64,000 bases of DNA. Origin: Paraphysomonas bandaiensis. Taxonomy: Eukaryota > Protista > Chrysophyceae. Under the pieces are notes generated by a model, which saw only the letters and a list, made by a program, of their open reading frames with translations, had not been told where the DNA came from and did not search any database. Each line of letters starts with the position of its first letter. Within the stretch, counting starts at the first letter, position 1. A program made the translations under genes and the position numbers. Below, piece by piece: positions 1 through 64,000 of this stretch. The stretch spans positions 124,001 through 188,000 of the forward strand of contig CBFFRP010000058.1 of NCBI GenBank assembly GCA_965644295.1, written 5' to 3'.

Positions 1-3000
1 GTGATTATGAAGTGCAAAATGCTTTTATTCTCTTGGCTGCGTTATGTAAGTGGTCGTGGTTAGATATCAAGCCAGGAGACAGTGGAGAATTTGCACCAAG
101 GCACCTGGGAAATAAACTTCTATCTATAGAGGCTCTGAGCGAGTTTTGTCGTGTTTCTGGTCCAAATTTACGCATGTCTAAGATTATGGGGTATCAAATA
201 CGACGGCTAGTGGTCTCCTCCATGTTCTGGAATATTCAGTACTCACTTTTGGAGCCAAGAATATTCTCGAAACTTCTCAAGCTTGTGAGTGTCTTGTGGG
301 AGAACTGGAGAGAGCATATCAGACTTGAATTTCCTGTATTATGTGAGCAACTTGTTATAAAGATTTTACAAGCACCGACTGTTAAAATGCCACCAGTGTA
401 TCATATCATTGCAATGAAAGAGGTTATGAAGTGGTTCGAGCAGCCTCACATGCTCGTGGAGATGTTCGTTAATTTTGATATGGACGGAGTGGTAGTGTCC
501 GATTGGAATATATTTGCTCATCTTATTCGGGCTGTGTGCACTTTCGCAGAAAAGTCGTCACGTCCTATAATTCCTGGAAGTGGGGCAGGCCCTTTTCCAC
601 CTGAAGCTTCTTCAGTTGGATCTGTATCCACGATGTTCGGCTCTAATTGCGTGCAAGTGAGCCCACGAGATGTGAAGATCAGAGCCTTGGAAGTTGCGGC
701 TCACATCACTCGGGCTATCATGGATGCTACTGGTCATGCGAATCTAATACACATGGACATTATTGCAAACGACGACTGTGCCGAAGACTTGTCCAAGGGT
801 CAGGAAGAGGATGATGATGGCGATGATGACAGCAGTGTTTCTTCTGCGAAGAAGGCTGCACGAAGGAAGTCCTATAGTATTAAGAACCGCCGTGCCGTCA
901 ATATGCAGGGGGCGGAATTGCTGCAACAAGCAATTAAAATATACCAAGAAAAAGATTCTATCGCCAAGGCAGTCAAATTCCTCATATCGAAAAATTTTAT
1001 GTCTGACACTCCGCACGAAATTGCGAGTTTTGTGCGAATATACAAAGATAATTTTGATCCTACGGCTATTGGCGACTTCCTTGGTGAGGGTGGACGTAAC
1101 GAAAAAGAAGAAGAATATTGGAATTTAATTCGATTCAGATATACCCGCGCGGTTAGTTTTGTGGATATGGAGGTGGAAGCTGCGTTAAGGCTGTACTTGA
1201 CTGGATGTGGGTTCCGTTTGCCTGGAGAAGCTCAGAAGATAGATCGATTTATCACTGCGTTTGTGAAGGTGTTTTGGCAAGACAATAGAAACACTGACTA
1301 CTGCCCTTTTGCTCACGAAGATACTGTGCATTTGCTCTCTTATGCAGCTATAATGCTAAATACCGATTTGCACAGAGCCAACCTGGATAAAAAGAAGAGT
1401 ACGAAAAAGATGACTAAAACGGATTTTATTAAGAACCTACGTGGCTGTGATCAAGGAAACGATATTAACCCGGAGTATTTGGGAAGGGTCTATGACGAAA
1501 TTGCACGCAATCGAATTGAGATGGCTGTTGACAAGCCTGGTGATGATATGACCCAATCCACTAAGGATGCAGCAGATGGAGATAGTACTGCGACAGACCC
1601 CGAGAGTAATAGAGTTTATGTGACAGAGCTATTGCGCAATTTAAGAAATTATGAAGATCTCTTGCGTTCTCTATCACCGTATACTCATAAGTTCTACATC
1701 ATGGGAGTAGATATTAGCATTAGCATGGAGTTAGTATCTTTCATGTTTGAAAGTGTATGGCATCACTTCCATGCTATTGTTGATGGTCTGCTTACTAGAA
1801 TCAGCAACGAAGAGAACGTGATATTTTCTGCATTAGATGTTCTTTGTAATGCACTCACGTCATGTATATTTCTTGACCTCAAGGTAGAAAAGTTGGCATT
1901 TGCAACCCAACTAGCGCGGTTTAGGCATATATGCGAAATAGCCGAGGCTTCTGACGGATCATCCCCCAATAAAAATCCCCAGAGTGGTGCTAGTTTCGCA
2001 AGCGGGGCGTTTCGAAAGGAGAAGTGGTTCATGAGCGTGGAGCAGTCGACAGCGGAGACAGCAATCTCTGCTATTTCTGAGGTTCATGGTATCGTTGTGC
2101 TTCTCAAGGATGTAGTACGCCTATGCGCTCGGCGTGAAGCGACCAAGCTGGTCGTTGCTCGAATAGAAAAGAAGGCTAACTTGAAGGGCTCGAATCGATT
2201 TTTTATCATGGAAGGGGATTTGCGCAAGAAGAACAGAAATGGAAAATATTCTCAGTACCGTGTCTTCTTATTTTCAGATGTGCTGATCTACGCTCATCAG
2301 GGCTTCTCTGAGTATAAGGTACATGGTCGATTAGATCTGGAGGATACTACTGTAGATGCTTTCGTTCAGGATGACGCATCCGATTCTTGTTTCTTTATAA
2401 GAAACCCGAAAAAGAGCTTTGTGGTAATGGCTGAATCCCATAATGAAAAGCAGATGTGGCTCCGGGCTATCAATGACGCCATATCCGCCCTTACTCATCG
2501 CAGACGGGGTAGACGGCTGTCATTGTTGGACCGCATGGAGTCGCAGGAGAAGGAGGTGTCGAGTCGTCAGATGATGCACGAGAGTATGAGTTCTAAATCA
2601 TCCAGAAATCTTATTGGTCGGACTGCATCAAGCATATCAACTAGGTCCGTGACAGAATGGAAAGGTGAAGCAGATGGTTGTAATTCGAATCAACTTGCAA
2701 ATGAGTCTGTCCAACAAATAGAAACGGAAAATTCAGATCAAATTGTTCAGATGAATCCTTTTTCTGCTGTAGAAAAAAGTGGTACGTGAACTACACTTCT
2801 CGCTGTCTGTTCTGATCGTGATAATATTATTACATGAATAGATAAGTCTGACGTGTAAATTATGTACGTAGGTGACGAGCCAGAGCTGCCCGTTGGTGAT
2901 ACTCTTTCATCTGTTTCTCCCAATCCCACTCTTTCATCTAACCCAACCGATCCTACATCTGGCCCTGATGTGGAGGCATCTGGAGAAAGAGAACTTGTTC

Positions 3001-3873
3001 CACGACCTGATTGTGTAGAAACCTCGATGGCCGTAGGAAATGTAGAAAGCTGTGAGCAAATATCTCATGTCGAGAATAAATCTTCATCACGACGAGACTC
3101 CGGTTCAACTCCAGATAGGAACGACCCGTTCGTGTCATACTCGGATATTCGAACCCCAGTCTATGATAGAAAAGGGGTGAACGGGAACTGTCGCTCGGCC
3201 GGGTCATCTCCCTCCCCGGAACATGACAGATTGTCCGTGCCACGGCAGGATTCATTAAACGGTTACCACGAGGATGACCCAGATATACCCAGTAGGACAA
3301 CGCGTTCTCTTTCGGCACTCTCATCAAATACATCTGAGAGTGGAAGTCCTGTTCAACCTACACAGGAACAAGATAGTGATACGTCTGAAGAAGATTTGCT
3401 CCACAACTGTTCGGTGTATGTTTCTACTATTGACACCAATAAGCTATCGAAGGTGTATATGAGGGTGAGTTGTTTTCTGAGTATATATTATCTACGATTG
3501 CACAAAACTATAATCAATCATCTTCAGCATGTCTAAATTATAACCCATAGGGGCTCAAGCAATGGAAAGAGCTACTCGACTCCAAAGCTCTCATGACAGA
3601 TACAATCAAATTCCAGGTATGAATGATTTCTCTATATATTTTTTCTTATTTGGGCTTACTTCTATGGAATAGCTCTACGGCCTCTATAATCTGGCCAAAG
3701 ATACTCCACCTGAGACATCTACAGATGACAAGGGAGATAATTCTAGTCACGAATCGTACGGACACCTTAAAGCCTGGAAGGAGTCAGGAAATATATCTAC
3801 TGTAGAAGCCCAACGATGCTTCATTGTTACGCTATTCTCGATTGCCCCAGATTGGGATTATACTGTCAATTAG
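1..3873 (+). CDS. Sec7-domain ARF guanine-nucleotide exchange factor with PH domain and C-terminal ACBP-like domain (5' end probably outside window; spliced)
   Basis: ORF 12..2789 contains the Sec7 Glu-finger FRLPGEAQKIDR and IMLNTDLH, the large-ArfGEF HUS-like EMFVNFD, and a PH domain (EGDLRKK..RVFLFSDVLIYA..EKQMWLRAINDAI). Downstream GT-AG exons end in LYGLYNLAK..LKAWKESGNISTVEAQRCFIVTLFSIAPDWDYTVN*, stop 3871-3873. Confidence 0.85.
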
Positions 3874-4359
3874 GCTTTGGTATACCTATTAATAACATGT
3901 CATTTTCGTTGATGTTGAACTTCATAGTCTTATAATTTTGATAATTTATAATTTATGTAACAGTCATGTAATATGATGATTTTTTCGCTTCACACAACGT
4001 GCAGGGGGGGTGTAGAACTACATTGCAACGGCTCACATATTGCATTAAAAACATAGGTCGTTGCGATAAATAATATTGCTATATGCTATATATATTGCAA
4101 TACAAGGTATTATAAACACAATCGCATCAAGCGTGAAATATCAGAGTGATACGATCTGTCGCAGTGTATCCCCAATAATCAAAGAAGGGTAATTCTAAAT
4201 TTAAATCTAATACGTTTTATTTTTTTATTATAACTTAAACCCTATTTACAGAAGGTGTTGTTATGAAGCGATAGTGCCATATATATTACTTGTCAGACCT
4301 GCTTACCGAAGGCAATATATAAGTATTGTTCTGTAGTATGCACGTATGCACCACTGCAC

Positions 4360-4450
4360 CACGGCTGCGTAACAAGTAATTGAATTGCAATTGCATAACA
4401 ATTTATTATTGGAATTAAATTACTATCCAATTAATTGTTACGCAGCCCTG
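4360..4450. mobile_element. 91-bp MITE of the hAT family at 43522..45343
   Basis: Termini cacggctgcgtaacaagtaattg / caattaattgttacgcagccctg match the TIRs of the 1.8-kb element. The 8-mer gtatgcac lies at 4451-4458 and at 4336-4351 (twice). Confidence 0.8.
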
Positions 4451-5030
4451 GTATGCACTACAAGACTACAAGTAGTAGCGTTTACTTTTGAGTATTAACG
4501 TTGCAATTCTTAACAATAACACTGATATTAAAGGATTGCGACCTGTAACGATAACTGAAAGTTTGACTTGTGAATATAGGTATGGTTCTATATTACATAT
4601 TATATATAGATAGTTTAGTGATAAACTAGAACAAAACTGCTACCCTAACTAAGGGATTGAGATTTAAGTAACATGAGTTTACTAAGTTATGTCAACAATG
4701 AAGTTTGCATCAGGTTTATTTGTGGGTTCATTTACACTGAACAAGTTCGGGTGTCAGTTTCATTCCTAAGTCGTAAGATATACCAACCAATAATAAAAGC
4801 ACGTAAACCACATGATTAAATTTAATTATTGCAAATAAAGCATATGCTTCAAATAGCTACCTTGTCAAACAGTCATTTCTGCATACGCTTACCGAAGAAT
4901 GGGTGAATCGCACTTCCAGTGGCAAATAGTAACATGCCACTGAAGTAACTCTTGCACATGTCAGTTCTTTTAGATTCGGAATAATACACACCAGAAAGCT
5001 GTAAACTCCTCCAGCAACACAATCCTATCC

Positions 5031-6454
5031 TCATGACCCAAACCTTCTGGAACGCTTACTGTAGTCCACCAAAATATTTCTCAAATCAGAACGCGTAACC
5101 TCAGGCCAATATTTTTCTATGAATACCAGTTCGGTGTATGCAATCTACATAAGATAAAAAGAGTTACTTTTCACATAATATACGAAATAGTCCGCGCATA
5201 CTGTCTACGATGAAGGCACAATATCTTAAAAAGTATTGTTCGAGAAATAGGTCTTCACATTCGAGCAACACAAAACACAGATACTAGCCCTTTCAATACC
5301 TGCCAGAGAAGAAAATTCGACAATCTATACTCCCCTGATGTCCTTATTAGAAGCTCGGGGTCTGTGCACACAAAGGTCAGTATAAACGGAAGTCGACTAT
5401 GAATGGTAATTTACACACCAGGAAGCGAGCGGGTGGTAAGAAATCTTTGTATTGTATCCTCACTGATATCCTGAACGCTGATGTTTCCTGCAACAGCAGC
5501 AGCAGCAATATCTCTGCATGCGATCGCGATCTCCGCCCGCCCTCCATAGCTCAAGCACACGTTCAACACAAATCCCGTGCAGTCTCGAGTGGCTGACTCT
5601 AATTCTCGAACTTTAGCACGGATATTACCAGGAAGTCTATCCAAATCTATTTCAATAATTAGACATTTCTATATATATCACTCTAAAAATCATACATACC
5701 AGTCGCTAATATGTTCACTCTAACATTTTTCGATATAGCCTCTTTTTGCAGTGACTCGGCATATTTAGATATGATCATCATTAAGGTTGTCACCTCATGT
5801 TGTTCGCGATTCCAATTCTCAGTTGAGAATGCATACACTGTTAATATCTCTATACCATCATCCATACACCATTGTACGAAATCTACCAATGTCTGACCAC
5901 CAGTCCAATGTCCCTAATAAACTATTGGTTACTGTATGTATGTATGTATGTATGTATGTATGTATGTATGTATGTATGTATGTATGTATGTATGTATGTA
6001 TGTATGTATGTATGTATGTATGTATGTATGTATGTATGTATGTGTTTAGTGTTAGTACCTGAAGAGGATCGGAGTGCTTTTCTCTGCCGTATCGTCTGTT
6101 TCCATCCATGATAACAGCAATATGACGAGGAACCTGAATTCATTACACAGTTATTACTCAATTCATATGTATGCATATATATATATGAGCATGTATGCAT
6201 GTATGTATGTGTACGTATGTATGTATATGTATGTGTATGCATGCATGTGTATGTATATGCATGTATGTATGTGTATGCATATAGTAAACATCATATACCT
6301 GATTTGGTAGCTCTTTAAGATCCATATTATGAACTTCGTTTAATTGCCTTCGATGCAAAAATATTCCTAGAATACCAACAATACTAACTACTAATACAAT
6401 AAATACAGTAGTAGTATATGATGATATAGATACTAATAGATTGATAGGATTCAT
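5031..6454 (-). CDS. cis-prenyltransferase (undecaprenyl/dehydrodolichyl diphosphate synthase family) with N-terminal TM anchor; spliced
   Basis: Motifs across exons: [67 protein letters not shown] and C-terminal RRFGS* (stop 5031-5033). Confidence 0.92.
5933..6042. repeat. (TATG)n microsatellite inside an intron
   Basis: Perfect tetranucleotide run, directly visible. Confidence 0.95.
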
Positions 6455-7079
6455 AGTTAAGTCCTATTGACTATAATTGAGATAGAGAGATAGAGAGATG
6501 GAGAGACGACTACAACTACTTTGATTTTTATTATGAATTAATAATATTCAATTAATTGATAAGAAGAATATGTGAAGAATGTTTCTAATTGATTATTAGA
6601 ATAGTTAATCTCTCAACCAGAGATAGTAATGTATGTAGAGTTAGTTATATAGACTCCTCTATATGTATGTATAGACCCCCCCCATATACATATACATACA
6701 GTGTGTGTATATAGGGAGATGTGTGTGGACATATCCTCGTATAGTGCGACACGTGGATGGACACCATACATAAAATACTACAACTCTTGGTACTGTCTGT
6801 ATATACATCTAGAATAGACTATGGAATGTGCGGTAGTAGAGTGTGTACCGTGTACCGTGATACTCTCTTGTTTGTACAGCAGCGCTCTTATATACGATAT
6901 AAGTACGAGTATACAGCAGTATTTATAGGACGTAGATATTTTTCATAAGGAAAACACTATTTTTTCTGTAAAAAAACCATGGAAATCACAAGAAAACCCT
7001 ATTATTTATAGATATAAGGTTTTTTGTCCCACATTATTCACCAGTGTTGTGTCCTATACATATACATGCAGAATCGGTA

Positions 7080-7216
7080 ATCGGCATCCTTTGTATATTT
7101 TTGTTCAAAGATGCCTCTAATATTGAGACAATATTTATCTGTATTCCAGCCGTAGTTGTATTGCAGTAATATAGAAGAATTTTGCATCAATTTATTTACG
7201 AAAACTTAGATGCTGA
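7080..7216 (+). repeat. Promoter-proximal dispersed element, copy 1
   Basis: tcggcatcctttgtatatttttgttcaaagatgcctctaatattgagaca...agatgc is shared with 15385..15524 and 50131..50267. Confidence 0.85.
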
Positions 7217-7305
7217 TTGTCTATACATCAACTCCTATCATCTTAAACAATACACTCTCCATAGAATCCTATCCAATCTATAGATCTTATTATCATATAT
7301 ATCAT

Positions 7306-8627
7306 ATGGATCGTACAGATGAATTTATAAGTCTTTTAAGTATCTATGAATATCAGAACCATTCAGATAGTATCCCCACATCACACACTATCACGAACCT
7401 TCAATTCTATACAATTGCTAATAATGTTACATTAAGTATACAACAAAATGAAAAATTATTAAAAAGAATTGATCGTTTGTATGTAACTGAATATAGAAAT
7501 CTCATGATCTAATATCTTATACGTATATATATATATATATATAAACAGGACATCTAGGAGAGGGTTCTCTAATGATCCATCAGCTGAACTCAGTGAAATA
7601 TCAGGAATGTTTCAAATGAAAATGATGGAAATAAAAAAAAATATGGAAATATTAAAATCAAAATGTAACGTAAAAGCTGTAAGTTTTATCTATATTCTTT
7701 TGTTACATATCTATTTCATAAGTCTTTATGCAGTCGTCTTCTCAGCAAAAACTGCATTGGAATCATATTATGTCTACTCTCCAGAAGAGATCTTCATCCC
7801 AAATTGAGTCATTTCAGGTATTGATTTTACGTATAATATTGCTATTTATTTAAAGAACTATTTATTAATGGAGTGAGTATAGAAGTCTATGAGAGCGCAC
7901 GGAGAGCATGTAGAACATCGTACTAACCGAGTGACAAAGTACGGACAAGGCGGGGACCAAATCCGGCTTGGTTCTCAGGGTTCTTCTTCGACCCCATCGT
8001 ATGCTATGTTTAATGCTCCTAGAGGAGCTCCTGCCCTTCCAGTAACTGGAGAGTTACGGAGACGCCATACTGGCGCCGCCCCAACACAAGGCGGTACAAG
8101 TGATCCCAAAGGCACTGTGCCTACTATGCATAGTTCCACTCGCCCACAAGCATCTGCACCCCCTAGTGGAGCTGGAAATGTCACTAAGCAACCTTTGTAT
8201 GCTTCTAGTAGTCCGTACGGAGAATCAGGTGTAGGAGATGAGCGTGGCATGCAACATCAACAGCAGCTTAAACGAGGGCGACACAGACAGGAGGCTGCGA
8301 TACAAGTGGAGCAATCCATTGCGCAGGTAGTACCGTGATATGTGTAGGCATGCATCTCCCATTGAGGTGCTGTTGTGGTATTAGAAATACTCACATGTCT
8401 CTCAGATGGGAAAGCTCTTTTCTCAAATGAGTGCTCTCGTGATGGAGCAGTCGGAGACAATTACTAGAATAGAAGATGACGTGGAGGAAGGCCTAGCAGA
8501 GACTACGGAAGCCCATGAGAGTATGGTGTATTTCCATGAAATTACAAAGGGGAATAGAGCTCTTATATTTAAGGTGTTTGGCCTTTTAATATTTTTTATA
8601 GTATTGTTTTTATACTTGACTAAGTAG
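7306..8627 (+). CDS. STX5: Syntaxin-5/Sed5-like Qa-SNARE; spliced
   Basis: N-peptide MDRTDEF, SNARE motif VEQSIAQ|MGKLFSQMSALVMEQSETITRIEDDVEE, and C-terminal NRALIFKVFGLLIFFIVLF TM anchor. Confidence 0.85.
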
Positions 8628-9111
8628 TAATGAGCGAAACCTACACTTACACTTTCTTACCACTGCTGCTGGCCAATCTATACGCCTATTTAGAATAGCT
8701 AATGGGGTAACTTTAATTGTACTAGCAGCAGCTGAATTTTTAACACGTTCAGGACTAAGTAGTTCGTATCAACGACTCTCCATTAGTACTTACGATGAGT
8801 ACTCGCGTACTCGCCGTTCTAAAACCCATACACGAAAACTATATGATAAAAAATTTAGCTCAATTCAACATTTAAATTTGTAGAAAAAATTACCGTTTAA
8901 AAATAGAAGCAAGGCGTTAATTGAACATCTAGTAGTATGTCTATTACAGTAGATACACAATACACACACATTGGCAGCTCGAAAGCTCTTTTTAGGTGCC
9001 ATCCTGGTCATCAAAGGGTGCACAATGAAATAAAATACGCAACACTACGAGGCAAGAACATCCATCCACTCCTTCTATGATAAAAATAACTTTGCTGATA
9101 TAACATGAGGA

Positions 9112-10857
9112 TTAAAGATTGTTCGCATTTATTAAAAACCGACGCCATTCTTTGGAACTCTCATCAACTTGCTCATCCCCAAACAGACGATGTTTCGAAG
9201 CGCATATTTTCCTTTTCAGTTGCCAAAACTCATCAGCAGGTAGATTTGCAACGTGAACTGCAGCCTCAACATAACCGTCTATATTCGATGCAACTAATTG
9301 ATTTTCAAGACCCAAAGTACGGACCTTAACAAGAAATTATCTTTGCATCCATTATTATAACTACGTTTACCTGAGCCAGTGCTAATTGGAGTACACTAAT
9401 CATGGAGGGGAGGACGACAACTGGCACGCAGAGACCGAGGGATTCAGAAGACGTTACCCCGGATCCAAAAGGGAAAGTATTTAAAAATACCGAACTGCAG
9501 AAACAAAACGCATTACAGCAGCCACTGCAACAAATTGTCCGTGTTGCAAACGCCTAATACTTACCTGAATGAAATCAGCTTCAAGTACTCCTGATGCGGA
9601 AGTCGTGGAATAGACACGAACCTCTCATATATCTCATCCTCAGACATATTAAACGCCTCTTTCCATCGTGGAACCAAGTCCTACACCATGACACCTCGGA
9701 TAACGATACGGCAAGATATGTAATCAATAAAACACACCATCATTTTCTCGGATACTAAAATCTTTGCTGTCGAGTCTATCCTTAATATACCTCGAAGTGC
9801 CCTGCTCCGCATAGATACCAATATCAGTTTACAACCCGGAAGACATGTAATATGCATTCAACAACATTACACGTACATATCTATCCCACGCATGTAGGAC
9901 AACAGTAAAGAAAGGTAGCTTACCGATCGTAAACCGGGTGCATTTTTTTCACGAGTTGTACACATGTATACAAACGGTACGAGGGCAAGGGGTATTCGTT
10001 ATTTTTATCACCATCACTTGAAATGCACTTCAGCCCCAGTCCAGAAGCTGTAATGTTGGGGTAAAGTCCCCACTGCTTAAACATACCATCGTATGCATTA
10101 CAGTGGGCTCCAATTGGTCCCTGTAGGAAATATATTAGTATACACATGTTAGTTTAATACACACAAATCAAGTACGACACAATATAATGTATTCCATTCA
10201 CTAATTGGATAATTAGCAGCTGCACTAATTGGATAATATATATATATGATGACAAACTACCTCCATATACGCCGCCAAAAAACTTGCAACTTCAGGGTAC
10301 AGAGACACTGGATCGTGTAAATAATATCCTGTACATTCCAAATACAGCAAGATATAAAAGTAAGTGCTTCATCGTATGTACTACGTAGGCAGAGCGAACA
10401 TGTGAAATCACCAATTACGTTTAATAGAGTACCTAACGAGTCGAACATCACTAATTGGTCAGTATATGTATTCGCTCCTGCCCCAACCATTGCACACCCC
10501 GGTTCAGATTTTAGTGCTTCTATGCCTGCACGTAATATATATCACACATTGCAAATATAAGATAATCGCATAGTCACCTCCTTGAGTATCATTGGCTGTG
10601 GCAGCAATTGATGCACAACGCCGTGCTAGAGTTTCACGATGATGCGATACTTGTGTCTCGTATTCCGGTCTGATTACCTCCTCTGGTATGGAGTGTATCA
10701 TACGTGAAGGTATTATGACGAAATCAATGGAAAGAGATGCAGGGGTGATGGGATGCCCAACACCTAAGGCGAGTCAGAAAGTAATAGCTGCACAAATGCA
10801 TGTTCGGCGAGACTATATCCTGAAACACCCAGTACTATATATATATATATACATACA

Positions 10858-10888
<31 letters not shown>

Positions 10889-12599
10889 GAAACTCTACTT
10901 ACCAAATACAATCTGCGTTTTCGCCAAACGGTGTTGCGACATCAGCCACGTTAACTTCGCAGTGGGCAATGCGATGTACATCAGAATGTCGACACCTGCG
11001 CCAACTACACCACCAATAGAGTTCTAGAAAACAAAAATACACAGTTTAGATATATATTAACCTGCACTGAAATCGTGTGCAGGCATGAATAGCAGATAGA
11101 AGTATCTGAACGTGTGTTGATATAACCTTTCCAAGTATTACTGGAAATAGTAGTGTTCAGTATCGCAATATAGTGCGAACAGAAGATACATGGTATATAT
11201 TCCTTATACATTTACCTCAATGTTGTTGTCGTCTAGTTGTATTACGTCTACAGCAATCTGCCTCATGACATCTAGGGCTATGTCAGAAAAAGATAGGAAA
11301 AAAGAAATATCAAGATCACCTCCGAAGTGGGTACGTAAATTGTGTCTGTCAAGACATATTAGCCCGCAATGTCGAATATATTGTCACGTACCGGTCAAAG
11401 AAAACAATCTCTATTTTAGTAGAGCCCAATGAATCCTGTGAAATAAACTCTGACAGTCGACGTAATATGGCCTATTAAGAAAGGACTGTGTTACTCAACA
11501 TCACATTTGCGTGTATGAAGAACTAGACAAGTCCATATACTAATACACTGCGATACGTATACGATTCAAGTGGTGACATTGCATACACTTACATCGAGGC
11601 ACAGTCCAGGGGATGAGTTCGAAGGATGTTCCCCCACAACTCCCAGTCGGAGTGTCTTTGTCATACCCATATCTGAGGTCAACACATTTCGATCGGAAGT
11701 AGGTACATATGAATGATGCAACGTTTGACCAAATATGTGCCACAAGCATTGTGCATACAAATCCATAACCACTCCAGGAGATACACCTAGGATAGCTTAG
11801 TTATCGAGTATATTGCACACGAGAGTAATAGGCGTTGACAATTATAGAGGTATACGATCAGCAATAATATCATATAAGTGTAACGCTCACACACTATTAT
11901 ATGTACCAGAGTATTGTACGTTCAACTGCAGCTCCCTCATACTGTACAAGGGATGAACACCACCTCCCATGTTAAGAGCTGATTTGGATGATAATAAGGC
12001 GTGTGCTTTCTTAAGTATAATAAAATGCCATCTGAAAGCATCCTCTTCTGTTCTATACACTGGAGGACATACAAACACATGATGTAACTCAATTCCTCCA
12101 TCTATCACTATACTTGATACCTGATTAAAAATAGATTATAATAGTAATAGATAGAACAATATATACATACATCATCATATATACTATCTGCTACATGTAC
12201 AAGTCCATGCCATTCATATAAATATGCTAAATTCTTTGCTGCATATATATTTCTTGGCCATGTAGATAAAGCATATTGTAATAATATTTCTTTGATATCA
12301 TTTGATTCAGTAGTATATATACATTGATTTAATTGATGGGATATTATTTCATAATTCATAAAATGTAACATATATTGATGAGTGTTATATATAGATGTAT
12401 ATGTATGTGATATAAATTTGAATATAATATCATATGAAATAGTTGGATTATATAGACAATTATGTATAATTTTATAGGAATATTTATCTATTGATGAAAA
12501 ATAATAAATTCCAAATAGAAATTTCTTAGAATTTTGTTCTTCTAAATATATTGCTGTAGATGTGAATAGGAAGAATAAAATAAGAAAGTATTGAAACAT
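9112..12599 (-). CDS. Glycosyltransferase family 41 (OGT/SPINDLY-like) protein with putative signal peptide; many introns
   Basis: Exon fragments include a TPR-like AAKNLAYLYEWHG, LRLGVVGEH, GHPITPAS, NTFPFGSGVTSSESLGLCVPVVVLP and MGLENQLVASNIDGYVEAAV..LKRKI, typical of GT41 catalytic halves. Confidence 0.75.
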
Positions 12600-13868
12600 T
12601 TAGAATATGAAGTGTGTAAGAAGTATCTACTTCATTGTATTTCAATGATATATATATATATGGAATCATTCATATGGGATAGTGTTGTATAGGATATCAA
12701 TACACTTATCGTTGTGTATGTATGATCTTATACAAACGTCCACTGTGTACAGATGTACTGTAGTACTGTATATTATATGTACTGCTATACTGCAGGTGTA
12801 TACGTACAGGATGTGGAGTTGAATACTCTGGAATACTGCACATGTATATACGTCGTACCGTTACAATGCAGGAGTATGTCCTTAAGATACTCTTGTTGTC
12901 CACATCTTAGCTGTGCAATGATATACACCAACTCGTGATGCATCATTGTATTGCATATGTTACTATTTCCATTTTGAAACAGGTGCCAAGGCTTTAAACT
13001 TTTATTATATTATTCAATATTCATTAGTTTGCCAGATAGTGTGTAGCGGTTATGCACTTACAGTGTACGAGACACATAAGCGTTAGCCATTGTGATTTCC
13101 CTACATTAGTTTGTGCCATTGTGGTGCACTTCTTCAATACATAGTAGTGATCTACCTCAATAATATTAAGATATTTGAATAATCCTTATATTATCACATG
13201 TGAACTAGTTGTTCGATGTATAACTCACATAGTATACCGTACTGACTTAAAGAAAAATTTAAAGATAACAACTATTCAAGTGCCTACTACCAAGTACTTT
13301 TCTTGACAACTCTGCCCACTACAACGCAGTGTATAACTCGAATTCTTTCGAGCATTTAACAAACAATTATCATTGTTTAGTGCAGATTTTCATAAATATT
13401 AAAAATTGTTTGATTCAGTTATGACATAAATCTTCGATAATTATCTGGTAATTGAAGCGGCATGATTGTGTAATTAGCATTGCAATATATACCACTCGTT
13501 ATCTAAACGACAGTATAACGTATAACGGGATATATGATATATCAATAATCAATACATTATACTCTTTCTACAGTACGTAATATTACAATAAAATATAAAT
13601 ATATCATCTATATTTTATGTTGTTGTATGAAGTTACGGTTGCTGTGAAATCAAAGCTAATAACTTGCAAGGATGGGTATGTCCAATATTAAGGCTAACTA
13701 GCTGTCGAAACGAATTTAGTCAACGACGTTTAGATTCATTTAACGACTCCTAAAACGTATCACATTCGAATAAAAGTTACCATTATTACTATTACTCGCC
13801 ATACATTGATAATTTATAACAATAAACTACAGATAAGTGGACATGATTTTACTATCACCGTAAGTATA

Positions 13869-14800
13869 TTATGAAGATGACGGCTTCTTTTTAGTTTTCT
13901 TTTTCTTGGTAATGTCATGACCTGATCCAGACGAGGAAAGTCCACCTCTAGAGTCATTTGGACTGATTGTTTGTGGTTCATGTAACGGAAAATGTTCATT
14001 GGAATTGGCCCTGGCTAGAGCAGACTCCAGGTCTCCGAAAGCTGTTTCCTGGACCTGCTGAGCAGCTCGAAGCTTCTCCACCCACTCTCTTTCTTTCTTT
14101 TCCAGCTTCTTGACCAGCTTTTCAGCCCGTCGTGCCTCTGCTTCTTCTTCCTTCGCCCGTGCTTCGTAATATTCTTTAATTTTCTGTTCATGTAGACGCT
14201 TTTCCTCTTCCCTCTTTAGTCTTGCCTCATTCTCTCGTATTCTTACCTCACGACGCATCTCCTGCTTTCGTTTCACATCCATTGCTTTCATTTGAAGCAT
14301 TTCCTTCCGTAAATGCTGCTTTTCTTCTCTAATTTGATCAACATCATTTCTTTTCTTCCGAATTACGGCTTCGACTTGCTTCTTTTTAATAGATCGCGAC
14401 TGTTCTTCCATTTGAAAATTCTTTTTGTGAATTTCTTCACGTAGTTTTTGTTCTTCTGATGCAGCCTGCATCCACTCCTTGGTCCTACGCTCGTTCTCTT
14501 CCCTCATTGCAAGGATATCTAATGCACGTTCTTTGGTCTGGTCTACCTTCTTCCTAGCCCTTTCTTCTTCTTTTTGAAGAAGAGCAATGCGATTCCTGTG
14601 TACATAACATTAGAACTACGATAAGAGTTAAATGCAATAAAACTTGCATGAGTAATTGAGCATCATTAGCCGCCTGCTTTTTTCGATACTTATTAATCGA
14701 AATCTTCCTGTTGGAATTCAGACTATCTGATGAGTCTAACATTGCTTCCTCCTTACTTGGGGAAATATTAGGCAAAAATGAGTCAGTAATGATAAATAAG
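13869..14800 (-). CDS. Charged coiled-coil protein of unknown function; start uncertain
   Basis: Spliced KQAANDAQLLM|NRIALLQKEEERARKK joins into the E/K/R-rich ORF 13869..14507. Confidence 0.7.
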
Positions 14801-15143
14801 AGCTATCCAATGCGCAGGATAGTGAGCTAGTAAAATATCTACAAATACAATGATTCAATTCAAGATGTTTATTATGTTAAGTTTCCAATTGTTCATTAAT
14901 ATGTATGTATGTATGTATGTATAGACGACAGTTGAGAGCACTGCTCTGCTCTGTATATACAAGCATACATATTTTGCGAAACTGCCTTTGAGTTCAAACA
15001 CTGCTGCTGGTGACTTCGATTAGAAGGATAAAAGGTTGTATTATTGGGATCAATCGAGTTATATGGATAGATTCGTATCTTCAACAGACATTCATTTGTG
15101 TTTTTTTGAATATACTACTGTACTGTATTCTTTGATACACTAC

Positions 15144-15423
15144 GCAAAGTACAACATACACTATACATATATATACTCTGTATACATATACATATACACA
15201 TACACCCAACAGCAGTACATAGACTTTATGTATAGGTATAGTGGCGTATCGGCATCCTTTGTATATTTTTGTTCAAAGATGCCGCAAAGTACAACATACA
15301 CTATACATATATATACTCTGTATACATATACATATACACATACACCCAACAGCAGTACATAGACTTTATGTATAGGTATAGTGGCGTATCGGCATCCTTT
15401 GTATATTTTTGTTCAAAGATGCC
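15144..15423. repeat. Perfect 140-bp tandem duplication
   Basis: 15144..15283 equals 15284..15423 (gcaaagtacaac...caaagatgcc). Confidence 0.92.
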
Positions 15424-15524
15424 TCTAATATTGAGACAACAATTATCTGTATTCTATCCGTAGTTATATCACAGTAATATAGAAAATATTTGCTTCAATA
15501 TATTTCCGAAAAATAAGATGCTGA
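15385..15524 (+). repeat. Promoter-proximal dispersed element, copy 2
   Basis: Same sequence as 7080..7216 and 50131..50267; its 5' 39 bp is also duplicated at 15245..15283. Confidence 0.85.
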
Positions 15525-15625
15525 CTGCTGTATATAGATATACAAAGCCATGACATATATATATATATATACCTATATGTCCCTCTAATATATACATATA
15601 TTAACCATATAAATAATTTTTCATC

Positions 15626-17003
15626 ATGAAACCTGATGAAAATAATAAAAATTATCAAATATTATGTAATATATTTACTGATGTACTTCATTTAACACAA
15701 AGAGATACGAAGTTACTTATTACATCATTAAATTATACATCATTACGTATAGTTGATATTAAATCTATTATAAGACAATGTCGTCAATATGGTTATATTA
15801 TTTCATTACGTGGAAATAAAACTGATCTTGTAAGATCATTAGAAGATTTAGTTTCAGATTTATTAAATGATTCTTCTGATGATGAAGATGATGATAATAC
15901 AATCAATCATACAGCAGATAATCAGACAACAGCTAATCATATGATCACTCAAGGATCACCTCAATTATATCGTACATATCCAACCGTTACCTCATCACCT
16001 CATTCATGGACATTATCTAATGCAATACAACAAGAAACACCAAGTCATTCTTCAACTGATCAATCATCTACTCCCCATATATCCTCATCTAATTCACGTA
16101 CACCTGATCTATTTATGGTTCATTTACTTAATACTCATAATCGTCGTGTATGTGATGAACTTATTGCATGTGGATGTCCACAGAATGAAATACGTAAAGC
16201 AGTATTACAATTGTATTCAAGGGGTGATTTATTTGATTTTGCACAACTCTTTAGTCATATAGCGATAGCAGTCGATCCAAGTCAATCAAATGAAGAATCA
16301 AATGTTTTAGCTGATGAACAAAAATATAATGAAGATCTTGATAAGGCAATCAGAGAAAGTGAACATGAACGAGATGCTATACAGGTATATAAAGATATTG
16401 TTTTTTGTTGTTACGAATACGTTATTTGATATCTATCCTGGTTAGGTCCGTAAGAGAAAACGTGATCAAGAACTGCTGGAGGACAACAATATATCCCTTC
16501 GTTATGTCGAAGAGTTTAGACTTTCGCACCTCCTCGGTCGTCGAGTTGCTTCTGAATCGGGCTGCAGCTATATTTTATGGGCCGTTGATCTACTTGATAA
16601 GGAGTCGATATCTCAGGATAGCGAACCGGCTCGCATGCCACTGTTAGATATAATTTCAACCCTACGTAAACATCTGGTTAATATGTTGAGTCTGGAAGCC
16701 AGGTCATACAAATGGTACAAAGACAGCGGCAGACCTTATTTTGTGGAGTTGTCGAAACGTCTAGATGCATCTTTCAATCCGGCCCCACTCCCTGGAAATT
16801 CTTCTGATGAATCCTGTATAAAGAAGGCAGGAGCATTGATAAAACTCTTAGAAACTGAAATAGAAGAACTTCAGAAAATTTTATTCTCTGTCCCAACATC
16901 TGCCGGAGCAGCTCCGCAGGCGTTTCGAGAGTTGGATTCAACAGGCTTGGGTGCACAGTATACGTATAGTTTAGAAGAGGATGGTATAGAAGTTATAGAG
17001 TAG
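15626..17003 (+). CDS. Protein with SAP-like, UBA-like and UIM-like motifs; spliced
   Basis: SLRIVDIKSIIRQC..LRGNKTDLVRSL (SAP-like), ELIACGCPQNEIRKAV (UBA-like), EDLDKAIRESE (UIM-like). GT-AG introns link to ORF 16635..17003. Confidence 0.6.
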
Positions 17004-17249
17004 GTAATTGTCACATTTTTTGAACCTGTGGATGTGTTTTGTTTTCAAGACTCTTTGTTTTGTGTAGCTCGTTTGCATTTCGGACGTACAGTTAATATTT
17101 TGCGCTGCTCGAGTAGACCATTAGCAGTTGATGTTGATATGATTGCCTCGACTCACATGATGATTTGTGTATATGAGCTGTGCCCGCATCAGCTGGTAAT
17201 AAGATATACGTAAACCATGAAACACTTCGAAGTGTATTTGGAATTTATT

Positions 17250-17331
17250 ATTGAAAGTCTTATTATTTAGCAATAGGCGTTAAAAACCTGCACCAATGTA
17301 GTGGCTAGTTGAATCCTAGACATACTATTTA
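17250..17331 (-). mobile_element. 5'-truncated retroposon fragment (3' end of family A) with 11-bp TSD
   Basis: Matches the family-A 3' end (25431.., 26341.., 43695.., 55510..) and is flanked by tggaatttatt at 17239-17249 and 17332-17342. Confidence 0.7.
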
Positions 17332-17733
17332 TGGAATTTATTGAAAATTGAAAGGCTTGTCTATTCGTAAGACTATGTATTCGGCAACTTAAAAGGGTTA
17401 ATATTGTTACATAAAATGAACTTATAGTAGAATATAAGTGCAGTGGAACTCATCAGTGATGTATGGCGACAAGAGCTTGACTTCTGAACTGACACGCAGT
17501 ATGAATGTACTGTTAAAATTAATTCATCTAAAATAACACATTTTTTAAAACTAAATTGGACTGTTATATTTAACCTCGGGTGATGTGGAACTTTTATCGT
17601 CATGATTAAAAGCCTAGCTATTTGTAGCGTGCTTGCTTGTTTGGTGTTTACTGATTAAGGTTAAGAAAAACAAATAAAATCAAAGTATTTTTCAAACTAT
17701 TGGTATTTATGTAAGAAAGTTACACTAGATCTA

Positions 17734-18060
17734 ATCCCCAAATTTCAATAATAGCTGCAACAAATGCATTCTTACCAAAGAAGGATGCTGTGGGAATAGC
17801 AACTACAAGGAATTGAATACGTACATATATGTGGTGATAGAAAGTGCAAAATTGTGTTTGCACAAACTTTTTTGTTGTATCATCATCACATTTATGCACA
17901 TCACGCTAAACCCCTGATAGTAATGCGGTGTGTATGATATGAGATATCAGGCACATAATCCTGATAACCCTAAAAAGACGGGGAGCCTGAAGCATGAAAC
18001 ATTTGAACTCTCCAGCAATATTCTTGAAGTAGTACTGTTGCGAAGTCCTGGCTTGAGGAA
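17734..18060. repeat. Dispersed repeat family B, copy 1
   Basis: Diverged inverted homology to 53415..53758 (e.g. catcatcacatttatg..acgct.a.cccctg; gtgtgtatgatatgag; cgaagtcctgg). Confidence 0.7.
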
Positions 18061-18648
18061 TAGGTCACTTGCATTGACAGTATTTGTTGAAAGTTGCTCA
18101 TTTTAAGCTATACCACAGAGAGAATTTGTCGTAAGACTAGATAGATTTATTAATAACATTTCAACGAAGTTGTGATAAACAACACTAACTCATTTTAATC
18201 CACGCATAATATCCTACATATGCGAACCTCTCGTTACTGAACATATCTTGAAAGATCAAACTATTTCAGTTTCTCAATATCATCACAACATTTGTACATC
18301 ACTATATTTCACTGTATTCTTGTACATTGTCTTCAAGTGACATTCTGAATATACTAGAATAAGATCCATATTCTAATAGTATTATGACCTTCTACACCAT
18401 CATACGAAGAATGGAATAAGGCTTGGAGTGTTGAAAATATTTCAGAACTATGATATTATAAAACAATTGTAAGTATTCGTTGGTCGAATACATACAACAA
18501 GGAAGTAAACCTAGAACAAAATTGTTCTAACAACTGAAATGAGTTCACTTCAACCACAACAATAGAAAAGCAAAACATAGAAGCACATCAATGTGCAACA
18601 TCACAAGCAACATAACATAATCACAACAAAACTACAGAATAACTTAAA

Positions 18649-21545
18649 TTAAAAGCTATTGCGAAGTCTTTCTCTAGCGTCTTCAACAGTGGCTCCTGGC
18701 AGAAAACAATTCATAATAGCCTCAAGCTTAACCCGTTTCATCGGTTTGGTGACCACCGCATCAGCACCCACATCTAAAAACTCTTGCACATCATCATCCA
18801 TGGCATTACCTGTGACCGCAATGATGCAACCCAGAAATCCTTTTTCACGAATAATTCGAGTGGCTTCGATACCATTCTGTTTTACCAAAATATCATTCGA
18901 TTGTAAACATTTATACATCAGCTGCCTCACCATTACTGGCATCGTGTAATCCATGAATATAAGATGTAAATCGCGATTTTCCTGGTACATTAAAGTTGCC
19001 TCTAACCCGTTTACTGCAGCCAATGATTTCACTTTGAATTGGGTAAGTAGCCGCTGGAGCATTTTCAAATTCGACGGTGTGTCTATTATACAAAAGTTAG
19101 AATAGTAACACGAGAACGGAATATCTACGCACCATCAACACACATCACACGCCAAGACTGCCTCTCAGGTAGTAACCCACGGTCTGCGGAGGCTATACTG
19201 CATGAATCTTCGTAAATGGGAGGCTCTGTCCATATAATATATTATCCACGATATAATTATCGTACTAAACCAACCTGGGTCACATGTTGCATTTATATTC
19301 CTCGAATTTACATCCTCAAAGCCATTCTTTATGTTGGAATCTGTGGTCATAGGTACTTCATTGGCAATTATTTGAGTGGTTGGTTTAGCAGGTACAATGC
19401 TCCTACTTTCAATCGCTGACATGGAATGCGACCCCCTATCCTCTAAGTATAGATAGTGTAAGCAGACAGGATTGAAGCAATAAGTACTTTTCCAAAATAC
19501 GCTCTAACACATGATACAATACAACAACGGAGTTTACAACAGTGCAAGTTTAACGTTCATAATCAATAATACAATACTAGCAGAGAATTTAACATTTTGT
19601 CATAGGCAACACCTGAAAGTGTGCATCCCTCTTTGATACAGCTCAGAGGAGTCACATCCGCATGGGCTGCTTGATGACGTAAGCTCCATGACAATTCCGA
19701 ACTTTCGTTTGTAAGGACAACATCGGTGTGTGTTGACCTGTTCGAATTGCACCTATTACTGTTGCCGTCTTGCTGCGGTTTTGACAAGCGTGAGTACACT
19801 ACATCTTTCTCGTGGGCATGAACTTGTATAGCACGAAATCGATTTTTTTTTAAAGGCCTACGCAATATTTCCCGGTCATCAACTCTACGCAGATTCAAGT
19901 TTATATTGAAAATTAAACAACCATTTGAAGAGGTTGATAGGTCAACCGTTCCGTTGTGCAGGGCAATTATTTCCTTTGCTATCACTGGAGATAAACCCGA
20001 GAAGCAATCACCAAAGATATCACCGATGAGTAGTGTACTATAAGGTTCAAAACAACAGCGTAGCTCATCCAGTGTCTTGCATGGGTGCTCCGTAGAAAAA
20101 GTTATAAAAATTCCAGTAGTTTCTTCGCTGGATGGACCTCCTTTACAGCTTCCTACTTCAGATGATACGTGAATAGAGATTTTGCTTCCTGCTTTCGAGC
20201 ATGTAATGGCGCTGTTTAACAAATTTACAAGCGCTCTCGTAAGGTAACAACGATCAGCTAGAACTATCTCTGGGAATACCGCCAACGGTGAGAGCTTCAA
20301 CTCAACGTTTCGAGCTGATATTATGCTAGATAATTGGCCGACGACATCTGTCCACACGTCTCTCATAACAACTTCGTGATGGTTCAATAGAAGATTACCC
20401 TCTTCAATTTGCTGCATCGTCAAATAGTCATTGAGTGCCTTTTCCAAGTAGGTAGTGGCGACCACCATGGTTTCAAAAGCTTCTCGTTTCGAGGCTGCAA
20501 CGTCTTCCTCTGACCTATCAGTGCGTAGAGAAGGCTCTGAAACAACATAATCCAAACTCATCGCAAGGGCATTCAGAGGGATACGAGTTTCATATAACAT
20601 GTATCGCACTAATGACCTCAAATGAGAATTGGCTTTGAAATGTATCTCTTGTTCTTCACTAACCGCATGCAAAATAGGTACATGTGCGTCGATGACAGTG
20701 AAGGCCATTAATCCTTTCCCAACAACATCAATCACTAAATAACTGACTAAAGCAGTGGTTGGAGTTAATGCACTGTTCGCCGCAAGGACGTAAACCACGA
20801 AAGATAAAGTCATTGTCACAATCACTACTACAAACAGATCCCGCAAAAGATATAGGCGGAACACTTCGTCATTGAATGCCTTATGACCAGCAGTCATATT
20901 CTTGTCGCACTTTTCCATGCTGACTTTGATGGAAAAATATACGAAGTACAGTGCAAACAAGAAGGAAATCAATCCCACGACAAAAAGAATTATTGTCCCG
21001 TAAATATCAATGCCATGAAATTGCATGGAAAACCCTGTTGCAATGGTCAAAAATATAGACATGATAGCCTTGATATCATCAGACGAGGGGGCCCTCCCAA
21101 ATTCAGGAACCAGTACCGTATACATCAATAACGGGACAGTGATAATCCATGAACACCAATTAGCCGCATAGGTAACAGCACTGTACATAGAATTATTACA
21201 GTAAATGAGTGTTATTGTTTTGATTTCTTACCCCCAGTTATCGATGCATATATTCTGATCAATGAGGGAGATTATATACGATATAACAGTGATAAGATTA
21301 ACAGTTAATATACTCATATTAATGTTCGAATATTTATCTGTATTACTGTATAAGAGATATCTTCTTAATTGACCAAGAATGATCATGCTTATCGCCCCTA
21401 TAGCGGCTGTAAGAGGCGTATTCATCCTATTAACATGTGTGTAATCATATCGACATATAGGTAGATCTGATATATGGATCAGAGTAGTTAATATGACGAA
21501 TAGACATACACAGATGATAGGAATATATACAGATGTGAATGACAT
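18649..21545 (-). CDS. Microbial rhodopsin-histidine kinase-receiver fusion, copy 1 (His->Tyr pseudokinase); spliced
   Basis: Exon 1 21545..21232, intron 21231..21181. Helix C YAANWCSWIITVPLLMYT, helix G YLVIDVVGKGL (retinal Lys), H-box RYMLYETRIPLN, degenerate HATPase, REC VMCVD|DTPSNLKML..FMDYTMP..VTGN..TKP. Confidence 0.85.
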
Positions 21546-22101
21546 TGTTTCAATTAAAGAATATTGTTCTATCTGTTATTCATAGTATGATATGATGATA
21601 TAATGATAGACTTATTGTAATAGTAGTCACTATACACTGTAAATTCATAGTAAATATATGAATTCATAGTAAATCATATCAACTTTTTCACTTCTTTTTA
21701 TGAAGTGTGTTCTTATTGAGTGGCCCTCCAACCTGCCTACTAAGCTAATTTTGACACTTCCACGTCAAATATTTTTATCTCAATACAACCACCTTTTTTT
21801 TTTGGAAAGATCTTGACATGTCTGTACAATTGCTGGTAGTACGATATATTGTACGTTTGTATGTAGATAGAAACGAGTATAACCCATAATAAAAACCCAT
21901 ACTTTCGACGTCATGTACGTACACTGTACATATGAACACACATCAATTTCATGGACAGTAAAGTCCATATATATATATATACATACGACTATATATATAT
22001 ACATGGTTATAGAATTGAGAATATAACGAGATTATTATTCATAATCAACATCCATTAAATAAGAATTCTCTATCATAATAATATCATTACAATCATTCAT
22101 T

Positions 22102-24944
22102 ATGAAACATATACATATTAAAGAGCATCCTTTACTACCATCACGTCCATTAATTATAACAACTAGTGCTATTATACTTTATATTATAATTACTATCCTA
22201 ATACATCATAAAGATTCATATATATGTCATCAAAATTATAAATATGCTGAATGGACTAATTCAGCTGTCATGACTGCTATTGGAGCCTTTAGTTTCTCAT
22301 GTATTATACAATTAAGACGACTTATATATGTTGCTATCTATGAAAATATTGATAGTTCATTCTATATTGTATTCAGTACATTAATTATTAATATTCTTGG
22401 TGGATTTTCTGTTGCACTTGAAAGAATTGATTCGAATCTTTGTGAAGATCAATTTGGGTAAGTCTATAGGAAAATATTTATAGATTCTTTCTTCATATCT
22501 TTTACAGTGTAGTTACCTATGCGGCTAATTGGTGTTCATGGATTATCACTGTCCCGTTATTGATGTATACGGTACTGGTTCCTGAATTTGGGAGGGCCCC
22601 TTCGTCTGATGATATCAAGGCTATCGTATATATATTTTTGACCATTGCAACAGGGTTTTCCATGCAATTTCATGGCATTGATATTTACGGGACAGTAATT
22701 CTTTTTGTTATTAGCTCGTTTACCTTCGTGCTTGCCCTCCACTACATGCTTGTGTCTTACAAGGTGAGTGAGAAGCATTACAATGAGAAGGTAGATTCCA
22801 AAGGACAAGAGTGCAGAGAAGAGAAACATCGATTGGAGTTGAAGTACAAATTGTCGACCACTCTCGCTGTGGTAATGTGTCTCTTTCCAATTGTATACCT
22901 ATTGGCAATATTTGGCGTATTAAATCCAAACACTACTTTGATGAGCTATTTAGTACTGGATGTCGTTGCCAAAGGCTTCGTTGCCTTCACTGCCATGGAC
23001 TCGCACTTATCTGTTTTTTATTCAGTTAGAAGTGAGCTAGAGACACAAATCAAAGCAAATTACCGCAAGCGAGCATTCATGAGGTATATGTTTCATGAGA
23101 CTCGCATCCCATTGAATGCTCTTGCGATGAGTTTGGATTACTTTGTTTCTGAGTCAGCTATTTCTCAGCGCTTATCTGACCATACCAATACTGCATCGAA
23201 GGAAGCACTTGGTACCATGGTGGTCGCAACGGATTATTTGGAAGAGGCGCTCAATAGTTATCTGACCATGCAACAGATTGAAGAGGGTACCCTAGAAATG
23301 AACCTTCAGGAAGTGAATATGAGGGAAGTATGGGCTGATGTTGTTGATATTCTTTCGTGTAAGCTACAACCCAAAGGAATTAGTGTTGATCTAGCTTCCA
23401 ACTCAGTCTTCCCTGTTCAAGTGTTGGCCGATCGCCGCCAAATTACTTACGCAATCAAATGTCTTTTGAACTGTGCGATTTCCCGGTCCAGCTTTGGAAA
23501 TGTATTATCTGTTTCTTTCAGTAGTTTGCGTGGTACTCCGAGAAACAACGTTGTGAACCGTACAAGTCAGGATAAATATACTGTAGAAATTTCTTTTCAA
23601 GACTCCGGCAGTACGTTATCTGAAAAAGAGGTAGAACATTTTTTCGACCCGTATGGAGCGCTGTTTACGGGCGATATGCTGGGAGAGAGTGGCTCGGGTT
23701 TATCTCCTGCAATCGCTTATGAAATTATAGCTCTCCATAACGGTATTGTGGAACTCTCTGTCCCAAGTAGTGGTGGATTGGCGTATTCGATTAAGTTAAA
23801 TCTTCTTACTGTGGAAGAAAGAGTCGTAGCCGACAAACCCTCGAAGCGACGTGCGCCTCATTACTTTGACACGTCAAGCATGCGCAATACTTCTCGCGTC
23901 GGAGTTGCTCCAACGGCGTGCAAAACAGAGAAAACTGCGCGTATGGCTTCCAACGCGACCTCTTTGGAGGGTGAACCGGATGTCAAATTTCAATATACTG
24001 ATGAAACGCACAAATTTGAAGACACTGATATGAGTAACGTCATGTCACCTAGTATTACGACAGCTCAACATTCAGACCCAGATGATTCAAAGACGAAAAG
24101 AAGTGAGGACCTAGAAGAGGATAGTGCTAAAATGATTCCAGCCGATCAAACTACAAACATGTCCGTTTTGTCTATTGAAAAATCAAGAAATCCATCTACA
24201 TATGAGATGGTTTCTGCAGTCGAGGAGACTGTTGCAACGAATCCGGATGCATTGGGAGTTCATTTAGAAACAGGTGCCCCATGTTGATGATATTCCCACA
24301 CGATGCGTAGATAATATATGGCGTGCAGATGACATGACAGATTTGGTTAAAGATCACGGTACGAGAGTAGTAAGCACTGAAGGTGAAAGTAGAGCAGAAG
24401 GTATGAACAGTCGATTGTTGCCAGAAAAATCTGAGATGGGGGTAATGTGTGTCGATGGTAAGCTCGTAGCCCTTATAACACCAAGATGACTCAATAAAAT
24501 ACTCCAGACACACCGTCGAATTTGAAAATGCTCCAGCGTCTACTTACCCAATTCAAAGTGAAATCGTTGGCTGCAGTAAACGGGTTAGAGGCAACTTTAA
24601 TGTACCAGGAAAATCGTGATTTACATCTTATATTCATGGATTACACGATGCCAGTAATGGTGAGGCAGCTGATGTATAAATGTTTACAATCGAATGATAT
24701 TTTGGTAAAACAGAATGGTATCGAAGCCACTCGAATTATTCGTGAAAAAGGATTTCTGGGTTGCATCATTGCGGTCACAGGTAATGCCATGGATGATGAT
24801 GTGCAAGAGTTTTTAGATGTGGGTGCTGATGCGGTGGTCACCAAACCAATGAAACGGGTTAAGCTTGAGGCCATTCTTCAATGCTTTGTTATTGGGGAGA
24901 CTATAGACGTAGCTCGACAGAAATTACGTTGCATGCAAAAATAA
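22102..24944 (+). CDS. Microbial rhodopsin-histidine kinase-receiver fusion, copy 2; spliced
   Basis: Exon 1 22102..22457, intron 22458..22507. Helix C YAANWCSWIITVPLLMYT, helix F MCLFPIVY, helix G YLVLDVVAKGF, H-box RYMFHETRIPLN, G1 QDSG, G2 GSGLSPAIAYEIIALHNG. REC with introns 24458..24507 and 24660..24713. Confidence 0.9.
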
Positions 24945-25430
24945 GTGTTGCTCTGCTGTATATATCTCATTTTTGTATCGGCACAGTTGAACATCGATGT
25001 GTGATTATTAGTATTGTAGTTATGTACGTGAATTCTCCGAGATTCTTCGCAGTACATATAGTAGTTCCTGTTGTCTGCTGGTTTTTAAAAAAATTGCTAG
25101 CATTTCCATGTTAATGTTATGCGTGCGTGAAAGTTAAATGTGATTACTATATTTTGTGAACGAAACTCTTTACATACTGGGAGAAGTAATGCTGTAGTAA
25201 AATATAATATTGGCGTTTATTAAGACTTACATCATATTATTCTAAATTGAAGTATTTCTCTAGCAATACCAGGGCAATTCAATGATATTCCTAATTGCAA
25301 ACACGTAATTAACAAGGAGTGCAGAACCACCTCGCAAGAGATAATAGTACAAACGTTGGTGATTATTCAACAACGACGAAAAATATTAAGATATCAGTTA
25401 AGTCTTACTGTGACAGTTCAGTATGAAGTA

Positions 25431-25737
25431 TTGAAAGTCTTATCATTAGAAATACGCGTTAGAAACCTGCACCAACTTAGTAGCTAGATGAATGCTAAAC
25501 AAACTAGTTAGATCTCTACCTGTAACTAATTATCCTACTATTTAACTCTACGGAAGCTGCTTGTGGGTCCACTTCCGCTCTGAGTTCTTAAGGTGAACAT
25601 CCCGGATTCTTGACTTCAGCAGGCAGACCAATACCCCGGTTACCCCTCAGGTGGGCCCTGTTCCGGATGCCCTTGAGGTGGGCCCATTCCTAGATGCCTG
25701 TTTATTTGTCAGGGCCCAAATACGTCTACACAAGTGA
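25431..25737 (-). mobile_element. Family A short retroposon, 5'-truncated and internally deleted copy
   Basis: Reverse complement of tcacttgtgtagacg..gggcccacctcaagggcatccgg..cttaagaactca (as at 53951-54110), plus the family 3' end. Confidence 0.75.
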
Positions 25738-26340
25738 AGTATGAAGGTATATATCATAGGCATTGTAAATTCAATTTCATACGTATCATAGTATAGTTTT
25801 CTGACAGTCTTCTTCATTTGCGATGTAGAAGTCTCCATGAAAATAAATTTACAGTGCCTATAATGATATATAAGAAAACAATCAAACCTTAAAGTTGATG
25901 TGAGATTTTCATAAGTATTTTTACAGTAGATTTATATGAGAAGTAACAATAATATAATACAGTATTTTAGTAAAATATTTTAAAAATAATATATATAATT
26001 GATAATATACAACAACTAAATTATAACTAATATTAATACCGACTTCAAATAAGTACTTATATGAAACTTTTCCATATATATGAAACCTGGTGAAATCACG
26101 ATACCAGGTTTCATGATCACACCGACTTCGAACCGTTAGAAATGTTCTGTGACAACGTATGTTCATGGTAGCCACTATAAATTACGAATAATATGATGTG
26201 GAACAAAAATTGCCGGACTAGCTACGTAATATTTACTAGCTAGAAAGAAAACATAAATATATCTATCTATATTGACTGCACAGTAAATATAGATTCTTAT
26301 CCCGCAGTTCAATATATATATCTAACTAAGCTGATAACAG

Positions 26341-26807
26341 GTAGTGAAGGTCTTATTATTAGCATTAGGCGTGTAAAAGTCAGAACTAATTTAGTGCTAA
26401 ACTCTGATATCCTACTGTATTTAACTGCACGAAACTGATTCTGCGTTATTGCAAGCACTAAGATTCAACCACTCTTGCTATATACCGCTCAGAGCAAACG
26501 CAGTGAGCAAGCAGAATGTTGATATTATACCTGCCATCTTCTGACCTCAGAATTTTTGAGTCCTAAGGGTGAACTCATCCCGGGTGATTGACATCAGTAG
26601 GCAGCCCAATACCTCAGTTCCCATCAGGTGGGCCCATTATTCCCACATACCTGTTTATTCGTCAGGGCCCTAAGACGGCTACACAAGAATTAGGTATGAT
26701 TGGCTCTGCAAAATATCTGCGGCTCACGTTAGTTTCCCGGAAAATTATCTCCGGTACTTGTCCCCCAACAACACCACAAGACGGTGCTAGTTTGACTTTG
26801 TGAGGGG
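26341..26807 (-). mobile_element. Family A short retroposon, near full length
   Basis: 5' end cccctcacaaagtc..gcaccgtcttgtggtg..aagtaccggaga..ccgggaaactaacgtgagcc; 3' end ..ccttcactac. Confidence 0.75.
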
Positions 26808-27342
26808 CTTTTGACTGTCGAAAAGTACTTAATTTCGTGTTCGTAGTTGACTATATACACTATATATATATTATACTGTAGCATAAACTGCAAATAAAAA
26901 GCAGATACATATAATATACCAGCTCATACTGAAATACTATGGAGCTATGATGACATAACTCAACATAATATCATATAATGTAGCTTATTATAATTATAAG
27001 TAAAGTGCATAGTAATTTTGCAACCACTTCAGCAATAATTCTTAATTTGTAAGTACGTGTTCAAAATATCTCAAGCTTATTGCGGCATCTGTCAAGGCCT
27101 TAGAACTCAAGAAGTAGAACTGCGGTACTATGAAGAAGTCAAAATAGCTGCTGGGGTAGTCTATAAAATTAGCTATGTTTCCCAGAACACTGATAAATTG
27201 CGTACACTTATGCCCCAATTACGAATTGCTGAAGTAGATGTAACTACTATGCACTGTATTTCGTTACTCACTATTCGAATAGTATACTACCTTGACTGTA
27301 TCGCAACATCTGATTAATTGGTATGATTACAGTTTCTACATG

Positions 27343-28266
27343 AAGCTTTTAATTAATCTTAATATGCCGTATAAATGCCTCTTGTTGGGCGGGTGTAGGG
27401 TCCATAGCAGAAAACATAATGAAGCAGGAATCAATTTCGTCGACATTTGATGCAGAGAGCATTTGTAATTGCCGTGGGTCAGCACGCAATACCTTTGCTA
27501 ATCCCTCCATTATGTCATGTACAGATTCCATATACGGCATTAGCTGAGCACGAATACACACCAGATTTACATAATATTGTCTCCAGAGAGAAATTCAATA
27601 CTCTCAAAATTACACCCAATCAATTCAAGCTCGTCCATGATGTAGTCACCAAGTGATTCACTTGTAGGGTAATATTCTTAATCTGGTGTTTAGTTGAGTC
27701 ATCCTCTTGTTGATCAAGGATATCAGGGGCTCGAGCGGAGGCATCGTACAGTGATATTGAAGAAGTGTCGACACTAACACTAGTGGATGCAATACGTCTA
27801 TATAGCGACAAACGAGGCACTGAAGAATAGGGCGTTGCATAAGCCATAGCCATTCGCATGGTTCTGTGTCCAATCGTTACTGGTGTATGTTCCATAAGCA
27901 ATCCCCCAAGATGCACACTGAGAGCGCTTTTATTAGGGTTTTGCATTGTCCTACTAAAGTCACTCGTTTGACGGTCAACAACTGCTCCAATGCCAAATTT
28001 GTTTTGATGGTGTGTCATTGCGTCCATTAATAGAGAAATTGAAGTATCGTCAGCAAAATTTCCGATGACGAACAAGCTATGCAAAGATTTACATCTGCCA
28101 GAAGGTATAGACGTTAGAAGATTCTCAAATACATTCGACAAACTTACCCTACAAGTGAATGTGCTAGCTCTTTAAACCCTTTCGACTCTATTCCACAATA
28201 ACTAAGATTAATATTTTCAATACAAGTAGGTTCATTGGTAATCAGCAAACATGCTAACGAAGCAGC
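27343..28266 (-). pseudogene. Partial DNA-level duplicate of 35144..35964 with a ~103-nt insertion
   Basis: Near-identical to the internal part of the LRR/MyTH4 gene, including its intron. An insertion at 27571..27673 breaks the frame; no start or 3' exons. Confidence 0.88.
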
Positions 28267-28507
28267 CGCCATATTGCTGGGGGGCAAACGAGGGTCCCTC
28301 CCTTATTTATTACGTAAATGAAAACACAAGTACTGCTAACTATCGTGTAAATCAGTTCTGCATCGAAGTGATCACTTGGCACAATGTTTATATCACAGTA
28401 ATACCACAACAATGAATAAATTAAAACACAACTACTGCTCACTATTGTCTATATCACTTACTACTCCAGTTACAAAGAATCATCTAACCTAATGTGAAGA
28501 CAGTGAT

Positions 28508-31500
28508 TTAATTATCCTCAATCGCTGCATCATCACCACTGTATTCATCCACGGAATTCGCCTTTTCATCGCATCCATCATTCATTCCACTGTTCATGGA
28601 AACCACAGAAAATCGTTCACTTGCATCTAATGTACCAACGCATGCAGCATGCTCTCGAAGAGTAGACACAGAGCAATAAAACGAAGTAGGGTCATACACT
28701 TCTCCTGTATCACTATCATTCGATAAGTTTCCTCCGCGCAACCAAGTGAACTTAGAGCGGTCCAATTCACTTCCTATAACTTCACTACTGAAATCGGATG
28801 CCCATTTCACGGGGAGTGGAAACGCTGCGCTCTTCAGAGGAGGCCGGTTCGGTCGGTATATAGATGTGTTTACACCAGGTGCAGATGGGATTACCTCTAG
28901 GGATTCCCCAAGTAGTGGGGGACACTCTAGAATCTCTTCACTGAACATAGTATCACTGCGAATTCCCACTCCTCGCACAGGAGGGCGTGGTATCTCCAAT
29001 GCAACTAGCGGGGGACGGCTAGATACTCCACATACGGCAGCACTGATCATGTTTGTACGCAAATGCTCGGAATTTTCCCTAAGATTCAATAGCCCTGTGC
29101 GCCTTCGTCTATTCTTTTTCGTCGGTATTTTACGAGTGGTATTTTCTATGCCTTCATCATCATCGTCGTCATCCTCTGCGAGTTTTTGCAGTGTTTGGCG
29201 TCCTTTCTCTACATGCGCCATAGTTTTCGCGGCGTGTAACTCTGCAGCCTGACGGGCAGCCTCCAGTTCCACCCTCTCTTCCTCTGCCCTCTCCTCAGCC
29301 AATATAGCACGCCTGCTCTTGGGGGGATCGAAATAGGAATCTGCTTTTTCCAGATGTAACGGTGCTGGAGGAGTAGGAAACATAGGGTAATTTTTCGTGA
29401 ATCGCTTCATGACTACTTTGGTATCAGATGCAGATATGAAAGACTCGCCGATATCTAATATATCATTCCCTCCCTCAGTGCCATGCGGAAAGAAGCCCCT
29501 AGAAAGTAACTCGAGAGTGAACGCCGACACAAGGCTCTCCAAATCGGCAGCAGATGTTGTAATCAATGGAATATCCATATCATTTACGACAACTCTTAGG
29601 AGCCTAGCTTCAGTAGAAACATCAGGATACTCTTTCGCAGAAGTGACAGTACATGACTGTATATCATACAGAGGGGCGTGAAATATCAATAACCACTCAT
29701 CATTCGTGAGTAAATATAAGCCATTTCCGGACACACATATGAGCACTTTGACCAGGCCTTCACCCTCTTTATCAAAAAGCCCTTCCGCGAAGTGACCACC
29801 CGCAAGAGGCCACGCCATTACATACGTTATATAAGCACTTTTCATCATGTACCGAAATCGCGGAGAAGAAAGAGACACATTTAACTGTTTCGCCATAAGT
29901 TGAAATTGTGACATGCATTTTAAGATGTCTTCTTGTAATTCAGGGGTGGACTGAATTCCCAAGGATGCGATGATTTCATACAAGAACGAAAGCTCGTGGT
30001 TGGAAATATTCGCTGGGTTCATTGGCTCCCCGGACCATAATATAGAGTCTTCTTCATCATTCTCTTTTCCGTCATCATTTTCGTCATCTAAAACCTCATT
30101 CCGTTTACCCCAGCCCAATATGGATGACCGTGCACCTTCTCCAGTTGACTCAGAAAAAAGTGACCCGCGTCTAGGACTTGTGTCAATGTCTGCACGAGTC
30201 CTGGATGATTTGTAGCTTGATCGCCGCAAAGAAGGACGGACGCTAGATTCTACGTTATTCATAACAGAACTATGACCTCCTCCCCATCGAATTCCTTCGT
30301 TTTCAGTCCATGATAATGTCAGTTGCAAAGCAATGAGGTACGCCAAAGCGTCATCAGTCATTGCATATAACTGCGAGTTGACGTACCGACTCTCCTCAGC
30401 GAAGAGAATGTCTATGCGTACGTGATCAACCGGTAAATCTCGATTCGCTTGCAACCAATTCGTCCACAGCCGGGTTGTCCCAACAATATCTCGTTCAGGA
30501 GCCATGTCGTGAAATAAATCAATGTGGTCAATCAGTTCCTCTGAGCATAAGAGCAAGCGCCGTCGTAACTGAAGTCGACGACACTGCTTCGAATTATTCT
30601 GCAACATATCCCAAAGAAAGTCATGCTGCCATTGTATGACGTAAGCTTCGTCCGGTTGCACTGGTATGGAATGAATGTCATTTTCCGTTGCATGTGATTC
30701 GGATTCATAAAACCAAAACCCTCGAAATATTTTCGATACCACATCAGCGCGCAATTTTGAGTCCGATATTTTGGTTGATAAACTCCTATCCAGATTGGTT
30801 TGGGAGGCTCTGGGTTCATTAAATTGACAGTCATCCGACACACTCTTCAAATCCATCACGGAATCGTAACCGCAACCAACAATTTTTTCAAACAAAGTAA
30901 GCAACACCGAAAATAGGGTGTTGATGTCACCAAAACAAATCGACATCTTATATACAGACCCGGTTAGCAGAGATATCTCCAATTGCATGGGTGTACGGCG
31001 TAATATATCCTCCATCAATGAGGCATCAGCCATTGATACTTCTGATCGGAATCCGTTTTCTGCTTGGATTTCACATTCATTCCAAGCAAGAGCCTTGCTA
31101 ACGTAGTGGACCACACGTGATACGGCAACCACAGAGCCTTCTAAATCAGTATCACGAATCGCTACCCGTGAGCGTCTGGGAGCATCGGGTGTTGACCCAC
31201 ATTCTGTCATAATGGCCTGGGATACAAAAGCTCTCAGATAAGGCATAAACCCTACCGAAGGAGGAAAACAATGAAGGTACACCGCCAACAATGACCAACC
31301 ACGAATGCGACTAGACTCTTTTGGGTTCCGAGTCAACTGTTTCAAAATTTGGATATACAGTTCGTCTCTAAGAATGGGAGAAGATATACCTAGACTAACC
31401 ATTTCGTTCGCCAATGCATACTCATCTGAGGTATTGCTCAAAACACGACTACCTACTAGCGACTGAATCAACCTATCGCCCATGACTACCTGTAAAGCAC

Positions 31501-34500
31501 GGAACATTTCTCGTGCTAATTCATCTTCACTCTTTTGCAGATTTAGCAGTGACTTCTGCAGATTGTCCGACGTGAACGACAAAATACTAACGGCGTCTAA
31601 ACCAGTAGTCTTTCGACGGCCCATAAATCCTTTCTTTATTGTGGTTTCAAACGGTCTCAAGTTTTCGAACTTTTCAAGTGCATATTGCGACGATGTAGTG
31701 CGCGCACTAAGCTCTCTGCCACCCACATCAAAAGTCGATTGTGTACGTCGAAGAGGTGACAAGCTACCCCCGGTAAGTGATTTATCTCTCCCAGTCGTAG
31801 TACGAGTACTGTTCTCCCTCATGGAAGCAGCAATTAGATTTCTAGCCAACTGCATTGGTTCTGTTTCAACGAAATATTGCATACTACCCTCAAGGGTTTG
31901 TTCAACGTAGCGCGCAGCATTTTTCATCAATTCACCATCAAATAAAAGAGATTGCGCTACCATCATACCACTGTGTTGTAGCAGTGTTGCCACCAATACC
32001 TGAATCTCACATAAGACCAGTAATGTGCAAAAATACATAGGGTCCATTGCAATGATAACGCGCACACACACCTTTTTCTCTTTGATACCGAGGCGCTTGA
32101 CATCAAACCTTTGTATTCCAGCCAGAGCTCGAGAGAAGGCACCTTCATCCAGTGAATACAAACACCCCCTTGCGCGCAATATAGAAAGTTCGCTCTCGGG
32201 CTTCTCAGAGAGCAATTGAGCTGTCTTGTACATTGGCAGGGATGGGTCAAGACGACACCGCTTCGCTACGTACCGTTGTTAGATAATCTTGAATAGAAGA
32301 TATATAGGAACCGAAACATTGTAAATGCAATCAGATACGGCGCATGCACCGCTAAAGTATTTCAAACAGAACCCAGATGATAGTCCTACCTGTCCGCAAT
32401 AATTCCTGCAGCTGTCCTCTGGGAATAATCATGCACGCATTTCTCAGCTCCACTTTCAACATCCGATGCTGCATACGCAAAAGAATCGCCTTGGCTTGTG
32501 CAATGAGGTCGCTGTCCAATACGACGTCGAGTTTGTTTGCCTTCTCCAATATTTCCGCACACATCTTCTCTGATTGCTCTGCAATAGCACCAGCAAGAAC
32601 TTCGTCCAAACTGTCTTTCTGCATAATTTTAACCTACATCCCCAAGTAATAGAGTTAACCACACTCAAACAGAACACTAAATAATGACCATACTAATCAC
32701 ACCTGTTTACGAGCCTCGAACAACAACTCTGGATCAATATGGGATAGGTCACGACCTTCTTGTAGTTCGAAGCAGTGAGAGTGCCCTCCAGTGTCATCAT
32801 TAATAATACGGACGGCACCTCCACCCACCCTCACGCAACCTTTCTTCTCACCCCCGGCCTTAGTATAGTATGATATTTGCAGGCCCTCCAAAACAAAGTA
32901 ACGTTGACGCCAATTTCGTAGAATGCCCTCTTTCCCTCGCGCAGCTTTCTCCAAGGTACCAACTTTGTATACTTCACGTGTTTCTCCGCTGGAATCAACG
33001 CCCATGCTACATGCGAGCTCAAGAGCTTCTACCCACTCTCTCATTGCATCTGCTGATGGCGCACTCATTACCAGCCGCCCTGTCCCACGACCAGACAACA
33101 CCTCTTCCAGTTTCTCTAAATTACGTTCGTCGATAAGCCGCAAGATTTCTTCCTCTTGACTCGCCAGGCCAGCTATTCGTTTGAGATGCTTCTCAATCAT
33201 CTGGATAGGACCATATAGAGCTGTGTGAATACCCATTACCAAACGTTTATCTCAGTAAGAATTTCCAATACCAGATACTTCGTGCAGATTCAATGCTTTG
33301 ATACTTCGCAGAAGCTGCATGGCATCAATCGCCTTCACTTCTTGACCTCTCTTCATATCATCCGTCATAGCAAACAACTTGCTCTTAACAACTTCCTCCT
33401 AGTAAAATTAATACATAGTCAGTGACTCCGCGTGATACCAACTCGATAAGATAATAACATCCACAATCCCTTACTTGGATTATTTTATTTCGAGTGTCGT
33501 ACAAAGCATGTGCAGTATCATGTATAAAGGGGTGGTCCCAACCCACTCGGTGTGCCTCCACAAGAACACTATCAAGTTGGGCTCTATTTCCTTCTCGTAA
33601 ACTATTCAGGAGATGCGTCAATAACTCAGAGGCACTCGAGCTAATACTATATATTCTATCGATCACCATGCTTACGTGCTCATCGTAATAGTTCAAATAT
33701 GCTGCTTCTGCAAAAGCATCTTCTAATTCTTCAAGTACACCACTATCTAAAGCGTCTATCAATCGATTCTTGACTGCATTACAGTCTTCTAGTAGCTTTT
33801 GCGCAACCTGTCTCTGTGATTTAGGAAGTAGTCGCGTAGATTCGGGTGATGCAATTGCGCTTGATAAGGCGGACAGATCGCGGGATATCATGGTGTTAGA
33901 TATATATGACCGTTGCTTGATCCCTATATACATCAAAACTTACATTTTACAACAACTAAGTGCATATAACAAGCAAACATCGTCGGATTCTTTCCGCATC
34001 ACATTCAGAACGAATGTCAAACACACATGAACTTAGAAGTCGTCAAATAACTACATGAAAATACCTACCTTCAAGTTCATGTGTGTAGTCAGGGTCCTCT
34101 TGCAAAGCCCATCGAACCAAATACTCTCTTAACTCAACCGCCATCAGAGTCTCCGGTCCAGAGTAACCCAACCTTCCACAGTCCATGAGAAAGGCTTCAA
34201 CTATATTCACATCTCCTGGAGCAGTTGCCATAGCCTCCAAGTTTTCGGCATCCTTCACCAGGCCCATTATTTCGGATAACAGCTGGTCAGCTAACTGCAG
34301 TGCCAGTCCCCCAGGTATTTGGTTCTGCTTAACATGGTCAACGAATGACTCCACGTCCTCCATGTCCCGATTCAGCATTGCATCGCATATATGTCTACGC
34401 ACGCCGACATTGTGGAATATACCATCATCATCAATCGCATCTTCCAGTACCTCATTCATGTCATCACCAGTACCTACAAAAGCCTGTTGCCAGAACTGAC

Positions 34501-36873
34501 CAGACTGAATCGGAATTCTACTATCGTGTTGAAGTTGTCGAATCGCCAATATCAGTTTGCTATCGATATTTTCAGTTGTTTCGTCAATAGAACCCTGGGT
34601 ATAAACAATGCTCTCAGCTTCCTCTGCAGTGTCATTCCGGGATAGCTCCAACCTCTCATTCCATTCATCATCAATATCCTCATCATCTTCATCGTACCAC
34701 ATATCCTCGGCTTCTTCTGGGACCACTGCAGCAGAATCTTCTTCTCCAACTGCATTCGACCTAGAACGCTCCACAGGACTTCTATCATTATCTCGTTTGC
34801 TGTCTTCTTCATCATCCAAATTATTGTCATCAACATTATCCAAAACAGCAGCCATTGGAAACAACGGAGGAATGTATTCGCCCAATATGCCATCCCCGCC
34901 AGACCCCCCTCCTTTAATGTGGCAACTAAACGACGCAAGCCCTCCAGTTTTTACAAGAGCATCCCCCCGTTGGATATACACAGTCCGCAATCCCAGTTTT
35001 CTAAGCATTGGACTAGACACGCGAGACAACTCTTGAAGCATTTGAACAATACGTTCTCCAGAAGGTAATTGCTGAAAGGTAGATGAGGACCGTTCTACTG
35101 TACGATTTTTCGAACTAGTAAACGCCGGCCTAGCTTGAAACGAAAGCTTTTGATTAATCTGAATATGCCGTATAAAAGCCTCTTGTTGGGCGGGTGTAGG
35201 GTCCATAGCAGAAAACATAATGAAGCAGGAATCAATTTCGTCGACATCTGATGCAGAGAGCATTTGTAATTGCCGTGGGTCAGCACGCAATACCTTTGCT
35301 AATCCCTCCATTATGTCATGTACAGATTCCATATACGGCATTAGCTGAGCACGAATACACACCAGATTTACATTTTTAACCTGGTGTTTAGTTGAGTCAT
35401 CCTCTTGTTGATCAGGGATTTCAGGGGCTCGAGCGGAGGCATCATACAGTGATATTGAAGAAGTGTCGACACTAACACTAGTGGATGCAATACGTCTATA
35501 TAGCGACAAACGAGGCACTGAAGAATAGGGCGTTGCATAAGCCATAGCCATTCGCATGGTTCTGTGTCCAATCGTTACTGGTGTATGTTCCATAAGCAAT
35601 CCCCCAAGATGCACACTGAGAGCGCTTTTATTAGGGTTTTGCATTGTCCTACTAAAGTCACTCGTTTGACGGTCAACAACTGCTCCAATGCCAAATTTGT
35701 TTTGATGGTGTGTCATTGCGTCCATTAATAGAGAAATTGAAGTATCGTCAGCAAAATTTCCGATGACGAACAAGCTATGCAAAGATTTACATCTGCCAGA
35801 AGGTATAGACGTTAGAAGATTCTCAAATACATTCGACAAACTTACCCTACAAGTGAATGTGCTAGCTCTTTAAACCCTTTCGACTCTATTCCACAATAAC
35901 TAAGATTAATATTTTCAATACAAGTAGGTTCATTGGTAATCAGCAAACATGCTAACGAAGCAGCTGCATTGCCGATAGTGTTATACGACAGGTTCAATGA
36001 CGCCAGCTTCGTTCCAGGAGCACCGATATGAAAAGCTAACGAACGAGCTGATTCAGAAGTCAAGCGGTTACGTGATAAGTCTAGGTGGGTTAAGTTTGAT
36101 AAACTTGCAAGTGATTTAGCCAGGGCTGTGATGCCGGTGTCCCCAATATAATTGCTGGACAAATCCAACAGTACCATCTGAGAGCAGTTTGGTAGCATTG
36201 CACTGAGCTCCACAACCCCACCACACGTAATATAGTTACTAGTCAGCGATAGCGACTGCAATTGAGGCGTAAAAGTAAGTAAGGATGAGAGCAATGGTAC
36301 ATGATGGTCGGTAATTTGAGCATTCTCAAAGTGCACTGCACGTAATACAGTCCCATTGCTTTCATTAAGTTTACACACCATGACGAGAGATCCCAGACTT
36401 GGAATTGTCATCTTTATATTCTCTAATACGATAGACGACTGATCAGCTAATGCAGCGTGGAAAATCGATTTTGAAGGAACAGCTCCACACTCAATGCATG
36501 AGTACAAATAATGCTGTATATGTAGTGCTTTAAGAATTTCATCCATCCATATTTGACGAATATCATCTTCATCACAACCAAGACGTAATCTGTATGATTT
36601 GTCTTGAGATATAAGCTCTACAATAAATGGATATAGAGGTTTATCAATCATAATATTATGTGTAATAGGTACTTCTGAACCAACATAACATACTCGTATA
36701 TTACCACCAAATATCCATCCACCATCATTAGCAGATAATAATAATTTTGTAATGTTTTTTTCTAATGGTTCTTCACGAAACCATCTTAAACCACAATATG
36801 GAAATAATATAAAATAATAAGATTGAAATCTTTGTTTAGATAATTCATTTTCAATATATAAATATCCTTGCAT
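28508..36873 (-). CDS. Large multidomain protein: PH - LRR - helical region - (permuted) PH - MyTH4 - FERM-like; no myosin motor; spliced
   Basis: N-terminal PH (QGYLYI..WMDEILKA), RNI-like LRRs (LDLSSNYIGDTG, LDLSRNRLT, LNLSYNTIG), PH (NWRQRYFVL), MyTH4 (LRDELYIQILKQLTRNP..RGWSLLAVYLHCFPPS) and FERM-C-like (WPLAGGHF..ICVSGNGLYLL). The ORFs are joined by GT-AG introns. Confidence 0.8.
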
Positions 36874-37733
36874 ACTATTAATATATGAACATTATCTAGA
36901 AATTATGTATGTCTCTATACTTGAATTATTGATAGATATGATGATTGTTTATATATATTACTGTTAAGGTCTAGTCACAGTATGGATATATAGGTACATG
37001 CATACAGTACATACTCCTCTATATGGCACATACACATATATACATGTACGAGTATGAGATACTGCTGTAATATACAGTAGACTGCTGTTGTTGTACCAAG
37101 TACATAGTATAGATATTGCCACATTATGGCTTTTCTAATAGCTAAATATACCTCTTTTTATAGATTCTGTCACGGAATTCCTAAAAAAACCCATATATTT
37201 CAAACCCAAAAATTACAAAAATATCGCTTTTTTATTCTCTTGATAATCAATTGAAAATACATACCAAAAAAACACAACTAACCGTTAAAGTACTATACGG
37301 ATACATTAATACATACATATACAACAGTATACCGTATATATGTCATAGATTCGCTAAAAAATCTACAGTCCTGTATATGAAGGATCTCATATCTGACTCC
37401 TGTATATGTACGACTTGTATACAGAGAGTGCAGGAGGCAGCATAGAGTCTTTCGTGTATGTATCGTATGTATGGTATATAGGATACACTGTAGTAGATAT
37501 GTATGTATATATATATGGAGACGGTTGTAATATGCGGCATATTTCATTAAAACATAAAGTTTGTTTAATCATATACATAACTATATATACGAACTATTTT
37601 TCATATGTTTTATACATTCTAATCTCATAACTACATCATTTATTCATAACATGCAAAAGATTGAGTAAGATTACCATTCTTTTATTAGATTTCCCATATA
37701 ATTATTACTCTATTATAAATATCCCTATTTAAT

Positions 37734-40700
37734 ATGTCATTACCACCTCCTCCAGATTCACCACCCCCTCCTGATGATGATTTTGGTAAGATTTATCTTT
37801 ATAATCTGATATTTGTATGATATAATTTAGATGGAGGTTTGGGGTCTCCACCAGGCACTCCGCCTGATATGGATCTACCTCCTGATTTAGACGATGATTT
37901 TGATGGACCACCAGGTGATTTACCACCTGATATGGATATGGATATGGATGGTCCACCTGATGATGATTTTCCACCTCCTGGTGATGAGGATGACTTTCCT
38001 CCTCCTCCAGATGACGATGATGATGATGGTCCTCCAATGGATGAGGAGGGACCACCCATGGATGATGATATGGATTTCCCTCCGGACGATGATGTACCCC
38101 CACCCGAAGATGGTCCTGATGATGAATTTGGACCTTCAGATTTACCGGATGATATGTCAGCCCCTCCATTGCCTCCTGACGACGACGATAGTATGGCAGG
38201 GCCACCTGATGATGCAAGTCTACCGCCTCCTGGTTCAGGTCCACCATCTATAGGATCTCGCCCTCCATCCAGTTTTGGTGGCAGTATTCCTGGTGACCCT
38301 CCTTCTGTTGGACCGCCTGGTGATGACGATATGCCTCCACCACCACCACCTGGTAATTCGACACTTAGTCACGCATGTTTACGATACACGCACATGTTCT
38401 TGCTCTGTAGCTTATAGTGGGTTTGTTGTAGACTCTCCGTCTGTTACATCTACGTTACCACCCCCCGTTGACGCTCCACCAGAGGATGACTCTCTCTCTG
38501 AATTACCGACCTTGCCCACTCCCGGAGGCCGTCCAAAAACTATCCCGCCCCGGAAAACCTCTGCCCGAAACTCGACAAATAACAGGCCTTCACGCACTGG
38601 CTTGGACAGCAATACCGATATTTTGTCAGAAGGATTGAACTTAAAGCCTAAAGATATGGCATCGAGGTCAGCACGTCTAGGTCAGTCTGACCTCGGTATA
38701 GGTCACTTGCGCCGGCCAAGCAATGAAGGTTCCCGTGAGGAGAAAAGTGATGAGCAGTCAACCTCGCAGAGTACACTGGATTCTCATGCCCAAGAAGGGC
38801 GACCACTTCTACAACGCAAAAACAAAGGCAAGACACCGAAGAAATTCAAGAACGTTTTACTTGATGGCGAATCGGATGAAGAGAATGAGAGCACTGCATT
38901 GAAGTTAGAGCCTATCGATTATACAACTGAGAGGCGTGCCCCAGGCCGTCAGAGCATAATTATTGATGGTCAAGAGTTTATGGTCTTGCAGGGCAAGTTT
39001 GAGGACGACGACTTTGAAGAGTTGATGGTGAAGATTGATAAAAATATTATGTATATCAAAACCGCCGCTGATCCGCTTGCATTGATTCCTTTTGATCTAC
39101 TGAGCGACGCGAAAGTTCGATCGAGTAAATCTGATGACAGGAAATTTACTCTCACTCAGATGGGGAGCACAATTACCTTTCAGGTAATCACCACTTGCAT
39201 ATTTTGTATATATGCGTAATATTATTTAACTCTATGGGTGCAGGCGGACACTGTAGATGTTGTGAAGGAGCTGCTTGCAAAGGTGCCGTCCGTGGCCATG
39301 GACTATTCTGATACAGATAGTCCTAAATCACGAGAGAAGCAGAGTGATGTATTACATGACAATACGAGTGGTGCTGTTGAGGACAAGGAGGTGTCATCTG
39401 CATTACAGCCGCCAGAGAAAGATCCACCCGTCAAAACCCAGACTCCGTTCAAGTCCTTTCCTGGGATGAACACGTTTGACTTTCGAGGAGACTATCCGTA
39501 TGATGATTTCTATGACTATGACGAGGCTATGCGCGCAGATGAGCTGGGAGGGGAAACCTCTGATGCGGCGGATCAGAAGCATTCAAAACCGAAGCAAACA
39601 AAGAAACCTCGGATTACCCGTGTTGTAGGCAAGAGTACGCTTAGAGAATCAAAGGTACCAATGGGTGATGTTCCGGAGTACCGTGTGCAGAAGGTGAAAG
39701 GGTATGACCGGAGGGAACTAATTGATACACATCTGCAGAAGCCCAAGCTATCTGTTCGTCGAGTTAAACAATTGTGTAAATGGGTCGTCAGTTTGCGGGT
39801 TTGGCCGCGACCAGTAGATGCGATGTCTCTCCATAAGGAATTTTGTAATGGCTTGTTGTTGGCGCGCATAATGACTGCCGTAGTACCAGGATGTAAATTT
39901 CTGCATCTCAACGAACGTGCATTGACCAAAAAAGCAGCTTTGGATAATCTCGAGCAAGCCCTTGGCGTCGTGTGGCGAAGTAAATGTGTTAATAATTTTC
40001 GAATTCCCACATCGTTAGATATATACAATGGAAATACTTCTAAAATTGCGATTTTAGTCCAAGAGGTGTTTGAAGTTTATGTCTTGAAGCCACTTTATGC
40101 AGTTGCCCCTAAGATGTTTAAGTGGTACAATGCAATACTGAAGCAATACTCTATTCCTCTTCCAGATGCTATATTTACGGATGGTGATTTAATTGATTTG
40201 TGGACACACGTGCATAATGGCTTCGCATTGTTTTGCGTTATATATCATCTCTACGGTGCAGTTGCGATTGGTGAAGGACTGGATATGGTGCGAATCGATG
40301 CTTTACGTGTCACGAAAGACACCAAAAATATTATGGACTTTCGTGCTAACATACAGTATGTCTTTTCTCTTTTACGAGCCTTGCACGTTGAAGTGCTTTG
40401 GGATGTAGACGACTGGATAACGTATCCTGATACGGAGTTTATAGTGCTTCAAATGTTTCTTGTATATGAAGCACTCAAGGGTCGACAATGCAGTCTTCCT
40501 CCTGCGCAGGGAACAAGTGCTGGAGTTACTTCTGGACCAAATGGGGAGCCCATGGTAACAGGAATGGTGTACGCTGATACTGTAAACACGAAAGCGTTCA
40601 AGAGGCAGAGAAGAACTGTGCTGCTTGGGTCAGGAGAGGACTCATTGCCGGTGTTACCGATCGACACATCTGGTTAGTCTTTGTGCTTTTTTGTTGTATA

Positions 40701-42992
40701 ATCGACTTTGTTGTTCGTTATTATGGTGCCGTTGTCTGTTCTGACAAATGAACGTTTAGGTGATGCAGATGGGTATTTTCGCATGGTATGCCCTCCAGGA
40801 TTGCTGTCGAACAAAGTAAAAATTGTTCACTCATCCCTAGAAGTCAAAGGGTCTCGTGCAGTTTCTGAAAGAAAGGGTTGGAACTCAAGTGCTGTTGTGG
40901 ATGTCGTTCAAGAAAGGCAGTCCGGGTCTGAGCAGTTGGCAATTCTGAAGCAGTCGCATACAATAATGGGGCCTCGTTCACCAGCGTCTCCACGGACAGC
41001 TCAAGAATCATCTACTACCCGTGATAACGCTAAGGAGAATGTTGATTCACCTGCGTCAAAAAAGAAAAATGCACTCGTTGCTGCCATGGAGGAACTTGAG
41101 AATGCTATGAATGAATCCCAAAAGGAAATGGATGAGTTAGAGGAAGAGCTAGCCAATAGGTATATAGCGTGCAATGTTTCTTGTATTATACGTGATGCTT
41201 ATTATTGTATTACAAAGGTACATTGAGCTCGAAGGTTTGGCGGGACGTCTCGGCCATGTTGAGTATTCATCTCGTTTAGGCTATCTTGAGAAAGAGCGGA
41301 TGCTGTTGGAGGAAGAGAGATTTAAAATGCAGGTACGTCCTTGTTTACAAAGCGCATGGTGCCTGTGATTAATGTATTCTGAACTGTATTTCATTGTTGT
41401 AATCGAAAAAGTTGGTGATTTATGTGTAAATGACCTAGGAACATTTTGCACTGCGACTACAATCCATCAAGGACCGTTTCGAAGAAGGAGAAGTCTTTAC
41501 TCCATCACCGAAGAAGGCCCCGAAAGCGTCTCCATTTGTAAGCAACCTTTCCAAGAAAAAGAATAGCAACAATCGTGATGCCGTGAAGTTGCGACAAGCT
41601 GAAAGAGGATGGAATGGGTTTTCGAAGAAAGCGGACACTATGAATTACGCCCTCGGTAAAGGCCGGGCAGTTACGAGCTCGTTTGGTATGTCCCATCAGC
41701 AGGTGTCTAAATGGGATGCTAAAATTAACGAGTCGTCGCTCAATAAGAGCTTCAAGGTAGGTCGCTTGATGTGATACTTCGTGTGATTCAGTATCCATAT
41801 TGTACTTATACGTATAAACGTATAACATGTGATGCGCAGAGCTACATATCACACACCTCTCCTCAAAGAAAAGCACGAACCCCGAAGAAAAACACACCAG
41901 AAGACTATGTGGACCATATGTGGAACAGTTTCAAGGTTAAACTGAAAGCAGAAACTATTAAGTGGGCCAGCTCTCGATCAAGCAAGCATGGAAATAAAAT
42001 AATGGTGAGAATAACGTCAGCTTCCTTGTTGTGTGTTCATTCGTAATACGTGTGTATCGCATTGTTACGACTCAACTTTGTATGAATGGACAATAAAATG
42101 TAATGACCATGAACAATAGGAATTGATGAACACGAAAGCACCCACAGTTACCACCGCTTCACCTATTGTTCACACGAGTAATCGCATTCCTGTGCCTACG
42201 AGAGAAGTCGGTGGTAATGAACAAAGAAATGGCGGTAATACAATTGCCGAAAAGATTAGACAGGAAGAGATTCGCCTAATGCAGTTCGAAGAGGCACGAC
42301 GATATTGTGTGATACAAGAGCAGATGAGAGCCTTCAAGAACCCTTCCCCATCTAAGCCGACACCAGAGAAGGAGGAAAATAACGATGAATACGAAACGAG
42401 CACCCCATCTGCACGTAGCCTTCCACGGGCGACAATTAGTACTTCTTCCCGCCCGTCTGTCCAGACGAGCAGCAAGACAATATCTTTTTCGACTCCACTG
42501 TCTGGAGGACGTAGTGCGCAACATTCTGCTGCTCATGGTCGGAAGACGCCAGCTTCTTCGGGAAAGCAGGCGTCAGCTACACAGAAAGCTGTGCATAGTG
42601 TAAAGAACTTTGATGCTGTTGTGAGTTGGATGTCTTTTCCACGTAATGTGCTTCTGCATGACCGGCACTCCAAACGAGAATGTACCTGTGTAGTGGAAAA
42701 AGAGTTTGTGAATGGCTTGGATGCTTATGTACTCAAGTGGTTCGCCACAGCTAACGCTGAAGAGAAGAAAGGTGGAGGACATAATTCAGTGGATGGCCAT
42801 GTCATTTTGAGTGACATAACTTCGTATGATTTTTCTCCTCGTGATTCGTCCGCATTGGTACTTCATCTATCATCAAGTGTTCGGGCGTTGAAGTCATCTG
42901 GAGGTAGAACTGTTCTCACCATCGGGTTTACTTCCGAAGCAGAATGCTCAAAGTTCATGGTTGGCCTGACGACGGTGATGCAAGCCAATTGA
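37734..42992 (+). CDS. Pro/Asp-rich, tandem calponin-homology, coiled-coil protein with PH-like segments; spliced
   Basis: ATG 37734 (MSLPPPPDSPPP). CH1 LCKWV..EFCNGLLLARIM..ALDNLEQAL; CH2 FKWYNAIL..HNGFALFCVIYH..ANIQYVFSLL; coiled coil; C-terminal PH-like ..FTSEAECSKFMVGL. Confidence 0.7.
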
Positions 42993-43521
42993 TAAGTATT
43001 GGATGCCGTTAATTTTTAGTGACTGTCATCCGGTTTTGTACTTACTGCTATTTAGGTAGACATAGCGCTTTCATGTTGGAAAAGTTTATAGGGTAACATT
43101 GAGAGCAGGTGTAAGTTATTACTATATTATGTAGAATCGATCAGTAATAATAAGTTGGTGTATAATCACCGTAAGCAACCCAGTTATATTTCAACTAAAA
43201 TACGCTTTACCCTCACTAAAATCTTGAGTTAATATTGGGTTTGAATTAGGAGCCTGCATTGATAAATACCTAAATCTGTACTAAGTAGTTTACTTACTTT
43301 TTAAGCAGTATGTGTTGTGGAGGCAGCCCATCATTTTAATTGAAACCCTTCCACTCAAACTTAGGAGCCATATATTGAGTGATACACTGAAGTTAATCTT
43401 ACTATGCATAGACGTAAACCTTAACCTTGCTTTATTTTACTAAAATTACTTACTTGAATTATAATTATTCTCAACACTTCACAACATATTTATGTAACAT
43501 CTGGAGAACACCTGTTCTCAG

Positions 43522-45343
43522 CAGGGCTGCGTAACAATTAATTGCAATTTACTTGCAAATGTTTTTTTGCAATTAAATTGAAATTATTTGTTATAGCTCG
43601 CGCAATTATAATTGCATTTAATTGCAATTTAATTGTGCCAATTATTGTCTAATTAACTTAGATACTCATTACAAGCATGTATAGCACTTGTATTAGTGGT
43701 CTAACTAGTATGACTAGCATTCTTCTAGCCACTAATTGATGCAAGGTCTCAACGCCTATTGCTAAATAATCAGACATTCACTACTAGCACTTGTATTCCA
43801 CAGAAATATATAAAAGCGCGAGAACATAAGGGCCTCTAATCGATGAGCAGATCACTCATGTTGATTTTTGCTCCACTGAAAAACGTCGAGGTAATACCAA
43901 AACCTGGTTTTTGATGTAAAACCTGGTGAAATATTTGATGATGGTCAGAAAAAGGTTTAAATATGCACAATAACTATGAAGATATTAACAGTGTGAAAAG
44001 TATTGTTTATAATATTTTTTACTACTTTCTTGCATAATACTTCAGTTTTGGCATTACCTCGACTAGAAGCCTTTCTACACAACTAGAAGTGGAGTAAATA
44101 TGCATCAAGCAGCGATACTTAGTTGGTCTGGTCGTGCGTATATATAGTCGCTTCTGTTCTTGGTACGTTTGGCGGCTTCTCGTCAGTGAGGCGACACCAT
44201 CAACTTTTTCCTCTTCTTCATCAGTTCTGTCCAACAGAAAACGCTTGAACTGCGCTTTCTCAGGTCCAACCATACTGGCCTAGGACAAATGAATTAGGCA
44301 ACATTCCTTTCACTTTTTCAAATTGCTGCACCACAGCATCCAATTTCATGATTGTGCTGCTTGATATCGGCTTCAGTTTGGTATTCTTTCTCGTCAACTC
44401 TTTCTCATAATAATCAGACACTCACTGCAACGCTTCTCCGCAAAAAAAATCATTGATCGTCTATAGTTATCTACTCCAACCATCTGAACACATTAAGAGA
44501 GAGGAATGATAAACTTTTCTCTCAATCTAAGAATCCATGGGATTAGCTCCACGTAAAGCTGCCCTGACCTCTTGGCATCCCAACCTTCGTGCCGCTTTGC
44601 ATGCTGTGCCCAGTGGACCATCCTGCTTACCTCTGTCACTGATACGATTTTTGACATTCTCTGCATTCCCATTATCAAAGTCCTCGAGGAGCTGAGTAGA
44701 AACACCCTTGAAATGGATTCTGGTGTTAAGTTGTCAGACACCTCTAGACTATGATACACACACTATGATGATGATATAATCGAGTACATGACCAAAACTC
44801 TAAATATCCAGGTTTTCGACTTCAAAAAACAGTAAAAAGCCCTAATAATCCATGTCCATACCGCTGCACATCCAGTTCGTAGTGAACTTCAATCCTGCAG
44901 TGTCCTGCGAGCCTGCGAGGCAGGATCGGAAGAACATGATTGCCACACTTCTTATAGATATACTGTATATCTTAAACTAGAAGGGTATTGAGCAATACTT
45001 ATACACTATGGATCGAGCTGAACTTAGTCTTGTAGCTCAAGGTCAAGAGGAAAGACACATAATCGACCATTCAAAGAAACAGTACCTTTCTCAATGTAAG
45101 GAAAACGTTATAATGAGAGGCCAACCTTCCCACCATTGTAATAGCCATTAAGGGCAATAAAAGGCCATCGTCCTTAATGTTTTCCGACATCTAATTCTAA
45201 TACTATGTGCTTATACTATATAGTTAATAATTGCCAATTAATCGCAATTTAATTGCAACCTTCCAGCGAGCAATTATAATTGCAATTATTACGTATATCC
45301 CGTACAATTTAATTGCAATTCAATTAATTGTTACGCAGCCCTG
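43522..45343 (-). mobile_element. Decayed hAT-superfamily DNA transposon
   Basis: 23-bp TIR cagggctgcgtaacaattaattg, 8-bp TSD gttctcag/gttttcag, subterminal aattgcaatt repeats, and a minus-strand transposase remnant YRCLMHIYSTSSCVERL (hAT dimerization-type S..ER motif). Confidence 0.85.
43695..43784 (+). mobile_element. 5'-truncated family A retroposon nested in the hAT element, 13-bp TSD
   Basis: Ends ..cagacattcactac like copy 55157..55564; flanked by tagcacttgtatt at 43682-43694 and 43785-43797. Confidence 0.8.
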
Positions 45344-46211
45344 GTTTTCAGAAACATCTGTTTAACATGTGTTCATCACTTACTTCTATATCTATAGTCA
45401 CACATCAGTCAATCATATGTACGCAAAACTTCTTCATGGCTGGATTGTGATAGTCATCCTTTGTAACTATAATCACCCGTTACATCTATGAGTTGATTTC
45501 ATCTATTGCACACTATATACTCACTACAGTATATATACATGTACTGCACTGGTACGTATATCTACACTGCTGTGTAGTACGTATACTGCTGTGTATGTAC
45601 TTGTACTGTTGTGTGTATCTGTATATAAATTAGTACTGATGTATATGTACTGCTGTACATCATCTACGTACAGAGGTATACCGTCGTATACTGCTGCTGT
45701 GCACTTTTCGCTCTGGCGTATGGCAGTAGATATCCGTGCAACAAGATATATGCACCAATCATTACACTACAAATACAATCAATTGGTAAATATCATATAT
45801 ATAGTGAAAAAACTTCACCTTTAAGTACACTTCACACTATCTTCATTCCTAAAAAGAACTTTACATATGGTTTTGATAAAAGAAGTTCATAATACTTCAA
45901 AAGGATCTATAAATGTATGGATATTACTGTATGTACTGTATGTACTATATCTCAACAAAATTTGGTATATAGTTTTACATTGTGATATATACATACATAC
46001 ATATATATATATGAATATATTCATAAGTAACACTTATTAAAGATAGTATATATATATATATTAAAGAATTCTATTTATAATTATAGAAAATCAAATCATT
46101 TTATAAGCATTATCCGTATGCTAAAAACATTATATTATCATTGTTTGAATAAAAGAAGTCTTATAATTGATAACGAACTACGTGAAGAGCATATTAAGTT
46201 TATTAAGAAGT

Positions 46212-48041
46212 ATGACAGACTTTACATGTATGTATGATAATCAAGAGCTTATGGAATCAGCAAGAAAACATTTATGGATGCATTTTACAATGCATGATGG
46301 ATATTTTGCTGATCCACCTAAAGATATTCCTGTTATTGTAAAGGGTAAAGGAATATATGTCTGGTCAAGTGATGGGAAGCGATATATTGATGGATTAGCG
46401 GGGTTATTTACTGTTCAAGTGGGACATGGTAGACCTGAACTAGCTGAAGCTGCGGCAGCACAGATGTCTCAGTTGGAATACTTTCCCTTGTGGTAGGACA
46501 ATTGCTATGATGCACTGTAACAACGGGTCATACTAATGACGTCTGTCCCAGGTCGTACGCACATGTTCCAGCTATACGATTGGCTGAGCGACTTGCCCAC
46601 TATGCCCCAGGTATTTTCCAAGGACAGAGTATGTTATAGGCAATTATGTAGTATGTCTTCTATAGGTGATCTTAATCGAGTTTTCTTTACCACTGGCGGC
46701 GGAGAAGCTGTTGAAACAGCATGGAAGCTCTCGAAACAGTTTTTTAAATTGCAAGGAAAGCCCGAGAAGCACAAGGTCATCAGTCGACAGTTCTCCTATC
46801 ACGGCACTACTCAAGGTGCTCTCTCTATTACTGGGCTACCACTTGCAAGAGCTCCCTATACACCACTTGTTCCTGGCGCTCTAAAGGTTCCAAACACTTG
46901 CTTTTATAGAGCTCCAGAGCATCTAAGGGACGATGAGGAGGAGTTTGGTATGTGGGCAGCAGACCGAATTGAAGAAGCGATCATGTTTGAAGGTGTGTGT
47001 CTGCTATATATTAAATATAGATTATCCTTGAGTACATGTCCATATAGTGGATTACCCTTTATGCTATATGGCTCTTGTTCCAGTGTGTATGTTTTGGTTT
47101 TGTGCTCATCATACACCCCAATATGTGTAGGCTCAGAGTCAGTGGCCGCTGTGTTTCTAGAACCCGTACAAAATTCTGGTGGATGCTTTCCACCTCCTCC
47201 TGGTTACTTTCAGCGTGTACGGGAAATATGTGATCGCCACGAGGTTCTTCTGGTGGCTGATGAAACAATCACCGCTTTCGGTCGACTTGGGGAGATGTTT
47301 GCTATCACCCGATATGATGTGATTCCGGATATGATAGTGTGCGCGAAGGGGATGACATCCGGCTATGCACCCATTGGAGCCCTTATTGTTTCCGATAAGC
47401 TCTTTGAACCTTTTAAGGATCCAGGAGTCTTTATGCCGCACGGTTTTACTTTCGGTGGTCATCCTGTGTCTGCAGCAGTGGCGTTGGCCAATCTCGACCT
47501 CATTGAAAAGGAGGGGCTTCTCGAAAACGTCAGGAGAAATGAAGACTATTTTAGGTAGGTCGTGTGTATAAATGACTGTAATGAATATATCTATTCAAAA
47601 GAGGTTCATTGTAGAGTATCCAGCGCTCATTTATTTACTGACTGGCTTGTTGTATATCCAGGTCTCAACTGGAAACCCTTCTTGAGATTGATATAGTGGG
47701 TGATGTAAGAGGCGCAGGGTTCTTTTATGGGGTGGAGCTGGTGAAAGAAAAAGCTACGAGAGAAATATTTTCTGATGAAGAGGTCACCTATAAGTGTCAT
47801 CATGTATATGTTTTCTAATAATTTTTTCATATCACAGTCTGATGACTTGATCCGGGGATTTCTGTCAACTCGATTATTTTCAAACGGATTGTACTGCAGG
47901 GCAGATGACCGGGGAGAACCTGTGGTTCAGTTAGCTCCTCCGTTGACTATTAATCGAGAAGATATTGATGAAATCGTTGCCATTCTTCGCAAAACTCTCA
48001 TGGAGGCGCAGCAGTATCTCAGAAATAAGTCAATCCCATAA
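46212..48041 (+). CDS. Class-III PLP-dependent aminotransferase (omega-amine/polyamine transaminase-like); at least 5 introns; start uncertain
   Basis: Spliced product HLWMHFT..DGLAGLF..GHGR..FFTTGGGEAVE..SYHG..EPVQ..DETITAFGRLG..PDMIVCAKGMTSGY (PLP Lys)..HGFTFGGHP..VRGAG..LAPPL. Introns 46493-46551, 46611-46665, 46993-47130, 47555-47661, 47783-47837. Confidence 0.93.
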
Positions 48042-48660
48042 CGGTAGCTGTGAGAATCACGCCCAATGTAGGGATTATTGTGGGCAAGTGTTCACTTCTA
48101 GGTCGAGCAGTAGTTTAATCAATAGGATGTCTAGCGAATTGTTTCGCATTGTTGAAGGAACTTTTAACTAATTTACGCCGTACGATCATTGTTAAAAAAT
48201 TTCCTTATTTAATCTCATGTACATTTTGAGTATACTTCTCTGTCATGCAACTTAATTATATCTACAGTTCACAGGTTGTCATGCTGAATGCTAATTCTCT
48301 GATACTCTAAGCATCTCTACGGTTAATACGTGCTTCTACTACACATGTACTTCTAACTTCTAAGTTTGGTTAATTTTTTATGAGCTTGGTTGCAGAAGCG
48401 CACAAATTCGAAGGAAATTAATAGGTGATCAAGAAATCAAGATACGGCCGATTTGACTGAATCGATATTAGTCTTCACCCAAATTCATCTAAGAAGTAAG
48501 GTGCCTGTTACTTATTGTGTTCCAGGAAATTCGATTTCCTACTCAAAGTACTCGTACAATATCTCGTTAATATCATACAACAATATCATTGAAAGTGTGT
48601 ATATAATATCATCGGGAAAATACAATTGTGTGAAACTTCTCAGCGATAATGGATAGATTG

Positions 48661-49771
48661 CTATACGTCATCATAATGATGAATAGCTTTTTCTTTCAGC
48701 TGCATAAAGTTACCGTACCTGTAAATAACAACCAGTTACACATTAAATAATAGTGAGGGATGTTTGGTTAGCATATTCGATTGAGACACAAAACCTACAT
48801 GTGCATTGTGCCCAGCCCAATTTCTCTGAGATCCCAGAAATCAAGTCCCTCCATCTCGTACTCATGGTTACGATATATGTCAGAAACCTCCATAGATAGT
48901 TCGGCAGTCGACCTCACCATCTACATATCTTATATAAATCACATGTTTGAACGCCCATATGACCATGTCGTTGGGTAAGGATACATATGATAACATGTCG
49001 TTGGGTAATCATACGCAAGACGACGAACCTTCCATACAGCATCATTGATATTAGAAGATAGATAGAGATCTCCTTTGTAGAACGCTCCTCCCTGTATTTC
49101 CTTCGGTAATTCCACACCATCAGGCATTTTGAAAGTGTCATGCTGTAGTGTAGAGTAAAACGTAGATTTGATAAGAAAGACAGTACCCACCAGTTCAAGA
49201 GTGGTTGAGTTCCATATGTTAAACGCACAGCACTCTCCCTACATATGCTTGTTAGTTGTTAATGAGCTTGCTCAAAATGAACGCACCCAGGGTAGAGACC
49301 AGAGCAGCATTGTATCAGGGTCGATCGCAACCCACGGCATGTCTTTTTGATCAGTTATCTTGTACGACTGCATTTCTAATGTTTTGGTATCCCATGTAGC
49401 AAGTGCACCATTTCCTTCTTTCGCTTCTAATCCTCCATATATTATCCCATCTAGTATATCAATGTCCCCTATATGGTTATATGTAAGACTCTGCAGCTCA
49501 CTTGGTATAGCTTGATAGTTAGTATTCGTAATAGTTATCGGGGAAACTGTCGTTTGATAGAGAAAATGTTTATTGGTTAAATACCAGTGATTATCATCTA
49601 TATAATATAATGAATAAAGGTTATAGTTATATATATGTATGTACCATGTGCTAAGCCTTCATTAGCTACTCTTAATTCAAGGGGAAGTCTTGTATCACGT
49701 TTTTCAATCCATTCACCAATTGAAGAAGTAACTAGTAAAGATATTTGAAGAATAATGAAATTAATTTTCAT
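48661..49771 (-). CDS. Putative secreted beta-propeller-like protein; spliced
   Basis: Signal-like MKINFIILQISLLVTSS followed by beta-rich exons: NEGLAH|DDNHWYLT, NHIGDIDILDGIIYGGLE, PWVAIDP, EIQGGAFYKGDLYLS, EMEGLDFW. Confidence 0.6.
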
Positions 49772-50130
49772 TTTGTTTATTAATGAGATGTATATGTATA
49801 TATGGTTATGTATGTTAAGTGAGATGTGTCTATACTTTACTTGTCAGCTTGTAAAATATCACACTATTTTATTCAATTTTCTGTACAAGATTTCCGGATT
49901 TTTTAGGGGCTCTTGTAATAGATTTACACAGTATGGAACCGAGTTTGGATAGCCGAACACACATAGCAGAGTATACATATACCTACGAAATACAGTATAG
50001 TATAGTATAATATAGTATATACAGTATATGCGTACAGCAGTATGAAGATCTGTACATAGATATACATACCCATACCATAGGCATACTATACATACATATC
50101 TACAGAGTACATGAGATATATATATGTATA

Positions 50131-50267
50131 CGTATCGGCATCCTTTGTATATTTTTGTTCAAAGATGCCTCTAATATTGAGACAACAAATATCTGTATTC
50201 TAGCCGTAGTTTTATTGAAGTAATGTGGAATATTTTTGCTTCAATTTATTTCCGCAAAATAAGATGC
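50131..50267 (+). repeat. Promoter-proximal dispersed element, copy 3
   Basis: Same sequence as 7080..7216 and 15385..15524. Confidence 0.85.
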
Positions 50268-50383
50268 ATACGTATATATGAGATACACTACTATGAGATG
50301 GTCATATCATCATACCATTAATATCATCAATATATACATTCATTACCTAATAAAATCTCTTCTAATTAATAATTCATAAGAAT

Positions 50384-53017
50384 ATGAATGACAATATAAA
50401 TGATAATGAATATGATAGAAATCATACAATTGATATAATTGAAGATTGTTTATTAGAATTAGAGAATACATTTAATGAATCTGATATCCGTTCAATGACT
50501 CCATTAAATATATTAACAATAATAGAAAAATACATACAATCTAATATAAATATATCCTTACAATACTTATTAACAGATCAAGCTGTACTTATGGAATTAA
50601 TATTAAAAATACATTATGTATATCAGGTATGTATCTATATATATGTATATATATATGTATGTATAGTGTGATATATAACTTATATATATATATATAGTTA
50701 TTAGATCACAGGACAGATGATACATCAGCTTCTATTGTATCAGCTTTAAATGTATTACAGGTATTAGAGTGATATATTGTAATGTATTGTGTTAATGAAT
50801 ACATTTTAGCCTCTCTCTGCAGCAACAGTCAGATGCTTACTACCTGAAGACATCAGTTTTCTAGTGTCCTCAGTTCCTTCCTCCATAAAATCTTCTGATA
50901 GAAATCTCCTTTCAGATCAGGTTGGTTCATACCCCGATTGTATGAAATGATATTAATTAAATGATATAGTTGGAAAGCATGAAGCAATTGAGAGAGAAAT
51001 TAAATGCGAAATCTAATGAACTTGAAGAAAAAGAAGCTGAGATATTGAGTAGAACCAGAAAGCTCGAGGTAGATTTAATCTGTGATTTCTGTTTGCACTT
51101 TAACTTTTACTGTGTATATTTATTTTAATAACCGGTTTAACTAGTACTTTATTTTATTCTATTTATTATTAAAAGTGCTTCTCCTCCTTTCTGTGTGGTA
51201 GGTTCAGGCTAATTCCATGCGGGAGAATGTCTTGGAACATGTCAAGAAGAGTGCGGCAAATCAAGGGATGAAGGGAGCAAAAACAACATTCAATAGGGCT
51301 GCAGAGGCTCGAATCGTACAACTTGACGTGGATGCTGCTGTTAAGGCTTTGGTACTGATTCTTATGATGGGTAGTTAAACAGTTGATGTAATTTATACAG
51401 GCGACGGAAGTATTGAAATTGGAGAAAAAATTGGTGTATAAACGCTCTGACGACGAAGAGTATGAGATATGTATGTCAAGCTAACGAAATTCTTGCAAGA
51501 ATCTTAGCATTTACACTGCAGCAAGTTTGTTAAATGAGCTTCTTCTCTCACAAATTGAATCCGCCGAAGAAATGAGGCAAAATGCTGACCGAATAGGAAC
51601 TGAGCTATCGAAGTACAGGTAAATTGTTCTCTACATGATATCTTGTCATATGCTTAACAGTTTTTTGTAGTGCCCAACTACACAAGGAGTACCGGGATTT
51701 TCAGCTGAATAGTGGCTTAGACCGCGCTAATGCTCTGGAGTCATCGGTGAAAATGGGCTTCGACAGGACCAAAAGTGATTTCGAAGCGCAGTTTTCCCAA
51801 ATCCGGGAAGAGTTTGATGTAGGTTCCTTGGGGATTAGATACATTATATCTTCGAAGTCTATAGCAATTATTATTGAACACAATAGTAATATTGTATGTG
51901 ATGTAGGAGCTTCTCGACGCGGAGAATGCACAGCACATTGCTACCCTTCGCAGCTTATCCACTCTTACAACAAAAGGACTTGAGTCTGAGGCCCGCTCTA
52001 TGATGGACAACCATGCTCAGGTGGTGCTGGATATGTTATGATAGCCTGTTGACGAGGCGTCATCATAAATTCATCATTTACTGACACTGTATATAGAGAT
52101 CAACTGCAACACATGCTGAAATTGATAGCATCGTGGACGATCTTCATGGGCAGCTAGTTAAAGATACTGAGGTATGACGGCGTACGGATTTGTGTATTCC
52201 TTTGTGTCCAATTATACATGGATATAGCTTGAGCAGTTTAGTTAATAGTAGATAGCATTCTACTTGTGTTATGCAATATGATGGTTGTCAATTAGGTGTT
52301 GGCATCGAACTTCTCGAAGGTTTACGAAAGTGCTGAAGGGCTCCTTCGAGAAAATAGAAAGAAGGTACCTTTGACATACGGCTATGGTTAGAAGATTGTA
52401 ATCTAACGCGATGTAGAATGCAAAAGCACGTGAGAACACGGCCACACCTCCATCGCGTTCTGGGAAACCAGCACTTCAGGTGATACCAGCTACGGGCTAT
52501 GACTGTTAAAACCACTACATATTGAGACAACAGATAATACGTATGCGTTCAAACTTTGTACTAACGCAGGATACTTGTTCCCTGCAGACAGCTATTTATG
52601 ATGCGTTTACATCCATTCACACTCTACAAGCAACGTCGATTAACCCTGTCAACGATTTTTCCCATACGTTGTCCGCTATTGCGAATGAAAAAGAGGTTAT
52701 TTGCATGAAGTTACATTTGTTATTTTGAGTTGCCTATTAATCTCTTTATGTGGCAGTGTATACCATTGACAACAACTCTTTCACGTGCTGTGTAGCTAAT
52801 GTAAATGTCTGTGCAGACTGAGGTCATGGAGTTTCTTTCTAAAGCAGACTCGACCTATGATTCTTACAGAAAATCACTATTGGATAAAATTGTCATTGAG
52901 AGAAGTAAAGCGAAAGAACTTCCGAATGAAGAGAAACAGAGCTCTACGCTTGGTTCACAAAGACAAGAAATTAAGATTAGTCCTGTGCGCATGGCAAAAA
53001 GTTTTCATGGAGTATAG
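50384..53017 (+). CDS. Multi-exon coiled-coil protein of unknown function
   Basis: A series of short GT-AG-bounded exons with heptad-like E/K/L-rich translations, from ATG 50384 to stop 53017. Confidence 0.55.
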
Positions 53018-53414
53018 TATAGTATAGTTGGCTGTGATTTGTGGATATGTATATGTTTTAACGCATTTATTAGTCGAGTAATCGATTACTCTCGTAGTTC
53101 AGGATGCATAATTCGTAATGGGGATATAATGTGAAATATTAATGTACTTTTGTCTTCTGCGTATAAACAAAATTACGCATCATCGTTATTCTCCTTTTGT
53201 TTCACACAGTTTTTTTGACCTAAATTAAGTTCGAAAGAACGCTAATATACTTAACACCGGGACCTTCAACTTCGATATCCAGTTGAACAGTAAATTTTCT
53301 TCTATCTTAATTATGAACCACACTATTAACTCGACTTCCAAAAGAGCAGATCATCAAACACTAGTCACAATCCACAATCCACCCTTCGTCTGGTGTAGAA
53401 GATCATAATACTGT

Positions 53415-53758
53415 CATCCAGGACTTCGAAATAGTACTTCAACAATTGACAGGAGAGTCAAATGACACATCTAATGCTGATGATGATTTCAAATAGTGGC
53501 GACCAGTCCTTTCAGGGTTTGAGTTACATCGTGCCTATCAGGATAATGCGCCTCATATCATACACACAGCAGTCGAGTCAGTTGCACTAGCAGGGGCTAA
53601 GCGTGGTGTACATAAATGTGATGATGCCAAAAAGACTACAATTTTGTACTATCATTATATTTATATGCGACATTCAATACCACGCAGTTTCTACTCCCTC
53701 AGTATCCTTCTGTGGTAGGGGTACATTTGTTGTAGTTATTATTGAAATTTTGGGAATT
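53415..53758. repeat. Dispersed repeat family B, copy 2 (inverted relative to copy 1)
   Basis: Homology to 17734..18060. Confidence 0.7.
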
Positions 53759-53784
53759 CATTGTTCTGGATTAATGTTCTACAA

Positions 53785-53870
53785 CCCTCAACAAAGTCGG
53801 ACTCGCACCTTTTCGTGGTGTTCTGGGGGATAAGTACCGGAGATATTTCTCCGGGAAACTAACGTGAGCC
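53785..53870 (+). ncRNA. Putative (decayed) HDV-like self-cleaving ribozyme at the retroposon 5' end
   Basis: P1 ccctcaac/gttctggg; P2 gg(a)ctcgc/gtgagcc; P3-L3 acc-ttttcgt-ggt; P1.1 gg; P4 ccggaga-tatt-tctccgg flanked by AGTA/GAA; J4/2 CTAAC. Confidence 0.6.
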
Positions 53871-54177
53871 GCATATATAGTCAGCAGATATATTGTTCTG
53901 CCCACTCATATAGCCAAATGCTTGTGTGGTACAAGGGACACTAATAAGTGTCACTTGTGTAGACGTCTTTGGGCCCTGACGAATAAACAGGCATCCGGGA
54001 ATGGGCCCACCTCAAGGGCATCCGGGACAGGGCCCACCAGAAGGGTAACCGGGGTATTGGGCTGTCTGCTGAAGTTAAGCATCCGGGATGTTCACCTTAA
54101 GAACTCAAAAAACCTGAAGTCAGCAGATGTCAGGTATATCAACATTCTGCTTGCTCCCTGCGTTTGCTTTGAGTGAT
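53785..54177 (+). mobile_element. Family A short retroposon, 5'-intact, 3' end missing
   Basis: Aligns with 55157..55460 and with the reverse complements of 26490..26807 and 25580..25737. Confidence 0.8.
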
Positions 54178-55156
54178 TGATGCTGAGTATGAGTTCACAT
54201 TATTCGGTATCTGTGTGGCCAATGACCGAGGTAATGCGTCAAACTTTCCTCATGGATGCATGGCAATGGCAATGATGTGATTAGACCTGTCATGTCTTCT
54301 CACACGTCTACTGCCTAGTCTTGGTTTCTCCTGACCCAGGTCATTGAGATTATATCAAGGCTCTGGCACTACTGTTCTCCAAGCAGTGTCAGGTACATTT
54401 GTGGTGCTTTTATGTTATTCTTGCTTAGTAGGTTTTCATCCGAGCGGGGAAGGTGCACGGTTTCCTACTAGTTTAAGTCACTCGGGAGAAGAGTGCAAGG
54501 TGGATGCATGTGCTGGACGAGTGCACACAATGGAGGGAAGACATTGAAGTCAGCTTGAATTTGTAACAGATTTTGGTAGATGTCTGTTTCATGCGTCAGT
54601 GTGCAAAATTGTACCAGTGAGACCGCTTCGTGACCGTGGGAGGACCCGGCGCTAGAGCTACTTTATTCTCCCTTCCAGACTACCTGCTGCTGTGAACACC
54701 ACCTTGAAGAGGGCACTAAAGATCTGCCGCATATACAGGAGACATATATGCCGACGACACCGACCGCAAGTTGTTTGTGTTAGGACAAGTAGATTGGGCA
54801 GGAGCGTATGATCCGGCTTAAACACGCAACTCGTCGTATGCCCATGTAGCTAACTAAATCGTGTTGTATAGTTGAGCACTTGTCGGTGCATGCAATAGTA
54901 ACTAGATGAGAGTCATGGTATGCATAGTGTCGCGCGAGTTGTTAGGGTGGTCGCGGCAACGCACAAGCTTGCGCTTCTTAATAATCTGACATTCAATAAT
55001 GTTCTACAATGGACATTCCCTAAAATCTTGGGTAAAGATATCATTTGTTTGATATATAGCCTCTTTATATAATACCCGTGTAAATATATATATATATCCC
55101 ATGTTGTATCCAGAGCCAATCAGAACTGTGGAGGTATGAAATTGTTGTAATACGGT

Positions 55157-55564
55157 CCCTCAACAAAGTCGGACTCGCACCTTTTCGTGGTGTACTGTAG
55201 AATAAAGTACCGGAGATATTTTTTCAAGAAACTAACGTGAGCCACAGAATATATAGGCAGCAGATAATACTTCTGTGGACGTCTTTGGGCCTTGACGAAT
55301 AAACAGGATTGGGCCCACCTCAAGGGCATCCGGGGTATTGGGCTGCCAGCTGAAGTCAAGCGTCCGGGCTGCTCACATTAAGGATTCAAAAATCCTGATC
55401 TCAGCTGATGCCAGGTATATATCAACATTCTGTTTGCTAACTGCGTTTGCTTTGAGTGATAGAACGAAAGTGGTTGCACATTCGTAGCGTTAAATAGTCA
55501 GAGTTTATTACTATAGTTCTGAGTCTTAAACGCCTACCGCTACTCATAACAGGACATTCACTAC
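55157..55564 (+). mobile_element. Family A short retroposon, near full length
   Basis: Starts ccctcaacaaagtcggactcgcacc and ends ggacattcactac; possible degenerate TSD gtaatacggt/gtaatttggt. Confidence 0.78.
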
Positions 55565-56420
55565 AAAATCGTAATTTGGTACAAGTGTATGTTCTGTCCC
55601 AGCAATACCGAGTATCTCTACTTTTTGGCTTAAATGATAGGCATATGAATAGAGTTCAGCCCAACATCTTGGGTATCGTTTGAGCCACTACCCATTTCCA
55701 TCATTAAACAAGCCTGCCCGAATTTTAATATTTTACACGTGAGTCACACAATTTTTAGTCTTTGCCACACAGTAATGAATGTCCGGCTAATACAATAATA
55801 ATATATTGTTATGGTGAAAAAGACTATAGAAGTGATATAGAACAGTTCAATTCGTTTTGGCCCGGCAGTGATTTGTAAAATAAATTTTATGCTTATTGTG
55901 ACAATGCTGGTATTAATAAAAATTACGTTACTTATTGATTTACTGTAGATTCTGTGAGCCACCAGCTAGCGAATTGTACGTGAATGGTAACACACCTTTT
56001 GATGCCATAATATACTAAGTGTGTTACTAAGTGTGAATAGAAGTAAGTGTTACTAAGTATCACTATACTAAATGATGGTATAATAATTAGATTAGATTAT
56101 GAATAGTTAGAATGTATGGTTGTGTCTAAATGTTTGAATGAATTAGACAATTAGACTACACCAGGGCTAGGGAACAATATATTGTAATAATATCGTAATC
56201 ATCGCATTGTGTACCGAATACTTAAATGGATAATAACTTTACACTTTACACCCTGCTCATGTAATTATATATATGTGAAATGCTTGTGCATTGAGAGTGC
56301 TTGACACTAAACACGTGAATTTCTGACAGAGTATTCGTGTTTTACGGGCTGACCAATACATTCAATGCTCACAGTGTACTGTATGTCAGAGATATACTGT
56401 AGTTGCGCCGATGCTCACAA

Positions 56421-59400
56421 TTACACAAACTCATTATTACGTAAGAGTTCTCTTAAAAATACTGTGGCATAGCACCCAGATTTTAAGAAAAAATTAAGCC
56501 TTAGACATAAGTCATTTCGACTAGAACTATCAGAACTACAAGTCTGTGCATCCACCTCGTCCATTGACTTTTCGATCTGGACACTACCATTTGAGTGGCT
56601 TGTCTGTCAATAACATCATTAGCATAAATTATCAGAATATTAATCCATTCGTTCGAATGGCAGCAGCATGCATAGGTAAAAGCCACAGTGTACATATATT
56701 ACCAGGAGCGGTCTGTAGCATCCCTTGACCGGTGACATTATACAGCCTAGAGAGAGCTTCGCAAATACAAACGCGAGCCCTCTGTTTACGCGGCAGGTTA
56801 TCGTGCAAGCGCATGGAATGGAATTAGATTCCACTCGTCCGTGTTTGAGTGGTGGTTTTTCTTCAGGGCATACGTGCATAGTGCGACACCCCCCCCTGAC
56901 GCATGCACCACAGCAGGAGGAGGAGAAAGAATCGTCAATCTACACAATATATTCAACTCTGAAAATCAAAATAATGCACAACGGCACCTCAGTGTCTTGT
57001 ACACAGCTATAACGAAGCAATGATTCAGATTCAAGGAGACTGAGATAATACCTGAATGAGCGAATTATCAATGCCAGATACGATTCGAAGTAGAAATACA
57101 AGCCCCACAGCGTATTTAACGAAGTCAATGCAATACACACAGCTCATATACACGACTGAAAAAGTAACGCACCTTCCGACGTCATTCTCTGGATACATAT
57201 GCCACCCTTTGCCAATCATAGGCAACACCACCTCGCCATTACTATCAGTGATATCATTTCCACCATTGCAGCTCGAATGGAAAATAGACATCTCTCCATC
57301 AGAAGTACAAACGACATCGCCCTCATATGCAGGGTACAAGCTATCCCTAACCTGTTCACTTTCCCGTCGTAGTGCTACACTTGCTACGTTATTCCATATC
57401 CATGACTGGTATGCACTCATCCACATCTGTTTACTTGTGTATGGTATCTCTTGCAATGCCTTCGAACAGCCTTCATACCATCCCTCTCTTGTCCACTGTG
57501 CATCTCTAGTTGGTTTATAACGTATTAATCCTCTCAAGATGCCTTTCTCTCTACTCATATTGGCCGGAAAAGTATGCAGAACTCGTGATAGAGCTGCTCC
57601 TCGTATAAAGAGCTCTCTTGCAGCACTGATTGGTCCCTCTGAGTAATTTACCTTAATATCAGTCTGTTCACTTGCAGCGCAAGGCACACAAACGTCCGGC
57701 CCACAGTCTCTCCCCATGATGATAGCAACCACTGCGCTGACTGGATTATTCAGCAGCAAATACTTCCCTATAATAGGACCATTTGGGGGTCGATTAGATG
57801 CTTCCAAAGCGTCCTTGGAATGCTGCGATATCACCCCCATTCGCTGAGAGCCAAAGTAGTTCGGATGTCTACGCAACCGCAGAAGCTCCATATTATCACT
57901 TACGATTTTGTCCAGACTAGCTGTATCCGTGACGCAGTCTATTGTATCACTCCTAATTCCTCTCAGACGAATACTAAATCTATTACCACCCAACTCTCCT
58001 CTTTTGATGTTTCTGTCATGTCTATACTCAATACCACCTACTTTCATACCTTGATATGCTGCATTTACGTTTCCGCTTCCACACTTAAGGTCATCCAGAT
58101 ACGCAGAAATTCCAGGAGTAGATAGGGAAAGCAAACGTTTCTGTGCGTTTCGTAATGCTCTCTCGTATATATTACCATTCTGTGCATTACAGTGATTGTC
58201 TACAGCAGTTTCATAGCTAGATGCGAGAGAACGGAGGAGGTTGACATCAGATAGGTCGACACATACACTCATACGCTGCGCTGTTATTCCCCTACGATCT
58301 TTAACCCCAGCTTGAGAAATATGGTTGGTTGATACACCAAGAACATCGCTGATTCGACTACAAACTTCCATGTGTTCCAGATTCACCTTAATCACTGTGA
58401 ACCATATAAACCATCTCAGGCACTCCGAATTTCCTTTGTCGTTAGATTTAGTCACATCAGGTACTGGACACGACGTGCTACAATCTCTTTCTCGTTTCAC
58501 ACCGGACGACACTGTCGCCGGCAAAAGGGGCCTTTTTTTCTGATTTCTTGAAGATTTCCAGAACACCTTCATGTGTTTCTGCGCCCATTATAAGTGTGTG
58601 AATTACAAAGGCAGAAATACATGTAGACAGAACCATGTATCTAGGCCACTCACTTTATCGCCAACACATATAGTCTTGGAGTCTATCTGCCGATGAAGTT
58701 TCTGCATGTATCGAAATACTTCTGTTCTCTGAGATTTATTGAGATTTTTCCCGATATACATGCAGGTATCTGGAGTTGGTCCACATTTCATGTATATGTA
58801 CAAATCCTTCGCATCCGAAGGATCAAGACCTAGTTTCACCAGAACAAAGGGAGTTTCACTTGGCGATACTACAATTGCACTAAGTGTTTCTTTATTATCC
58901 GCTGAAGTAGAGAGATACGGAAAATTGGATTTCACATAACTATGTATGCTACGTTTAAGAATTCTGTCATTCGGCACGTCGATAGACACAGATTGAGGAG
59001 ATGATGAAGTTTCAGAGGAGTTAAGAGCTGAAAAACACATTATGATATCTAATTTGATACATATACTAACATATACTAACTCATATATCATATATATATG
59101 CAGTGTATGTCTACAATACATCACATATACATCTCATATGCAGTATCTACATACATACATACATACATACATACATACATTCAATACAGAATGTATTCAT
59201 ATCTTTAAGTCGTTGAAGTTGATATTCTCCAATATATTCTTCAACATCTTCATCAGATCTTATTTCTTTATTCAGATCTAAAGAATAAAGGGCTGGTTTA
59301 TATGATATTGAGGGTACAGGTGTATTATACGAGGATGTCTCATATAGATCACATACAGAGCCATCCTGCGTCACTTCTTCGACAATGAAATCATGTGGAT

Positions 59401-59476
59401 ATTTCTTTAATATGCCTGTAAAAGAATGAGGCGAAATATCTTTGGTGAAGATATCTGGGTGGATGTTTATATTCAT
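56421..59476 (-). CDS. PUS7: Pseudouridine synthase, TruD/PUS7 family; spliced
   Basis: FTGILKKYPHDFIVEEV, AGVKDRRGITAQ (catalytic Asp), GNRFSIRLR, NYFGSQRMG, SAYQSWIWN, GCYRPLL and C-terminal FFLKSGCYATVFLRELL (stop 56421-56423). Confidence 0.92.
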
Positions 59477-59518
59477 ATCTGTATATGTATATGTGAATTA
59501 TGAACAACAACAATGAGC

Positions 59519-60220
59519 TATGTATGTATGTATGTATGTATGTATGTATGTATGTATGTATGTATGTATGTATGTATGTATGTATGTATGTATGTATGTA
59601 TGTATGTATGTATGTATGTATGTATGTATGTATGTATGTATGTATGTATGTATGTATGTATGTATGTATGTATGTATGTATGTATGTATGTATGTATGTA
59701 TGTATGTATGTATGTATGTATGTATGTATGTATGTATGTATGTATGTATGTATGTATGTATGTATGTATGTATGTATGTATGTATGTATGTATGTATGTA
59801 TGTATGTATGTATGTATGTATGTATGTATGTATGTATGTATGTATGTATGTATGTATGTATGTATGTATGTATGTATGTATGTATGTATGTATGTATGTA
59901 TGTATGTATGTATGTATGTATGTATGTATGTATGTATGTATGTATGTATGTATGTATGTATGTATGTATGTATGTATGTATGTATGTATGTATGTATGTA
60001 TGTATGTATGTATGTATGTATGTATGTATGTATGTATGTATGTATGTATGTATGTATGTATGTATGTATGTATGTATGTATGTATGTATGTATGTATGTA
60101 TGTATGTATGTATGTATGTATGTATGTATGTATGTATGTATGTATGTATGTATGTATGTATGTATGTATGTATGTATGTATGTATGTATGTATGTATGTA
60201 TGTATGTATGTATGTATGTA
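59519..60220. repeat. ~700-bp perfect (TATG)n microsatellite
   Basis: About 175 uninterrupted units, directly visible. Confidence 0.97.
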
Positions 60221-60663
60221 CGTACACATTATACATACAGGACAGGCTGAAAACTGAAAACCCTATTAAGATTTGCCTTCAGGTCAAGTGTTGTATGTTG
60301 TATGCATATACTCATGCAATCCTCTATGTATTGATCTCTATATTTTTTCCATACTGGAAAAACAACTAGAAGAAGGAGCTAAGAGTTTAGTATGTAGAAT
60401 TACTATCATATCATTAATTTCCATACGATCATTGTAGTGAATTCATAGTCAATATCATAGTATTGTTATTAACTAAGAATATCATTACATACGTGTGGAG
60501 ATTATCTATCTATCTATCTATACATATATATATACAATACATTCAATATCTATATAACTGTGAATCTATTCATATATCATACTATGAATTATTAAATAAG
60601 ATATCAATAACATCATTTGACTTATAGATATCAATCTTTATATCTGTTACGAAATCTTTCAAT

Positions 60664-63414
60664 ATGGAAGTGGTAAGTAATGTATGTATGTATATGATGA
60701 CTATGCATGTATGTATATATGTATATGGTGGGTGTATGTATATATATGATGGGTTTGTATGTAGGATAAAGGAGTTACTACAAGTGATGAACCTTCCAAT
60801 CAACAAATGGCCACAGATGAAGTGGAGTTGTTGCATGTACTCTTCAGAAATATGTTTACAAAGGAGTTCATTGAGTCTGATGACTACATGAAATCTAACA
60901 TGAATTCTTGGATGTCTATATCAGTGGAAGCCGTTGCTAAGGTAATGGCATACTAATGTACTGTACTACTCCTTATGGCTACACAGTATCCTAAGGTTCT
61001 GGATATCACTACTGATCTCGACATCGTTTGCCGAGCGTTAAAAACCTCAAATGTATGTTGCTATATACATGATCTTGGCATCGATAATTATCCTATGTAG
61101 AGCGTTATAGTTACAGATGATCACGTACGACCGAATATCAAAACTGAGCAACACACTATCATATTGAGGGATGTGGAGAGTGGTGTTACTGATGCCGACG
61201 TACGAGATGCCTTTATAAGTGTGTCATGTCCCCCAATAGTAGGATGCCGGAGTGAAATGAACAGCACATGGTGAGAAAGCAGCCATCTTAATTTTGACAT
61301 GTTATGAGTGCGCATCCATGAATTTTGTAGGTTTGTAACATTTGCTTCTGAATCGGATGCACGAGTGGCACTGACGAACATACGAGGCGCCAAGTTAGGA
61401 GGTCAGCCGATTCGGGCGAGACTAAAGACCGAATCGATGAATAAGTCGTTCTACGAGTATGTCGTTGTCAATATATGTTCGATATATGTGTAGTGGTAGA
61501 TGTACACGGTGCTGTTTCGTAGTATATATGCACAATTCATATGATGTTGTCTAGACAGCTTTCTGATGTACGTTGCAAATTATATAGACACAGTTCTAGT
61601 AAATCGTCTGGAAGTGCTGCTGGTGGTCCCGGGCCTTTTGTCGACGTTAGTGTAAGTCCCGCCAATTCAACATCTGAGTACTACCGCTCGCCAGCCCCAG
61701 CCTCCCACCAGTCCCCTGGCGCAACTGGACAAAGTCCACTTCCTCCGTCTCCTCATCATGCGCCATCAGTCCCAGGACCAGGTGCTGCTGTCCCACCGCC
61801 TCTTGGTCTCACCGGTCCTTCTGGGCCGTTCTACATGCCGATGCCCATGCCGGGGATGCAGACCGGCAGTCCCGTATTTATGGGAGGAGGAATGTGGAGT
61901 CCAATGCACCAAATGATGATGCCCATGCATTCACCAATGCCCAACACTGGCACGGGTAAAGGAAAAGGCAAGAAAGGCTCTCCACGGAACCCTCACGGCC
62001 ATTCGGGAAATGCCACTGGACACTATGGGGGCAAACCGACGTCCCCTCGTGGTATGCATGGCCAGAAGCAGTACCAGCAACCTATAGGTGGCGCGCCATT
62101 CCCGATGTATGGCGTCCCCCCTCCGTATTATGGGGTACCCGGACCCATGTTTTACCCCCCTGTTCCCCTTTCTCCCCAAGTATATGATGAGTCGGTAACC
62201 CCTACAGTCCAGATTCCATCACCTCCACAGCGTGAGAATGGGGAGCGCCGAAGAGGAGGATCTGAAGGTCAGTGGTCTAATAAGGATGAGACAGGTAAGG
62301 TCTCGCCTAAGGAGCGTTGGGGTAAGAAGAAGACCCCCAAGAATAAGAAAAAAGACAAGAGCACTGGAGATGGGGAATATAAACAGCAATCAGAGGGATT
62401 TGATCGTCGCCGCAGGGACGGGGGTAAAGGTAAAGATGAAGGCAATGGCAAGGATACTAAGGGTAGGGGAATAGATAAAAGTGGGCGGGGTAGCAATCGA
62501 CCCAATAAAACGTCTACTAAAACAGAACCTCAGTTTAATCTCGAGTCTGACTTTCCCACCCTTGTATGTGGTTATTGTTAAGTATTTACTTTGATGATTG
62601 TATTTTCTTGTAGCGAACCTCTGGCACGAGTGGCGGCTCGATGGGCGTGCAGATGTCCGGAGGTTATGTGCAACTTGTGTAGCTCCAAGTGTCTTAACCT
62701 GTGTATGTATCTGTCCGTGTAGGCGTCACGTGGGCTGCTGCGATTATGAAAGCACCGGTGCCGGCCTCACATTGTGAGGATTCGGAGGAGGGAGGTGCTG
62801 ACCATTTGGATCCTAATGTACCCGTATGTGAGTCACAGGAAGCGGAAGGAAGTGAATACTTGTCTTCGAATGCTGCCGAGTTAGGATGTCACACTACTGA
62901 TGAGATGAACCCACCAGCATCAAGCGTGCCTATCATAACCCATAGTCCTGGAAGTCAATCACCACATTCTACTGCGCCCACTGCGTCTATTTCTGGGGCA
63001 GTGAATGATTCTAATCATGTAGTGAAACCGCTTGGCAACGGAGTAACCGGGGGAAACCCTATTACGGAAGGTTGTTGAATGTAAAATATGACGACTTCAA
63101 GCTCATTGCATTTGTAGTGGTTAGTGAAGTCAGTCAGCATAACACTGCCACGCCAACATTTGAACCCGTTACCACCCATTCGGATGCAAGTGTAACTGTT
63201 GATCCTTCTCCAGATGCTTCATCTGCATCTCCTTCGACAGAGAAATGTAATGCTCATATGAGCCCTACTCCTGAATCGTCAGTTGCAAATAATGAGCACT
63301 CAGAGGGAAGGTCATGGGGGGGGAAAATGTCTTTTCTAGATGTAAGTGACATATGCAATAATAGTTTGTCCATGTTATTTTTCTGCATAGGTGGTTCGCA
63401 GAGGCCGGTCGTAG
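60664..63414 (+). CDS. La-related protein (LARP4-like): La motif + RRM, Pro/Met-rich region, PAM2-like motif; spliced
   Basis: FTKEFIESDDYMKSNM..VAK|YPKVLDITTDLDIVCRALKTS, HVRPNIKTEQHTIILRDV..STW|FVTFASESDA..IRARLKTE, PQFNLESDFPTL, and C-terminal SWGGKMSFLD|VVR. Confidence 0.8.
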
Positions 63415-64000
63415 ATATTCGGGAAATCAGGGTGTGGTGACAGCTTGAATGCTGAAGTTAACAGATGCATACTATTCATTCTATAAAACGAATATGAATT
63501 GTGTTAGTTTTTGTTCACGTATATGACAATCATGATAGCGTTGTAGCCTTTACATGTCACGGTGAGATTAGGACTGATAGTTGCTGACAAGACTATATTA
63601 TATGGTAGAGTAGTAAACAGCAAAAGTTTTCGTAGCAATGTAGGTATTTTGTAGCTGTTTCTAGCAAAGTCATAATTAATAGTCATAAGATAATTGTGTT
63701 TACTGAATCATGAGAGATACTTGTTGTGAAGTGCACAGTTGCCACTCCCTTTTTGTATAGATGTAATTATTTAGAAAATATACTTGAGTTTTCCTTTTGT
63801 ATTCTTAATACAAAACCAGCAAATTTCTCTACCAACAATCTACAAACGTAGTATACGTACTAAGTAGTAGATTTTCAACATCATGAAGATATATCCAAGT
63901 ACTAAGTACAGGTGCAAGAGTCATGTACATTCAATATTCGAAATATATGCCCATATAAACTTGTAACCTCAGTGTTGCGCAACAGTATACATATTGCTGC

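Follow-up and report, generated by a model that had tools for sequence, protein, structure and literature searches.

The divergent gene pair examined here, from the chrysophyte Paraphysomonas bandaiensis, raises the question of whether its two members are equivalent light-sensing kinases that feed a phosphorelay, as a preliminary description had proposed. What that description had observed was confirmed as a whole, and its interpretation was partly supported: the domain fusion and the non-green host stood, whereas the equivalence of the two photoreceptor kinases did not. Positions refer to the window, which is the entire 64,000-nucleotide stretch of DNA that was analyzed.

Gene models and transcription

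Gene A is located on the minus strand (ATG 21545, stop 18649) and consists of six exons encoding 840 amino acids, and gene B is located on the plus strand (ATG 22102, stop 24944) with five exons encoding 877 amino acids. The head-to-head orientation of the start codons and the spacer of 556 bp were found as described.

21232..21545, minus strand: gene A exon 1; start codon, TM0, helices A and B (open reading frame; RNA joint 21180/21232 in run X1)
19613..21180, minus strand: gene A exon 2; helices C-G, degenerate DHp/CA, start of linker (open reading frame, Pfam)
19275..19442, minus strand: gene A exon 3; linker (joints 19442/19613 and 19225/19275 in RNA runs X1, X2 and X3; matches P0004)
19133..19225, minus strand: gene A exon 4; end of linker, first strand of the receiver (REC) up to V-M-C-V-D (joint 19082/19133 in X2; matches P0004/P0010)
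18931..19082, minus strand: gene A exon 5; REC (Pfam; holds Asp759)
18649..18876, minus strand: gene A exon 6; remainder of REC, C-terminal tail, stop (in-frame 54-nt intron 18877-18930, same as that of gene B)
21546..22101, no strand: AT-rich divergent spacer of 556 bp; presumed bidirectional promoter region
22102..22457, plus strand: gene B exon 1; start codon, TM0, helices A and B (open reading frame; RNA joint 22457/22508 in X1)
22508..24273, plus strand: gene B exon 2; helices C-G, DHp, CA domain, linker (open reading frame, Pfam)
24329..24457, plus strand: gene B exon 3; end of linker, first REC strand (joint 24273/24329 in X1 and X2; matches P0001)
24508..24659, plus strand: gene B exon 4; REC (contig pieces stop at 24457 and restart at 24507)
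24714..24944, plus strand: gene B exon 5; remainder of REC, tail, stop (joint 24659/24714 in X1, X2 and X3)

Both genes are transcribed and spliced, and the transcripts join the transmembrane, kinase and receiver exons. Spliced RNA joints were observed for eight introns (four of five in gene A, four of four in gene B) in as many as three RNA data sets, one of them a marine metatranscriptome, and were missing from the collinear DNA run X12. The REC intron of gene A, for which its own joint was not seen, is supported by P0004 and P0010. The introns at 19442/19613 and 19225/19275 of gene A measure 170 and 49 nt, and that at 24273/24329 of gene B measures 55 nt, its acceptor at 24329 being set by the transcript and RNA contigs. 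Full-length transcripts P0001 and P0010 come from MMETSP1103 Paraphysomonas, to whose transcripts the genes are 97-99% identical, in agreement with the proposed non-green host, a colorless, bacteria-eating chrysophyte flagellate.

A third paralog, gene C, is located on another contig (C433). The first exon of gene A is homologous to that of gene B, that of gene C and that of the environmental relative L005; the first exons of B and C are 54% identical. The head-to-head arrangement is not family-wide, as both gene C and L005 are unpaired. Only weak and short repeats were found in the divergent spacer. The assembly of DNA run X12 showed indels and a contig break inside the spacer, at 21734-21739.

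Domain composition and relatives

Pfam analysis of the raw exon pieces identified Bac_rhodopsin (31.3 bits in A and 35.9 bits in B, cut-off 24.6) and Response_reg (approximately 48 bits, cut-off 30.2), with HisKA and HATPase_c visible below their cut-offs. In the full-length transcript protein P0001, Bac_rhodopsin scored 57.9 bits over profile positions 8-220 of 224, Response_reg 74.1 bits and HisKA 29.6 bits, which is above its cut-off, while HATPase_c reached 25.2 bits, slightly below the cut-off of 26.4. The HATPase_c score was 25.2-25.8 bits for gene B, and the domain was undetected in gene A. Together with the transcripts and the structure model, these results bear out for both genes the fusion of rhodopsin, HisKA/HATPase, linker and REC with an extra N-terminal helix. 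The receiver is terminal, as had been stated: neither a cyclase nor any further domain was found behind it in either gene, and the transcripts end at the same stop codons as the gene models.

Each protein contains an eight-helix type-1 rhodopsin (TM0 plus helices A-G) with a Schiff-base Lys in helix G. The AlphaFold2 model of this domain was confident (pLDDT 92.7, pTM 0.89) and displayed eight helices, three of them supplied by exon 1 as anticipated, and a B-C beta hairpin. The claimed motifs were also present, W-I-I-T-V-P-L-L in helix C and D-V-V-A-K (B) or D-V-V-G-K (A) in helix G, and the helix G Lys and Asp line up with the D/K pair of ChRmine. An ESM Atlas model aligned with bacteriorhodopsin (TM 0.73/0.87). 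In Foldseek, an eight-helix rhodopsin phosphodiesterase ranked first (7d7q, TMq 0.74), ahead of halorhodopsins, SRII and ChR2. The phosphodiesterase, from Salpingoeca rosetta (PDB 7d7q, 7cj3), matches the membrane domain over TM0 and the long helix G and linker as well, but the identity is only 16%, and its output is a phosphodiesterase rather than a two-component module.

The family search returned only 175 matches among 1.84 billion representatives. When 20 long matches were scanned with Pfam, HisKA and/or HATPase_c followed the rhodopsin in 18, a receiver was also present in nine and a cyclase in none; in a local tally of matches and cluster-mates of the family, the kinase lay directly behind the rhodopsin in 100 of 173 proteins. 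Because sequence comparison places it closest to other rhodopsin-kinase(-receiver) proteins, the pair is assigned to the enzyme rhodopsins of histidine-kinase-rhodopsin (HKR) type, here in a non-photosynthetic stramenopile. The closest named relatives of the rhodopsin domain are chrysophyte proteins, P0074 and P0085 of Mallomonas annulata, which with environmental proteins such as P0044, P0050 and P0064 share the fusion order and the terminal receiver. Unlike in the A/B family, their N, G1 and G2 boxes are canonical (HATPase_c 60-86 bits) and their counterion layout is the opposite one, with Glu at the D85 position of bacteriorhodopsin and Ser, Gly or Asn at D212. The Mallomonas-type and A/B/C groups split in the tree with 100/99 support.

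Among the characterized or predicted HKRs, Ot-HKR/OtRh1 of Ostreococcus and Cop7, Cop11 and Cop12 of Chlamydomonas are without an active cyclase; these and the predicted GtRh4-8 of Guillardia carry rhodopsin, histidine kinase, linker and receiver on one chain (PMC7693036). Judged by architecture and residues, A and B resemble them in keeping the Schiff-base Lys and the Asp at D212, with a non-acidic D96 position (PMC7693036). They differ from the green-algal proteins in the colorless phagotrophic host, in Asn at R82, in a CA domain without the N-box Asn and in that one paralog is a predicted pseudokinase.

Kinase region

Helix G runs directly into the DHp helix, followed by the CA domain (Bergerat fold), a disordered linker of approximately 120-185 residues and the terminal receiver, which in both proteins has the full set of phospho-acceptor residues (Asp759 of gene A at 18949-18951, Asp795 of gene B at 24639-24641). 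The model of the gene B kinase region displayed a DHp and CA fold (pLDDT 89), with RetS as the best structural match, followed by ZraS, GacS, CusS, HK853 and DivL, and phmmer against solved kinases gave 1e-8.

In gene A, Tyr301 (20592-20594) occupies the place of the phospho-acceptor His, which in gene B is His315 (23094-23096); the G1 box is lost and G2 is partly lost. The same Tyr was seen in the MMETSP proteins P0004 and P0010. With Tyr at the His position and no G1 box, canonical autophosphorylation would be impossible, and A cannot be regarded as a photoreceptor kinase equivalent to B. Gene A is predicted to encode a pseudokinase, yet it is intact and expressed.

Other changes are clade-wide. 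The Mg-binding N-box Asn is missing in all seven family sequences, including gene B, but is kept in 35 of 44 relatives; the second Gly of G1 is absent, and G2 reads G-L-S instead of G-L-G, its third Gly being lost, in the same seven. The kinase activity is therefore uncertain even for gene B, which, given also the HATPase_c scores, may not autophosphorylate. The suggestion that the pair feeds a phosphorelay had been inferred only and, with the N-box Asn missing throughout the clade, is not supported as stated, although two HPt proteins encoded in the same genome are candidates for a downstream relay.

It is possible, if rather unlikely, that the chrysophyte clade as a whole, with A, B, C and the environmental relatives, no longer has autokinase activity and that the CA domain is a regulatory pseudo-ATPase. 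Under the control of light, the proteins would then serve in phosphotransfer, as phosphatases or as scaffolds, and other kinases would act on their conserved His and receiver Asp. This would account for the seven-of-seven box losses and low HATPase_c scores, and the substitutions follow a conserved, non-random pattern, pointing to a function that has changed but is still under selection; RetS is itself kinase-like without autokinase activity. It fits less well with an H-E-x-R-I-P-L-N box that is invariant in six of seven sequences, with the confidently predicted CA fold and with the G1 D-x-G retained in B, P0002, P0003 and P0025, and a phosphatase role is at odds with Ile at H+4, where Thr or Asn is typical of phosphatase-competent HisKA kinases.

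Gene conversion and selection on gene A

Two segments of the genes form inverted repeats:

18662..19084, no strand: conversion tract 1, gene A arm; REC exons and intron (inverted repeat, 423 nt, 93%)
24506..24928, no strand: conversion tract 1, gene B arm; partner of 18662..19084
20920..21185, no strand: conversion tract 2, gene A arm; helices C-D, start of E (inverted repeat, 266 nt, 88%)
22503..22768, no strand: conversion tract 2, gene B arm; partner of 20920..21185

The A-B dS was 0.14 in tract 1, as compared to more than 1.4 elsewhere, and the REC intron is identical at 54 of 54 nt. In tract 2 it was 0.20, with A-C and B-C saturated. A and B are thus maintained near-identical in helices C-D and the receiver, one intron included, by gene conversion in these two tracts.

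It is unlikely that gene A is a decaying duplicate, that is, a functionless expressed pseudogene whose likeness to B is a by-product of inverted-repeat conversion. The saturated A-B synonymous divergence indicates an old duplicate, and gene A still has an open frame of 840 codons, five intact introns and no stop or frameshift, shows spliced expression both in culture and in the marine metatranscriptome, and retains the Schiff-base Lys, D256, the helix C Trp and Pro and all receiver residues. In every unconverted domain, pN (0.24-0.43) is well below pS (0.65-0.79). What decay would explain is the loss of the His, G1 and the helix-F Pro, and a branch two to three times longer than the others (A 1.14, B 0.32, C 0.50). 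The listed strain differences of gene A, 15 nonsynonymous and 9 synonymous, are compatible with fairly relaxed constraint. Gene A has approximately four times as many strain differences as gene B, and protein searches found no A-type ortholog outside the Paraphysomonas species under study.

Retinal pocket

The pocket has Asn at R82, Ser at D85, Met at W182 and Tyr at W189. Key residues are S115 (21150-21152), D256 (20727-20729) and the Schiff-base K260 (20715-20717) in exon 2 of gene A, and N126 (22527-22529), S129 (22536-22538), D270 (22959-22961) and Lys274 (22971-22973) in exon 2 of gene B. Because of the Ser and Asn at D85 and R82, the helix-G Asp, at the D212 position, would be the sole nearby carboxylate. 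The D85 position is Ser or Thr in the A/B family and Glu in Ot-HKR, and the counterion positions of the rhodopsin phosphodiesterase are E164/D292. Known HKRs often lack D85 and keep D212, for example Cop5 with M113/D239 (PMC7693036). In this UV-A/blue bistable protein (Chlamydomonas HKR1), position 85 is Met instead of Ser; since A and B likewise combine a non-carboxylate there with Asp at D212, a single helix-G counterion is suggested for all. Cop5 has the same eight-helix type Ib topology (PMC6284317, PMC7693036), but carries degenerate cyclase, SMC_N and SAM domains behind its receiver.

That the opsin no longer binds retinal and serves as a membrane anchor or non-light sensor is improbable: the odd pocket and the colorless host, in whose genome no pathway for carotenoid synthesis was identified (squalene synthase being the best SQS_PSY match), are outweighed by a Lys that never varies within the family and is kept by 58 of 66 relatives, by invariant W86 and P91, by W182/W189 changes common to the entire HKR-like group, by the lack of D85 in characterized HKRs, and by an RPE65-family carotenoid oxygenase gene (295.9 bits) in a host whose prey could supply carotenoids.

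Proposed mechanism

The explanation that we favor, and to which we give an even chance, is that A, B and C are nuclear, intron-bearing HKR-type paralogs, with B a light-regulated phosphorelay protein and A a pseudokinase that modulates it. Retinal, probably derived from dietary carotenoids via the RPE65-family oxygenase, would bind at Lys274 of B or Lys260 of A. Light would move helix G and with it the DHp helix, altering how far His315 of B (and its counterpart in C) is phosphorylated. The phosphoryl group would pass from His to the receiver Asp of the same protein and then to either of the two HPt proteins. Gene A would be barred from the first step by its Tyr and its G1 and G2 losses. The box losses in seven of seven sequences, the low HATPase_c scores and Met at W182 speak against this explanation, as do the strain-level changes in gene A and the search for carotenoid synthesis genes that ended at squalene synthase.

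The direction may be that of green-algal 2c-Cyclop, by analogy with which light would lower His phosphorylation. That eight-helix protein has a phosphorelay inhibited by light, needs its His, ATP-lid Gly and receiver Asp, and is inactive as a wild-type/H352F heterodimer (PMC6284317). Cr2c-Cyclop1 (Cop6) resembles A and B in its eight helices, a kinase straight after the opsin, a long unstructured spacer and a receiver. It differs in its guanylyl cyclase output, in Gln at position 85 and Asn at 212, and in kinase boxes canonical enough for classical mutagenesis behavior, whereas those of A and B are altered.

Gene A could act as a DivL- or RetS-like partner of B, for example in a candidate heterodimer or as an alternative receiver. 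The Caulobacter pseudo-histidine kinase DivL has Tyr instead of the phospho-acceptor His, a change shared by gene A, which likewise retains the DHp/CA scaffold. RetS of Pseudomonas blocks GacS through heterodimerization. Both are bacterial, with sensor domains unrelated to those of A and B, and they provide functional precedents for a kinase-dead partner.

Gene structure and expression of the divergent pair

The two genes are transcribed divergently, gene A from an ATG at 21545 on the minus strand and gene B from an ATG at 22102 on the plus strand, with 556 bp between them, which bears out the head-to-head arrangement of the preliminary description. Their products, of 840 amino acids (A) and 877 amino acids (B), share 53% overall identity. 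The exons were defined from transcripts and RNA contigs.

Exons of genes A and B (transcripts and RNA contigs)
21545-21232, minus strand, gene A exon 1
21180-19613, minus strand, gene A exon 2
19442-19275, minus strand, gene A exon 3
19225-19133, minus strand, gene A exon 4
19082-18931, minus strand, gene A exon 5
18876-18649, minus strand, gene A exon 6
22102-22457, plus strand, gene B exon 1
22508-24273, plus strand, gene B exon 2
24329-24457, plus strand, gene B exon 3
24508-24659, plus strand, gene B exon 4
24714-24944, plus strand, gene B exon 5

All introns are of the GT..AG type and 49-55 nt long, save one of 170 nt. Spliced joints were seen in three RNA contig sets, one from culture RNA (X1), one from a marine metatranscriptome (X2) and one from a third study (X3); the DNA run X12, with collinear DNA-type contigs, has none. 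The intron in the receiver (REC) region of gene A, 18877-18930, has no RNA joint of its own and is based on the database proteins P0004 and P0010 and on its identity to the gene B intron. Two other assignments were rejected: an acceptor at 24311 for intron 2 of gene B was ruled out by the transcript and the RNA contigs, which give 24329, and a short ORF at 19165-19422, taken to share the frame of the receiver exon, was found by three-frame translation to represent exon 3 in another frame.

Closely similar proteins were found in the MMETSP1103 data, which carry the label of the colourless chrysophyte Paraphysomonas (taxid 36769). P0001 (863 aa) matches gene B at 99% identity in a protein search with exon 2 only as the query, and P0004 and P0010 (842 aa) are 96.7% identical to gene A. 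Both P0001 and P0010 combine an A-type exon 1 with a B-type C-terminal tail. These ends are probably assembly chimeras formed via near-identical tracts rather than products of trans-splicing; one X1 contig links exon 1 of gene B to its own exon 2. Since they are likely to be chimeric, P0001 and P0010 should serve as reference sequences only with caution. Taken with the spliced RNA contigs, the MMETSP1103 proteins confirm that the transmembrane, kinase and receiver exons are joined in transcripts. Exon 1 is conserved across A, B, a third paralog (gene C), the environmental locus L005 and the Mallomonas protein P0028.

The membrane domain is an eight-helix microbial rhodopsin

The Bac_rhodopsin profile (PF01036, cut-off 24.6 bits) matched residues 48-270 of P0001 with 57.9 bits, covering profile positions 8-220 of 224, and the unspliced exon 2 pieces of B and A with 35.9 and 31.3 bits, respectively; it was not among the Pfam matches of P0010 at E<=0.01. 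The AlphaFold2 model, based on a 74-sequence alignment (pLDDT 92.7, pTM 0.89), displayed eight helices and a beta hairpin between helices B and C, with helix G unbroken up to residue 299. A helix at residues 3-25 precedes helices A-G, so that the model has the extra transmembrane helix at the N-terminus that marks type Ib (8-TM) enzyme rhodopsins and would put both ends of the protein on the cytosolic side.

Foldseek returned 201 matches with E<=0.001, and all 50 of the PDB matches listed were microbial rhodopsins. The top solved match was 7d7q, an 8-TM rhodopsin phosphodiesterase with linker from Salpingoeca (TMq 0.74 over 303 columns, including TM0), followed by halorhodopsins, sensory rhodopsin II and channelrhodopsins. 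The Atlas model matched bacteriorhodopsin (TM 0.73/0.87), and a search of the protein atlas by features gave no usable match. By sequence alone, the rhodopsin domain is remote from all solved rhodopsins, the best match being ChRmine with 27 bits. In this alignment, K274 (B) and K260 (A) coincide with the ChRmine lysine and are the predicted Schiff-base lysines of helix G. Thus, both the rhodopsin fold and the lysine placement proposed earlier were upheld by the profile match, the structure model and the ChRmine alignment.

Residues at bacteriorhodopsin (BR) positions (alignments to ChRmine and 74 sequences)
R82: Asn in the family
D85: Ser/Thr in 8 of 8 family sequences
W86, P91: invariant
D96: Thr/Ile/Ser in the family
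W182: Met/Leu in the family, Glu in one sequence
D212: Asp in 6 of 8 family sequences
K216: Lys in 8 of 8 family sequences

The lysine is also present in 58 of 66 more distant relatives, in which the counterions are reversed, with Glu at D85 in 61 of the 66 and Ser, Gly or Asn at D212. The comparison with green-algal histidine kinase rhodopsins (HKRs; Cr-HKR1, Ot-HKR, 2c-Cyclop) was made with the residue patterns from PMC7693036 only. Nearly all published green-algal and Guillardia HKRs keep D212, and position 85 varies, being Met in Cop5/HKR1, Ser in MpuRh2 and Gln, Leu, Cys or Glu elsewhere (PMC7693036). The Ser85/Asp212 pattern is therefore unusual but has a precedent. The layout, a single counterion on helix G with Ser and Asn at the D85 and R82 positions, is similar to that of the UV/blue bistable HKR1.

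Two cysteines are invariant, one in the loop between TM0 and helix A and one in the B-C hairpin (in gene B, Cys42 at 22225-22227 and Cys114 at 22441-22443), and both columns are common to A, C, L005 and P0028. They may form a conserved extracellular disulfide linking TM0 with the core of the opsin.

The kinase fold is retained with altered ATP-binding boxes

Response_reg scored approximately 48 bits on unspliced ORF pieces of A and B (cut-off 30.2) and 74 bits on the full-length protein; HisKA and HATPase_c were weaker on the pieces. A, B and C each carry the full set of receiver motifs, V-D-D, F-M-D, A-V-T-G and T-K-P. An H-box, F-H-E-x-R-I-P-L-N, directly follows helix G in B, C and four relatives within the family (P0002, P0003, P0005 and P0025), and HisKA matched P0001 with 29.6 bits. 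The phospho-acceptor (DHp) and ATP-binding (CA) regions of gene B matched solved kinases by sequence (E 1e-8) and were modelled as a DHp hairpin and a Bergerat-fold domain (pLDDT 89). The model matched solved kinase cores at 1e-14, and the best fold matches were RetS, ZraS, GacS, CusS, HK853 and DivL.

The N-box Asn, kept by 35 of 44 relatives, and the second Gly of the G1 box are missing in all seven family sequences compared, and the G2 box of these sequences reads G-L-S, not G-L-G. HATPase_c scored 25.2-25.8 bits for B, as compared to a cut-off of 26.4, and was not detected by Pfam in gene A. These substitutions are common to the clade and conserved within it; in the tree it splits from relatives with canonical boxes with 100/99 support. 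Thus, the fold is present, but it departs from the catalytic HATPase_c of HKRs, which is defined by its N, G1, F and G2 boxes, and the ATP-binding domain of the clade is non-canonical. The shared loss or change of the N, G1 and G2 boxes makes kinase activity uncertain for the whole clade; the gene B kinase could equally well be active or inactive. Of the rhodopsin-kinase-receiver fusion described earlier, the 8-TM opsin and the terminal receiver stand. No cyclase was found after the rhodopsin in the 20 long matches scanned with Pfam.

Gene A as a putative pseudokinase

In gene A the H-box reads L-Y-E-T-R-I-P-L-N, Tyr301 replacing the phospho-acceptor histidine. Two independent transcripts, P0004 and P0010, confirm Tyr301, and the list of differences of the DNA and RNA contigs, which omits 14 of them, shows no variant at this codon. 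The G1 box is gone (T-E-H-P-C), the G2 region reads F-S-G-L-S with Phe in place of the first Gly, and the helix-F proline (BR P186) is replaced by Phe. Gene A is therefore best described as a predicted pseudo-histidine kinase, in which the scaffold is kept, the histidine is replaced and the ATP boxes are degenerate.

The gene is nevertheless open over 840 codons, spliced and expressed. It retains the Schiff-base lysine, Asp256 and all receiver residues, and pN is well below pS in every unconverted domain. The A/B/C clade has 100/99 support in the tree, with branch lengths of 1.14 (A), 0.32 (B) and 0.50 (C), and AU tests on the order of duplication singled out no order (p 0.49 and 0.29). Among the coding differences listed relative to the X1/X12 strain, synonymous sites included, 24 fall in A and 6 in B (approximately fourfold), and the 170-nt intron of gene A alone contains six strain differences.

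Replacement of His by Tyr is also the hallmark of the bacterial pseudokinase DivL, and RetS, itself kinase-dead, acts as a partner of GacS. In view of Tyr301 and the lost G1 box, the two sensors are not equal, and the pair is likely to consist of a kinase (B) and a pseudokinase partner (A). A heterodimer of wild-type Cr2c-Cyclop1 and its H352F variant is inactive (PMC6284317), and by analogy a partner without the histidine could be a negative regulator. A complex prediction for the DHp regions of A and B (score 0.27, mark 0.34) bears on neither side.

Gene conversion between A and B

The two genes share inverted repeats, one over the receiver (423 nt, 93%) and one over helices C-D (266 nt, 88%). 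Synonymous divergence between A and B (dS) reaches saturation (>1.4) for exon 1, helices E-G, the DHp and CA regions and the linker, but drops to 0.20 across helices C-D and to 0.14 across the receiver; the 54-nt receiver intron is identical at all 54 positions. Divergence at synonymous sites is saturated throughout between A and C and between B and C. The confinement of low A-B dS to these two segments points to two recent conversion tracts, which homogenize the receiver and one half of the retinal pocket and leave the kinase cores distinct.

A more specific proposal, which we consider improbable as a whole, is that A and B would form an obligate asymmetric light-gated kinase/pseudokinase heterodimer, with opsin halves and receivers matched by gene conversion, kinase cores diverging, and the N-box-less CA domain of the clade handling ATP and phosphoryl groups non-canonically.

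Relatives and distribution of the fusion

Gene C has five exons on another contig (C433) of the 62.6-Mb genome and is 67% identical over helices C-G to P0001, which is B-type. It is unpaired, its upstream neighbour being a coiled-coil gene. L005 likewise has no paired copy, the gene upstream of it encoding a UCH protease, and a second environmental locus, L006, has receiver exons downstream of the kinase. This suggests that the fusion is a family trait and the head-to-head pair lineage-specific. The environmental homologs stop at V-L-C-V-D-G, at the same phase-1 intron site as in A and B, which argues that the family is eukaryotic.

A search with the rhodopsin domain only gave 175 matches in 1.84 billion representatives. 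Among 20 long matches scanned with Pfam, HisKA and/or HATPase_c follow the rhodopsin in 18 and a receiver is also present in nine; in a local tally of matches and family cluster-mates, the kinase lies directly behind the rhodopsin in 100 of 173 proteins. The rhodopsin domain is thus related to those of other rhodopsin-kinase fusions. Named relatives are few and are chrysophytes: Mallomonas annulata (rhodopsin-kinase-receiver) and Mallomonas marina (RGS and rhodopsin). Residues 1-310 of the Mallomonas protein P0074, used as a homology query, recovered two Mallomonas proteins only and no named HKRs, and the family alignment found no related loci in metagenome contigs.

Outside the family, P0028 (Mallomonas marina, MMETSP1167, 832 aa) gives the closest match over the full 8-TM domain. 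It carries an N-terminal RGS domain (40.9 bits) ahead of the rhodopsin and no kinase, the RGS-rhodopsin fusion comprising residues 13-162 and 252-535.

Genomic context and chromophore supply

Within the window, a 1241-aa open frame with a MyTH4 domain (70.5 bits) is located at 28508-32233 on the minus strand and an LRR protein at 35842-36873; neither neighbour showed a two-component link or a tie to the rhodopsin genes. In the divergent spacer, over 21734-21739 and 21792-21989, X12 contigs break with unrelated loose ends and carry several indels of 4-11 nt. The spacer thus appears structurally variable between strains, and the head-to-head order is not strictly established for the X12 strain.

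The genome encodes two HPt proteins, at C214:69710-69940 and C146:48861-49094, and one carotenoid oxygenase of the RPE65 family on C133 (295.9 bits). The genome search revealed no clear carotenoid synthesis pathway, leaving endogenous beta-carotene synthesis without support. Contig C64 holds an unassigned SQS_PSY fragment, and the lycopene cyclase match is weak and spans 45 residues. Another SQS_PSY match, on contig C394, was rejected as a carotenoid enzyme; it represents a squalene synthase with a piece similar to IPP isomerase. This 621-aa frame (L008:1629-3494, minus strand) matches squalene synthase (TIGR01559) with 411 bits, its N-terminal piece resembles the C-terminal half of IPP isomerase, and it may unite two isoprenoid enzymes in one chain. 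A dietary carotenoid origin of the retinal may reasonably be supposed.

Significance of the rhodopsin-kinase family

To our knowledge, green algae are the only organisms in which histidine kinase rhodopsins have been characterized, and it is not yet clear what purpose these proteins serve in the cell. None was described from stramenopiles in the literature searched, in which surveys name green algae, Klebsormidium, Guillardia and Thecamonas. The core of the earlier reading holds, namely an HKR-type 8-TM enzyme rhodopsin that ends in a receiver, in a protist that is neither green nor photosynthetic. The short length of these proteins, 840-877 aa as compared to 1,500-2,500 aa for the algal HKRs, may facilitate their expression and their use as optogenetic two-component switches.

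Several natural variants in the family are informative about mechanism: a lone counterion on helix G, a conserved ATP-binding domain without an N-box, and a linked kinase/pseudokinase pair in which conversion is confined to the receiver and one half of the retinal pocket. An expressed three-gene family of HKR type in a phagotrophic, non-photosynthetic chrysophyte fits the recent interest in light sensing by heterotrophic flagellates. If the heterodimer proposal were true, it would represent a new signalling logic for enzyme rhodopsins, and UV/blue sensing by a colourless predator.

Follow-up and report, generated by a model that had tools for sequence, protein, structure and literature searches.

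The gene described here, on the plus strand of a 64,000-nt window of Paraphysomonas bandaiensis DNA (GCA_965644295.1, contig CBFFRP010000058.1, positions 124,001–188,000), encodes an expressed and selectively maintained histidine kinase rhodopsin (HKR) with eight helices, belonging to a family that lacks the arginine at the position of BR R82 and probably carries one carboxylate near the Schiff base, which in this gene would be the Asp on helix G. We give this reading as a whole a probability of roughly 0.6. To our knowledge, characterised HKRs are limited to three kinds, namely HKR1, Ot-HKR and 2c-Cyclops, all of them green-algal. The family considered here is a separate one, many members of which are missed by the Pfam rhodopsin model, and it breaks two near-universal rules (Arg 3.42 and Trp 182/189) while keeping the retinal-binding Lys, under selection.

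Gene structure, expression and fold

The coordinates of the gene, its pocket residues and its minus-strand neighbor are collected in Table 1. Exons were searched one by one, and the public transcript-derived protein P0001 from MMETSP, which is 99% identical to exon 2 of the plus copy, served as full-length stand-in. The gene is expressed and spliced. GT..AG splice joints were seen in run X1 and in the marine metatranscriptome X2, and the DNA run X11 was unspliced. At its 3' end, exon 1 reads ...LCEDQF followed by GG; exon 2 (from 22508) reads YAANWCSWIITVPLLMYT, and in frame from 22509 it gives VVTYAANWCSWIITVPLLMYT. P0001 combines an exon 1 resembling the minus copy (95–96% identity) with later exons resembling the plus copy (98–99%). 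Most likely, this mixture reflects either a hop of the transcript assembly across the tract that is identical in both copies or a strain difference, because X1 shows a separate joint of exon 1 to exon 2 for each gene. For the minus copy, X1 yielded a spliced joint and a 1.56-kb contig.

Table 1. Features of the plus-strand gene and its minus-strand paralog; positions are counted from the first letter of the window.
Feature	Positions	Strand	Content	Evidence
Exon 1, plus copy	22102–22457	+	TM0, helices A and B, both conserved Cys (ICHQ, LCEDQFG)	ORF; splice joint in RNA-derived contigs (X1)
Intron 1, plus copy	22458–22507	+	50 nt, GT..AG	50-nt skip between 22456 and 22507 (cut +1) in X1
Exon 2, plus copy	22508–24273	+	Helices C–G (to about 23000), HisKA, HATPase_c, low-complexity linker	Pfam; 99% identity to transcript-derived P0001
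Helix C motif	22527–22571	+	N-W-C-S-W-I-I-T-V-P-L-L-M-Y-T	Alignments
BR R82 site	22527–22529	+	Asn	
BR Y83 site	22530–22532	+	Trp	
BR D85 site	22536–22538	+	Ser	
BR W86 site	22539–22541	+	Trp, kept	
BR T89 site	22548–22550	+	Thr, kept	
BR P91 site	22554–22556	+	Pro, kept	
BR D96 site	22569–22571	+	Thr	
Helix G D-V-V-A-K	22959–22973	+	Asp at D212 (7.46) and retinal-binding Lys at K216 (7.50)	Alignments
BR D212 site	22959–22961	+	Asp, kept	
BR K216 site	22971–22973	+	Lys, kept	
Exons 3–5, plus copy	24329–24944	+	Receiver domain (LIFMDYTMPVM|NGIEA)	Response_reg E 1e-12; joints in X1 and X2; P0001 reads across
Later introns, plus copy	24274–24328, 24458–24507, 24659–24712	+		Joints in X1 and X2
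Minus-strand paralog	18650–21545	-	Head to head with plus copy; exon 1 21545–21232, intron about 21231–21181, exon 2 from 21180 down	
Gene-conversion tract 1	22505–22710		Helix C to start of helix E, about 200 bp; partner 21183–20980 in minus copy	
Gene-conversion tract 2	24500–24860		Receiver domain and its intron; partner about 19090–18730 in minus copy	

Rhodopsin, HisKA, HATPase_c and receiver are fused in one reading frame, which is the architecture of HKRs. Bac_rhodopsin (Pfam PF01036) was found with E 8e-14 in exon 2 alone and with E 1e-15 in P0001, HisKA with E 9e-5 in exon 2 of the plus copy and with 29.6 bits in P0001 (cut-off 26.9), and Response_reg with E 1e-12 in the plus copy and E 1e-20 in P0001. 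The scores for HATPase_c, 25.7 bits in exon 2 (E 2e-5) and 25.2 bits in P0001, are both just below the Pfam cut-off of 26.4. The plus copy possesses the H-box RYMFHETRIPLN and the receiver motif FMDYTMP. With its retinal-binding fold, the Schiff-base Lys on helix G and the helix-C signature W86/P91, the membrane part is a type-1 rhodopsin.

For the close stand-in P0001, AF2 gave a model (pLDDT 93.4) that comprises a B-C hairpin and eight helices (residues 3–25, 38–65, 73–96, 110–128, 138–156, 164–203, 208–239 and 245–284). As in 8-TM enzyme rhodopsins, an extra TM0 precedes helix A and the N-terminus is predicted to be cytoplasmic. Foldseek assigned a probability of 1.00 to matches with many rhodopsins, and the top match among solved structures was the 8-TM Rh-PDE of Salpingoeca rosetta (7d7q, TMq 0.76; also 7cj3), which likewise has TM0 and a long helix G continuing into the linker, but carries another effector domain, has Glu at 85 together with Asp at 212 (PMC7693036 table 2B) and shares just about 15–17% identity. 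Neighbors in the ESM Atlas were generic rhodopsin and heliorhodopsin folds only. A search for Heliorhodopsin (PF18761) gave no match at E ≤ 0.01 in the gene, P0001 or nine relatives. The single-counterion layout of heliorhodopsins, Glu(3.45)/Ser(7.46) (PMC13739731), is also that of the main branch of the family; this pair is missing in the present gene, which has the reverse, Ser(3.45)/Asp(7.46), and the solved-structure matches are type-1 rhodopsins.

The retinal pocket

The register of the pocket is fixed by the anchors W86, TxPLL and DxxxK. An identical register was obtained from the single-sequence HMMER alignment with the Synechocystis halorhodopsin (SyHR) and, using the family profile, from alignments with SyHR, CryoR2 and SpaR. 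The replacements that the sequence-only reading had proposed for helix C, Asn for R82, Ser for D85 and Thr for D96 with T89 unchanged, were thus reproduced when the single sequence and the profile were aligned with rhodopsins of solved structure, as was the retention of D212 and K216. Further replacements are Val at T90, Met at W182, Tyr at W189 and Phe at W138; given the last three, the geometry of the retinal may depart from the BR-based picture. Outward proton pumps have carboxylates at D85 and D96 (DTD or DTE), where the motif here is S-T-T, and the halorhodopsin anion site combines Thr/Ser at 3.45 with Arg at 3.42, where this gene has Ser and Asn.

The same reading had called the pocket atypical, and for position 3.42 this is borne out: Arg is reported to be highly conserved there in every characterised rhodopsin cluster except the pump-like channelrhodopsins, and to be kept by both the canonical and the non-canonical HKR clusters (PMC13739731). 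The Ser at the D85 site is less unusual than had been supposed. Known HKRs have Met (Cop5), Gln (Cop7) or, in Micromonas MpuRh2, Ser at this site, and HKR1 (Cop5) combines Met at 85 with Asp at 212 (PMC7693036 table 2B); a neutral residue at D85 beside a retained D212 is the usual state among known HKRs, and Thr at D96 is ordinary for non-pumps. Canonical HKRs (Chlamydomonas HKR1/Cop5, other green-algal and cryptophyte proteins) share with this gene the order rhodopsin-HisKA-HATPase-receiver, the neutral D85 site, Asp at D212 and the Lys, and like it they have no donor of the D96 type. They differ from it in having Arg instead of Asn at 3.42 and T-T instead of T-V at 89/90; W182 and W189 are replaced in this gene, and its receiver is the last domain, with no cyclase, SAM or further output module behind it. 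Halorhodopsins including SyHR (7zou), the top sequence match among solved structures, also have Thr/Ser at D85 and Asp at D212, but as 7-TM pumps they carry no kinase, and they retain Arg 3.42 (RYITW in helix C of SyHR).

Other residues that might take over the missing charges were considered. The remaining conserved acids are D102 in the B-C hairpin, D140 at the cytoplasmic start of helix D and those of the F-G loop, and they were rejected as substitutes for D85 because none is a buried helix position adjoining the Lys. A conceivable substitute for R82, the Arg of LERID where helix B ends in the plus copy, is missing in the minus copy and unconserved in the family and was therefore rejected. 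On the extracellular half, the family has no conserved basic residue; conserved basic residues occur only at the predicted cytoplasmic ends. Judged by its residues, the pocket probably holds one counterion, the Asp on helix G, and would not be counterion-less.

Family pattern, paralogs and selection

The family comprises at least 166 sequence clusters, and residues were counted in 133 related rhodopsin domains, most of them fused to a kinase; HisK with or without RR is present in most long matches. At the R82 site, these domains have Gln (59), Ile (24), Met (14), Leu (13), Asn (8), His (4), Thr (3) or Arg (3), the last corresponding to just 3 of the 131 members having a residue there. The loss of Arg82 is therefore a trait of the whole uncharacterised family and not special to this gene. 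Of 125 members, 122 have retained the Schiff-base Lys, and of the 133 domains, 132 have W86 and all have P91. The two Cys that had been pointed out in exon 1 are conserved throughout the family as well: the one in the TM0-A loop (ICHQ/ICRY) in 79 of 81 and the one in the B-C hairpin (LCEDQFG/ICIDNWG) in 102 of 107 sequences covering the respective column. When ten family proteins (P0001 and nine relatives) were compared with Pfam, Bac_rhodopsin was matched by six and no rhodopsin-family model by the other four. The T-T pair at 89/90, which is a signature of green-algal HKRs, did not occur in the 150 best matches of an exhaustive search, which makes the relationship to green-algal HKRs a distant one.

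At the D85 site, the same domains have mainly Glu (113), besides Ser (8) and Asp (5), and at the D212 site Ser (65), Asn (22), Gly (20) or Asp (11). Considered jointly, 108 domains combine Glu or Asp at 85 with a non-acidic residue at 212, eight have a non-acidic residue at 85 and Asp at 212, and three are acidic at both sites. The clade of this gene has Ser or Thr at D85 and Asp at D212 (Asn in two members), and in a midpoint-rooted tree the NS(D/N)K and NTDK sequences form a single clade among Glu-type clades. P0004 and P0005, in which 85 is Ser and 212 is Asn, have no carboxylate at either site, and the same holds for P0038. The association between helix-C and helix-G carboxylates has a Fisher p of 4e-7 on raw counts, which represent just 2–5 independent contrasts on the tree; the apparent swap rests on essentially one clade, and we do not claim co-evolution. 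As the tree is unrooted, a counterion that seems to have moved could equally be a retained Asp in a lineage that lost the Glu. We therefore put forward only tentatively that, in a family that dispensed with the "universal" Arg, a single counterion switched helices: most members would use the Glu of helix C and this clade the Asp of helix G, while at least three relatives (P0004, P0005 and P0038) lack a carboxylate at both counterion sites.

The sequence-only reading had also pointed out that helix C is identical in the two neighboring paralogs. The identity itself stands, but it is due to gene conversion and not to independent conservation. Within tract 1, the DNA of the two copies is 93–100% identical, compared to 35–70% outside, and pS between them is 0.055 inside versus 0.635 outside; in tract 2, the identity is 97–100%, intron included. 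The minus copy shares helix C, the Asp and the Lys with the plus copy. Its H-box His is replaced by Tyr (RYMLYETRIP), its G1 box is lost and its P186 position is occupied by Phe, and it looks like a pseudokinase that is partly kept identical to its neighbor by gene conversion. Conservation is demonstrated by other sequences. A third paralog lies on another contig; its codons for helices C–E differ from those of this gene with pS 0.83 and pN 0.145, and in its helix C most third codon positions are changed with a single residue change (I/T). P0002–P0005, which have 36–52% identity over the domain, retain NWC(S/T)W. Helix C is thus under strong purifying selection.

Possible working of the pocket and alternatives

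In most family members, the sole carboxylate would be the Glu on helix C at the D85 site, with Ser, Gly or Asn at the D212 site, while in the small clade of this gene the helix-C site is Ser or Thr and the carboxylate would be the Asp on helix G. This Asp may then act as sole counterion and would likely also accept the Schiff-base proton, flanked by the polar Asn/Ser/Thr face of helix C; with Thr at D96, a proton donor would be missing. Isomerisation of the retinal would be expected to modulate the kinase and phosphotransfer to the C-terminal receiver. HKR1 offers the nearest characterised charge layout, neutral at 85 with Asp at 212, and by analogy a deprotonated state that is long-lived or photochromic is therefore plausible.

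A stronger version of this analogy predicts a UV-absorbing or bistable dark state: in one stable state, the Schiff base with its one distant counterion would lack its proton, and the protein would switch between UV- and visible-absorbing forms. HKR1 is described second-hand, in PMC8116198 and PMC8818676, as UV/blue bistable with an unprotonated Schiff base. This alternative overlaps with the main explanation and is kept apart because its spectral prediction is distinct. The charge layout equals that of HKR1 except for the missing Arg, but precisely this loss should raise and not lower the pKa of the Schiff base, and the family is not close to green-algal HKRs, as judged from the lack of T-T at 89/90 in its best matches. 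We consider such a dark state rather unlikely, though it fares better than the alternatives that follow.

The sequence-only reading had named anion-dependent photochemistry as its first option. Here, with the Ser at D85 and the Thr at T89 as in the halorhodopsin-type TS motif, chloride located beside the Schiff base would tune color and pKa and yield a salt- or halide-dependent sensor. Ser/Thr at 3.45 and 3.49, a cyanobacterial halorhodopsin as top HMMER match among solved structures and the marine habitat of the organism agree with this idea, and P0004 and P0005, which lack the carboxylate, would depend on an anion or on a Schiff base without its proton. In addition, the photochemistry of Ot-HKR is salt-dependent according to PMC7693036. 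The proposal is weakened by the Asn at 3.42, for which the extracellular half offers no conserved basic substitute, and by the retained Asp 7.46, which would balance the charge of the site without an anion. Arg at 3.42 contributes to the halorhodopsin anion site, and from the residues present, anion dependence without this arginine appears improbable. That the membrane part is a degenerate, non-photoactive 7TM module, serving the kinase as mere membrane anchor or dimerisation scaffold, is hardly credible. Many pocket residues are indeed replaced (R82, D85, W182, W189 and W138) and several family members stay under the Pfam Bac_rhodopsin threshold, but Lys, W86 and P91 are kept almost throughout the family, purifying selection on helix C is strong and the replacements are conserved family-wide, unlike random decay.

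If a single counterion is indeed the rule, the family would provide natural variants for studying counterion placement and compact rhodopsin-kinase-receiver modules for optogenetic two-component signaling. Should the counterion have switched helices, variants with Glu only, Asp only or neither would be at hand on one scaffold for dissecting color, Schiff-base pKa and bistability. Counterion displacement is known in animal opsins, and the switch would be its microbial-rhodopsin counterpart. For Paraphysomonas bandaiensis itself, three paralogous putative light sensors are indicated. The genome also encodes an RPE65-type carotenoid oxygenase, a possible source of retinal.

Pocket residues and the rhodopsin family

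In the plus-strand gene, the positions of R82, Y83, D85, T89, T90, D96, D212 and K216 in bacteriorhodopsin (BR) are occupied by Asn, Trp, Ser, Thr, Val, Thr, Asp and Lys, respectively. The alignment register is unambiguous from the anchors W86, TxPLL and DxxxK, and the same register was obtained against Synechocystis halorhodopsin with HMMER (single sequence) and against SyHR, CryoR2 and SpaR with the family profile. Because these three lines agree, the residues assigned in the sequence-only reading (Asn/Ser/Thr at R82/D85/D96, with D212 and K216 kept) are confirmed, but the interpretation attached to them holds only in part and needs to be changed with respect to paralog identity, arginine loss and anion dependence. 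Thr at the D96 site, considered atypical before, is ordinary in non-pump rhodopsins. Nor is a neutral residue at the D85 site unusual among histidine kinase rhodopsins (HKRs): only 14 of 47 modular rhodopsins have Asp or Glu there, and Micromonas MpuRh2 has Ser (PMC7693036).

When 1.84 billion representatives were searched exhaustively with HMMER, only 166 proteins reached E <= 0.001, and most long matches contain HisK with or without a receiver. Among 133 aligned domains, the R82 site is non-Arg almost throughout (Q 59, I 24, M 14, L 13, N 8, H 4, T 3, R 3), and arginine loss is thus a trait of the whole family and not peculiar to the gene studied. The D85 site is mostly Glu (E 113, S 8, D 5), the D212 site is variable (S 65, N 22, G 20, D 11) and Lys is found at the K216 site in 122/125. 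W86 and P91 are near-invariant, whereas W182 is replaced by F/L/M, W189 by Y and W138 by L/F family-wide. No conserved basic residue was found on the extracellular half of the aligned family; conserved Lys/Arg occur at the predicted cytoplasmic helix ends. A recent survey of about 40,000 rhodopsins reports strong conservation of Arg 3.42 (the R82 site) in all characterised clusters, those of canonical and non-canonical HKRs among them, with pump-like channelrhodopsins as the one exception (PMC13739731). The T-T pair at 89/90 of published HKRs from green algae and cryptophytes is absent from all 150 best family matches. With both this pair and Arg 3.42 missing, the family is distinct from characterised HKRs. 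The plus-strand gene encodes an HKR of an uncharacterised, arginine-free and probably single-counterion family, in whose own clade the counterion would lie on helix G.

Several family members score under the Pfam rhodopsin threshold. Five of the family proteins (P0024, P0029, P0047, P0112, P0096) have no Pfam Bac_rhodopsin match at E <= 0.01, yet can be aligned over every helix and possess the Lys; annotation by standard methods likely misses the rhodopsin domain in much of the family. Some members from other organisms (P0007, P0112) carry an N-terminal RGS domain (PF00615) ahead of the rhodopsin.

Counterion layout and photochemistry

The BR active site is a quadrupole of protonated Schiff base, Arg82, Asp85 and Asp212. 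In this family it would be reduced to a dipole with a single carboxylate and no arginine. Glu/Asp at 85 is combined with a non-acid at 212 in 108 domains and a non-acid with Asp in 8, while 3 have both acids and 6 neither. In a maximum-likelihood tree built without the counterion-layout columns, sequences with NSDK, NTDK and NSNK (residues 82/85/212/216) formed one clade of eight (SH-aLRT 90), nested in a 13-row clade that also includes MSDK, MGDK, MDGK and MASK; in this neighbourhood the counterion layout is labile. The layout switch is essentially one event with only 2–5 independent contrasts, and thus we claim no statistical co-evolution. As the tree is unrooted, a counterion that 'moved' could equally be an Asp kept and a Glu lost.

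In the plus-strand protein, the helix-G Asp would act as sole counterion and as Schiff-base proton acceptor, and the Asn, Ser and Thr of helix C would line a polar, water-binding face. A D96-type donor is absent, matching the expectation for a sensor in which light would modulate the kinase, followed by transfer to the receiver. HKR1 has a similar charge layout with Met at 85 and Asp at 212 (PMC7693036) and is described as UV/blue bistable, one of its states having an unprotonated Schiff base (PMC8116198; PMC8818676). Because of this resemblance, a long-lived deprotonated state is plausible here as well. The anion-dependent chromophore proposed earlier is the weakest option, since the protein does not have the arginine that contributes to the halide site of halorhodopsins, and its charge is already balanced by the retained Asp; it suits P0004 and P0005 better, in which the 85 and 212 sites are Ser and Asn. 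These two and P0038 keep the Lys but have non-carboxylate residues at both counterion sites (N-S-N-K and M-A-S-K), and could rely either on an anion as counterion or on an unprotonated Schiff base.

Gene conversion in a head-to-head pair

Features of the two rhodopsin genes in the window
Feature	Position	Strand	Details
Plus copy	22102-24944	+	rhodopsin domain, HisKA, HATPase_c, receiver domain
Exon 1 end	22457	+	
Intron 1	22458-22507	+	50 nt, GT..AG; joint in X1/X2 contigs
Exon 2 start	22508	+	translation VVTYAANWCSWIITVPLLMYT
F-G loop	22943-22951	+	NPNTT
Helix-G Asp	22959-22961	+	putative counterion
Other introns	24274-24328, 24458-24507, 24659-24712	+	GT..AG; joints in X1/X2 contigs
Minus copy	21545 to about 18650	-	rhodopsin domain, HisKA, HATPase_c, receiver domain
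Intron	21181-21231	-	joint in X1
H-box	20610-20580	-	RYMLYETRIP
G1 box region	~20110-20080	-	STEHPC
Conversion tract 1	22505-22710 (about) vs 21183-20980		helix C to start of helix E; 93-100% DNA identity
Conversion tract 2	about 24500-24860 vs ~19090-18730		receiver domain, intron included; 93-100% DNA identity
Spacer between start codons	21546-22101		556 bp, AT-rich, TA-repeats near 21966-21990

The two genes are arranged head-to-head, and both promoters must fall within the spacer. Several small indels, also at the TA repeat, separate DNA run X11 from the window here. X11 is otherwise colinear with the genome, in contrast to the spliced joints of X1 (RNA-derived) and X2 (marine metatranscriptome). 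The transcript-derived MMETSP protein P0001 (863 aa) matches exon 2 at 99% identity and is continuous across every later intron; its exon 1 is minus-like and the subsequent exons are plus-like. Since X1 contains each gene's own exon1-exon2 joint, we interpret this mosaic either as a jump of the assembly over the identical tract or as a difference between strains. Searches were made with the exons separately, and P0001 was used as full-length stand-in.

Outside the two tracts, the copies share 35–70% DNA identity, and pS rises from 0.055 over codons 1-66 of exon 2 to 0.635 over the remainder. The tracts are the result of gene conversion between inverted neighbours, and therefore the identity of the motif in both paralogs, previously cited in its support, carries no information on selection. 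P0001 has another mosaic at IKAI(V/M)(Y/S)IF, which suggests that conversion boundaries vary by strain. Selection on the motif is nevertheless real, as shown by a third paralog on another contig and by distant relatives. Over the same codons, the third paralog differs from the plus copy with pS 0.83 (synonymous sites saturated) and pN 0.145. In helix C, which reads VVTYAANWCSW(T/I)ITVPLLMYT, one residue differs and most third codon positions are changed. NWC(S/T)W...TVP is also kept in P0002-P0005, relatives at 36–52% identity.

Predicted fold and further paralogs

An AlphaFold2 model of P0001:1-285 (pLDDT 93.4, pTM 0.91; alignment of 133 rows) predicts eight helices, TM0 and A-G, with a beta-hairpin in the B-C loop. 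Among solved structures, the model is most similar to the 8-TM rhodopsin phosphodiesterase 7d7q (TMq 0.76); halorhodopsins and sensory rhodopsin II rank next. The Cys pair proposed for the extracellular side proved to be family-wide (79/81 and 102/107 sequences); the model places one Cys in the TM0-A loop and the other in the B-C hairpin, both extracellular, making a disulfide between them plausible. The plus-copy F-G loop, on the predicted extracellular side, has Asn at two positions that are Asp in most family members, creating an N-x-T sequon.

Searching the genome with the family profile recovered the plus copy, the minus copy and the third paralog (G000:C433:205421-207400; L002 1118-3144), which cluster together in the tree (support 100), and one further weak match (C148:103036-103410, E 0.002); no Glu-type member was found by this search. 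The third paralog has the NSDK motif and an intact H-box RYMFHETRIPLN, and its rhodopsin domain is 66% identical to that of the plus copy. In the minus copy, Tyr replaces the phospho-acceptor His of the H-box, the G1 box region is without DxGxG and Phe occupies the P186 position of helix F; the Lys is retained and the receiver is intact and kept identical by conversion. This copy appears to be a pseudokinase that partners the plus copy. The genome also encodes an RPE65-family carotenoid oxygenase (G000:C133:44778-46226, E 8e-87, 589 aa, single open frame), which may supply the three rhodopsins with retinal.
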